Shown here: one piece after another, positions 1 to 64,000 of the stretch
Numbering within the stretch: the first letter of the stretch is position 1
How the letters are laid out: each line of letters starts with the position of its first letter
DNA from: Ascidiella aspersa
Lineage: Eukaryota
DNA: 64,000 bases
Assembly: GCA_963924565.1 (NCBI GenBank)
Contig: OZ004608.1
Location: 33,852,001-33,916,000 of the forward strand
Direction of reading: 5' to 3'
Program-made: the position numbers and the translations under genes
The notes under the pieces: generated by a model
Seen by the model: only the letters and a program-made list of their open reading frames with translations
The model's database searches: none
What the model was told of the DNA's origin: nothing

Positions 1-9
1 TATCTATCC

Positions 10-398
10 CAGGGATGTCCAACCTTTTCGCAGAATGGGCCGCATTGCCACTTTAAAATTTTCGATGGGCCGCAAAATCTCTCAAATTAAAGGGGTGACG
101 TCATAAAACAACCTAACTTATAAAAACCCGTTCTTCGAGAGTGAACTTATGCGCAAATATGCGAAAATTTAAGTTTTCACATGTTTGGGCTGACACATTT
201 CCTTAAAACGGTCCGGAAAAACACACATTCAGAAAAAACACACATCTTCATTAGCAATGATGGGTGCACAAAGTGTTCGATGGATGTTGAAATGACATAA
301 GACTCGATTATAAAAACACAAGATTAGGCCTGCATCAAATACTGCGCGATCTTCACGTTTTGATGATAGTCGAAACAACCGCAGGTTGGACATCCCTG
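10..398. mobile_element. hAT (Charlie/Buster-type) MITE
   Basis: TIR cagggatgtccaacc / ggttggacatccctg; 8-bp TSD atctatcc/atctatac. Confidence 0.85.
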
Positions 399-429
399 AT
401 CTATACTAAATACGAATCTCATTTGTTAG

Positions 430-598
430 GTATTTTCCCCCTTGTACTACACACCAGCACCATCTACGAATACCCGCTTTGGCTTATTTCGCGGCTATGA
501 TTCAAACGGAGATTTCACGTACGGATTGTTACTTTCCTACGACGTCTCAAACAGCATGGTGATAACTGGAAGGCTTTGTCGAATGCCACTCGCTAAAG
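430..598 (+). CDS. Polycystin-like exon 1 (in window)
   Basis: tttgttag|...aaag|gtttgt; open frame VFSPLYY...GRLCRMPLAK; ends phase 1, matching the next exon. Confidence 0.65.
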
Positions 599-3500
599 GT
601 TTGTGTTCCATAAAATAGTTGTTGTAGGACTTGCTGTTAGATTGAGCAGACTATTTAAAGCAAAAGAAAACGAAAGTATCTCCGGGAATTCAATACATTT
701 TTGTCTAAAACAGTCGTTGCCAACATGGGAGACCGGGATGCGAATATTTTTGAACCAATTGTGCGAAAATGTGCGCAAACTCTAACTCCAACTTCTCTAT
801 TTCTAACTTATCCTAATTCAATATGTGCGCACATTTTTAAAAATATTTTTGAAGGCATTTTGAAATGCGCGCACATTGCAAACAACGCCACGCCCCATGT
901 TGCAACCTAGGGGTCACAAGGGGTTGTCTGGGAGGGGGAGGGGCTTTTTTTATTCAATAAAGAAAAAAATGTAATATGAAAACAGTATGAGATAATAGTT
1001 TAGCAGTAAAACGAGTAGGACGAACAAAAACGCCAACTTAACATTTGTGTTAAAGTTTTATTTCTTGCAGTGAACATTTGAACATTTTGCAAATTTGAAT
1101 GTGATTTTAATCGACTGCTGTTTATTTATGATACACCAAAATCGGGAGTGACGTGAGGTTTCAAAAACTACAAAAAGGCTCGGGAATGAAAAAATTGAAA
1201 ACCCTCTAAAAGGAATAAAAGCTAGCTAAAATTCCAAGATAATGTTTCCCTAGTCTAAGAAATAAACAAAAAAACATAATAAATGTTACTCTGAGCCAAA
1301 TTATTATGTCACTGTGTTTTTCTGTGTCCTCTGCCGCTGTTGTTTCCCGTGTATTGATCAACTGACATAAAACATGGGAAAGGCATGTGATAACAGAAAA
1401 CTAATGGATCCAATACTAAAGTCTTTATCAAGTGTACATGGATTTAATAATATCACGAAGGCTTACACAAGTGGGTTCGTATCTTAATTCGAATGAATAC
1501 AAAACAATGTTGTTGAAACAGAAACAGCATTAGTGTAAGTTAAAAACATCATCACCATACACTTACTGTGGTTATTTTCGTAAACCAACTAACCAAACAA
1601 ATATCTTCATTTCAGATCCGTTCATGTTGGGATGCGCCGAACCCACGAACGCCTTATTCACGGATCACACGGTTGGAGAATACTCCCTTCCAGACCACAC
1701 AGAAGCCGCCATAGAGGCTTACGGCTCCTACAACCTTCCCCGCATCTGCACGAAGCTGTGTCAGCGCAAGTTCAAGTCCAAGGCGGCGGCGTTGGACGGA
1801 TCTCAATGCATTTGCTTCGACAAGGTGACAAGCTTTCCAACTGTGAAAAACCTTATACAGTGCACTTCAGAACCCGGCTTTTCAGCATTGGAAGCCTACC
1901 CGTGGCGGTATAACAGCACCAGAAGGTTTAAAACCCAGTTTCAATGCGGTGTTGATGAGTTTGGCGGACGCTACAGCTGCGGAAATGGTCGCGGAGTCGC
2001 TTCAGTGTACGCCTTTTCCTTTCCATTACCGTCTGACTCATTCGCACCGCTTTCAACCTTCACCTTAGTAGCAAGCCAAATCCAAAATGTCGCCGCCTAC
2101 GCTAGTGTAAAGTTCTCGCTAAGAGATCTGCGATGCTGCGCGGTTTTTATCAGCGATGCTTTGGGAGCCTCCGCCTGCAACTGCGGTCGCGAGCAAATCT
2201 GGTTTCAAATCTCATTCGGCGACGGCTCCGCTTACCATGACATGAAAACCGCCAACGAGATCGCAGCCCTAGAGCTCACTCACTTTTACGAGCTTCCCGG
2301 CGAGTACGAAGTGTTAGCCGAGGTGCGTAGTGCAATAGGGGCGCCGCCCTTTCTCGCAAGCCTGCCAGTCGAAGTGGTGGTCTCAGATGTGCCGCTTTCC
2401 TTGAGCTACATTCACCACGAAATCGGAATTCCTGGAGCGCTGATGGAGGTCAGTACTTGGGCGCTTTCCGGCACCAAATTCTCGTGCACTTGGAACTACG
2501 GCGATGGATCACCGGCCGAGACCCTTCAGCTTGAAGACGTGCCTATTCCTACCACGTTTCACAGGTACAAGGCCGACGGTTTCTATTCTGTGAGTGTGGA
2601 ATGCTCGAACCGGGTTAGCTTGAAAAGCGCTGCGTTTTCCACCGTTGTGCAAACCCCGATAAGGCAACTGTACGCTCCTGAAGAGGCTGTGGCTATTTAC
2701 GGAACCGATTACATTCACGAATGGAGCGTCCAGGCGGGATCCAGCGTACAGTGTACAATGCAGTTCGGGAACTTATCGCTCCCAGACAGTTCAAGCTCTA
2801 CAAACGCCGCCTACCAGCCCAACACTTTGCGTTTCGACGCAGCGACCAACACAGGCTTTGCTCGAATCACTAGCCAAGTGTACGCGCCCAACTACCAAGG
2901 TCATGACTCGTGTCTAGCATCCGGGCTACCGACCACCTACCTGGCCGTGGTGACATGTCACAACTTCGTGACGCAACCGGTTCCGGTAGTCCTTACCTAC
3001 GTCACTTTCGAGGCCGAGATTAGGGGTGTTCGGGTAGAGTTGGCGGGAAACGGAAGCAGCAATGTGCCGCTGTTCGGTGAGGTTTGTGTCCGAATGGAAA
3101 TAACGCACGGGAGTAACGTGCATGTGGCTTGGAACTTCGGCGACGCGGAACATCCGGAAGATGACTTTGTGGAAACTTGCGGCGCCGATGAGTGCTACAC
3201 AAGGTACAGTTTTTACGTGTTTTTTTATCTTTATTTTAAGCGAACTTCAATAGGCTTTTTGCCTAACGCCGCCCGATGTTACACACAACTTCGAGATATA
3301 CTTCATTGAAAGAAAGACTGTGTCTCGTGAGCACCACTATTTTTTGAAAACGTTACAAGCTCTTTTTTGGTAACGTTGCCTAACGTAGGTATACAGAGGA
3401 ACTCATGGCTCCTGTCAAACAATTCGTGAACGCCTAAAACACGACTGATATCATATGCATTCTTGTTCTCACACAACTTTAACAAATGGAGTGTTTTTTT

Positions 3501-6500
3501 TTTAATTTAAAAATTAAAATTCGAATATACTTGAAATATTCTAGCACCTACGCTTTTACGTTTTATCTTTGTATAATTTCTATAAAATGACTCGTGTATG
3601 CCAAAATCATGAATTTTTTTAAATATTTTTTCGTTGAAGTTAAGAAAAGGGACTAAAACACAGCAACTTACGAAGTGTAAAACAATCAGGAAGTTTTTAC
3701 GAAAAGGTATAAAGGCAAGAAAAAACTTAAGTGTGAAGAAAATCAGAAAAAGAATCGAAAAGTTGTTCAACACCGAACTAGACAAAAACCACTAGCACGC
3801 ATATTTCCACAGACATTTCAGCCTTTAAATAAAACATACAAATTACGTTTGGTATTGTCGATGATGCAATTCTTTGATCTGTAGCCAATTATCTACAGTG
3901 CCTCCAGCCATTTTTTCATGTTTTGACTTTATAAAATTTAACATCAGTTTGGAACATAACGGTTGGAGGTTGCAATAAGACGTAGTAAGAATATCAAAGC
4001 CCTACCTACTTCTGTATGAGCTTTAATAATAACTTACTAAGTTTTTACATCAGATGTTTAAAACATAGCGTCAGTTTTGGTAATGTCCCGTTGCACTATA
4101 TAATGGGGCATCCTAGTCACAATTTATTTGTTTTCGCCTCAATTTAGTATTTACCCATTATTACACGTTATTAACAGCTCAATAAATGAATGGCTTGATC
4201 AAACATATTCATTCTTGCACAGATTTGCGTGCACCCAATATTCCGAAGCCGGACCTTACCAAATCTACGTTGAAGCTTCTAACGCCCTTGGAACGCTACG
4301 ATCCTCAATTATCAGAGTGTTCATTGAGAACAAACTGGAATCAATTGAGATTGACATCTCGCCCTCCCCTGTACCTAGGGAAATATCCGAAGTTCTGCTC
4401 ACCCACAAGCCCCCTTACCCTAGGGGAATCCTCGAAGTTGATTTCGGGGACGGGGGGAGTTTGGAGACCCACCAAATAGATTTTGGCATCGGCGGAGGCG
4501 AAATGACCCTAACACACCGGTATGTTTCAAGTAACATAAAGAAATTGGGAATAGGCCTACTTATTTCTTTAGTTTTATTGACGAAGGGATCACACATAGT
4601 TTGTTTTATGTTTAGCTTTAGTGACCACTAACAATTTTAAAAGATCGCCTTTTTAAACTATTTAAAATTATGTAGATTTACACATATGTAGTTGTTAGAA
4701 CCATTCGAAGGATTTACTTTGAGATTTGAGAAATCGTTTTGGTCTCTTGAATACTTGTGATAACATCGGATGTATAAACTCTAGTTTATGCGGTATATTT
4801 TTACGCCTCTTACTAATTTCGTTGCATTGAATATGTTATTACAAACAATTTAGGCTTTCGTTTTAACTAATGCTATTTACATAAGTTGTTAAAACGTTAA
4901 ACAAGAAAAAATGTCAACATTTTTTGAAAATCTGTCAAACTTTTTCGGAATTGCTGAAAAACCAAACACTGCCTTAAATCTGAAACAATTTTTTGTCAGG
5001 CCAGATATTTGTGCAGTGTGCAAAATATCTTAAATATGTACGTAAAAGTAATTGTATTTTAAAGGTTGCGATGTTCTGTGTTTTATGCAGGTATGACGCA
5101 ATCGGATTTCACAACATTTCCCTTTGGTTGCGCAACAACGTTAGCTCCATCAACACTACAACAACAATACAGATTGGATATCATTTGGTTGGAGCCCAGT
5201 TTTACACTTCGACATCTAGGTGAATTTATATGCTTGGTTGTAGAACAGTCACCCTGCAGTTTAAAACATAACTTTTGGGTGGATTGGAGAAGTGTTTGTG
5301 AATTGTCTTTCTGAAAGGAATCTGTTTTTGTAAATCCAAAACTACGTAATCCTGTTGAAAAGCCATTACTGCGTAGTAGTGTCCTACTTAATAAAAGTTT
5401 GTTTTAGAAGCCAAACTTTTTTCCTGAAAACTGATTCCACTTACTATGACGTATGACAACAACCAAAATGGTGACAAAATAAGTTAACTTTATTGTGGTC
5501 AACATTCGGGTTTGTAATTACGTCGTTTAAGCTCATGGTTTATTTCCACAAAACCTAAAAAATGTTACGTATACGGTTTGAGATTTATTGATAATAATTA
5601 TTACGTGCCATAAAACACTTGTCGCTTTTATTACAGTTTTCTTAAGTCAATAGTGGACCTCATGGTCTTACACGTCGTGGTGCCAAGGGGCTCCGAACCG
5701 AGATACAAAGTAGACTTCGGCGACGGGACAGCGCCAGCAGAGAGAAGCGAAAACGTCAACAGATCCAACCCAACATTGTCGGACTGGCAAGCTCTCTCAC
5801 ACTCCTACCAGCATCCTGGAACCTACCAGCCTACAGTACTGATCAGCAATGTATTCGGCACTGCCAGGCTTGCATTAAACGTTAATATAACGGTTCAAAA
5901 CTCGCTAACTGACAGCGAATGCACCTTGGTAACTGATCCAGTTCCTATTATAGCCTTTCCACCCGGAACAGCTTTGCTTGAAGCTCATTTAGAGAGGAGT
6001 GACAACACTTCTGGTGTCAATGTTACCGAGGGCTGGGCCAACGATGTCTCGGTGGTCTGGCGTAACTTGGTCACCAAACAGACGCTAGATTATACCAAAG
6101 CCGCTTACGAAATAGGTAAGTTGGACAAACGATTTTAAAGTAAACTCCTGCCCGCTTAAACTGAACAACCACAAAATGTAATCAACTTAGCAGAAATGCC
6201 TTCTTTTAACAACTTTCGTTTTTTCATCTATTTCTAGGTCTGCATTTTAACGCAAATAATAATTGCTTTAAAATAATCCCACGTCAGTTTACCGGTTACC
6301 GAAGAAGAAATTTAAATCAAAACAATCACCGTTTATAAAACTCGAGTTGTCAATTCAACGTAAAACCAATGCCCACTAAAAACACGTTTAGCTAGAGATC
6401 GACCGATATCAATTTTTTGGACCGATACCCGATATTTTACAATGTTACCCAATACCGATACCGATTTTTTATATAACTGGGAAATGTTTAAAACTTGAAT

Positions 6501-9500
6501 TAATTGGCAATAAAACCTACATAACATTTTAGTTTATGTATTTTATTAAGTATAAAACTATTATTTTGCAAATGAACTTGGCGTGATGCAAAAACTTAAA
6601 TGTTTTTCATCAAAAATGGGTAAGTTGTTTGTTGTACAGAAAAACTAAATCATATTTTCTTACCAAAATATCGGCCAAAGTATCGGCCTTCATTTACCGA
6701 TATATTGGTAGAAGCCAAATATCGGCCGATATCATCGGTAAACCGATATATCGATCAGTCTCTAGTTTTAACGCCATAGCACTTTTGCATGTTGTGCATA
6801 TTTTTGTTGCGCAGACCTATTTCCAAAGTTGATCACCTTCGGCGATCACGAAATCGGAGAAGTCAAAATCGAGGCGAAGCTCTCAAACCTGGTGAGCACC
6901 CACAGCCTTCACTACTCATTCACCGTTATGCGAACAGTGTCTGACGTCATAGTAGAGGTGACGTCAGCAGCCGGTTACGCAAACTCAACTTTCCCCAATT
7001 CGTCGGTGGAGTCGATTAGCGGTGCATCTGTAACGATCTCGGTTGCAACTGGGGGCGGTTCGAAGGTCAACTATTCTGTCGATTTCGGCGACGAGCATTA
7101 TGACGTCATTACGTGCCCCTTGTTTTCGAGCGCGGGTTACGTTGCCGAGTTCACCCACTCTTACAGGCAAGTTATTTTTTTTTGTCAGTACTTTAACTCA
7201 CTGTAAAATGTTGACAAAATTGCACTACGAGTGGGAGAGCAGAAAACGGCCAATCACTTTGAACACGTAATTTGAGTGCACTGAGTCTCTAGTTTTAAAT
7301 GAATAGACTTGACTTAAGGCTGTCGGGGCAAGTTTTAGGCAAGTTTGTTTTTCTGTTGGTTATATCACAGAATACCTTGCTTCATCTAACCGAGGTGTTT
7401 ACATTGTCGAATTTAGATTCAAATTGTATTTTAAACAACTTTCGTTATACAATGTGGGGAAAGTTTGTATTTTTTTGTGAGCTAAATTACTGTAAAAGGT
7501 TGACAAAGTTGTACTACAAGTGGTGTAGCATAAAACGGCGGTCTTCCAATGACTTATGTCAACTGATTTTAGTGCACTCGAGTCCCTGGTTTCAAATGAA
7601 TAGACTTGACTTAATCTTTTCGTGCAAAATGATAACCGTCTTTTTTACCGTAAATGACTTATCATCACTTTGGGGGTATTTTCGTCAGCTATTATTAAAT
7701 GTAAAAATCTTAACTTGCTGTTTGTTCCGTTGTTGTTACCTATTCTAGGAATGGAACTATTGTTTCATCGATTTTTTATGGTTATTTATTTTTTAAGACA
7801 TTAACCTTGGATTTGACTTACGTCATTGCTCTAATGTTTGTAGCACGATCCACAAACAGTGACAACCAGAGGAATAAAAATTAGGAGAAAAACATTGAAA
7901 TATATTAGTGCTTCGCCAAACTATTTCAAAGTTCCAGCCGCCATTCAAGTGTAATTAAACTTTTAATACATTTTTACTGTACAATGGTAACTACGCGAAA
8001 ACATCAAAGTGATAATCTTCTTGAATAAATTCCTATTACATTTGTAAGGAGTGAGCTTTTATCAAAAATCAAGGTTCTATTTTACGGTATTTTAATTTTA
8101 GTATAGAATAAGATCATTTTGCTGCCTATATGATATTCAATACAGCATTCTGTTATTTTAAACAGGATAGTTTACCTATTTTTCAACCTCTATAGGTTTG
8201 CCGGTGTTTTCAGTATCATGGTGAACGTTTCAAACCCGATTTCCTACGAAGAGGCGTTTCTCCCAAACTGCGTCCGGGTGTTCGACGCCATATCAGGAGT
8301 AAAGCTCTCAAGCCAATACATTGATCTGGATACCAGCGAAGTCGACTTGTTTGCTGAAGGCGCCGAGCTGTACAACGTTTACTTCGGAAAGCTTGGCATT
8401 GCCAAGTGGGTTAAGTGCTATAAATTGTTTCGTTTTTTAACGATCTTTACATTAATATATCATGTAAAACATCTGAGGAGTAAACATGGTTTAAAAGAAC
8501 TTAGCCGATGTGTACTAAAGACATTTAAACTATAAAAGTAAAAAAAAAACCTTATGGTTTATTAAAACATATTTAAAACACTAATATACATTGTTTTTAT
8601 GAGATTGCGAATTTTTTATGTTGGTAAAATAAAAGATATATTTTATTTATTCTGAACACAAAAGAATATTGTTTGGTAAGAACTAGTTTTGTAATGTTTC
8701 AGGCCAATATCAAAAATTGAGTTCGAGAAACTTGTATAGTTTTATCCAAACTATGACTTACAGCGCAGTCGTACTTTATGTTTAAAATCAGGAAAGGTCT
8801 TGCATACGTCAAAAACTAACGTTGCCCTTGGCACGAAAACATAAATAACGACGCTATTTCGGCTAAAAGTAACATTTTTTTTAAAAAATGACAGCTATAT
8901 TCCAAGACCAAACACTTGAACAAGCTTACTTTTCAGAAACAACGTAACGTACCTGCCTCTGAGGCGGGTCGTAGTTTTTCGAGTGTGTGCGGCGACAGGG
9001 ACAAACGTCACCACGCTGTGGCGTTTCGAAAACGAAGGGGTCACCGTCAAGGTCGAAAGGTCAAACGAAGGCCACGTGTTGCCCACCGCGTTTGATGACC
9101 ACTCGAATGTCCAGTGCAATATCTCACAGAAAGCGATCATCGGGTACGAATATTCATGTTGGTAAATGAACGTTTGTTAATGCTAAATTTCTGAAGTTGG
9201 AAATTGACGTGAAAGGGTTGTACAAATGTAAAATTTAGGCAAACAAGTGAATTTTGTAATACTTAATTTGATAATTTCTAGGGTTCGATGTGATAATGTT
9301 CTTTTAATTCATGTACATAACGTATTGGCGTTACACCCATTTGGTGCCACGTTTTCGTATAGCTTTTATAAAAATAGGTTTTATAAAAATTTGTTAGCCG
9401 TATTAGTATATTTTATAAACAAAGTGGTACCATACTTGGTTGTATGCTTTTTCAATTTTCGAAAACTGTGCTATGTAAAGTAAAACACAACCTTTAATGC

Positions 9501-12500
9501 ATTTCTTTAATTTGCAGCGATAAAATGGAAATCAAATTCCTGCCTAAGATCGACGAAATACAGCTTCAGTACTTGGGCTCAGACTACGTCAGAGAGAATT
9601 GCGCGGCTGAAAGTTCCCTACTGGTCAAATTCGCTCGATCTGGTATAAAATCCTTGAACGTCCTGCTCAGTAACGGTGTCACATCTTCTCGAGAAACCCT
9701 CAAGGTTAAGATGCTTGCCGAAGTCCGCGGTATTACGTTTATCGACGTCGAGCCGCCCACTGCCAATAGGACGGCCAACATCAGTATTTTGGTGGAACAG
9801 GTGAGTTCTTTTAGGCTTGCGCTTGATTGCTAAGGTTGGTAGAACGGTGGTCGCGTGTTCCCAAGAGTGTGAGATCGACTCGCAGCGAAGCACCGATTGT
9901 TTTTCGAGTATTTCTGTGTTATCATGTGAACTATAATAAGAAATTTCCTAACAATGAATAACATTTTAATGCAGCGTAGTTCAGTTTATTACTAGTGTGG
10001 CCCCATGTTGTGTAATCTCAATCCTACTGTTTAGCCCTATTCTATTTCATTTGTTTTTAAAGTACAAAGTATTTTATTTATTATTCGAACCACGATTTAC
10101 GAATTTATTATGACGGCCCAATATTTAATTGAATAAACCGTAGAAAATATTTCCCAGGCAATGTAATATACTTCTTTTGAACAGTAAAATATTGATGTCC
10201 TCGCAGGTGGTTATTGGTGTGTGCGAATTTATGAAAAGCTATTCAGACCCAGAAAAGCCCCTTCAACTTTGTATATAATGAAGTGAAACATAGGTTGATT
10301 GAAGATTGCTATTTTTAAAATGTATTTCTGGTTGTTTCTCGACTCGCTCCTATCTGAGCCTGTGTAGCTTATAGTTGGTAGAGCGACGGTCCCGGTATGA
10401 CGACAGGTCGCGAGTTTAAAGAAGTGGAACATATGCTAATAGAAGACTGCCAATTTTAAAATGACTTAAATATTTATTTTTAACACGACACGTTACTTTA
10501 CTTTCGCGTTTTGTTTTGTACGGTATTTTTACAGTTATTTGAGGCAAACTTGAATTGTCAAATATAAATGTTGGACATATATTGTATCATGAAATCCCGA
10601 ACTTGAAAGTACTTAGTTAACATTACATATACAGAAGCGGATTCGCTTTCAAGTTTCCACTGTTTATTTTCAGATCGGGTCGGACTCCTGCTTCCAGATC
10701 CAGCCGGGCGACCACCGCTCGCATATCGCATTCGGTATGACGTCACAATGCGCTTACGACCCGCGAATCAGCAGTGACCTTGACTTTCACCTCTTGACCG
10801 ATGACCCCTCGCTGTACACGGGCGACCAATTTTCGCGCTTTACGTTTACCGGGGATTTGTCAAACGGAAGCGCCACCCTAAACTTCACCTACTATTACAC
10901 CTACATTGAATCAGGCCTGCGCAAGGTATGTCGTAGTTTCGTTTTTTTAAGTTTATATTATTCTTTTGTTTTGTTTTCGTCTGCGTTATCCTACTTAAGG
11001 TCGAGATTAATTTTAAACGTGATTCGCATTGTTTTCAAAGGTTAATTTTTCTTTTTTTCAAAAAAAAGTTTGAGGACCACGTAAGGCATCGATCTATTTT
11101 TTACCTAAAGAAATTTTTATTTGAACTTATTATGGCATTCTCAACAAATATAATCCGTCAAATGACAATAGAACTGTTTATTTTCGACCCAAAAGCGACC
11201 AAGTTTATTTAATAGCAGCAACTTAAGTATTGATTAAAACAAAACTTTGTCGAATAGTGATAAATGCGAGGGTGTATTATTGTCTGGCGTAAACATTGCA
11301 CTTCAAAACATTCAATTGGCGATTTTTCATATATTCAATTGGTAAAAACACAACTTGCTGCGGGCAACACTATAGTTACACACCAAGAGAGCTATACTTG
11401 TTTTACAAATATTAGGGTGCGATTAATTCAATGTCTTCAGATTGAAGTGATCGTTTCTCAAAAGTTAATGTGCCACTAATTCAATGTCGTTAAATTGAGA
11501 TTATTGTTTTACAAATGTTAACGTGCATCTAATGCAATGTCTTTAGACTGAAGTGAATGTTAATTCACCGTCGTAAGACTGAAGTGATCGCTTCACAAAC
11601 GTCAACGTGTAACTAATTCAAACATGTCTTCAGATTGAAGTAATCGGCTTTAACGCCATATCCCAAGAAAGCGCGTCCATAGACCTGGCTGTCACGGAGG
11701 TCTTGTGCGACTATCCCTTTGTACTCATCGAGAAGAACTCGTCGAACTCGCGACTCAACGCACGTCGGATTGCCAGCTTCCTCGAGTTCCGACTCTACTC
11801 GGTGATCCGGCCCAACTGCAAGTCCACCAGTCGCTTCCTGACTCGCTGGGATGCCTACGACGTGGTGGGATCCAACTCCTCCGAGTCCACTGCCCCTCTT
11901 CCGCACGCAGGTCCTTACAAAATCTTGTTTTTTCTCTAAACCAGTGCTTCTCAACTTATGGGTCGCGACCCGAAATTGGGTCGCTGTTTGATTTGGTTGG
12001 GTCGCCGACCGCAGTAGCTCACGTGGTTATACGAATTAAAAATTGGTTCTTAGCAAAATTTTTCGATTAAGAAAATTAAGGAAGTATTACAAATAATGTC
12101 TTATTATTAAAACTCGTAATTCTTTATGCTAATGCCTATTTTTGTTCGCTCACAAGAAGGTAATTTTATTTCGCTTACAAGAAAAACAATTGGGTCACCA
12201 AAGCTTATCGTCATACTTACGCTTAATATTTGGGTCGCCGCGAAAAAAGGTTGAGAAGCACTGCTCTAAATCGTCTTCCGTTACATTCGTAGTAACCTGA
12301 CTCATTTTGTGGCCTGTTTTTTCATTGCCATCTATATACGTACCACGCAAACTTCCTTGTCGCTTAACTTGCTGTTTACTTGTCACAAACTTTCCTACAC
12401 TCTTTTGTTGTCCGACTAGGCTGCTTTTCCGGTTGCGTGCTTGTTAGTTTTGAGTTGAGAATTTGCTTTTAAATAAGCGAACGAGTTGACCAATTTAGAT

Positions 12501-15500
12501 AGTTTAACGTTAAATTCTTATGACCCTAACTTGACTTGAAGTCGACTTGCTCTAATATTGACGTGATTAGGACTTGACTTGCGCAACCGATGACTTAGAC
12601 TGGGGTTTGATTTGTTATTTTTTAAAGTAGACTTTGACTTTTTCACCAACAACTTTACTTTGACTTAAGTAATTTCAAAATGACTTGTTTACAATAAGTT
12701 ATACCTAGGTAATCCTATATAAATTTGAATACCTTTGGCTTTGTTGTGTTGTGTGGTTAAAGCGACGAAAAAGCTAGATAAGTTTTGAAACAGTTTGGGT
12801 GTATGTAAGGTATGTTAATTCTTAACCTTTGTCAGATTTATTTTTGTAAAAGTTACGATAATCACGTTGCGGCGGAAGGGTTATTAAATCCTACAAAGTG
12901 TCAACTCCTCCTACCAGTGTTGTAAACAAATCATTTTAAAATGACTTAAGTCCCAGTCAAGTCATTTGAAACCTAACTTAAATCCAAGTTAAGTCAAAAA
13001 TAACAAGTCAAGTTCAAGTCATCGGTTGCCCAAGTTAAGTCGTTGTCAAGTCATAATAAGAGCAAGTCAATTTTAAGTTAAATTATTGACATGAAAAGAA
13101 TCTGTTAAACGTTTAAAATTGGTAAACTCGTCCGATTATAAGCAACAAATCAAATAAAAAAATAACACAAACGCAATATACAGCAATAAAAGTGATAAAT
13201 TTTAATAGAAAACACTTAATTTAATCCCAAGTAATTTGAAAAAATGACGTAAGTCCAAGTTAAGTCATTTAGAAACAGTGGCTTAGCTGCACTTAAGTCA
13301 AGTCATTTATTCAAAGGACTTAAGGCAAGTCAAGTCATTTGAAAACAGTGACTTAAGTCAAGTCAATGCCTTAAAAGTCATTACAAAACTGCCTCTTACC
13401 CACTGCTCCTCTTACGCACACAGCATCCCGCTTCCAAGACCCAGACATCCGCTTCCTGGAGAGGAGAGGATTGCTCTTCACTCCCAACTCGGAGAGCGTG
13501 GCAATAGAGGCTCGCTTCTTCCCGATTGGATTGCACTTGGTTTGCCTTAACGTGGCCATGGAAGGAGTCGAGGGAGTCAACGCTTCTGATTGCATATTCA
13601 TCGAGATGATATTGCCCCCTCTGGTGGCCGCTGTGGAGTACGGAGTTCGCCGCACGGTGGGGTTTGGAGAAGTGATTCGTGTCGACGCTGAATCAGCTTC
13701 GTACGATCCTGATGTGATCAATGGTGGTTCTGAGAGATCTGTGAATGGATCAAGTGGGTTGAAGTACCTGTGGTCGTGCCCGTTTCTTATTGAAGCTGGG
13801 GAGTTGGGAACGGAGATTGAGGCTCTGGATTTGGACGATGAAGCTGAGTTGATGTTCGGAGGAGAGCCTGGTTAGTTGTAGTCTAGATTTCGAAATATAT
13901 ATGCCTTGTCTGCCAAACATATAAACTATGAAGCTGAGTTGATGTTGAGAACTTGGTAAGATATACAGCGAAGAATCCAAATATGTATTAGGCTTTTATA
14001 GTCGCCTTTGTAAAGCTAGCTCCTTCGACCAATTCATGAAGTATCAGCAGCTGTATATTGATATTATGACTAACCTCGTTCTTATGTTATAGATTGGACC
14101 TCTTCTATATTTTGCAACCTAATAGAACTTGAATGCCACAACAGCTATCATGAATTGCAATTTGACTCCGTATCAAACCTCAACGATTTATCAATGTAAG
14201 AAGAATCGTTTTTCCTGTTTAAAACAATTATTGGAAAGTAAAATTGCTTGTACTAGAATGTAACAAACATTGGCGTATGGTTGTTGCTCCCCATTAAGCC
14301 TGTGTAGTGCGTAGCTCAGTTGGTAGAGCGACGGTCCCGGTATGACCCGAGGTCGTGAGTTCGAACCTCACTGCAGGCTAGTTGTTTTTCTAGCCTGCCC
14401 TGCTTGCATCATTGATCAACAGATTCGGTGAGTCTGCAATGGCTTTCGGCGTGTTAATAGTACGTGAGCCCTAATCGTTGGACAAAAAGCAGCTCCAGAA
14501 GGGTAGAACACAGGCGTTGAATATGTGCGTGTTTGTCTATTGGAAAGTCTAATTTATTGCTTTCTTAGGTTGGCCAACAGCGCTTTCGGATTATCACGGC
14601 TACAAGATCACTGTGGAGATACAAGGCACTGCGTGGTCTCTGTTGATTTCCTGTTTAACAGTGAAGCCAGTGGAATGGAGTCGGTTGTTGAAGATGACAA
14701 ATTATGTGCCAACGTTACGTACCGTTGTAATGTACCAGGTTCGTGGTAATACATATATATATAGGGCGGACAATGCTAAGATCTAAATATTTGAAGAAAA
14801 AAACGATCATACTTGAGGGGAAAAAACACTAAACGCGGCATGGCACTATTTTGTACTCTAAGCTTGATAATTGTTTTTAAATGGTATTTTGTGATATTAT
14901 CTTCGTACTTTTCTTATGTAAAGCTTTCTGAAGCTCTATATTGTTGTAATACCTCCGTGTAATATATTTTAACTCGGTTATCTTTTGTCGTTAGTTATCG
15001 GTTATCTTTTGTAAAATGAGGAACAGCATTTTAAAAAACAAATTTATTCAAAATTATAACAGTTTTTTTACAATCTGAACAGAAGCAAAACTTGTTTTCT
15101 TTATTTAGCCTCATCTACTCTTTTCGATTATTATGAGTCCAACCATCGCTGTTTGGCATCGGGGTATTACCCTAAAGCGCAACAGGCTGCCAGCCAACGT
15201 TGTAATTCATTGGCTCAATCATTTCCAGATTCGTGCGGTTTCTTACAGGTGACGTACAAACTTTGTTCAATTAAATTAGAAAATTATTATTTCACGAATT
15301 GTATTAATAACCTTAGTTTAAATACATCCAAATGCGAAAATGTTTTAAATAAGTGAAAGTGCAAGGTTCTGTTTACAAGTAGCTAATGGAATTAGTTCAT
15401 TTTGTTTCGTGGTATGAACATCCCGAATCACTCTATAACATGGCTCCAGGGGGGACACATGGCCGTACATTTCGCAACTTTAACAATATAAAGGCGTTTT

Positions 15501-18500
15501 TTCGCTTTGCGCGAATCGATAACACCTTTGTAATATAACTTTTGTATTGTCGGTCAGCTCTTCCAGCCTAACAATTACACATAATAAACTATATGCGTAT
15601 AGTGTTCTTAAGATTACTTCTTTTTGACGCCACGTTTAAATGCAACTTTGTGACGTCGTCCTTAATTTTTTTTATTCCATCCCAAAAACAAAAATCCGAG
15701 ATTTGCGCCTGCTCTCATATATTTACTGTATTTCTTTCATTTTTAGATGGATACGAATCTTTTGCAACTTGGATCGAGTTACATGATCCGGTTTCGCTTG
15801 AGTGATTCCAAGACCAGTCGCGTTGCTCGTTCCTTTCAACTCATTGACGTCACTTTAGGGGAACCACCGAAATTGAGGTTAGTACACTGTGAAGAATAAT
15901 GTGGGCAGCAAAAACTGGTTTGGTATTTTTATCGATATTTTGCATTTAGCTTTGTAGCAGATCGTTAGCTTAGAAGAAAAGTAGTAATTACTGGACGAAG
16001 TTAATCACAATTCTACTCGCACGGTATTTGCCATCACTTGCAGCAGAAAATAATGCAGTTGTTAAAAACGTGATGTTCGAAATATTGACCAAATTTATAC
16101 GACTAGAAATATTGATTTTCCTAGAATAACTTGGTTTGGAACACAATGCACGGGATTCTTTTTTGTTTGGTCGATTTTATTTTCACGAAGTTTTACACTG
16201 GTGACATGATGCTATTGCGTAAAAGTTTGTCAACAGGAAAATGTCGATATTATAAAATATTACGGCTTTAAAAATTTTCTTGACATGATTGGGTTTGTAT
16301 TTACAGTAGATCAAATCCTGGAATCCACTTTTCATTGCACAGTGATACAAATGCTGGAGTTTCTACAGTATTTGTCTTAGGTTAACGAGAGAAAACAGGT
16401 TATCCTCTTGTCATTATCATTTCTTCGCAGCATCAACTGCAGATTTAACTGCAACATTAAGACAAACTCGCGGACGGCCTTGGTGCTCAACGTCGTGCAC
16501 AACTCAACTGCGATTGGTGGTACGAACAATAGTTCCATTATATCCTACACTTGGACCTTGAGCATCAGCACAGGAACAGCTGGACGAAAACGCAGAGAAA
16601 CTGACGAAAAAGAATTTCTCCCAGTTTCAGAATTTGCAGAAATGACGTCTACTGGTAAGGATTAAATCGTCGTCGTCAAAGTCTGTATTAGATTGTAAGT
16701 CTCAGGCACTAATTTTGGGACAGCATTTTACATATATAATATATATGAGGGTTATTTTGCCGATTATTCTGGTTAGAAAAATATATTACTCCGGGGTTTA
16801 ACTGGTTACAAGACCAACGTATTAATTATGTACCGTTTTAAATATGCTTTATATATTTCAATCAAACAACTTAGTTGTCAAGCATAAGTTTTGTTTGATT
16901 TCAGTTTATATTAGCAAAATAATACTACACAGTTTAAAATAGTGTGATGTAAGACAGTTTTAAGTTTTGTATTGAAACCGTATTAGCATGTCATTCACAA
17001 CATGTCAGATCGATCTATCATGTTGTAGAAAACTGAAAAAAGCACCATTAACATTCTCACATTTTGTTTTGGATAAACAGTCTTAAAAACTCTTGGTTGA
17101 AACCTTGAAATCTTTTAAGTTTAGATCTTAATAAAGTGTTCCTCAACATTTTTCGCAGCCAACCAAATAATAAGCCGAAGGATATCAGTGAAGCTTTGAC
17201 TGAGCTTGCTATAAGCGGACAAAACATAAGAATTCATCATTAACAAGTTCAAATATTATTGATATGAGCCATGTCTTTGTATTGCACCCACAATTTTCTC
17301 ACGCTTTAGAGAAATTAATTCAGAACCAACTCAATAAATCAAAACAAGCAAAACTACTGTAAACGGCGACCCAAGAAACACTGTCTAAAGACTAACTACA
17401 TTTTTGTCCTTTAATAACATTGTCGAAAATGTTTTCAGGCATCCATGGCGAGTACATGGTGATTCGACCGCACACCCTAACCCCAGGTAGGAAATACCGA
17501 GTAAGGGTGACGGGTGAGACCCCCAACACCTCCCCTGGCTACTCGGAATCGGAGTTCGTCATCAACTTGCCTCCTTATGGTGGTTCGTGTCAGGCGGACC
17601 CTACTGAAGGTAACATATTATTGGTGTTTCATGCTGTGGTTACCGCATACGACCTACGTTAATAATGTTTATAGTGTTCAGACTACATTTTTTATCTCTC
17701 GCACTGTTTAGAATAACCTTTACAAATTTTATGACCCACTGACTACAACAAATGAATATCTTACACTAGCGTCGCTTTGTTACTTGTGTGGCTAGTGAAC
17801 CTGTATTGATGTAAAACTCATAAAAAATATCCTACCTCAAATCGGCCTACTTAGTAAAATAGTGCAAGCAAGGCCAGGCCAGGCCAGGCTAGAGAAATAA
17901 CTAACCTGCGGTAAGGTTCGAACTCACAACCTTAGCCATTCGGGTCTGTTTACAAACTGAGCTAGACAGTTTAAGAGGGGAGCACGTCAAGAAACGGCCA
18001 TCCCTGGCCTGCCTGTACGTACATACAACATCATTTTGAGGGTATAAACAGCCCGTATTTAGAACTGAAATGTTCACATGCACAATGTGTTTTCTATGAT
18101 CAGGACCTTCTGAAGTTTTTGCAAAAAAACCATAGCGCCACTCATTATCCTGTAAAACCGCATGCCCTTTTGAAAGGCTTACCGATGTCATCTTATTCAG
18201 GATTATAGTTCAAGCAAACGATCCTATACTTGTTATGTTTTATTCAACAATAAGTATAAGTGAAGGAATGCTTTAAACAGCATTACCTTTATACCAGTAG
18301 ACCAGGGGTTCTTAAACTTTTTTAGCGCGGACCCCTAAATTGTTTTTTTGCTTCGCGTGGACCACGGTAAGCAAGAAATTTAAAAAAAAAATGACGTCAT
18401 AAATTGACGTCGTAATACAAATAGACTGTAGAAATCTGCAGTTTTCAGTCCCCAAAATGTGGAAGGGTGAATAGAAATAGAGACAGTCAGGGCAAAAATG

Positions 18501-21500
18501 TTTTATTTTTAATTAAACTCTTTCCTTAGTAAAATTAATAACGTCCTAAACATACACCAATATTTCAATCTGGCCTTCACGGACCCTTTATACCAGTGGT
18601 TCCCAAACTGTGGTACGCGTACCACTGGTGGTACGCGAGAGTCTTTCAGGTGGTACGCGACTAACTTCAGCATACGTATAAATTTGCGAAAACTCCCAAC
18701 TTTTAAAACTTTCAGATTGGGTAATTTGCCATGTTGCGTTTTAGTTACCTTTAATTTGAGGTTTCGCACGTTTATGACGTAACACTTATCTTGTTCAAAA
18801 TAATAAAACGCCAATTGTTAGCTGGTTTAACATATGAGAAGTAAATCGTTTACAAATTAACCACCCAGGCCTCTCTGATTTGGACAAACGGCTTGAACAA
18901 TATTTGTTGTCTTTTTCTGCTTCTAATTTGCAATTAATCCATTTCCTATTTCAAAAAAAAAGTCTTTGTTAATTTTCTGCAATTATTTTTACGTTGCATT
19001 TCAACCGTTTACATCACATTTTTTTATAAAATAACCATCGTCTTGTTTTCTTTGACATTTTTATATTTTAAGTATTTTTTTGAGTTTTACTTAAACCCGA
19101 AAAATATACTGATTTGTGTTGGGAATCATGTGGTTGAAGACGCCAAGACACTAATGCAGTGCTTCAAACAACAATAAGCTATTTAAATCAATGTATTTCT
19201 AACCTGTTCTTAGGTGGTACACGAACACTGTGCAAAAGCTGAAAATGGTACGCGAGAAAAAAAGTTTGGGAATCACTGCTTTATACGAACAGTAACTAAG
19301 CCCACTTGTTATCCAAACAGTGATGATTCATATTGAACCATTACGACCACATTTCAAAGTCTTTCCTTATTTTGAACAGTTAATGTTTATGTTAGTCTAT
19401 AATTTTAGTTTTTTTCTCAGGTATATCGTTGGAGGATTTGTTCACCATAAGCTGTCCCGACTGGATGGACGAGGGACTGAATGTAGATAGAAGCGTACCC
19501 ATTACTGCAAATGAATTCGCGTTACTTTATCAAGTATGGTGTAGGTTCTAAAAAAATATTTTAAAATGTTATCCTAGAAACAAACATAACAAATTTACGT
19601 CATTTTAAAACTAAAGTTACACGCAGTTTCTTAACCTAACAAATTGACGATTTTTAAGTAAAGTTATAGATTTTTTGGGAAAAGCTATAAAACGACAATG
19701 CTAATTAATATTTTACTATTAAACTAAGTAAAATCAGCATTGTATACATTTTCATAAAAACGGCACAATATAATCTGGTTGCAAAAACTAATATGATTTT
19801 CTTTTATTTGAGGTGTACGTTTACACTAGCAGCAATTCGACTCCGAATCTCCTTTCGTTTGGAAATTCTCCGGTAATAGAGGACAAGCACTTACCTCCAG
19901 GCCTCCCAGAAAACGATTATCAGTGAGTATAAGATCTGAAAATAATGTACTTCAAGTTGGCTGTATTTGCGGTGCAAAGTATTGTTTTTTTTGCTTTACT
20001 CTACATCATACCTATTACTTTAGGCGATTTTTAATTTAAACTGAATTATATGTAAAAAACATATTTGGACAGCATTTGGTTCGCCTTTGTAAATAGAGAA
20101 ATTATTTTTTTGTTATATTTAAAAACACATGTAATGGCTTTGTTTACAATTTTTATAGCATTTAATTTTATACAATTTTTTTTTTATTAGGAATTACCTT
20201 GATATTATAACGCTGTTGGGTGTATATTTTAAACGATTGACAACATGTGCCAATTTCTCAAGCATACCTTTAGTTTTGTATAAAATCGGGTAAAACTAAA
20301 GGGTTTTGTCGTGAAGAAATATTTAATCATGGTAAAATGAAAATACTGGCAATCTCTGTTTCTTGTGCAACTTTAGAGTCCTGCTACAAGTTCGTATTCT
20401 AGATGAGTACGGAGAGTCGGTGGTACTAAATATTACAGCGAAGGTCTTTGCGCCAACGGTAAGGTTAATTATATTGTTGAAACAATATCGCATTATGTTT
20501 ATCATTAATGTAGCTGTAATCATATGCATTTACGAGAAAACTGAAATTTTTTTGCCCAGAAACTTTCTATTGCGGGCATGTTGCAAAGGACTATTTTAAA
20601 CTCGCCTTTAAAACAGCAACAAAATCCGTCTTAAAGCCTTAGGATGACAAGAGTTCTGGTTACAATTCCAAATAGGGTAATTAGGTGGCACTATATAAAG
20701 ACAAATTGTATTAATTTTCGACAAGCTTTCGCACAACCGTGCTTGATCAGATCAAAGTAGAAAATCACCCGATGAAGCACGGTTATGCGAAAGCTTGTCT
20801 ATAGGTTTGAATATAATTTGTTTTTATACAGTGCCACATGAATAGCCTATTTAGAATTGTCCGGACATGTGCAAAGAATGGAAGGAATACTGCTAACTTC
20901 TATTTTGTTGCTGTTTTAGGAACTGTCAGTCGAAAGCTTGTCAAACATTTCCTCTGGAGAGGTTCCGATTTCGAACTCACAGGGGATTTCTCAACTTTCT
21001 ATGACCGTTGCTAGCCTCCTAAATAATCCGGTTTGTTTTGGTTTTAATATTTCGTACCTTAACTCGCACGACTCAAACATTTGCACGCACATTGTGAAAT
21101 ATATTATGTGATCAAGTCCTTTGGATTTGGACTGACCAACGGTAGCCGTACATTTTATATAGTACACAAGATGCCTTTGGAAAGGCTTACAAAATAAGCT
21201 GAATCATATTTTGTAGCATTGCCTTGCTTGCATTATAATCCTGATTAGACTGAATGATTTCGATATCCTGTAGAAATGTTATTGAAATCCTAGTTTTTAA
21301 CCACATGTACGTGTATTTGTTGCAGACTAGCAATCAAACCAACTCAACATCGAAAAATTCGCCGTCACTCGAAGAAGATCATAAAAAGAAGGAACGGGCT
21401 TCGATCAGAACAAGTCTTGTAGATGCGGTTATCAGTCGAATTAATCCTGAAAACGGGTTGGACGGTAATGCAAAGTGCCGTTAAAGAACTGATTAAGCCT

Positions 21501-24500
21501 AAAATACAATTTAATCCAACAAACGTTGTTGATTATCGCATATATATCTAGATTGGATTAAATTACGTTGCTGATGAAATCATGAAAATAGTGAAAGGTG
21601 GTTTATTTTTTACTTGCTTATTTTCGTGTTAAGACCGACATTCTTTTTTTTTTAAACCAAATATTTTTTTGTATGATTTGTCTTCTAAATGCGTTGCACA
21701 ACCAAAACCACATTCTATTTCTTTTTGCGATTTATGTTATGGGAGACCTGACTCGGTTTATTTCAAGACTGTTTTTTTCCAAAATACAATACGCTACTTT
21801 TAAATAATTTTAGGCAAATTTGTCACCTAGTTATGTGAAGACTTACTATCAGTGCTGGAACTAAGACAAACATTCTTATCAAGCTACAGTATGACACCGT
21901 TTTTTTTATCTGTTATTTAAAATGCGTTGTACAACCATATCCAACATTTACATACTACGTTTTAACACAGGCGTCCAACAATCTGCTCGAGCAATTAGCG
22001 GCCTGACGGAAATTATAGATGAGGTTGACGACGAAACGCAGGCCAAGGCTGCAGATGCACTTTCGGGGGAGATTGACTCACTTAAAAGGTGATATGTTTT
22101 TAGAATTTTCTGAAATATAATTAAATATAGTTATTTTATAATATCTAAAAGAGAAATGAGGTATGAAAATTATGATGTCATTTTTTCAAATTCATTTTTT
22201 AGTATTTTATCGATTGACTTTTGCTATAAATATTATAACTTTCTGTTTCTCTCTATGGCAACTTTCATTTCACAGTGATTTGACAGGAACTTGTTGCATT
22301 AATTTAGTTCTTTATCATTATATCGCGTTATGTCCTAATATAGCTGTGCTACGAACAAATCATTTTGAAATTACCTAAAGTTCCAGTAAAGTCATTAGAA
22401 AATACCTTAAAAAGTCGTTGGCAAAAAAATAAGTCCCAGTCCTCATAATCAGTTGCACAAGTCAAGCCATTCTGAGAGCAAATCAACTTCATGTCAATTT
22501 TAAAACAGTTCAGGCGCACTTATGTTAAGTCATTGACTTACCTCTTTACAGCACTGTGGTATAGATTTGTTTTAGTCTGTATGTAGGCAGGCTGATATAT
22601 ATATATATATAAATACACTTGTAGACATTTTAAGGCAGTGTTTTTCAACCTTTTTTCGCGGTGCCACAAATACAAGCGTAAATATAACAGCGAAGCCTTG
22701 ACGACCATTTTTCTTTACTGAACTCATTGTAAGCGATGGAAACATAAATTTAATCTCAGTGAATTAGTGAATCTGTGACATGTCTTAATACGGCGTCCAC
22801 ATTAGAATTAACGTAATCATGCTCAGAATCAATGTCAATAAATCTATAACCATGTGAACTGCTACAGTCGACGACCCATATATTGAGAAACACTGTCCTA
22901 AGGGAGTTTTCTGTGCAGACTCTCAGTGTCAAAACCTTCAGAAGACGTGGCCGAAACAGCTTCCGTAATGGTGGTTGGCATCGACAACGTTATGAAGGCT
23001 TCTCGAAGACAACTGCTCGACAATGCCGAGGTCGCCGGTTCGAACACCAGCCTCGTACCCGTGACGTCATTTTCGCCTCCCGTGCCGAGCGGGGCTTCCC
23101 CCAAAGCGATCCTGGATGAGGAGGAGAGCTTCCTGTCTCCGGAAGAAAGAGAGGAACGAAGAGCGAGTGAGCTCCGAAGAAAGGAGGAAACATATAAGAG
23201 GAACAGGGATCAGGTTGGTGGAATTCAAGGATCGCTTTTATTTCCAATATTTGTGAATGGCCGTATTTGTCTAGTTCTAAATAGAGAAATCAGGTGGCAC
23301 TGAAAAAAAAGCAATGCTGTGCTTTTTAATTGTCTTCACTTCTACTTTGTGCAAAAGCTTGTCGATAAATCAATACAATTTGTCGTTATACAGTGCCACC
23401 TGATTCCTCTTTTATTTCAAGATGTCCTCTTTAAGTAGTCAGATGTTCGTAAACTTAGAAATTGCATTAGTGGTTCCTAACGGCGGTTCCGTGGCACGCT
23501 AGGTTTCGAAATCATTGGTTCTATTAAGAAATGAACAGATTAAACCAATAACATAAGTTGGCATTATAAACATAAGGACCATACAACAAAGTTGTTATTG
23601 AAATATGTACATATATTTATATATATATCGCTATTTCTAAAAAGGCTCGCAATGTTGGTAAAACCGCCATACACTCTGTGGCCGGAATGTCAGACGCCTT
23701 ACTTCAGAACAAGGTTATCGGCGAACCTTCTCTCGATTTGAGAACCAAGGAATTGCAGCTTCGTACCCAGAAGACAAACATCAATCAACTTGCTGGAGAA
23801 AGTAACGCTACAGAAGGAATATCAGGTTTGTGCATTCGAATCTGCTTTGGGGCAATATTGCTTATGTGCTGAGTGCATTTGTCGTGTTGGTAAATCGTAA
23901 TTTGTTAACATTACGGTACTCAATATATTCTGTTGAATAACACTGACTATCACTAAACAATAAATTCTATAATGCTTATATGTTACTTTTTAGGTAAATT
24001 GCAATCCATTAAGAAGCTTATTTTTTAAGTTATAGAAATATAGACTACACACTACACAGTGTTGTTCTGTATAGTTATTCTAGTGTTTCATTATTTAATA
24101 GATACTTTTGGTGTTTATTTAGATTTATTCAGCAACAGCCTAATACAGCTATGCTCCTGTGACACCTCATCTGGTTCGTTAAATGGTGACGATGTCGACG
24201 CAGAGGTAATTGTTTTTTTTTTTTATAATATAGTAAAATATTATTATATTATATTATGTTATGATGTAAAACTGATCCAGCCAGAAAAGAGACATGTTTA
24301 ATGTTTATACTCTTTAATATGGGGTATCCCTGAAAAAACATAAAACCTTCATACTTTTGTTATCCCAATTAGGCGTGCCGTTTATATAATGCTTTGCAAT
24401 TATTCCTCAATTTCCTTTTTGTGATTTATGGTATGGATGATTTAAATCGGCCTATTTCAAGGTTATTTTTCTAAAATTTGTCACTTATTTGTGTTCAAAA

Positions 24501-27500
24501 ACAAACTGTCAGTATTGAAAGTCAAAACTTTTGAAACAAACATTCTGATCTGATTTTCACCGTGTTTTATCGTTGTAATTGAAAGCGTCTGTACTCTGTC
24601 CGCATAGCGTCTTGCAGTCGTTTTTGTTTTCGCTTTTAACTGAAAACCTCGTGTTTTTTTGTTCATACACTAGCTGCTGACGATGGACGTTAACCCTTAC
24701 GTTTGGGATGAGAGTGCCAACAACGTTCGAACCCCGGTCGTCAGTTTAACGTTCAAACATCATAATACAGGAACAAAGGCGTTTCAAAATTCCAGCAAGT
24801 AAGCTTTACTCTATTTAAGCAAATGTTGACCTCAAACCTTTAGTTAGTAACTGAAGAATGATCTAGCAATGCTAGCGTTAAGGTAAGACACTTTTTAAAG
24901 ATGTTAAAATATATATATAACATATATATATTGCCTGCAAAGAAATGAAGTATTTGAATAAAACATATAGACAGTGCCCAACGAAGTATATAAAAGTGCG
25001 ACATGTTAGTTGTTGATTTAAAATCGAAGTAAACAAATAACTAAGAGCCTGTCTTCTCAAAGTATCTTTGTTGTTTTTTAAATTTATACGAAATATCACC
25101 CCTTAAAAAACATCCCTTTTGCAGTTTTGTTTGTTGAATTCGAAATAAGCCAATTTGTAAATCTTTTTTTTTTATAAATGATGACCACTCTCCGGATTCT
25201 CGTGTCACAATAAGTTAGATTGATTTTGTGTATATTTTTCCAAGGGATTAAAGTACTCTCATGTTAAGCTGTTTTCAAACTAAGCTTACCTCATTTTAGT
25301 AACACTTCTTAAATTAAGTAATATTTTTTTTTTGTATAGTGTATTGTTTGAAGATGTAAAGTTATTAATTCAACCACGCTGTAAAGTTAAATTAATTTTG
25401 TGTACACTTTTTTCGTGGGCTTAATCTTATGGTAGACCAGTTTTCAAACTAAGCTTACTTCATTGCAGTAACGCTTCTTAAAATTGAGTAAAATTTTCCC
25501 TTCAACGTTTACCACCAATTAATATTGCTTAAGGCCCGTTTACACTACAGCTGCACCGAGCGGAGCTGGGCGTAAAAATCGCGACAAAACGTAACGTGTT
25601 TCTATAGCTGCACGGGGCTTGATTTAGCAAAGCGTGAAACGCTCGCCACAATAGAATTTAAATGCAAATTACGCTTTGCTCTGCTCAGTGCAGCTGTAGT
25701 GTAAACGGGCCTTTAGTAACACACTTTTGAGTAATGCATTTGAGCCTATTATGTTACTTCAAATGCAACGTTGTTTCATAGTGTATTGTTTGAAGATGTA
25801 AAGGCAATAATTCAACCACGCTGTAAAGTTAGATTTATTTTTTGTACATTTTTTCATGGACTTGAAGTAATCTTATGGTAAAGTTCTCAAACTAACTTAT
25901 GCTTCATCTCAGTAGCACATCTAAAAACTTATTTTTGCTTAGCGTTTTGCAGGGAAAGAACGTAATGAGTATAAGTTTATGCCAATTTTTATGTTATTTA
26001 TGTAATGTCTTTCGTGTGCATGGTCAAAAATTGTTTTTTTTTTTTAAGCTTAAATTTTCGAAACTTCAGTTAAATGAAGTAAACATTTTTTCCCAGCGTT
26101 TATCGACTTGAGCTTCCTGTTGATCCCGTGCTCTCATCCGCTCCCCCTCAACTTTTCAACTTCACCCCAACCGGCGACCACCAGATGTCCTACCACGAGT
26201 TCACAACTGCAACCAACGATGACGTCACTTTTATCACGATTCTCCCCCAAAACACAAGCGATGACGACATCCGCATGAGGGTCTACTTTCTTCTCACCGA
26301 CAAGTAGGAACTTCTTTTTTTGAATCTTCAATCTGCATAATTAGGCCAATTTAATGATCCATCTCATTTCAATATTGAACCAAAAACTTGTTAAAACTTT
26401 TTAACCAAGATGCATACAGTTTTTTAACTTGGGAACTGTGGATACCCTTCAGTATGGAGTTGTTTGTACCCTACTGATAGGATATAAGTAGATGTTGTCA
26501 TGGTTGTTTCACGACTCGCTTCCCTCTGAGCCTGTTTAGCTCAGTTGGTAGAGCGACGATCCCGGTATGGCCGAGGTCGTGAGTTCGAATCTCACCACAG
26601 GCTAGTTTCACGAACAGGATTCAGCAGGCAACGGTTCTATGGTTGTTTCTCGACTCGTTCCCCACTGAGCCTGTGCAGCTCAGTTGTTAGAGCGACGGTC
26701 CCGGTATGACCGGAGGTCGTGAGTTCGAGTCTCACCACAGGCTAGTTGTTTTTCTAGCCTGCCTTGCATGAATCTCCTTAATTGTTCTACTTATTCGGTT
26801 AGTCTGTGGGAGACTTATGGTGAGCTTTATATGGAAAATGTTGGGTATATTTACTGGTTGAGACGTATTACTACTGAGGTTGGCAGAAGCTGGTATTCGG
26901 TGTACAAGAGGGTTCTACACTTACAATTTATTTGTTTGGAATCATTAGAACACTAATGTTAGTTTCCTTATTCCGGTTGTTGTAATTGTTATATTCATAA
27001 TAGCGAACGAAGTAAAAATACAAATGGAGCTAGCTACCGTCGTGATGTAATGCGCGTTAAATTCAATGCGCGATAAATCTTAACACGACCGCCTTGTTTA
27101 AGGCCATGTCTTACACGTTTAATTGTGGTACATCTACAAGACGTTTCAACACGCCTGAACTCATTGAAAGCAAATATGGGTTAATGTTCATAAAACGTCC
27201 TTTCAGTCATTCAGAGATTCAGAGTGTCGCCTTCAGTAAGACTTGGAGTGATTGAAATGTCAACTACTCTTTAGATGCATTTTTAAACAAATTAAGGATC
27301 ATGTATATACCTTGATAGCCTAATGATTAGGCTAAAATTTCTCAAATTTTATCTAGTTTTATTATCCTTTTTATCTATTGTCAGCAAAACATTGAATCTT
27401 CTATTGCATTGCCAGAATAGGCTACAGCTAATGTTTTTAACATAATTTTTGTTACCGTTTATTTTGTGATCATAGTATGCGGATAACCTTGTAAGTTCAA

Positions 27501-30500
27501 CAAATTGAAACATTTGAAAACCTATAGAAAGCTTTAGAATGGGCGAAATTATTTTAAACAAAGGGGTAGAGATTTTACCTGGGTTCTTTAGCAGACTTTT
27601 GAACGAAACGGATTTGCCCAAAGTTAACGAACTGGTTAAAAAGAACTACAGCTACCAGCATCCTGGTCGACTAATATTTAAAGTTACGAAAGAGGACATT
27701 GGAAATTTTGACATCGTGGCTGTCAGAGAAAACCTTAAGTGCAACGCTTCTCTTGGAACTTTCGCGAAACAAACTGGCGAACTTGTTGCAGTTGAAACTT
27801 GTACAGTAAACGATTTGAAAGAGGGTGACGGTTATTACAGCCACGCTGCTAGCGAAAGAAACGCCGCTGAGATTCGGTTCGTAAAGTCGGTTTTGGGCGA
27901 CGTGTATTCAGACTTGACCACCAGGCGCTACATGTATTGTACCATTGCTTGTGTAAAAGCGGAATATCGGGCACTGGGGCTGTTTTCCGCCCTCGAAGAC
28001 TTGAGAATGGATCTCGCAAGATTGAGGAACTGTGAATATTTCGTTTCGGTTGCCGGTTCGCTCTACACTCAAAAGTACGCCAAAAGCGCAGGCTATTCGG
28101 TAATGAGGGAAGTAAAGTACGCAGACTACGTGGACCCCAAGACTGGGTTAAAACCAGATCTGCAGCTCTCTTCAATCCATACTTCGTGCCAGATGGTTTA
28201 TAAAAAGGTCCCACTTCTTGTCTAAATCAACAAACCCTTCAAAACGAAAATTACAGTTACCGGTTGCTTAAATTATTTTACAAGTATAGGTACCTCATTC
28301 AAACTGTATTTTTAGGCTTGGCTTTATAAGTCTATCTAATAACCCTTAAGCTTGAATATTTTCAGCGTATCTTTAATTTTTGTCCTAGTATCGTTTGCTC
28401 ATATAGACGGTACAGTTCATAATGTCAACTAATGAAAAGCATCTACTCATCATTAAAGACTCCATTTTTTATTGTTTTGTTAATTTATTACATCGTTTTG
28501 TTTCATTGTTGATATACCCGCAAATAAAACATTCAAAATTACTCTAATTCTTATCGAAAACCAACTCAGGAAAGACTCAATCGGTCGAATGAACAGGTTT
28601 TAAGGTAAATGGTACAGTTGAAGTATACTCTACATTTAATTTCGTGTTAGTTTTTTGTCTAATCCCGCGTCCATTTTGTTACTATTTCCACACGTTAGAC
28701 TCGAAACATTTCCTTCGATTGAGAAGACAAAGGCCTTGTAATTTACAGATTTTTGGTCAATAAAAAATCTTTATAAAACTACATACATATAGATTTATAT
28801 ATATGAACGTATACTCGATGGTTTTGGAGTTTTGTTTGAAATGTTTTACACATCTTATAATAGTAAAAACGTAAACAAGGGATTTAATCTCGTTAGTAAT
28901 TAGCCTACCAAAAAAGGAAAAGCGCAATTAAAAAATTGAAAAATTACAATTAAAAAATTGAAAAATTTTCAATTATATACACAGAGTAATACCAAGCGGT
29001 TACTCCTCCTTTTTTTAGGGGAGAATCCAGTGCAACACCGAAGTTTATTCTATTAAAAGGTTCGTCCGGTACATATTACCGGAACTTATTTTCAGTACTA
29101 TGCCTAGTAGCAACAGCATATTTACCGGGATCTATTGTATAGACATGTTGCTTTATCTTCAATTTTTGTGTCGTTGTGCTAAATCTCATTATGTTGTTGC
29201 AATTTGTTACAGACTGGACACGTTTCCTTCTATTGGGAACAACACATTCGTTCGTGAGATTCCGGATCACAGCGACCCAGTAAATCAATTCCGCTTGAGA
29301 ATTAACGGATCCGACATTTCACCAAGCAGTCGATATGTGTTTGGGATACATCAGATCGGTAAATACTTCATTGTGTGTATCGTTACATTTTTTTTATCTG
29401 TTCCTAGTCTTAAGACATTTTAGCTAAATCAATGGCTTTGTATGCTAGTGGCACAAGTTATTCAACGATTTTGCCTTTGAGGGTTATTATTTCATTAACA
29501 TTTCACCAAGCAGTCGATATGTGTTTGGGATACATCAGATCGGTAAATACATCATTGTGTGTATCGTTGCACTTTTGGATCTGTTCCTAGTCTTAAGGCA
29601 TCTCAGCTGAGTTGATGGCTTGTTCGTGCCACAAGTTATTCAACAATTTTTGTTAGTGCCATAAGTATTTAAAGAATTTTATAACCTCAAATGTGAACTT
29701 GGTAATCGCTAGTAGCAAGCACCGCCCTTTAACGTTGCCTCTTACCGCGTCAGTTTGTGGAACTATACTTCTTCATCGTCATAGTAAACACTTGTCCTTT
29801 GGGGCCTTATGCTTGTGGGTTGTACTTAGACGTAGAATGTATGTCATAGCCCATACAGAAGTATAGGTAGCATATGTTAAAAAAGTATAACAATTGATCG
29901 AAACCTTCGAAGTGTGCTATGTGCTTCTGTACAGGCTTTGATATTTATTGTGTAACGCTTTATTCTGATGACTTAAATGCTGAAATACTTAATACTTTTT
30001 AATTTTAGACGATATAGGGAACGTAACGAAAAAGGAAAACGCAACTCTAAAAGCTTACCTCTTGAGCACGGTTATCACTTCGTGTCGGTTTTGGAACGAG
30101 ACAACAGAAAAGTGGGAAACTGCAGGTAGATTAACACAAACAATAACCTTTGAAGCATAACACACAAGTTCAGTAGCATTTAGAATGAAAACATAAAACT
30201 TGATAAACTTAAAATCTTTTCTAGTTTGAAGCGTTTCGCAAATAGCTCAACGAATCGTCACTGTAAAATATTTTTCGTTTTTTTTTCTCGTAGAGGTTTC
30301 ATCGCTTTTAGTGCTATGTGCTTTTCTCTAATGAAAGCGTAAATACTTTTTAAAATGATTAGAAAAAGAGGTAAAACATGTGAATTTTACCCAGATTTTA
30401 ATTAAAATTTAGTCTTTTTAAATAAAAGTTACATTTTGATAACCATGTGGTGTATATACCTTTTTAGGATGCGTGGTGAGTTCTGAATCAACCTCTTCAA

Positions 30501-33500
30501 CTGTTGTTTGCCTCTGCACTCATCTCACATCGTTTGGAGCCGGATTCCTCGTGGCTCCGAATCCCATTGACTTTGCCTCACTCGGAGATAAACTTCAGGT
30601 TTCTAGAGGTTTTCTGTGAAACCGTTAGAGGCGTTCTATTCACTCTTAGTTCTTCTTTAACAGAATTTAAAAGACAACCTGGCCGTTCTGCTCACTCTTG
30701 TGTTTCTGCTTCTGATTTACGTAGTCGGAATAATCGCTTGCAGGAGACAGGACAAAAAAGATGTAAAAAAGGTGAGAAATTTAAAAATGTTTTAATCGTT
30801 TTATTATAGTTTATGCGGATAAATTGGTCTTTCAGAATGTGCCTCGCGGATGACACTCTACCAAACTAAAAGAATTAAAATATGTCTGTTAAAAAACGAA
30901 TCGGTGCTAATGATAGTCACAACAATTTTTAATTTGATTTTAAATCTGTAATGAAACACCGAAAACGATTTTGTGTGAGTTATCATCTTGAAAAACAAAC
31001 AAAACGAAATTGATTTTTGCGTTTTATCTTTCCTTTACTTCAATACATTACTACATAAGTATAGATCAACTTACGAAGCAACTACCGAACCGCATTTTAA
31101 GTCTATATTTCAACACCGGTTTAAAGTTTATTTATTCAATTTTATCTCATCAACATTTAGAAAAAACATTTCAACTTCTTTACTTTTTCTGCTTAACACT
31201 TTAGTTTAAAATAACTTTTGTTTCCCCCACGGATCAACATTAGCAAACTACCGTATTTTATTTATTAATTATTTATCTATCAACCTTAAGATAAGAACAT
31301 ATTTTAATTTCCAGTGGTCAATCGCTTTGCTGATGGACAACAAACTGAACGGCGAGTATTTCTACCAACTTACGATTAAGACCGGGTGGACTCGAGACGC
31401 CGACACCAAAAGTCGAGTTCGGTTCGTACTCAGCGGAGATAAGGCCGACACGAAAGTACGAGTACTCGCCGACTCGCAAGAAACGGTGAGTAGGAACTAA
31501 ACGAGTAATGGTATAGACTCCTAACGCACTAATGTATAGGTTTATGGCGACAACAGATTTATTGCACTTTACAAATATGCAGTCGTTGTATAGCAACGGT
31601 AGTTAACTACCGTCAAGAACTGGGGATTGTGGTTTGATATGCTTGCAATTCTTTTCACGAACACCTTTGCGAACAGTACATGACACACGACACGCTTATT
31701 TATATGCTGAGATAGCTCTAACACACAAGAAGATTCATGCCTTACCAAAGTAAGTCAGCCTGAGCAGGATTAGAGTGCAAGCAAGGCAAGGCTAGAAAAA
31801 CAACTAGCCTGCGGTGAGGTTCGAACTCACGACCTTCGGTCATGTCCGGACCGTCACTCTACCAACTAAGCTACACAGGCTCAGAGGGTAGCAAGTCGAT
31901 AAACAACCATAGCACCGTTGCCTGCTGCATCCTGTTCGTAAACTAGCCTGTGGTGTGAGGTTTGAACTCACGACCTCGGTCGAACCGGGACCGTCGCTCA
32001 ACCAACTGAGCTACACAGGCTCCTGTTTTTGGACGTTAGAGTTTGCCAGTACGTCTGAAGGGCTTGATCACAAAATACAAAATCTGTAGGTGTACGTCTC
32101 AATTGCATTTTTGTTACTCTGTGATAAACTTTGTTATCCTATCAGATTACAAAACGTTAAGTTTACTATAAAGTAGGACTTTTTGACTTTACTGTTACAA
32201 TTTTGATCTTCGTGGAGCCGTGTACCCGTACGCACAAACTACCCTTACGTACTTTGTAACGCCTGTTTTGTCTCAGACTGTCGAAATTATGTTGTCAACA
32301 TCCACCAATATACAATTCCTCTTGTTTCCCTGTCTCTAGGAATTCAGTCGTGGAAGCGTCCGTAAGTTCCTGATGGTGGAGGACCGTCCTCTTGGGATGT
32401 TGAGCTGTATCAAGATCTGGCACGACAACTCCGGAAGTAGATCCCTTGCATCCTGGTTCCTGGATCACATCATCGTAACTGATCTTCAGACCAATAAAAA
32501 GTGATTCTTTAAAACTTTCAAACTCCGTTCCGAAGTTCTGCAAAACGTGAACTGAATTGAACAATCTACTGCATTTTGTAAAACAAAATTTGTTTACATG
32601 GATCAATAAACCTCTAAACCAGGGTTTGTTTTATTTCTGAAAAACTTTATGTCCACCCTGGTCCACTCAAAACAAACTTGTTTTTAGGTTCCAGCGTTAC
32701 TAAAAGTTTAAAAACCCTACTATAGACGAATCATAGGCTGAATGAAATAATCAGTAACCATAGACTGAAACAAGCTGAAAACATCTTTAATTTGAATTAA
32801 AACCTTTTCACTTTTTATAAATAAATGATTTGTTTGGGAAACATATTCAGCTATTGTTTACCAAACGTTATACTTTGTTGATGTTTGTCCACCAATATAA
32901 AATTTATTCCTCTTTGCGTAGGTCTTACCATTAATAGTCCGCAAATAAGCAATGTTGTAAATATGACAAGTGTAAAGTCTCTGTTATCTAGCTCAGTGCT
33001 TCTTAAACATTTTTTAGTTTCGTTCACCCCTAGCATCTATCTCGAGATTTCATTCACCCTTGTGAAAAAAATTAGAATTAATTTTGTTTTTGGAAATTCT
33101 CACCTGTTTACTGAACAGGTTGAACACCGGAATATCCGCCCTACTCGCAAGCTATCGCCTATTTCTGACGGTTCACCGTTATTTACCCCTTTTGGTTGGT
33201 TCACCCCTGCAAAAATTGTATTCACCCTGGGGTGAACCATTTACCTGATTAAGAAACACTGATCTAGCTAACCACGCTATTTGATTCTCGCAGGTTCTAC
33301 TTCATGTGCGATGATTGGTTGGCTGTGGACGAATCAGATGGCAGCGTCGAGAGGTTACTCCCGGTCGCCGGTGACGAGCAGATCGGAAGCTTCAAGAACC
33401 TGTTCACGTCATCTACAAAACGAGACTTTAGTGATGGACATCTCTGGTTTTCACGTAATCATTTATTCCTGGTGTTTTTGTGTGTCAAAAATTTTATTTG

Positions 33501-36500
33501 GTGATAGAATGATTCAGCTATTGTTGTTGAAATGCAGACCAAACATAACAAGAAAAACACCTATTTGTATAATGGGTTATGTTTCAAAATCGTTACATTA
33601 CCTAAATAACAGTTCTGGATTTAACATTGTTCTATTGTTTGAAATGTACTATTATTGCTATACAAATTTAATAAGGCTAAACAATCTAATAATCTATTTT
33701 TCACTGAGCTTGTTATAAGCGGACAAACATAACATTACAGCATTAACAAGTTCAAATATCAGTGATTTTTTACGACCTAATTCTCTTCACTGAACTTTCC
33801 GTAAGCCTAAAGTGAACAAAACACAAATGTCATAAAGAAACCCAATTTAAATAATATGAGGGATGTCTTTGTATTCCTTCCGAGTTTTCTTAAATATTCG
33901 AGCAATCTTGCTCAGAACCAGCTACAATAAATCGTAAATATAAACTAATACAGACTGCGACCCGAACAAATCAACGACGACCCAATTTGGGGTCGCAACC
34001 CATAGGCTGAGAAACCCTGATCTAGTAGTAGGACTGACGACTTGTTTTGATAACCAGCTCTTTGCATGCAAAACTTTTTAATCGTTACTGTATTTGTTAC
34101 CCTCGTGTGATTATTCACATAGACGTAAATGCAAAAAATTTGCTACAAGTGCCGTATATTAGAACCTTAACCGCAACAAGCTTGTCATAATTCGAATATA
34201 CAGCACTTGTAGCCATTTTCGTCCTTCGCTTACTTCTCTATGAATATAATCATTGCTCCGGTATAAGAAATATGGCTGAATATTTGAACCTTAACCGTAA
34301 CAAGGTTGTCATAATGTCATATAACCACTTAAGCACTCATCTTTAAAACGACACCAATTCATAGCCTGCTTCGTCAGGGCGTTTTCTTTACTCTCTCAGG
34401 TATCGCCACCAAGGTTCCTTCTATCTACTTATCACCCTTACGTTTTGTTTCCAGTATTTTCGCGTCCCACCAAGAGCAACTTCACCAGGGTTCAGCGTCT
34501 CTCCTGTGCATTCGTCCTACTACTTTGCACGATGTTGACCAGTGCTATGTTTTACGGAAGAGAAGCAAATGACAGTGGTCAGCAGGGAAGGATCGAAATC
34601 GGTAATCACGTTTCAATTGTGATAAGCCGTTTTTTTATAATTAAGATTTATTCAAAACGTGCAAAAAGATACCTTCTTCTGTATGGTATTTAATATTCGT
34701 ATTACGTCTTACTACAACCTTCAACCATTATGCTCCGTTTTTTGTTAAATCAGTTAAGCTAATAAAGTCATAATATTCGATAAAATCGACATTTCGTTGT
34801 TTACAAACATTCAGGTAATACCTCATGCCATCATCAGTGTAAAAATTCACGATTTGATAATGCTTTACAAATTGCTAAATATTTAGATTTTAAGCCTCGT
34901 TAGGTATGCATTAGGTGCTGATTAATGCGCTTCAAGAGACTAGACCAGTGGTTCTCACCCATTTTTCTTTCGTGGCCCATTTACGTGGCAAAAAATTCTG
35001 TGGCCCAATAAAATTTTTATGAGAGAAAAAGCTTTAAAATAGGTTTAGAACAAAACACAGCAGAACATATTTTAAAACAGATTATTTATTCAACCGTGCA
35101 TTAGTGAGATACTAGCGGCTGAATAATAAATTTACATTCCTTTTTAATTCCTCCTCAAGCCATTATTCCCGTAAAATTAAAAATGACACAAATAAAAATT
35201 AAATCTAGCTTTTTAAATTGGTCTGTGGCCCACCTTAAATGTTCTTATGGCCCACCAGTGAGCCATGGCCCAATAGTTGAGAACCGCTGGACTAGACACT
35301 CTGAATTGCGTTTAAATCTATTTCAGTCACATGATTTGATGATAATACAAGTGAGTATGGAAACGTCTTTATAAAGCTGGTGTTGATTTATTTGACGTAT
35401 TAAGCTGTGACATTCATTTTTTGCTTTCTTGTTGTCATAACTGTGTTCAAAACTTAAGTTGTTAAGATCGATTCAGTAGGATAGCTGATTCAAAGGTAAA
35501 TGAACGATCAGCTTTGGTAAATTTTGGATGTTCTGTCGCACAAAAGCACAGCATGCGAAAATGATTTTGGAAGCCTTTTTTCTGTAAAACTGTGTCAAGT
35601 CCAGAAAACATTCAGCTTGCATTTTTTCAGGCCCGATAAGCTTCACAGTTCAACAACTTCTCATCAGCATTCAGGCCTCTCTCATTGTGATACCTGTCAA
35701 CATTCTGCTTGTCCAGGTAATGGTTCTATTTTGCTTTTCCTAACTAAATGTGTTTGAATTCCACGCAACACTCTTTGGGTCGCATAATAATACGTATTTG
35801 GTATTGTCATAAGACAAAATATTTCGTCATAAATATATATTTCATAATAATTATTAATAAAAAAAATTTCTAAATTTATTCAAAAAAAATTTATATAAAA
35901 AATAAGTCTAATTTTATTTAAGTTTAATGTATCACGTTAAGTCATATTTTTTTGTAATCCAAGACATTTTACGTAATCGTGAAATATAAGTCTAGTTTTG
36001 GAGGGAAATATTTTAAAGGTTTGTGCGGTTCAAATATTGAATTCATTCGAATTAAGATACTGATGCTGCCTTATTTTGTGGCGAAAAGTTTTTTTCGTAA
36101 GAACTTATAAATGACTGATTTTAATTTAGACAGGAAAGTCTAAATAATATTTAATCTTTCTCATCTTACACATTTCAACAGTTGTTTCGAAAAATTCCCC
36201 CGAAATCGACCGAAGTTAACATTTCAAGCAACATTCGAAACATTTTGAACACGTCAGCCCTCGATACACTGACCGAAAATGAAACTGGGAACAAAGACAA
36301 AAGCCCAGGCATAACTAAAACCAGGTTTGCAAATCATTTGATATCAAAAACGTCAATCAAATGAAAAGACTGATACGCAACCATGAATAAACTTATGATT
36401 TGAAAATTAAGGCAGAGCAAGCGTTTGTTTAACTTTTTTTAATAGTTACAAATGCCCAAATGATTAGATGAATTCCTATTTTTTGTTTCGCCGGGACTAA

Positions 36501-39500
36501 TGGGTTTTACAATATATTCCAATTATTTTAGTCTGGATGCAATATTTTATTATTTTTGTTATCAAGGCTGATGCTTTTGTAACATTGAAACTGCCAATTG
36601 CTGATTTTTTACAAATGTGATTTAAGCAAAATAACAAAATTTGTAAACTTAAAAGGTTTCATTTTTTACCTAATTGTGCATTAGCATGTTTAGTTGTAAA
36701 TTAATATGTTCGACAACGTATAATTGTCATGTATTTATAAAAAACATCAAAGTATATTTATAATTGTAATTATAATTTAATCAAACTAATTCAGGTCGTC
36801 CAGTAATTACAAACGACTTTTTTTTTTTCAACTTAAACACTAACTTACGAACAGTTTTTCCAATTTTGAAACTGTAAACGTTTTTTTAATAGGAATCTTC
36901 CATACTGGTTCATCTATGTTGCTTGGTGCCTTCTCTTCATAGTTGGCGCAGTGTGCGCGTCATTTGTGTTCATCTACAGCGTGGATTGGGGCGCTCAAAA
37001 GTCAAACGACTGGCTTCTTTCAATCGTGCTGTCGTTAACACAGTCCATATTTGTTGTGCAACCGATTAAGGTAGGTCTAATGCAGTGGTTCTCAACCTTT
37101 TTTCTTCCGTGGCCCATTTACGTTGCAAAAAAATTCTGTGGCCCAATTCATTTTTATGAAAGAAAAAACTATAAAATAGGTTTAGAACAAAACACAGCAG
37201 AACATATTTCAAAACAAATTATTTATTTCATTTGTGCATTAGTAAGATACTTGCGGCTGAACAATAAGTTTACATTTCTTGTTAATTCCTTCCCAAGCCA
37301 TTATTCCTGTAAAATTAAATATAGTGACACAAATGAAACCAAATAGCTTTTTTAAATTGGTCTGCGGTCCACCTCAAATGTTCCCATGGCCCACTGGTTG
37401 AGAACCGCTGGTCTAATGTGGTGAGGTCAATATAGTCGATTTACGATTAAGACGATTGAGAAATAAAGCAAGTTACTTTGTACACAATGGGTGATGTGTA
37501 TTGTTCTAAATCAAGGGTGTCCAACTCAAACATGCCGGCGTGCCAATTTTTAACTTGTAACCTCTTCCCGTGCCAAAGTTTCATAACCGAACCAATTCTT
37601 TTTAATCATGAAAGCGCTTTTTTACCAAAAATAAGAACGTTTATTTAAACTTGAAAAAAAACTGTCTAGTAAAAATGCGCATCACTACATCTAAGTGTCT
37701 CTCGGTGAGCTGACTTTTGTTTCTTCACACCAAGATATTTAATATTATGTGAATGCTAGCCTCCACACAGTATAATGTTACTATATCAAAAGTAATTGTT
37801 GGTTGTCGTGTTGCCGCGATTGTTTTATATTGTGAACAAACAATGGCAATGGCTGTATAACAAATTCAGTATTGTCTGACAATTGGCTAAATACCAATTT
37901 TAGCATTTTTTAGGAAGAGCTTGCGTGCCATTTTTATTAGGTCGCGTGCCACATTTGGCACGCGTGCCGCTTGTTGGACACCCCTTATCTAAATCAAGGG
38001 TGAAGTCCATGGCGCATTGCACGCTTATAATACTCAAAATATATATAAAACTAACAGGAAAAAATACATAGACGATTTGTAATGACTTATGGCTAGAAGT
38101 GAGTTTTACTGAGCATTTTCTCTGAAGGCTTTCCACATATACCCGTGACACATGTATATACACATACACATATATAATAAATAGTCAGATAGCCGCCACT
38201 GTCAAATGACCTCAAATTCGGTCTAAAAAGGGAAAACAATTTCAAGCAGAAGTAAAAATAGTCTTGGTTATAGGAAGCAAAAGGTTTTTAATTCAATGTT
38301 TAACAATCTGGTACAATGGTTACCCACTTCCTATATACACAGTCAGAACTGGTGTACAACTAAACACCACCAACAATTCAACAATTTAATTCAGTAGTAA
38401 AATGCATGACTCAGAAAACGCTTGTGTTGTGCCGCAGAAAAAAATTAAATAGAAAAATCACTGAGCCAAAAAGTATGCGCACACATTAAGCCTTCGCAAA
38501 ACAGGAATTTAATAAACTTTAAGTCTTAAAATTTTGTCAGGTTGTGTTTGGCGCCGTTGTGCTTTCTTGTGCGATCAACCGCTTCGCCAAGGATCGCGCC
38601 GAAGAAGTAGTGGAGGAGCAAGATCAGATGCAGGTCAACGTCCAGGATCTGAAACGCAAGGAGGAGGAGTGGCTTGTTCAGTGTCCTCTTGAAGATGAGT
38701 TTGGTAAGGAGGAACTATAATATAAAAACTATAAGCTGTTTCTTAAACTGAAACGTACATGTTATACACAATGTGTATTCTGTGATCAAGCCCTTCTGGA
38801 TTCGTACTGGCCAACGATAACGACAGATATGTATAGTATACACATACGCAAACTATCAATATAGACACCAAGCTATCCTTGTTAATGTTGTAGGTGAAGG
38901 TTGCATGTTACGTCGGGGTCACCATTTGAGGAAGTCCATAGTGTTCTATACAGCAAATATTTACAGATTACGTCGAGAAAAATTAAAAAACAAAAAAAGG
39001 GGAATCTTTTGGCACTGATAACACAGCACTGTTGTTATTGTGGGACGTGAATCATTAGCCTGGCAAATTAGGCATTTACAGTTGCCAAAGGAACTGCAGA
39101 GTGGTATCTTTGTGTTCCGGCTGCGAAAAACTCTGTCTGGTGCAAAAATTAAATGCGATTTACCGTTACAACCGGCGTTTTCCATTTTTAGAAAATGGGT
39201 TAATAATTAGTGCGCAAATCTTATTTTCAGTAGTCCACAAGTTTACAGACATGAACAGCACTGTTTCAATTCAGTCCTACGCCGTATGGGTAAAAGGCTG
39301 ATTTTATGTTTAAGTCGGCTGCACTGCTTGAATTTAACACCTTTAAGGGTTAAAATCTTTTATCCAAAATCTAACATTTTCGAATGTAAACAATTAGGCA
39401 CAAAACCGTTGGAGAATATTTTTGTGCTCTTTACCCAAGAGGCTCGATTTTTTTAACAACACAGCCAAAATGCACTTCTTAAAAAACTAAAAAGATATAT

Positions 39501-42500
39501 TTTTGTCTAATACTGTGTCCTATTCAATAGCCTGGTAGGTGTTAATATTTTCAAGGGTTAAACAACCAAAACTATCGCTAAAATGTTTATGCTCTTAGGT
39601 ATAATACCCGTGGAGAAAAGCTATTTAGTCTGACAATCCTTTTACAGTAATGTGTTGAGACCTAGTTCAGGGATCTACTGCTATGATAATCACCGTGTTT
39701 GCAAGTGATATCTGAATTCGATTCGTTGTTTTTGCCTCTATGAAACACAAGAAAAACATCAGAGGTTGCTGTTGCCCAATGAGGGTAAATTTAGTGGCCT
39801 TGAAATCGTACTATAATCATTAATCCTCATTTCCATGCAGCCGATAGTATTCCTGTTTTTCTATACAACAATTTTTTTATCGAAGCATAACTTTAACAAA
39901 CGACAATAAATATCTTTCGACTCAGATGACGTAGAGCGCAGCTTCCGTCCCGACCCGGAAAAATTGGCCGAGGCGAAAAAAGCTCGTGAGCACCACAAGC
40001 GGATGATTTCGACCATGCATGACGTGGCAACCTACCTCCTCTACGTCATATTCCTGCTGATAGCGGCCAACGTTGCTAAGGACAACAACGCGTTCCGGAT
40101 GCACCAATCTCTTTCGAAACTCTTTTTGGAGAGAGATCCCGCCTTTTTGGAGGTCTGTCGGCACCAAAAAGTTAATGTATCAATTGATTATTGGTCAAGT
40201 TGGAAAGCTAGAAATCAGCTGGCACTAATTCCTGGATAATTGCATTTTATTTTTTGCCAAGCTCACGCGCAACCGTGCGTCAAAATATTAAAACTTCAGT
40301 ACTAACGTAAAAAAGTAAATGGGCAAGCGAAGGCAAATAAAAAACAAGGCAGCCATCCTAAATAATTACAGCAGCTAGCATTGGCTTTGTTTGAGCATTT
40401 TTTGTATAATACATTGCATATGTGTTGTATTAACACATCATTTTTTTAAGGGCCCACACTGCTGACGCCTTTGATTTAAGTTAAAAGGTTAAGTAAGACG
40501 TAACTAACTTATGCAATTTAAGAGTCTATTGCTACATATCATACATTTCATAATTGTAACAACACTTCATGTTTTACTCGGATAGGTTCGTACTGTTGAC
40601 GACTTCTGGTCGTGGTGCGATGAAGTGCTGGTGGAAGGACTGCACGCCTCCAACTGGTACAACGGCAAGCGAGTCACCTGGATGGAAAGCCGATTCCTCA
40701 GCAACCGACAAACCTTCGTCATCGGACCAGCTCGTATCAGACAACTCCGCGCTCACGAGGGTGAGATTTTACATTCAAAAATAATCTGCAAACTTGGTAT
40801 ATCATTCATTCTGTTCAATTCGCTAAATAGATGTTTGATATTTGCACCTATAGCAACCTTGTTTAAGCTGCAGTTTAAGACGTTTCGAGTTTCGTTTGAA
40901 TATCACTTATAATATACTATCGTTTCAGCAATTGCATTTAGACGACAATTGACAAACAACCTGCGTTTGTCTTAACAATACAACGCGTTTGTGATGGCAT
41001 AAAGTATAAAACAATATTTCGAAAAACAATGTTAAACCTTGTGAGAATAACAAAGGCCATACACAAGTAGGTATCATTTCGAACGTTTCGAATAACTCTA
41101 TATTCATTTTCAACAGGGTTTAAAATGCTGCCTACTTCTGTATAGCCTTTGGTATTCTTATTATGTCTTACTACAACCTCCAACCATTATGCTCCAATGT
41201 TAAAGCCGTTTATAAAGTGATTTTTAATGCCGGATACTCAAAAACATTGTACACCAGTGGTTAATAAGCGAGCCCCCAAACATATTTCATTAAAAAAGCT
41301 AAGGAGCACTGTTTTCGAGTGAAAAATAGTCACAGTTAACGGTTTATCCGACGCTTCAGTTGTCCACGGTTAAAATTTCTCCCTAACAAGCCTTAAATCT
41401 TTCAGGTGCTTGTTTTGTGAATAACTCGAGAACAGGACTGAGGCGAGATTGCATTGAAGGGTACACTTTGGTTGGACAGGAGGACAGTGACTTTACAGAA
41501 GGTTGGGTGAACGATGATGTTGCCACGAATGTCACTCAATCGCCTTGGAGCTTCCAAAATTTCATGTAAGGGTTGCAGAACCAATATTTTTGTAAGGGTG
41601 TATTTCATCTGCATATAGCCTATATTCGTGTTTGCTGTAAATGTAAATTAATACATAAACATTTTTTGTGAATTTATATAAACTGTGTTGAAAATTTGCT
41701 TAACGATTCTATTTGTTATGGCGTTTATTGATTTTGATTTGTTTCAGCAAATTCGTAAAAAATCAATGATTTTAGTCTGTCCAAAAATATTTCTTCAGCT
41801 CAGTAAATCAATCATCTCGGAGTGGAATGTTTTCAAAGACAATTAAACATTTGAAATGTTTATGTCTTTGGGAGGTCTCCCGCTTAAACACATAAGGAAA
41901 AAATAGCAACTGATTGTTTTTAATTTGTTTCTGTAGATTGGGAGCTTAAGTGGTGTCAAGGCCCAAATGATATTTTTCCAAAGCTCAGTATTATGAAAAG
42001 TCAGGCTTAATAATATTTCTTACAGCTCTTCTAGCTTTTGATATTTCATAAAATTTTGTTCTATATTCCAGGGCTTTGGGAGGCTTTCCCTATCACGGCT
42101 TGATCCGTTGGTACGACGGCGGTGGGTATTCGGCCACTTTAGGAAACACGGCCAAGAGCAGCAGAAAAATACTCGACAAACTCAAGCGCAACTCGTGGAT
42201 CGATCGACAAACCGCCGCCATATTTGTAGAGTTCACGGTTGGTTTTGCGATTAAATTGGTACTTTAGAAATATTCAAACATTGCCTTAAGAACATAGGTA
42301 TGCTGTTTCAGTCTTCACATTAGGCTGAGTAAAGTACGTTGTGTGTGCTACTTGTTAACCTTGGCGTTTTATTTTATTTAAACACTGCTCCTAGTGGCGC
42401 GCTTTGCCTAGAGCAGTGATTCCCAAACTTTTTTTCTCGCGTACCATTTTGAGCTTTTGAACAGTGTTGAGGTACCACCTAAGTTACGCCTTACCAGAAT

Positions 42501-45500
42501 ATCTCAAACTTTAACTAGTTTAACATATTATCTACATAATAAAAGAGAAAGTTTGTGAGATGTAAGATGTGTGTATGTGTGTGGCAAGATGTTCGCCCAG
42601 TCGGTGATGATTATAATATGAAATTCGAGCAGCTTTGAGTTTGCGGCGCTTTAGCTCAGTGGTAGAAAACTGGTCTCGTAAACCAGGGGTCGTGTGTTCA
42701 AACCTTACTGGTGGAAAACTGTTGTAATGCTCACTTTCAATTTGCAATGTGTTGCATCACACTTTTATGCGATTTACAAAATGTTTTTACAAAATGTTAC
42801 AATGTGATTTGTCACTTACCAAGATTGTGTTTAAACACGTATCCCAGGCCCCAGCGTTAGTTAATTTAATATAGGTATATTTAGAAGTTTTTGTGTTAGG
42901 CAGAGTTTAAGTAAAAGATAGTCCAAGTTTAACGTATCCGCGCAAAACTTTTTTTCAAGCGCAATTACCTGCCGGTTAATAAAAAAAATGAAAGTAAGTA
43001 TATTTCCTTAGTAAAGTAAAATTTTAATGTTTCTAACTAAGACTATTATGTTTAGGAACTTATTGATGCCTGTTTACGCGAAAAATTTAGGTATAGAGTT
43101 CGCAAATTTACGAAAAGTTGAGTTTTTATTTTTAAGCCGTTTGTCCACGCAATACTTAGCAGAGTTCGCGAAATATTGCGTTTATTCCAGTAGTTAACAG
43201 TAAGCATTTGTTTTTTCAATAAGGATTTTTCTCACGTTTGACGCAGTTTAGCACCGGGATTACGTATTTGCTTAAACATGACGCTATCAAGCAAGTCTAG
43301 GTAATTGCTGCTGCAAACAACCTAAAGTTGTACGTTTGGGAGTTATTCTCAATTGACAAATGTCACAGGTTTTCGTCACTTAAAAGATGTATTGCATGCT
43401 TAGCCAAGTGTTGTGCGCTATAGTTAACCGACTTCACATCACATGATTTGAAATTTCTATTTAGTGACACTCAGTTCAAACGTTTAGGTATAAGCAAACT
43501 TGTTATGACATTTAAAAAAATATGTTTGCATTATTTATGTCATTTACGAAGATCTTACGAATAACCGGTAAATATTATTTTGGGTAATACTAATTTACGG
43601 AATGATGAATGGTCGGAACGCTCACTAATTTAAGTGTTACCCCGTTAAAAAATAAACAGTGTTATCCCGGTAAAACAATTATTAAACCAACGCACAATAT
43701 TTGAGTTAGGGTGGGGGTTAGCGTTTGGGTGAAGGTGGGTCAAGTGTTATTATAATTAATAATAATACTGTGAGCGTTCCGACCATTCCGACCATTCATC
43801 ATTCCGTAAATTAGTGTTACCCTATTCTTTTTAACCTGGGCAACGCCGGGTATTTCGTCTAGTTCAAAATAAAATGAGCATGTAAGCAGAATTTAACTTT
43901 ACCAAACGCCATACCAGGAAGACAAAGAAGCCATAAATTAAACAAAACCCAAGGTTCAATGCGATAGTGTTTTTTCTTCACCAGCTGGTCGATACATACG
44001 ACAATACTACACCGCTCACTATTAGTTTATTACTACATATATATTAAACCAGCTAACAATTAACGTTTTATTATCTTGAACAAGATAAGTGTTACGTCAT
44101 AAACGTGCGAAACCTCAAGTTAAAGGTAACTAAAACGCAGCACGGCAAATTACCCAATCTGAAAGTTTTAAAAGTTAAACGTTTTCGAAATTTATACGTA
44201 TGCTGAAGCTACTCGCGTACCACCTGAAAGACTCTCGCGTACCACCGGTGGTACGCGTACCACAGTTTGGGAACCACTGGCCTAGAGCATGTACGTGTCT
44301 CGTTTAAACGTGTCTCGTTTGCCCTTCATTTGAGACGCGCCTGTGTTAGTGGTAACATCTACTCTGTTGCGGTGTAAGTTAAGTTTTATATTTATTCTGT
44401 GTTAATTGTTATTAGTGTTGATAACTTTGTGTAATTCATTCAAATTAAGGAACTAAGTTGTCGTTAAGATAATTGTGTTTATGGTCTGTTAACTGATAAA
44501 GATTTCAGTGGACATCAACTTTCACTACTGATATATTTTTTTTATTTGTGATTGAAAATATACCAAATCTTAAGGAGCGACTAATTATCGTGCGCAGTCT
44601 AAATTGGCTAATTTGACATTTATATTTTTAGTTGAGCGGGTTGATTAATAAATGACCTTACAAACTTGCGTCGTAACGTAAAATTAACAAAGTTACATCT
44701 AAACGTGTAGTTTTCTTAACATTACAGTTGTATTTTGAAGAGGTTTTACTTTCAATAAAAAAGCTATGGTAGAAAGATGTTATTGATTCGTTATATATTA
44801 CAAAATTAAAAGTATATAGTTTAAGTGCAAAACTTTTCGTCAAACTATAGGGTCAGACATACTACAAACATAATCCGCCTAAATCTGCCTCGTTTAACGG
44901 GTTACATACATAGCAAGTGTGAATGTGGCAATTTTGTAAGTTTACGATACTAAATTGTTAAATTTGGGACATTTGGTCTGCAAGTCAAACACCCTCTTCA
45001 CGTTCCAGGTTTACAATGCCAACATTAACTTATTCTCCACTTGCGTTCTGCTCCTTGAGCGATCTGGCAACGGAGCCTTCTTTGGTTATCCTTCGATTAC
45101 TTCGATCCGGCTTTACGAGTTTATCGACGGCAAGGGAACGTTGCTCGTTGGAATCTACGTCGTATTTGCGCTGGTCTTGTGCTACAAAATGTTCAGTGTA
45201 AGCGTTTCCTGGAAATCTCTATTATTTTTCCTTTTATACAAACTATATAGCCTTGTGGTAAAAATGTGTTTTTTTTAAGTTACGACTTCTCCAAAGACAA
45301 TATTTGGTATTCCAAATTAATTTGCCTTTTTTCCAAGCAAATGCTATTTTGGTTAGTTTCCTTTTAAAAATAATTCCCTGTTTTTATTTGCCGTTTAACC
45401 ATATGACGTCATGAAAGCTAACCACAACAATTTTACGAAAACATTGTACTTATGAATCTATCGACAAATCAGCAGGCTGCTTACCGATAAACTTACTAAC

Positions 45501-48500
45501 CAATAACAGGTTTTATCAAACAATCTTTTCGCGGTTAATAAACATTTAATTGCATTAAATAATAGCAATATTTACTTCAATGATTTTGAAAGCTTATAGA
45601 ATAATAATATATATTATTTTTTGCGGAAGAAAGAATAACATTCAACAGTATTTTAATATCGATGAATCTATGACAAAACCTAATTGTGCTTCCAACTAGA
45701 AAAAAACTTTTAATTTGATAAATTTAAACCAATTTAGGTTGCTTTAATTTCAGATTTTCATGTCGCTTCGCGCCAACGGTTTGAAGTTTTTCCACTGCTT
45801 TTGGAACTGGGTTGATTTCGTTAGCGCGGCGATCTCTTTGTTCGCGATCGCGATGTACGCAGTCCGAACAATCCACCAGAACATGGTGCTTGAGAAGATA
45901 CACGAGGACTTCGACAAAGGTTGTAACGTTGACACTTGAGATAGTTATATAATGCTTTGATGATTTTCAAGTGGTAGTTAAGCAAGTGAAAAATTAAAAT
46001 TTTATTATTTTTATTGTTTATAATTGGATCTAAGCCTAAGCACAAAAAAGGTTTCAAAAATAAAAGATAGAACAATGTGAGGTTAAACACGACATTATCA
46101 GTTCTGCTAAAAAAACATGCAATTTGGAGGTAACTGCAGTATTTAGTATTTTAATTAAGTTGTTTTAGACCTTCTTAAACACTTGTTGTTCTTTTGGTAT
46201 ACAAACGCATAGATATGAGATCAACTGTTTTGTAACTTACAACATATATGCACCGTGTTGCCTCGATGTTTATCACGTTGAAAGTTTACAAAGATAACGA
46301 ATATTTTTTCAAAGCAATAGTTTACTAGTTATCTAACAAGGTCAAATCAAACACAATTAGACGTTTGACAATAAGGCAATTACTACTCCCACTTGTTACA
46401 TTTCGATTACCTGAATCACAATCCTCAAACTTGTTCTGACAGTTACAAATCGATTTATATTTCCTATTTTAGTATTACAGTATAGCTAACTGTCTAGTGC
46501 ACAGCAGGGCTGCCGAGTCGGAAGTCAATGCCAAAATTTAAGGCTGATAAGTCGCAAACTGACTATCGTAAAGGTGGAATATTATATAGTTGAAGTTCAA
46601 ACTACGTAATAGTGATGAATGAGTTGTATGCCCCTTTTGGAGTGACTTCATGTATATCCACCTTATTTTAGTTCCATAAATGGGTGGAATATAGACTGTA
46701 GAGTAGGAAGCGATCTCTGGACATGACAGAATGGACGAATTGTCTGGAGTTGGCTCGGGATTTGGACTTGAGTCTATTTGTTAGGCCGGACTCGGGGAGT
46801 TGGTCTCGGGTTGTTTTTTAACCGTCTCCGCGTCCTAGTGTACACTATTGTCTGCAACAATATATATTACTTTGCCTCAATGCTAATCTGACTGTTCATT
46901 TCTACTTATATCCCAACAGAGACCTTCGTGAACTTCCAGTACATTGCGCTTTGGAACGACTCGTTCCGCTACTCGATGGCGTTCACGCTCTTCTTTGCCA
47001 CGATCAAGTTCAACCAACTGCTTGCTTTCAACCAACGCATCAGACTGCTGGCCTACACGCTCAGACACGCCGCCAAGCCCATCGCATACTTCCTCGCCTC
47101 TTTCAGCATCTACTTTGCCGCATTTCTCTTTCTGGCCAATGTTTGGTTTCATCAGAAACTCTACCCGTATAGCACCTTGTACTTGACCGTAAGTTTGCTT
47201 TTCATAGCTGAAGAAAGTTTGGCCACTTTCTTGAGAAACATAGTTTAGTTATTTTATAAATTAAAGGGAGCTTTAATGCCGCTATTGATGTTTAAATAAA
47301 ACTTCCCTAAACTTAGTACCAACTTTTACAATATGTTCTGTAAAGGCAATCCTCTTTCATAGAAACAATTTACATTTTGTAGTTGTAAAGTGTATAAATT
47401 AGGTAACAACGTTAAACGACAAACTGTGGTAGTAAAATTGGCAAATTTTTCAAGGCTACGTCGCCATACTAATAAGTCTACGCCACTACATCATTTGTCT
47501 TCACTTTTTTTCTCTTTTTTAGTCTTTTGAAATTTGAAATTATATTCAATAAAAGACTAATAAATAATTTGTTTTTAAAAAAACATTTATTAGTCTTTTA
47601 TAAAGTGTTACCTGTTTTACATTTGTTGTATAGTCACACAAATGCGGCTGTCGTCTAAGATACAAATACTGCAAAATACATCCCACCACACACAGCAGAC
47701 AACTATAGTTCTGTTGCTTCGCAGGCGGAAGAGATGCTTTCGATGCTCCTGGGTCGCTTCGACTTCACGGAGTTAAAACAGGCCGATCCATTCCTGGGTC
47801 CATTCTTCTTTACCGGATTCGCAGGCCTTTGTACTATACTCCTCATCAACATGTTCATCGTGATACTGGACGACAGCATCAAGGCTGTAAGTTAGGCATA
47901 GAGTTGTAATTGTGAAGCAAATGGGCGTTCTTTTGTTACATAATGTTAAATGTACAAATCGGATGAACACAAAGCAAAACTTTCAGGCAGAAAACGTGTT
48001 TTTACAAAAGAGACGACTATTAGGAGCGTACCGCAGCGTGAAAAAACGCGAAAAATGTGATTGTAAAATGTTGGATCGCAAATTTTAACGGGCTCAGAAA
48101 AGTATTTTTCCAAAATTCACTGGACGTTGGTGGAGCGGGAGTGTCAGATTTCTATGATGTCAAGGATGCCGACAGATATTTCGGGATCTCTAAGAATCTG
48201 TTTTTTGGTCAATTGAAGCCTTCTATGGCTTTTTGTGTACAATTAGAGTATAATGACTTAAATTATATTTTCCTACATTGTGCAAAGTGGATGTGTATTG
48301 TTCTAGATCAGGGTGGTCCAAGGTTGACAGCGTCGCGGGCCGCAGTATTTCTTTGAGATACTTCGCGGGCCACATAAAGTGATACATGCGTATGGGGCGG
48401 AAACGATTTTTGTTTGGTCAAGGCACGATATGTTAACGATGACGGCATACGCATCGTCAAAAAGTAATGTGATAATTAGACTGCTGGAAAATGGTGCGCG

Positions 48501-51122
48501 CGAAGCGCGAAAAAATTGCGTACTTGACAAAACAGAAGACTGCATTCATAAGCGTAGAATGTTTTCAACTATAGATATATTTGGCGAGAATTGCACGATG
48601 GAAAGGTCCAGGGCATTAACCTTTAGTCACAGTGAAATCCTGTAAAACAATACTTTACCGAAGCGCTATATATTTTATCGTTTATGTACTTTAAAGTGGT
48701 CAAAATAGTAATTTATATATAGGGTCGTACTTTTTATGTTATGTTTACTGGCACATTAAAAAGACGTAAAACAAAGCGCAAATGTAACCTACAAGTTCGC
48801 AAAACAGCCATTTTAAAAAGTTCTATATAGAACGTACTGCGACTTTCAAACAGCTCTAACACATACCAAAATTAGGCGTTCTTGGCACCCCTGGATTAAA
48901 ACTTGATGGGTGATAGTAAACCGGTTAATTTATTTAATAATGTAACTAGGCCTGTAACCAACCAATTGCAATATTTTTTTGATTAAACCCCCAACTTTAC
49001 GTATTACAATAATTCAGCAGACGGGCCACGAAAAATGATGTCGCGGGCATCATGTGGCCCGCGGGCCTGGGTTTGGACCACCCTGTTCTAGATCCGTTTA
49101 TTGCGGCCTTATAGTAAATTACTGAATAAAAATTCTAGTAAGAGTACCTCAACCTATTTATTATTAGAAGTGTTGCCGCGAGCCACTAAAGGCTAGGAAC
49201 CAGTGCCGTTAGTAATGAGTGAAACGTTGTTATTTTTCATCCCAATAATTGTGATCTAAAACACTTCTGTGTTATACATCCTGGATATACATGGAGTGAC
49301 CCATTTTGAGAACATTACCTGACTTACAATAATGATCTATCATTAGCTTGAATCATAGTTTAAACATTATCATAAACATGAAATATAAGTATCCCGAAAT
49401 TATTTAATCAAACAATGATAGCAATATTATAGGTAATCATTTTACAAATTTTTAATGATAAAATTATAAGATTACGAAATTTTTTGCATATATAACGTTA
49501 GGATTACAAAATATTACGATCGCAAAATAATTACACCACACATTTATGCGACCAAGTATCACGGAAATATCAAATCGACGTAAGATTACGCAAGAGAAAC
49601 ATCACAAAACAATAACACCATGTAATAATACGAACGTTTTATAAGACGATTTTAAAATGATGCGTCATCATAGAAACGGAATGACATAAAAATGTGTAAC
49701 CTCGCTTTTCATCGTTTGCTTTGATTTGTTCAGGCCCGCATTGAGGTCCAGGGTGCCAAGAACGAGTTCGAAGTGGTCGATTACTTCAAAAAGGAACTGA
49801 TCACCTTCTGCTACAGTTTTATGCCGAAGTGGCTTGGAAATGCTATTGGTGAGTTGACGCGAACCTGGTCAGTAAAACGTTAATGCAATCAATGTTGGGA
49901 CAAGCGCTCGGTCTAGTGCAGGGTTTTTTCAAACTTATTTTGACGCAGTACTCCTTAATTTTTTTTTTTTGGGGGGGGGGGCTTCACATGAACCCGGCAT
50001 ACATTTTTTAGAGATGACGGCATAATATCAGTAGACTTTAGAAACCGAATGTTTTCGGTCCTAAAAAAGTGAAACTATGATTTAAGGAGAAAGGCGGCAA
50101 ATCGTTTTTGTATTAAACTCTATTTTTCAATATACACCAAGATTTCAATTAGGCTTTTATGGACCAGTTTCCTACTACGTATTATCCCCTAAAGACGGCT
50201 CTGTCTTTGCCCCGGTTAAAAAACCCTGCCTGAGATTGGTGGCCCACTTGGGAACTGCTTGAGAGGAAGTAATCGAAGTCAGGGGTCACCGAAGTACGGC
50301 GCGTGGGCCACATCCGGCCCGCCGAGTTAATATAAGTATATATTTCTGATTTTGTAATTCTAGCAAAATTGGTCAACGATATAAACCAGGCGATACTTTT
50401 GACAGATGCATATCATTTTGTGTTGCCCTCCACTTCATTTGGCCATTTGTTATACCACACCATAAAACTTAATATCCGCATTGATACTTTGATCTGTCAA
50501 AAAAAATTGTATAAACACCCGACAGAAAAAAATAAGTCCAGCCCCCTCTCCACAATTTTCCTTTAACCAGGGATTCCTAAACTGGGATTCAACTCACGTG
50601 CAGAACTATTTTTAGGGGTTCATGAAGGCCCTCTTAACTTCTTGGCGTTAAAACTGAAATTATTTTTTTGAAAGAAAATAATTTAATTGAAACACACGCT
50701 TTGATGGCGCTTTCTCCTTACACTGCATTTCAGTTTTCATTTGTCGGACTGAAAATAGCAGATTTCATAAGTCTGCTTTTTTTTTTGTATGACGTTACCT
50801 CAAAAAATCCCATGTCGACCTTGGTCAACACGAACCGAAACTGTTTAGGGTGACCACGTTGCAAAATACCACCTGCCCAAAAGGGGTAATATATCAATAT
50901 GTAATGTGTACTGATCGTTCAGCGTCTCGCCCAGCCTTCCAGCAAGACGAACAAGCCGCCGACTCACCGATGGAAATGCTGGAGAAGCGAATCGACCAAC
51001 TTATGTCTTACGTCTCCACGTTGGAGCTCGAGTATTACGCCCAAGTGTCGATAGACGAGCTTCAAGCTGAACTGGAAGAGACGGAATTGGAAGAAAGTCG
51101 TTGCAAGAGCAATACCCTATAG
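430..51122 (+). CDS. Polycystin-1/REJ family (PKD1/PKD1L2-like) multi-pass receptor-channel gene; 51 exons in window, 5' end outside window
   Basis: Spliced frame is open across 51 exons with matching phases (sum 10734 nt). Motifs: WSC (MLGC...CTKLC...AAALDGSQCIC), PKD repeats (WNYGDG, WNFGD, VDFGDG), REJ (NLPPYGGSC, FTISCPDW), GPS (CRFW...W...GC...CLCTHLTSF), PLAT (IWHDNSG, WFL, FMCDDWL), HLWFS/FTRVQRLSC, TOP domain (YDGGGY, WIDRQT, VYNANINLF), S6 (LINMFIVIL). Confidence 0.93.
1616..3203 (+). CDS. Polycystin-like exon 2 (WSC + PKD domains)
   Basis: ttcag| and aag|gtacag; part of the 561-aa ORF; WSC cysteines, FGDG/YGDG PKD motifs. Confidence 0.9.
4223..4519 (+). CDS. Polycystin-like exon 3 (PKD)
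   Basis: acag|/cg|gtatgt; GPYQIYVEASN, VDFGDG. Confidence 0.88.
5091..5219 (+). CDS. Polycystin-like exon 4 (PKD)
   Basis: gcag|/ag|gtgaat; YDAIGFHNISLWLRNNVS. Confidence 0.85.
5637..6115 (+). CDS. Polycystin-like exon 5 (PKD)
   Basis: acag|/g|gtaag; YKVDFGDG, HSYQHPGTY. Confidence 0.88.
6393..6764. mobile_element. hAT (Ac-like) MITE
   Basis: TIR tagagatcgaccgatat / atatcgatcagtctcta; subterminal accgat repeats; degraded TSD. Confidence 0.7.
6815..7166 (+). CDS. Polycystin-like exon 6 (PKD), GC donor
   Basis: gcag|/ag|gcaagt; YSVDFGD...FTHSYR. Confidence 0.85.
8196..8405 (+). CDS. Polycystin-like exon 7
   Basis: tatag|/aa|gtgggt; FAGVFSIMVNVSNPIS. Confidence 0.82.
8937..9143 (+). CDS. 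Polycystin-like exon 8
   Basis: tttcag|/gg|gtacga; ATGTNVTTLWRF. Confidence 0.82.
9518..9800 (+). CDS. Polycystin-like exon 9
   Basis: tgcag|/cag|gtgagt; FARSGIKSLNVLLSNGVT. Confidence 0.85.
10329..10417 (+). mobile_element. tRNA-derived SINE fragment
   Basis: Leader tggttgtttctcgactcgc followed by gcctgtgtagc...ggtagagcgacggtcccggtatgac. Confidence 0.75.
10674..10925 (+). CDS. Polycystin-like exon 10
   Basis: tttcag|/aag|gtatgt; IGSDSCFQIQPGD...YTYIESGLRK. Confidence 0.85.
11401..11646 (+). repeat. About 52-bp tandem repeat of a 3' splice-site region
   Basis: About 4.5 copies of tt(t/c)acaaa..ttaacgtg..ctaattcaatgtcttcagattgaagtgatcg. Confidence 0.8.
11634..11910 (+). CDS. Polycystin-like exon 11 (PKD end / REJ start)
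   Basis: cttcag|/g|gtcctt (weak donor); IEVIGFNAIS...LCDYP. Confidence 0.8.
11942..12263. mobile_element. hAT MITE
   Basis: TIR cagtgcttctcaac; TSD ctctaaac/ctctaaat. Confidence 0.85.
12915..13391. mobile_element. hAT MITE with AAGTC internal repeats
   Basis: TIR cagtgttgtaa / ttacaaaactg; TSD cctcctac/cctcttac; inverted partial copy at about 12440-12694. Confidence 0.78.
13424..13870 (+). CDS. Polycystin-like exon 12 (REJ)
   Basis: acag|/g|gttagt; PLVAAVEYG...DAESASYDPD...YLWSC. Confidence 0.88.
14093..14195 (+). CDS. Polycystin-like exon 13 (SUEL-like N-half)
   Basis: gactaac branch point, atag|/at|gtaaga; needed to restore phase; IFCNLIELECHNSY. Confidence 0.72.
14277..14408 (+). mobile_element. 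tRNA-derived SINE (monomer + hairpin + tail)
   Basis: A box tagctcagttgg, B box gttcgaacc, 3' caggctag-ttgttttt-ctagcctg. Confidence 0.82.
14569..14738 (+). CDS. Polycystin-like exon 14 (SUEL-like C-half)
   Basis: cttag|/g|gttcgt; LQDHCGDTRHCVVSV...CANVTYRC. Confidence 0.75.
15109..15248 (+). CDS. Polycystin-like exon 15
   Basis: tttag|/cag|gtgacg; YYESNHRCL...QRCNSL...SCGFLQ. Confidence 0.75.
15747..15877 (+). CDS. Polycystin-like exon 16 (REJ)
   Basis: ttttag|/ag|gttagt; MDTNLLQLG...VTLGEPPKL. Confidence 0.82.
16431..16654 (+). CDS. Polycystin-like exon 17 (REJ)
   Basis: cgcag|/g|gtaagg; INCRFNC...YTWTL...RKRR. Confidence 0.85.
17439..17609 (+). CDS. Polycystin-like exon 18 (REJ)
   Basis: ttcag|/g|gtaaca; NLPPYGGSCQADPTEG. 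Confidence 0.88.
17863..18005 (-). mobile_element. tRNA-derived SINE, degraded
   Basis: Reverse complement of same family; (gcctg)n tail. Confidence 0.7.
18594..19278. mobile_element. hAT MITE nested in a truncated MITE starting at 18303
   Basis: TIR cagtggttcccaaac / gtttgggaatcactg; perfect TSD ctttatac. Confidence 0.88.
19421..19533 (+). CDS. Polycystin-like exon 19 (REJ)
   Basis: ctcag|/caa|gtatgg; FTISCPDWMDEG. Confidence 0.85.
19813..19922 (+). CDS. Polycystin-like exon 20 (REJ)
   Basis: tttgag| (GAG acceptor)/ca|gtgagt; LPPGLPENDY. Confidence 0.78.
20377..20458 (+). CDS. Polycystin-like exon 21 (REJ)
   Basis: ctttag|/acg|gtaagg; LQVRILDEYG. Confidence 0.85.
20662..20860. mobile_element. 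Palindromic MITE-like element (related copy about 23280-23420)
   Basis: Long inverted arms acaattc...aggtggcact / agtgccac...gaattgt; inner aagctttcgcacaaccgtgctt / aagcacggttatgcgaaagctt. Confidence 0.65.
20920..21030 (+). CDS. Polycystin-like exon 22
   Basis: gctaac branch point, ttttag|/ccg|gtttgt; MTVASLLN. Confidence 0.8.
21326..21464 (+). CDS. Polycystin-like exon 23
   Basis: tgcag|/g|gtaatg; KKERASIRTSLV. Confidence 0.82.
21971..22088 (+). CDS. Polycystin-like exon 24
   Basis: acag|/ag|gtgata; VQQSARAISGLT. Confidence 0.82.
22919..23213 (+). CDS. Polycystin-like exon 25
   Basis: tgcag|/cag|gttggt; GIDNVMKAS plus charged helix. Confidence 0.82.
23645..23825 (+). CDS. Polycystin-like exon 26 (GAIN)
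   Basis: aaag|/g|gtttgt; LLQNKVIGEP. Confidence 0.82.
24123..24205 (+). CDS. Polycystin-like exon 27
   Basis: tttag|/gag|gtaatt; DDVDAE. Confidence 0.78.
24674..24798 (+). CDS. Polycystin-like exon 28 (GAIN)
   Basis: actag|/aa|gtaagc; NPYVWDESA...VVSLTF. Confidence 0.86.
25532..25712. mobile_element. PIF/Harbinger (Tourist-like) MITE
   Basis: TIR aggcccgtttacactacagctgcac; 3-bp TSD tta. Confidence 0.85.
26097..26303 (+). CDS. Polycystin-like exon 29 (GAIN)
   Basis: cccag|/aa|gtagga; MSYHEF...RVYF. Confidence 0.83.
26500..26768 (+). mobile_element. tRNA-derived SINE, tandem dimer
   Basis: tRNA-like units 26530-26603 and 26669-26743 joined by a 64-nt spacer. Confidence 0.85.
27539..28225 (+). 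CDS. GNAT N-acetyltransferase, insect-type arylalkylamine (AANAT/Dat-like), nested in a polycystin intron
   Basis: 228-aa uninterrupted ORF; acetyl-CoA motif A CVKAEYRALGLF; AGSLYTQK; C-terminal EVKYADYVD..G....L..IH....VYK as in iAANATs; AATAAA at 28523; possible 5'UTR intron about 27236-27527. Confidence 0.85.
   Translation: MGEIILNKGVEILPGFFSRLLNETDLPKVNELVKKNYSYQHPGRLIFKVTKEDIGNFDIVAVRENLKCNASLGTFAKQTGELVAVETCTVNDLKEGDGYYSHAASERNAAEIRFVKSVLGDVYSDLTTRRYMYCTIACVKAEYRALGLFSALEDLRMDLARLRNCEYFVSVAGSLYTQKYAKSAGYSVMREVKYADYVDPKTGLKPDLQLSSIHTSCQMVYKKVPLLV
29213..29358 (+). CDS. Polycystin-like exon 30 (GAIN)
   Basis: ttacag|/g|gtaaat; FPSIGNNTF...YVFGI. Confidence 0.82.
29313..29645 (+). repeat. 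About 185-bp tandem duplication of exon-30 3' end plus donor
   Basis: acatttcaccaagcagtcgatatgtgtttgggatacatcagatcggtaaatac occurs twice. Confidence 0.9.
30009..30125 (+). CDS. Polycystin-like exon 31 (GPS N-half)
   Basis: ttttag|/g|gtagat; SCRFWNETTEKWETAG. Confidence 0.9.
30468..30598 (+). CDS. Polycystin-like exon 32 (GPS cleavage site)
   Basis: ttttag|/cag|gtttct; CLCTHLTSFGAGFLVAPNPIDF. Confidence 0.92.
30664..30771 (+). CDS. Polycystin-like exon 33 (TM1)
   Basis: 65-nt intron before it; NLAVLLTLVFLLLIYVVGIIACRRQD. Confidence 0.9.
31315..31485 (+). CDS. Polycystin-like exon 34 (PLAT)
   Basis: ccag|/acg|gtgagt; YQLTIKTGW...ADTKSRV. Confidence 0.9.
31775..32022 (-). mobile_element. tRNA-derived SINE, tandem dimer
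   Basis: Same unit-spacer-unit-hairpin-tail layout on the minus strand. Confidence 0.85.
32340..32500 (+). CDS. Polycystin-like exon 35 (PLAT)
   Basis: ctag|/aa|gtgatt; IKIWHDNSG...SWFLDHI. Confidence 0.9.
32994..33261. mobile_element. hAT MITE
   Basis: TIR cagtgcttcttaa / ttaagaaacactg; perfect TSD atctagct; ttcaccc repeats. Confidence 0.82.
33294..33454 (+). CDS. Polycystin-like exon 36 (PLAT end)
   Basis: gcag|/c|gtaatc; FMCDDWLAV...DGHLWFS. Confidence 0.9.
33690..34019. mobile_element. Partial hAT MITE (related segment about 17150-17375)
   Basis: Right end gggtcgcaacccataggctgagaaaccctg resembles the 11942 family; internal similarity to the 17190-17375 segment. Confidence 0.55.
34455..34601 (+). 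CDS. Polycystin-like exon 37 (TM2)
   Basis: ccag|/g|gtaatc; FTRVQRLSC...AMFY. Confidence 0.9.
34946..35289. mobile_element. hAT MITE (same family as 37083)
   Basis: TIR cagtggttctc / gagaaccgctg; perfect TSD gactagac. Confidence 0.9.
35631..35716 (+). CDS. Polycystin-like exon 38 (TM3)
   Basis: ttcag|/cag|gtaatg; GPISFT...SLIVIPVNILLVQ. Confidence 0.88.
36182..36324 (+). CDS. Polycystin-like exon 39
   Basis: acag|/ag|gtttgc; LFRKIPP. Confidence 0.82.
36893..37070 (+). CDS. Polycystin-like exon 40 (TM4-5)
   Basis: atag|/aag|gtaggt; LPYWFIYVAW...WLLS...QPIK. Confidence 0.9.
37083..37410. mobile_element. hAT MITE (same family as 34946)
   Basis: TIR cagtggttctcaacc; perfect TSD gtctaatg. Confidence 0.9.
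37512..37986. mobile_element. hAT MITE
   Basis: TIR caagggtgtccaac / gttggacacccctt; TSD ttctaaat/atctaaat. Confidence 0.8.
38541..38703 (+). CDS. Polycystin-like exon 41
   Basis: gtcag|/g|gtaagg; VVFGAVVLS. Confidence 0.85.
39926..40152 (+). CDS. Polycystin-like exon 42 (S1)
   Basis: ctcag|/gag|gtctgt; MHDVATYLLYVIFLL. Confidence 0.88.
40586..40760 (+). CDS. Polycystin-like exon 43 (TOP)
   Basis: atag|/g|gtgaga; DFWSW...WYNG...IGPARIRQLR. Confidence 0.9.
41406..41565 (+). CDS. Polycystin-like exon 44 (TOP)
   Basis: ttcag|/at|gtaagg; CIEGY...EDSDFTEGW...PWSFQ. Confidence 0.88.
42072..42237 (+). CDS. Polycystin-like exon 45 (TOP)
   Basis: ccag|/acg|gttggt; YDGGGY...WIDRQTAAIFVEFT. Confidence 0.92.
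42645..42716 (+). pseudogene. Degenerate tRNA-Thr(CGT) / SINE head
   Basis: tagctcagtggtaga, ctggt-ctcgtaa-accag anticodon arm, gttcaaacc; acceptor stem does not pair. Confidence 0.7.
43582..43822. mobile_element. Mutator-like (MULE) MITE inside the Helitron
   Basis: About 40-bp TIR gggtaatactaatttacggaatgatgaatggtcggaa; 9-bp TSD tattatttt/tattctttt. Confidence 0.75.
45009..45197 (+). CDS. Polycystin-like exon 46 (TOP/S2)
   Basis: ccag|/agt|gtaagc; VYNANINLF. Confidence 0.92.
45754..45919 (+). CDS. Polycystin-like exon 47 (S3)
   Basis: ttcag|/g|gttgta; FFHCFWNWVDF. Confidence 0.9.
46920..47188 (+). CDS. Polycystin-like exon 48 (S4-S5)
   Basis: acag|/acc|gtaagt; FVNFQYIALW...IKFNQLLAFN. 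Confidence 0.92.
47725..47886 (+). CDS. Polycystin-like exon 49 (pore loop/S6)
   Basis: gcag|/gct|gtaagt; MLLGRFDF...LGPFFF...LINMFIVILDDS. Confidence 0.92.
48309..49085. mobile_element. hAT MITE
   Basis: TIR cagggtggtccaa / ttggaccaccctg; perfect TSD ttctagat. Confidence 0.9.
49734..49848 (+). CDS. Polycystin-like exon 50
   Basis: ttcag|/g|gtgagt; NEFEVVDYF. Confidence 0.87.
50923..51122 (+). CDS. Polycystin-like terminal exon (coiled coil, stop)
   Basis: ttcag|; MEMLEKRIDQLMSYV; TAG at 51120-51122. Confidence 0.78.
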
Positions 51123-51125
51123 ACC

Positions 51126-51493
51126 CAGGAGTTCTTAACCCTTTTTGGATCTTTTACCCTTTCAACAAAGATGAATATCAGATTTACCCCTAATATTTAA
51201 AGTGGTGCTCATTTAATAAAAAAACGAAAGTAACAAATTACATCAGTTATATTTAGTGCGACGGCTGCCCTTGATTTTTGGCAACGAGTTGTTCAATGTC
51301 TGGTAAAGTAGTAGGTAATGCACAACGAAGATCAGATTCAGGTCGATTTTGTGCTTAAGATTTTATAGTAAGCAATGCAGAAAAAACGCTTCGCATAGTT
51401 TAGTTGAAGAAACGGAACCAAACTATTCAGAGCTTGCATACCTTGGATTTACCCCCTAAAACAAGGAAATTTACCCCAGGTTAAGAAGGGCTG
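51126..51493. mobile_element. hAT MITE inserted at the polycystin stop codon
   Basis: caggagttcttaacc / ggttaagaagggctg; ctatagac flanks both sides (one extra c on the left). Confidence 0.72.
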
Positions 51494-51730
51494 CTATAGA
51501 CCCTGTGCAGTTCCACCCTCATGCACGTTAGCACTATAACACCGCCATTGCTGGGTGGGCATTTTGCTGATCTCGTTATGTTCACAACTCGACATTATAT
51601 ATTTTGTTGTTAAAATTCCCGTGCGAGAAAGTTTGAATAAGTACTACAATGGATAGTACTTAAAAAAATACCTTGGATAAAAAATACTGACCTTTGGCGC
51701 GATCAAGTGCTTGGCCAGGGGCTTCAGCAC

Positions 51731-52029
51731 TTTGCCGATGGCTGATTGTTCGAGACGGAGTTTGCCGAACGCGGATTGGTCGAGACGGAGTTTGCCGAAC
51801 GCGGATTGTTCGAGACGGAGTTTGCCGAACGCGGATTGGTCGAGACGGAGTTTGCCGAACGCGGATTGGTCGAGACGGAGTTTGCCGAACGCGGATTGTT
51901 CGAGACGGAGTTTGCCGAACGCGGATTGTTCGAGACGGAGTTTGCCGAACGCGGATTGGTCGAGACGGAATTTGCCGAACGCCGATTGGTCGAGACGGAC
52001 TTACCGATCGCTAATTAGTTGAGACGCAC
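51731..52029. repeat. 30-bp minisatellite, about 10 units
   Basis: (tttgccgaacgcggattg[g/t]tcgagacggag)n. Confidence 0.95.
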
Positions 52030-53782
52030 TTTCCACGCGGCGTCGTCCCAGAGCTATTTTCTTTATTCACAACATCAGAAGTTATTTTAGGATGGTGAAT
52101 ATGAGTATGTATAGGACACAAGACCTTTAATAGAAAACACGTTAATAACCACTGCTGTAGTTCCTTTATAATGTGTCAAAACTTTAGTAGCCTTCTATTA
52201 TTTGTCTACACCACTGGCTCTCAACATTTTTCGGCAGCGTGTCACCCAAGGCTGTTTTACCATCGCCACGTAGGCTATACCACCTTCTTTCTGGAGAAGA
52301 AAGATTGCCTAATTTAATTCTGTTTATTAAAAAAGTCCGAAAAAAAAAAAAAAAAAAAGCTTCTGTATAGGAGCTATATCCGGAGATGCTAGAGCAGGAA
52401 TGTCAGGTCCGTCTGATGTTTATGTGCAGCCCACCACTTATTCTCACTTTCAGTAGGCTTTATTTAAAACAATTGTTTTCACTATCATCAAAACGTGTAG
52501 AACTCGCAGTGTTTAATGTAGGCTAAATCTTATATACTTTAAGACTATAATCGAGTCTAATGTCGCATTTCAACATCCGTCAAACACGTTTGTGCATCAT
52601 TATTGCTAAGCAAGATTGGTGTTTTTCTAAATGTGTGTTTTGCAGGCCTTTTTAAGGAAATATATCAGCTCAAAGGTGTTGTACCATGACATGATACGGC
52701 ATGGCGATATTTACTTGAGTTCACTCTTAAAGAGCGGGTGTTTATAAGTTGGGTTTACACAAATAAAGTTCCAACAAATTTCTTATTACCGATATGGTTG
52801 TACCCAGTTAGTGTGTTTTTAGTTAGCTGCTGATCAATTGCCATTCAAAATTGGCTGAACTGGCAGCTTTAATTCGCTAAGTTTAATATTTATTGTTTAA
52901 ACAACACTCATTTAGTATTAGTCTCCCGGAAAACGACGTTCGCAATAGATTTGTAAACAAATTGCATAGTATACAAGAACTTTTAGTTGATTTTAAAATT
53001 GTCAATGTGTGTATCATTCGACTGGTTTCGCATAAGCCGTAGGCCACTGATGTTTAAAAGTCAGTCAAGCGAGATGAACTGAAGAAGAAATGTCGTTTGT
53101 CATTTTGTCGTCTTGTGGGCTTCCAGCGTCATTTTAAGACTCCAGTCAGTAAAGCACAAACTACTGTGATTTGAGGCGTTGCAATGTAAGTCCAATCGCT
53201 GTAGTTTTTCAAGTAAAGAGCGAGGTTCATTTTGTCAAGCTGAATAAAATTATGGTAAAGTGCGACTTAGCCTACTACCAGACCTAGCATTTTCTATCAC
53301 GACAAGACAGCTTAGTCATGTTGTTATTTACTCGCCGTTTGTACACACTGTTTAAAGAGAAAGTATAACAACTTAAAAACAATTACACTTGTAGTTAAGG
53401 AACAACGAGATTTTATATTGTAAATCGATTAATAGTGACAAAAGTATAAGCTATACGTTAATCTGCTGGGCCCGCATGGAGTTATGATAGAGTTTGACTT
53501 ACTGCCAGACCTAGCATTTTCTTTCACGACAAGACGGATTAGTCATGTTGCCCGCAACCGGCCGTCCGTACACACTTTTATGCATTATTTAACGTATAAA
53601 AAAGTACAAAAATTTATAGTTAAAAACTCACACTTGTATATAACCGGATGAAAATAATTACTGTTTTTTTTTTCTGTTTGCTGCAGCGATGTGAAGTAAC
53701 AAAACATGCCTGATTCAACGCAGGAAATAAAGTGCAACTTTAAGGTTTGACAAAGGCTTACTAGCTGGTCTGTTGGTTAAGT

Positions 53783-54472
53783 ATGGTAAAACCAAGTAAT
53801 GTTGCTCCCGATGTTGGTGTCCAAAATCACATTCATATAGGTACAGCAAACAATTGTTGGTTTCCGGCAAATGCCAAAGATGTGAATAATTTGGCCACCG
53901 ATAATGAAGTTCTACAGGATATCCTTGAACAATTGAGTGAGGTGTTTGGTCGTAAAGATAAAAATGGGAACAACAGGTTTTACAATCACGCCAAAGTTTG
54001 GCTTGAAAAAGAGTCGGCTCGCATGAGCAGTTCCAAGCCGCTTAAGGGTAAGAAAACCTAATTATTTGCAAAAAAGTAATTGTTTTGATTAAATATACTG
54101 TAATAGACAAGGTGGTTTTGGAAATGTGTCAATATAAAAATAACATTTTTACGCTTCGCGCTGTCGCAGTGAGTTATTTAGATGCTATCTAATTGTACAG
54201 ATCTGGCCTACCATTCTTTCTTGTCCCGTGTTTTAAAACTTAAAACTTTAATAAAACTATTGATTGTACTTATTTTTCTATTTATTTTAGTTTCTGTGCA
54301 ATGTGAGAGTGATATTACTGATGGCGCTTCGAAACCTCGTAAAAAGAATCGAGTTCCTTTCAAACGAACACGGATGGTATATTGCGCAAGCATAGTCAAA
54401 TTTCCAATGCATTTACATGAGTTAAGAATGGCTGCTATAGACCCTGTGCAGTTCCACCCTCATTCACGTTAG
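53783..54472 (+). CDS. Truncated/chimeric paralog of the 282-aa gene (join 53783-54047, 54291-54472); possibly a pseudogene
   Basis: Exon 1 peptide clearly homologous (PANAKDVNN, RKDKNGN, SSSKPLK); exon 2 homologous to about RMVY, then runs into the duplicated polycystin 3' segment. Confidence 0.55.
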
Positions 54473-55270
54473 CACTATAATACCGCCATTGCTGGGTGGG
54501 CGTTTTGTTGGGCTCGTTTATGTTCACAACTCGACATTATATATTTTGTTGTTAAAATTGCCGTGCGAGAAAATATTAAAATCGTTGGTCCTTAACTTTA
54601 TTCAAAACAAATACCTTGGATAAAAAATACTGACCTTTGGCGCCATCAAGTGCTTGGCCAAGGGCTTTAGCACTTTACCGATCGCTGATTGGTCGAGACG
54701 GCCTTACCGATCGCTGATTAGTCGAGACGCATCTTTGCCAGCCACACGGCGTCGTCCCAGAGCTCTGAATCTTGTGTATTTCGACTTTGTGTGTTTAAAC
54801 ACTGTTACTGCCGTTGTTAGGTTGCTTCACTGCCTTCCTGGACTCGTTACAGTATATTGCTTTTTGTTGGCATGAACAATGGAAAATTCTGGGAATAAGG
54901 TTGTCCTAACAGCATTTATATTTCTGATATTAGGCCACAACTTTTAAAAAATTTCATAGTCCATCAACGAGAAATATCCTAAACCCGCCCTTGAGTATGC
55001 AAAACTTTTCATTTAAAAACATCTAGTTGCACTACATTTGTAAGTACTTAGGCTATACCTATATGTCTAATTTACAAAATCAGAATTTATTTTGGTTTAG
55101 GATGATACTTATTTAATATCAGAGTATGCATATGGAGTTTGATAGAAAATACGTCAACAACCACTGCTGTAGATTCTTTGTGTTGGGTCAAAACTTTAGC
55201 ACTATTTGTTCCACTTGGACTCAACCCTACCGGCGGCGTGCCGCCCATAAGGGCGTTTTACTGTCGAAAC
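54420..55270 (+). repeat. Diverged direct duplicate of about 51480-52270 (polycystin 3' region)
   Basis: gttaagaa.ggctgctatagaccctgtgcagttccaccctca... shared; only 2 minisatellite units here. Confidence 0.85.
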
Positions 55271-55564
55271 GTTCAACTTGATTTTAAGAGAAAAGAGATC
55301 TACTTACGGAGCATAATGGTTGAAGAATATCAAAGCCCATACAGAAGTGCAGGTATCATTTTCAACGTTTCAAAAAACTCTTTATTCATTTTCAACATAG
55401 TCTAATGATTAAAGAGTTATTCGAAATGTTCAAAATAATAACTAAATATGTATGGGCTTTTAATTCTGATTAGATTTACTTATGTTTACTGAAACACAAG
55501 AAAAATTAATTCATATTCATTACAGCTAAAAATAATCAAAAAAAAAATTGATTGAAGCTATAGC

Positions 55565-57463
55565 CAGGGGCGGATTAAGGCGTGGGCTGAGGGGCTGCAG
55601 CCCCAGGCCCACTAACAAAAATAGGCCCACCGCTAACAACTTAATATGACCAACCGAAGTTATCTTGTATAAAAAGTTATATTTTAGAGATATCACCACA
55701 TCTTTTTTTGAGACCGTCAGGCTGTAAACTTGTGACGTCTGTGCATGCTTGTTACTACACAAATTAAGCTACTATGCGAAAACAAACTTATAACAAACCA
55801 CAATGAGCTACCCTAAGTAATGTTTAGCTCAGCCAGATTGTTACAGGACCTAAAAATCGTGAATGTTTCAAATAATTATTTCGGTGTTGTGCCAGCATGC
55901 TTCGTAAGGTAACAAGCCTCATAGGCAGTGTTAAAGAATTTGTTGTGTAGAGGAGTGTTACAAAAACATGTTAGAATGTGATGTAAGTATAAGGTTTGAC
56001 GAAGTCATGTTTCATGCTAAATTACAAATAAGACTAAAATACAAAAAGTGGTTAGGAAAAGCAAAAATCTAGAAAAGAGAAAAAGTGCGATTGGTGAGCG
56101 GGGACAACTCTGAAAACACATTACCTGACCCATCAAACAGATTTGAAGAAGAACCGTGTTTGCTTTTTCCGTTTCTGGCGGAACTATACCAAGTCTAACC
56201 GTAATATTAAAAAGTGTGCTAAGACTTTGCTTCAGTGTTTTACCCAGATGATCTGAAAAAATCACTGCCTGAAGAGATGATTCATTTTTCTTCACTGCTA
56301 AAACCATTTTAACATAGAAAGTAGCAGCTCAAATGTTTAGATTTGTTAGGGAAAATGAGTTCATGTATGCGTTTTGTAACGTGTCTTTTGTATTAAGGAT
56401 GCATCTTTTATCTAATGCTTACCAATTGTTTAGGCGAACGCTTATTTTCGGTCCTTAAAAGACTACCAAAATGGGTTCGTCTATTCCAAGGGTCGGAACC
56501 TACGAGCCGCGAATACAATTCATCTGGCCCGCCGCCTCTTTGACAAATTAGACAGAGTTTATTTCACATGCTTTTTGACTATTTTAACTACGTAATTGCA
56601 ACAAATTTCCTCGCTTTGCGCGAATGACCATTTTACGTCCGGTTTGTTTACGTTTTGATGCTGTCTTTTCAACTATCAGCGCTTCTTTACCGTTGCGCCG
56701 TGGAAGGCTGCCAAGTGCGTCACGGCGCAACGGAAAACGTATTCAAAAATATTGGACATATATTTTATTAAGAACTTTTATTTTTATTTTCGGCAATGTA
56801 ATAAAAACTTGAAAGAAATTTAAAAGAAATACCGCTATACCAAAAAAAATCGCGCTCGCTTTGCTGACCAGGTGCGCCTTGACTTAAAACGCTTAACAAA
56901 CACTGATTTAACTTTAAATGTTATCGCGTTCCCTCAAAGTAGTTTTATTACACTTGTCATTAGTAGTATGGATGACGACGTGTGAACTCGAATTTTAAAC
57001 CAAACAAATCCCTTTTTTCGCGCTTCGCGTCAACACTTTACTGTCTCTGAAAATGTACCTAAACACGTTTTAAGTGAAAAAAATATCCGAGGCTCCCCTG
57101 ATTGACAGTTGATCTAACATTTCAATAACACAATTCTTAGTTGTCATGTGTGAGGCCCGCAGAGACCTTTCTGCGTTTGGTTTTGGCTCGCGACTAGAGT
57201 TGCCGACTCCTGTCTGCTCAATGGGCCAAAATAGGTTGCATTCCTTAGCTCCACTCTGTATTAAAATCGAGATTTCGGAAAAAAAATACACAGCTATGAA
57301 GTGATCCACAGCATTGTTTTATGTCAAACTAGAAAACATGTTAATTGAATCTGTTTGCTAGGTGAATTAATTTTGGTTGGAACAGTAAACAGAACGAAAA
57401 TAGACCCATAGGCCTCTGACTACCATACAGCCCCAGGTCCATCAAAACCTTAATCCGGTCCTC
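55565..57463 (+). mobile_element. Decayed hAT (Tip100-like) transposon with transposase remnant
   Basis: TIR caggggcggattaagg / ccttaatccggtcctc; TSD gctatagc/gctatagg; hAT dimerization-domain relic LMLTNCLGERLFSVLKRL (about 56410-56465) continuing MGQNRLHSL (about 57221). Confidence 0.78.
56487..57212. mobile_element. hAT MITE interrupting the transposase remnant
   Basis: caagggtcggaac / gttgccgactcctg ends; splits the dimerization-domain relic. Confidence 0.65.
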
Positions 57464-58271
57464 GCTATAGGCCTATATCATGTGTATATACACATACTTC
57501 CAAGTGATGATCCATACATGTCACCCTAAACTCTATTTTTTGCTTGGTTTATTAAATAATTCAAAAATATATTTTTTCGCGATTCACGAATCATATCTGT
57601 CTTTTCAATATGTTTTACGCGTTTTTTTGCAGATTGACAGCCTAATAGCAACTTCTGTACAGTGGCACTCTTTTAAACGAAAGTTTTGGAAACTTAATAC
57701 TAAGTGCATTTTTTACGCTTGAATCGAATGTATTCAGTCTTTAAAATATTAACAAAGACCATGGTATAACGGCCCTCTTCCAATCTCCTAATATTTGAGA
57801 TCCTCTTGTTGACCGAGTGTGCCACACAATTATGTGCTTTTCATTGCATTAGAAATAAGTTTTGCAACCCTTATTACGTCTGCCATGGGCCAATTGCAAT
57901 ACAAAACAGTGCTAGGGGGTAACTATATTTAGACAAACAACTGACGTTTAATTGGGTGTATAAACTTCACAGTCAACATATAAAGTGCTTTCTTGCAATA
58001 AACACAACATGAAAGGCATTGTTGTAAATATCCTCTCTTGGGTTAGTTTTTTGTGTCAAAGCGACTTGAACTAACTTTTTTAATCCAAGATTTTTAAAAC
58101 TTGGATAAAAAATATAGGCTGTATTTAAATTGAATACATTCTTCGTAAAATCGTGAATTCTACTTTAAATGTTACGCTTAAAGCAGACTTTCAGTTTACT
58201 CGTTAGAATCACTTGTTTACAATCTGATGAGAAGTATCGTTTTACGAAAACCAGTTGTTAAAAGGTCCTCT

Positions 58272-58282
58272 GGGAATTTCCC
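58272..58282. promoter_or_regulatory. NF-kB consensus site GGGAATTTCC(C)
   Basis: Matches GGGRNNYYCC on both strands; lies in an 80-bp block duplicated at about 60157-60235. Confidence 0.4.
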
Positions 58283-60195
58283 AGATTAAAAGACCCAACT
58301 TTTGGGTATCGTTGGACCAGGAGTCACCAAACTACAGCCCGCGGGCCAGATCCGCCGGGACAATTAGTTCGGTCTGCGACATATTTCCTTAATGAAGACG
58401 ATTGAAATTCAAAACTAAATTTTATTGAAATTGTAAACTGTATGACAATCTATTAAGGCCGACCATAGTTGTTATTGCAAAGTTATGTATATTTCCTTTG
58501 TCAACAATAATTAGGTTAATGAAGTTCAACAAAAATATGTATTCTGTTTAGTAAGTCGTCAAACTTGTCACCGCCAATCGGTGTACCTCAAAAATAAAAT
58601 ATTTACTAATATTCAGGTGAAGAAAGTCCTAATTATATTTTGAACATATCTCTAGAAACAAAATAAAAAAATTGTCATTTGTTATATTATTACACAATAT
58701 TAGTCATAAACAATATATATAGTGACATCCTACCCTGTTGGCTTAACTTTAACCTATCATACAAACAAGTTTATTCAAGGCTATACCTGTTAAATTTCTT
58801 TATAGCAGAGAATCGTATATATAAAACGCTTTACACGATTTTTTCGACTTGACAAACAAATATGTTACAATCGCACATATACATGAATCACGCCTTCTAA
58901 AAAAGGAAGTTTATTAACAGAATTTACAACTTGAACAGACCGGTAAACGTTTTCACAAGTTTCTGTGCAGAAACATAAATTGTGATACAACAGCGACCGG
59001 ATATTATCGTTTTTCGCAGCCTGTAAAAGGTTTAGTGTCAGTCCTAACTATAAAAGGGGCCGTACCTTTGCTACTTTCAACATGCAAGTTTAAATATTGT
59101 GAGAATGCAACATCGTATTCTTGGCAGGTTATCACATATAGTCGAAATATTCAAAGCGATAAAAAAGCTCCAACATTTACACAATTATGTAACATAAATG
59201 CGAACTTTCTTAAAACGTGTTTTTTAGGGATCTTATTATTACTTGTCATTTGATAGTTGCATTGGAGCTTGATTTAACCAAAACAAATTGTACGAACGGA
59301 CTGATGGCCACTTTCTGCAGTTAACAAGCCATAGCCTACTGCAAGAAAGAATGACAACCTAAAATAAAACAAAAATAATGACAAGTTGCAAAAAGAAGCA
59401 ATTCTGCTACTCAAGTGGAGGCTGCTATGAAATGTACAGAAAAGTTTTCAAACGCCAATGTAACTGCTTTGGCGAATGGTTAATTGCAAAACAAAACAGT
59501 ACAAGAAGCTTAATATTTACATAAGCCTTCTGGTAAAAATGCAGTGATGTTACCTCATTTAAAGTTAGTATTTTATGTCACTTTGACGTCCTATAAACGT
59601 CATTAGGGTAATTTGCTTAGATTAAAGCTACGTGTATAAATCGGCTGCATTTGTGATAAAATTGGTGTATTTCCTACTTTGTTACACTCAAAAAAAAAAT
59701 TACGCAAAATAGCATTAAACTGGCGTTGTTAATTAATAAAATGGCTGGAGTGGGATTTTCTTTTTCGTAAGACCTAAAGACAAAAAATGAGACTCAAAGT
59801 TTAAAAACTCGCGTGAAACCCATGATCAAAAAATTATCTAAAAGGAATATATATTTCGCCCAAACTGGCGTTATCAGTTTCTGTAAGTAAAGCAAAATCC
59901 ATATACACAGCAAATTAATCACAAAATTTATAAAAAAATTACAAACATATGACAGCAATGCAGAATAATTAAAAAGTTTTAAAACTAAACAGGCTATCAG
60001 GAGAAAACTATAGTTTTCTGCATGCCGATCGTAATGTAGAGCAGCGCCGCGCTGACTGGGTAACCTGGCGTGTCATTCCATAACAACAAATCGAAAAGAA
60101 AGGAAAAAAGTAAATAGAGAAGAGCTTAGGGCTAAGGTCATAAATTGCGTAACCAAGAGAAGTATCGTTTACGAGAGAAAAGTAAAAGGCCCACT

Positions 60196-60206
60196 GGGGA
60201 TTTCCC
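60196..60206. promoter_or_regulatory. NF-kB consensus site GGGGATTTCC(C)
   Basis: Matches GGGRNNYYCC on both strands; about 110 bp beyond the stop of the 282-aa gene. Confidence 0.4.
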
Positions 60207-60312
60207 GGATTAAAAGTCCCGACTTTTCTGTATCATTTCAACTGTATAGGTGTAAACACATTGCGCATAACGAAGGTGATTAACTGGAAGGCCAATATTA
60301 AAATGCTATGTG

Positions 60313-61455
60313 TTACACCACATATTTGGCAAGTGGACAGTTGTCCACTGTTTCCTCTCGATCAATTTCATCAAAGTCGGCAGTGTAAAACCGATCAATT
60401 ACACGTATTTTTTCGTTGCCGAAGAGATCATCAGCGGCAAGTTTTCCTTCTACTTCGATATTTCGTTCTTTGTATGTAGCGTGTGTGTTTGTATTTGCAT
60501 TCACCGAAAACTTCAACTCTTCACCACCATATGTAATTGAAATACGCTGGTTTAAGTTCATGAAAAGACATGTGTGCTTTTCGCCATCCCTTGATATTTC
60601 TAGCAAAGACCGGGAACCATTTCTAAAAATGACTGCAAGCCTGACAATACCGCTTTCAGGGGCATTCACGGTTTTGGTTTGTTTGGGTTCAATGCCCTTG
60701 TAGTCTCCGAATTTCCATTCCTTGACATTCCCGGGACCAAATTTGACTTTGACGAGAATTGATTGGTTTCTTCCGACGAACACCATAGTTGTTCGTTTTG
60801 GAGGAATTCGATTTTTTTTGTGAGGTTGCGGAGAGGCATTAGGGCTCACAGTATTATCACTCTCACATGGCACAGGGCCTAAAAGATAATCGAAAATTAC
60901 ACCATCATCTGTATTTGAGTATTTTAAATAAAATATTGAAATATACTGGATAAACATGTTCCGTTTACGAACAAGTACAATCAATAGTTTTATTAAACGT
61001 TGTGTGCAAGTTTTAAAACACAAGACAAGAAAGAATTATACTAACAGGTAGGCCAAATCTGTACATTTAGATAACTCCTAAATAACTAACTGCGATAGCG
61101 CGAAGCGTAAAAAAGCTATTTTTATATACACACAAAACAGTTACTTCTCTAGAAATTATTATGTTTTCTTACTCTTAAGCGGCTTGGAACTGCTTTTGCG
61201 CGCCGACGCCTTTCCAAGGCAATCTTTGACGTAATTGTCGACCCAGTAGTTTCCATTTTTATCCTTCCGATTAAACACGTCACTCAATTGTTGTTCAAGG
61301 ATAGCCTGTACACCATGAACTCCATTGTCGGTCGTCCAATTGTTCACATCCTTGGCATTTGCCGGAAAGCAACAGTGGCTTGCCGTACCGATTTGAAAGT
61401 GATTTTGGACCGCAACTGAACCAACATCAGGAGTAACAGTACCTAGTTTTACCAT
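60313..61455 (-). CDS. Two-coding-exon orphan gene (join 61173-61455, 60313-60878), 282 aa; RHIM-like N-terminus plus beta-rich C-domain
   Basis: ATG at 61455; donor aaga|gtaaga; acceptor cttttag|gc; phases match; open to TAA at 60313; exon structure conserved with paralog at 53783; upstream 5'UTR intron (about 61551-61820) also conserved. Confidence 0.7.
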
Positions 61456-64000
61456 ACTTAAATCACAGAACGCTTAGGAAGACTTTGGCATACCTTATTT
61501 CACTTTATTTCCTGCGTTGAACCAGGCATGTTTTGTTACTTTTCATCGCTGCAGCAAACAGGAAAAAAAAAACAGTAACTATTTTCATACGGTTATATAC
61601 AAGTGTGAGTTATTAACTACTAAGTTTTTGTACTTTCTCTTTTCGTTAAACTATGCAAAAATAGTGAGTACGGAAGGCCAATTACGACAACATGACTAAG
61701 CTGCCTTGTCGTGAAAGAAAATGCTAGATCTGGTAGCAAGTCGAACTTTACAATAATTTTATTCAGCTTGTCAAAATGTACCTCGCAGATCACTTGAAAA
61801 ACTACAGCGATTGGACCTACATTGAAACGCCTCAAATCACAACAGTTTATGCTTTACTGATTGCAGTCTTAAAATAACGCTGGAAGCCCCCAACACGACA
61901 AAATAACAAAACGATATTTGTTTTTCTGTAAATCTCGGTTGACTGATTTGCAATGCAAACACCAGTACGACCCATACGGAACCAGTCGTATGGGTTTCGA
62001 ACACACATTGACAATTTTAAAAGCAATTAAAAGTGCTGGCATATGCAATTTGTTCACAAATTTAATGCGAACGGCGTTCTCCGGGAGACTAATACTAAAT
62101 GTGGGTTGACTAAACAATAAATATTAAACTTGGCCAATTAAAGCTGCCAGTTCATCCAATTTTAAATGATAGTTTATCAGCAGCTAACCAAAACACACTA
62201 ATTGGGTCCAACCATAGCGGTAATAAGACGTTTATTGGAACTCGTTTAGTGTAAACCAGTGTTTCTTACCTGTGGTACACGTACCAGGAGTGGTGCACAA
62301 CGGCCTACTTGTTGAACGCGAGCAGTTTTACATAATGATTATACCACACAAATAGATTAACTTAGCTTATGTTTCTGTCACCATGAATCGATCTACAATC
62401 TAAACTTCCGGATAGCCTACACACATAGAAAAAGTCGCAATTATTTTTACGTATGTGCCGTACCGACTTCGTAAACGTTTTCTTAACAAAAAACAGCTAG
62501 AACAGACTTGCCATTCGGTTGTGAAATTAGCCCAGAAAATACCTAGACAAAATGTTTTAAGGTTATGTAAAAAGCAGCCTTCACTATAACAGTGAATTTG
62601 CCTTATTACTTTTATTTATATTACATTTGCAGTAATATTACGTACATCATTGGTAGCCTAAGTAAAACATATTTCTGATGCAAAACAATTTGGTTTGGCG
62701 CTCCAAGCGGGCATATATGACTTTGTAGTGAAAATGTTCATTGCCCCAAAGCATATTCAAGCCAAAATGTATTTAGACTGCTTTCGCGTAAACGCAGAAA
62801 AACAAACGTCCGTTGTTCAATGTCAAAGTCGCCTAATGAGTTATCACCCGCATAAAAGTGTGTTCTATTTTAGTCTAGCAAAAACAGCTTGCCACGACTC
62901 TCGTCGTAACATTAGTTGCTGCTGATTTGTCAAAGAAAGTGACGTGTGCTGATAAAACAGCTCAATCGGTGAGGAAACCTTGAATATTTTAAGGAAAACG
63001 TCATAAAATGTCGTCATAACGTAACGTTATTGGGCAAGTAACCGTGATAAAATTCTCATTGGCGGTCGAATTCATGCTAAATATGCAACTAAATGCGAGC
63101 ATGAAGTTTGCGTTTACTTGGTTTAGTTGGCAAACTTTATAAATACTTGGCGCAATAAGCACACAAAAAAAAAAAAAAAAAAAAAAGATTCTGAATCAAT
63201 GCGGCAAATTTTTTGATTTGCAAAGTTGGGCATTAAGATCTGTAATAATGTAGCCTAATATACAAGATTTAAAATTGACGGGTGAACATAGTAACTAAAA
63301 CATGACAAGGACCGTTTTTTTAATTGTGACTCCCATTCGCCTGCTTAATTGCTTGCTCTACATTCGGACGATAATGCTGCAGCCCTATTTGTTGCGCTGA
63401 AATGGTGTTAAAGTAAACTGACCAAGGAGTAAACCTGGACAGGAAAGTTTGGTCAAACATTAACAGGAGAAAAAGAAAAAAAGAAAAGACTACGAAAAAG
63501 GCATTCTAGTGTTATTAGTTATTCACTGGTGCGTCTTTTTCCTCATTGTTTATGGTTAACTGAAGTAGGAGTTACTATAAACTAGAGTGGACAAAGTCAT
63601 GTCAGTAAGCAACCTTCTACCGATTGTGGATTTTGGGAAATGCTCAATCGAAAGAGACGACTTTACCAGGGAAAGTCTAGTTGAAGTTGGCAATAAGCTT
63701 CTGAAGGCATTTTCAGAAGTCGGATTTGTCTATTTGAGGAATTGTGGAATAACCGAGTAAGTATGCTTTAGAACAGGGGTTCTTAAACTGGGGTCCAATG
63801 GACCCCTTGGGGGTCCGTGAATTAGTTTTAGGGGGTCCATGAAAGCCCAATTGAAATATTAGTGTATGCTAATGAAGTAATCAATTTATAAAAAAAAAAA
63901 ATTAATTAAAAACAAAACGTGTTTGCACTGAATGTATTTAGACTTAAATCCTCTTACCCATTTTTGGACCAAAATCAGCAAAATTAAAAAGTTTATTTGT

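Follow-up and report, generated by a model that had tools for sequence, protein, structure and literature searches.

The 64,000-nucleotide stretch of the Ascidiella aspersa genome analyzed here (the window) harbors an inverted pair of homologous genes, and the question which it raises is whether their products carry an immune signaling motif and, if so, of what kind. A first-pass annotation had suggested that both may carry a RHIM-like motif. The inverted homology on which it relied is recovered, with 52752-54378 (+) aligning to 62257-60782 (-) in three blastn pieces of 73 to 83% identity, and the two putative RHIM tetrads begin where it had placed them, IHIG at 53831 and FQIG at 61398 (Table 1). 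Both copies possess an ATG start codon in good context (53783 in the plus and 61455 in the minus copy) and a phase-1 GT-AG coding intron predicted at an equivalent site. The claim of a common 5′UTR intron stands for the intron body and acceptor but not for the donor, as the donor of the minus copy (GTAAGA, 62269) is located 12 nt beyond the duplicated segment and has no equivalent upstream of the plus copy. All gene models and splice sites are predictions from sequence; joining the coding exons in Table 1 gives a minus product of 282 aa and a plus product of 148 aa, the final ~30 residues of the latter being unrelated to the minus copy.

Table 1. Features of the inverted gene pair and its surroundings, in window positions
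Feature	Positions	Strand	Basis or detail
Repeated element beside plus copy, left copy	51480..52187	.	30-bp tandem array at 51731-51999
Plus coding exon 1	53783..54047	+	83.8% DNA identity; indels of 9, 6, and 3 nt keep frame
~24-aa motif, plus copy (aa 13-36)	53819..53890	+	IHIG at 53831-53842
Plus truncated exon 2	54291..54472	+	Homology stops near 54385, then repeat-derived DNA read through to stop
Same repeated element, right copy	54421..55199	.	Directly past plus-copy truncation point
Minus coding exon 2: linker and ~160-aa beta domain (about 60316-60800)	60313..60878	-	Homologues, AlphaFold2
Minus coding exon 1 (94 codons + 1 nt), encoding the motif, a short helical segment, and a basic linker	61173..61455	-	ORF, ATG context, GTAAGA donor; predicted
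~24-aa motif, minus gene (aa 16-39), VQNHF...ANAKDVNN	61339..61410	-	FQIG at 61387-61398
Predicted minus 5′UTR intron	61549..62269	-	Donor 62269, acceptor end 61549; splice-site letters

The RHIM label itself did not survive scrutiny. Neither exon 1 translation matched a Pfam family at E ≤ 10 (HMMER filters discard weak matches), and the window is absent among the 14 genome-wide matches to PF12721, 12 of which carry, or are very similar to, a single repeated string that looks noncoding. The two tetrads differ from each other at 2 of 4 positions, and both deviate from the canonical core V/I-Q-V/I-G, which the available part of PMC12119088 describes as highly conserved, with natural variants including LQIG and CQIG; IHIG is one conservative change away from the VxxG core of insect cryptic RHIMs (as defined in the accessible text of PMC13506858), and is not conserved in the family. 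Among 17 aligned copies of the surrounding motif, only the two window rows bear the tetrad at that position, looser forms (VTFG and LNLG) occurring in two others, and it is missing from three motif-bearing paralogues and from the NLR copies. Tunicates are reported without RHIMs in those parts of PMC4262963 that were available. A RHIM, whether true or cryptic, with the functional core FQIG/IHIG could draw on the rarity of tetrads of the type [IVFL][QH][IVFL]G, of which six-frame ORFs contain 233 in 942,147 residues, or about one for every 100 segments of 45 aa, and the original sighting is indeed beyond chance, with both window copies counting as one observation; I-G is also retained in both copies, Asn-Asn follows three residues later in the plus copy, and VTFG is present in one other motif copy. 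Weighed against the missing Pfam matches, the tetrad-free paralogues and NLRs, and the location of all five nonsynonymous motif changes between the window copies in the tetrad half, such a RHIM is very unlikely.

The conserved element is a motif of ~24 aa, rich in Asn, Gly, and Val, with the C-terminal end (A/G)-(G/K/R)-D-V-N, represented by 19 copies at 15 loci. Five of these loci belong to the family of the window genes, four are NLRs, five are small genes in which no folded domain was seen, and the last is a filamin-repeat gene (Pfam E 2.5e-15), which ends with the motif. Two of the small genes carry it three times each, one with a Pro-rich linker, and the exons in which it sits end in phase 1 and accompany unrelated domains (NACHT-LRR, beta domain, and filamin repeat). 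Each copy of 24 to 26 aa includes 4 to 11 Asn plus Gln and 1 to 6 Gly residues, while Pro, Cys, and up to five charged residues per copy also occur. A matrix built from six nonwindow copies placed the window motifs top on their respective strands across the 64 kb, with scores of 18.5 and 15.2 against 5.3 for the next match, and an HMM of 13 copies, excluding window and NLR rows, returned the minus motif as its best nontraining match among 24,618 ORFs (E 0.097, against 0.42 for the best reversed-sequence control). Statistics for a motif this short and of such biased composition are modest: looser genome-wide patterns gave 11 matches versus 10 in reversed controls and, for a second pattern, 10 versus 9, of which 5 of 11 and 2 of 10 matches looked noncoding and were treated as chance.

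The suggested link to innate immunity was upheld at the level of sequence, in that the motif is common to the window pair and to predicted NLR N termini. The genome has at least 96 NACHT loci; of 30 NLR loci examined, four bear the motif, and these are all four NLRs of a cluster at C3:2.52-2.58 Mb. In each of these four predictions, which have Pfam support for NACHT and LRR, the motif occupies a sense exon bounded by AG...GT, which follows the ATG exon and precedes that of NACHT. Window and NLR motifs are identical at 13 of 27 positions (48%, near-gapless; E 6e-5 as a single comparison) and have VQN-x-F and ANA-[KR]-DVN in common. An HMM without NLR rows ranked the four NLR exons 1 to 4 (E 0.005 to 0.023; next, 0.51) of 1,787 candidate exons drawn from both strands of 29 NLR upstream regions, three of the four being near-identical paralogues and three having been added after the first match. 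When window rows were removed in this restricted test, the NLR exons gave E values of 0.04, 0.04, 0.25, and 2.5 (antisense control, 0.27); among all six-frame ORFs, they gave 0.26 to 1.5 in one search and 2.2 and worse in the 13-copy HMM search, and when the HMM comprised only the two window copies, they came out at 12 to 19, not above noise. An HMM of the NLR copies and the family paralogue L032 are reciprocal best nonself matches (E 0.059). Receptor and partner are not adjacent, the window gene being located on C2 and the matching NLRs on C3; a C1 NLR cluster 113 kb away from two family paralogues is without the motif in its sampled members. Two further candidates were rejected: a second motif class (Clavelina homologue, C4 exon, and C1 NLRs) was plausible by eye, with an E value of 6.6 and no entry in the class 2 HMM lists, and a CNNVNIGQC stretch upstream of P0001, a homologue from another species, had no good exon support.

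The C-terminal domain of the minus protein, which the first-pass annotation could not name, indeed has no clear match in PDB or Pfam, and its homologues were found only in tunicate-type sequences, as expected of the lineage-specific family that had been suggested. The ~160-aa domain is modeled by AlphaFold2 (pLDDT 90.7, pTM 0.86) as beta strands with helices at the C terminus only. In fold comparisons with CE-clan cysteine proteases (SENP1, NEDP1, and SseL) and the clostripain light chain, Z is under the typical background best of 7 to 8. The conserved catalytic His and Cys of CE-clan and CD-clan cysteine proteases are absent from the family: among columns conserved in at least 7 of 10 members there is neither His nor Cys, the only polar columns at that level are one Thr and one Asn, and the invariant columns are F, V, F, and G. 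The highest 19-residue hydropathy is 0.79. As neither conserved catalytic residues nor a membrane helix was found, the domain most likely provides a docking platform and would be neither an enzyme nor a HeLo/MLKL-type pore. Within the family, the motif is present at five of nine loci and on each of the two main branches of the domain tree (split 100/100). The four copies without it group together in a single clade (99/98), and no family members have diverged further than the window copies. The motif was not detected in 10 kb upstream of P0001 (best E 6.8) or in the Clavelina homologue P0003 (no match).

Because the motif precedes four predicted NLRs and recurs in small tag-only genes, it is likely to form part of a self-assembling, amyloid-like alarm chain. 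We regard the chances as about even that the motif of the minus protein, shared with these NLRs and motif-only genes, is an amyloid-like tag which couples the protein to an activated receptor. Ligand-driven oligomerization of C3-type NLRs would gather their motifs, which may then nucleate a cross-beta stack; the minus protein would co-assemble via its own motif, thus clustering its beta domain, and motif-only genes could strengthen or weaken this assembly, a role like that of Pirk in the Imd pathway. More tentatively, sea squirts might run their expanded NLR repertoire via amyloid signaling motifs of their own rather than death-fold domains or RHIMs, in which case this motif class would represent a complete chordate circuit of NLRs, multirepeat amplifiers or inhibitors, a filamin-repeat adaptor, and a beta-fold effector family including the window gene, with the plus copy as a motif-only decoy.

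The tag may also be real and shared without being amyloid, although we consider this unlikely: a short linear or beta-augmenting motif binding one common folded partner, and so recruiting NLRs, beta-domain proteins, and adaptors, would account for the shared distribution equally well and would tolerate Pro, Cys, and the charged residues, and between the window copies invariance is limited to the last ~10 residues (FPANAKDVNN, with no nonsynonymous and two synonymous changes). Nevertheless, the ~24-aa length, the Asn/Gln/Gly richness, the triple pseudo-repeats, and the motif-only proteins fit amyloid systems better, as far as these are described in the available text of PMC7889193 and 10.1101/2020.01.06.895854. 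Compositional convergence of short Asn/Val/Gly-rich exons, leaving the gene as an unremarkable lineage-specific orphan whose duplicate is broken, would explain the modest E values of unrestricted searches, reversed pattern controls as large as the match counts, and the motif-less homologues of two other species, yet it is highly improbable in view of the near-gapless identity between window and NLR motifs, the reciprocal match with L032, the top ranking of the NLR exons, and the phase-1-ending exon placement on unrelated domains.

We consider it rather doubtful that, within a real system, the window pair has lost its part, leaving a degenerating motif, a beta domain acting solo as in the four motif-less paralogues, and the plus copy as a pseudogene. 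The window motif core does contain a Pro, and its hydrophobic-x-Gly turn is shifted by one residue (Pro substitutions abolish BASS3 foci, according to the available part of PMC9815663); exon identity between the window copies (83.8%) is not above intron identity (85.7 to 87.3%); and the plus copy, without the 5′UTR donor and with its beta domain lost, is flanked by copies of a repeated element (85% identity over 325 nt, right versus left). Its truncation junction is spanned by a run X1 contig (54209-54572; 6 letters differ, 1 gap), and another plus-type sequence from that run is frameshifted near aa 192 and ends near aa 219. Against drift stand an overall dN/dS between the window copies of 0.53 (bootstrap 95%, 0.31 to 0.89), falling to 0.18 in the motif versus 0.66 elsewhere on small counts; frame-keeping indels in 4 of 4 coding versus 5 of 16 noncoding cases; the lack of stops among 118 aligned codons; and the VQN-x-F and ANA-[KR]-DVN elements common to window and NLR motifs. 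The plus copy is, in our reading, a duplicate truncated secondarily, for which decay is a little more likely than retention as a decoy.

Among invertebrates, tunicates are the nearest relatives of vertebrates, and no publication on such a tunicate motif was found in a literature search confined largely to nonsubscription journals. Because NLRs, a new beta-domain family, and motif-only proteins have the motif in common, candidates for the downstream partners of ascidian NLRs can be named, and how these receptors signal becomes testable with 25-residue peptides. If the amyloid reading is true, a chordate would join the fungi in using receptor-to-partner amyloid signaling, here through a non-RHIM motif, and the partner would add a domain without a clear solved relative.

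Among known systems, metazoan RHIMs and insect cryptic RHIMs (amphioxus RHIM-NACHT and Pirk/Rudra), as far as described in the available text of PMC4262963, PMC12119088, and PMC13506858, likewise place a short motif on immune proteins in lieu of a death-fold domain, and Pirk is the counterpart of the motif-repeat protein without a folded domain found here; unlike these, the present motif has no conserved V/I-Q-V/I-G or VxxG and no PF12721 match, its conserved end being (A/G)-(G/K/R)-D-V-N. BHF, described as disordered with helices in the accessible part of PMC12065747, was dropped from the comparison. In the fungal NLR pairs (NWD2/HET-S HRAM, PNT1/HELLP PP, sigma, and PUASM), the available portions of PMC7889193 and PMC9815663 describe, as is the case here, a ~20- to 25-aa Asn/Gln/Gly-rich NLR N-terminal motif common to a second protein, pseudo-repeats, and several motif classes per genome. 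In contrast to those pairs, the receptors here are animal NACHT-LRR proteins, the partner motif is N-terminal, the genes are not adjacent, and the fungal patterns NxGxQxGxN and FxGxGxQxxGxGxF are absent; the partner, modeled as an all-beta domain, would not be a HeLo/HELL domain or an enzyme, its beta-strand model and N-terminal motif setting it apart from HeLo/HELL/Bell/MLKL-type helical membrane effectors with C-terminal motifs. The bacterial BASS/Bell and Bab/Agp systems (10.1101/2020.01.06.895854 and 10.1101/2024.11.07.622273, in their available parts) also have a motif common to receptor and partner, and BASS systems have two or three pseudo-repeats and a Pro-rich spacer, those of BASS1/6 being described (10.1101/2020.01.06.895854) similarly to the triple repeats here, although here there is no Bell-like helical bundle and there are no gene pairs; likeness to BASS, HRAM, and PP is drawn from text descriptions. 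BASS2 and NLR-side PUASM have an ARD tripeptide close to the end of the motif, according to the accessible text of PMC9815663, as do three NLR copies here. By analogy, the overall pattern resembles fungal and bacterial NLR amyloid signaling, in a lineage reported to be without RHIMs and, in the available part of PMC11508797, to have NLRs without an N-terminal domain.

The pair of inverted homologues described in the first-pass annotation was confirmed, and its 282-residue protein was recovered as the predicted product of the minus gene model, the plus model specifying 148 residues. All gene models discussed here (pair, family, NLRs and small genes) are predictions, derived by combining a crude codon model with splice-site letters. 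The copies are 85.7% identical over the upstream intron and 83.8% over exon 1; for the coding intron the figure is 87.3%, and for the portion of exon 2 that they share, 74.7%. The proposal that both share the same 5′ UTR intron holds for the body and acceptor of that intron, whereas the minus donor lies 12 nt beyond the duplication. The window also harbors a long multi-exon gene, which we take by eye to resemble a polycystin-1-like protein, with an intronic 235-aa ORF that looks acetyltransferase-like.

Both tetrads, FQIG (minus) and IHIG (plus), were located where they had been reported, although their designation as a RHIM-like core was not sustained. Pfam returned no match in exon 1 of either copy, and the window is not among the 14 PF12721 matches found genome-wide. 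Three paralogues of the β-domain family (L002, L032 and L035) have an Asn/Gly-rich N-terminal exon that lacks the tetrad, although both of its ends can be aligned to the window segment. Among 17 aligned motif copies, only the two from the window carry a tetrad at this place, where most others exhibit a hydrophobic-x-Gly turn. The tetrad half is, moreover, the variable half, containing all five non-synonymous changes between the plus and minus motifs, with none in FPANAKDVNN. RHIM was rejected as the conserved unit, which is instead a motif of approximately 24 aa ending in (A/G)-(G/K/R)-D-V-N. Twelve of the 14 PF12721 matches (within L016 to L029), including the one above the curated cut-off, read SGVQLG or near and look like one dispersed non-coding repeat, representing a pitfall for six-frame RHIM searches. 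Paralogue L035 may be damaged: its motif exon is intact, while its domain exon has no clear acceptor, and at the C-terminus the divergence sets in early.

This motif is a module common to NLRs, the β-domain family, a filamin-repeat protein and motif-only genes. A first pattern, derived from five family copies, gave six matches (control, three): all five of its source copies plus a new gene, located on C4, which has two further copies in adjacent phase-1 exons. HMM scans of the C4 region then identified a three-copy paralogue as well as three genes with a single N-terminal copy. Because a second pattern (11 matches, 5 of them non-coding; control, 10) and a third (10 matches; control, 9) scarcely exceeded their control counts, raw counts are no proof, and weight is placed on exon context. 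The third pattern returned seven known copies, the filamin-repeat gene and two apparently non-coding matches. In the C4 cluster, in which no folded domain was seen, each of the two plus-strand genes carries three copies. The three minus-strand genes have a single copy at the N-terminus, and in at least two of them Lys/Arg-rich exons come next.

Coordinates of the predicted genes and sequence features
Feature	Location	Strand	Identified by
Plus copy	window 52752-54378	+	
Minus copy	window 62257-60782	-	
IHIG tetrad	window 53831-53842	+	
FQIG tetrad	window 61387-61398	-	
Long multi-exon gene	window 1500-47300	+	
Intronic 235-aa ORF	window 27518-28225		
Paralogue L035	G000:C1:38099738-38101005		
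Five small predicted motif genes (L063-L066)	G000:C4:6158000-6181500	two +, three -	HMM/pattern scans
Single filamin repeat, then terminal exon with C-terminal motif copy (L161)	G000:C6:9275600-9278500	-	third pattern

A matrix from six non-window copies ranked the window motifs first within the window. With an HMM of 13 copies, built without window or NLR rows, the minus motif was the top non-training match of 24,618 ORFs (E 0.097), the plus motif scoring E 1.6 and the reversed control 0.42. A 17-copy HMM recovered 19 copies at E≤4.1e-5, 17 of which were training rows; the next match was at E 1.8.

The genome contains at least 96 NACHT matches, and upstream DNA was examined for 30 loci. Among the first 20, one locus has an exon that matches, scoring 13.3 against 8.6 for the runner-up and 8.0 for the best antisense candidate; none of the next 7 loci has such an exon, but all 3 cluster neighbors of the matching locus do. 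The predicted genes open with a 44- to 45-aa exon bearing the ATG; the motif exon and a short linker exon follow, and NACHT and LRR exons come after these. The NLR motif is identical to the window motif at 13 of 27 residues. An HMM from the NLR copies alone identified paralogue L032 as its top non-self match (E 0.059). Conversely, with an HMM that lacked NLR rows, the four NLR exons, which amount to about two independent sequences, took ranks 1 to 4 in a set of 1,787 candidate exons drawn from 29 upstream regions, L147 being excluded (E 0.005 to 0.023; next, 0.51). Omission of the window rows as well gave E 0.04, 0.04, 0.25 and 2.5 (antisense, 0.27); scored over all ORFs, the four reached only E 0.26 to 1.5, and they were not separated from noise by an HMM built solely from the two window copies. 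Many other NLRs (L108 to L117, on C1; L120, L122, L123 and L142 to L147) have different short His/Asn/Gln/Ile/Val-rich exons ahead of the NACHT exon, that of L123 bearing a VNIG tetrad. A second motif class recurs at 8 of 10 sampled C1-type loci (four being training rows and two weak). L118 and L119 seem by eye to carry death-fold-like exons.

The plus copy had been regarded as a possible decoy; we rank decay slightly above this. Its frame is still open, with four of four coding indels in frame versus 5 of 16 non-coding ones, and dN/dS between the copies is 0.53 (95% interval, 0.31 to 0.89); all four coding indels are gaps on the plus side, which could reflect sequence gained by the minus copy. 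The plus copy has no 5′ UTR donor and is flanked by two copies of one repeat, and its truncation point is bridged by a contig of run X1, a read set which may derive from the source sample. A second contig of this run, at window 60507-60997, is of plus type (plus letter at 9 of 12 listed differences, and a shared 9-nt gap) and reads on into the β domain, albeit with a frameshift near residue 192 and an end near residue 219. This contig represents the second haplotype or else a third copy missing from the assembly, and its continuation into the domain indicates that the truncation is secondary.

In the domain tree, midpoint rooted for drawing only, motif-bearing loci occupy both main branches (100/100), whereas the four loci without the motif group together in a single clade (99/98), a pattern that fits an old motif-domain association with one loss. 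The motif was not seen in either of the two homologues examined from other species, and the link may thus be lineage specific; alternatively, those homologues may rely on a different class of motif.

Amyloid-motif signaling is already known as a kind of system. Earlier reports describe RHIMs as apparently absent from tunicates (PMC4262963), RIPK1 as not found there (PMC12119088) and ascidian NLRs as without an N-terminal domain (PMC11508797), and our literature searches found no publication on such a tunicate motif. A candidate partner family whose β fold is unplaced, together with a set of motif-only genes, appears to be new here. An amyloid-like mechanism coupling the NLRs to the window protein is, in our judgment, evenly balanced: NLR oligomerization would nucleate a cross-β stack, which would recruit and cluster the β domain, and motif-only proteins might tune the stack. 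Against this stand the Pro in the window motif core (compare the BASS3 Pro mutants in PMC9815663), the N-terminal position of the motif in the partner and the separation of the window gene from the matching NLRs. The proposal is made by analogy with NWD2/HET-S and PNT1/HELLP, models for an NLR-nucleated stack recruiting a partner (PMC7889193), with BASS/Bell, a further model for motif-based recruitment (10.1101/2020.01.06.895854), and with Pirk, which is reported to tune an amyloid-type assembly and would be the counterpart of the motif-only proteins (PMC4262963; PMC13506858).
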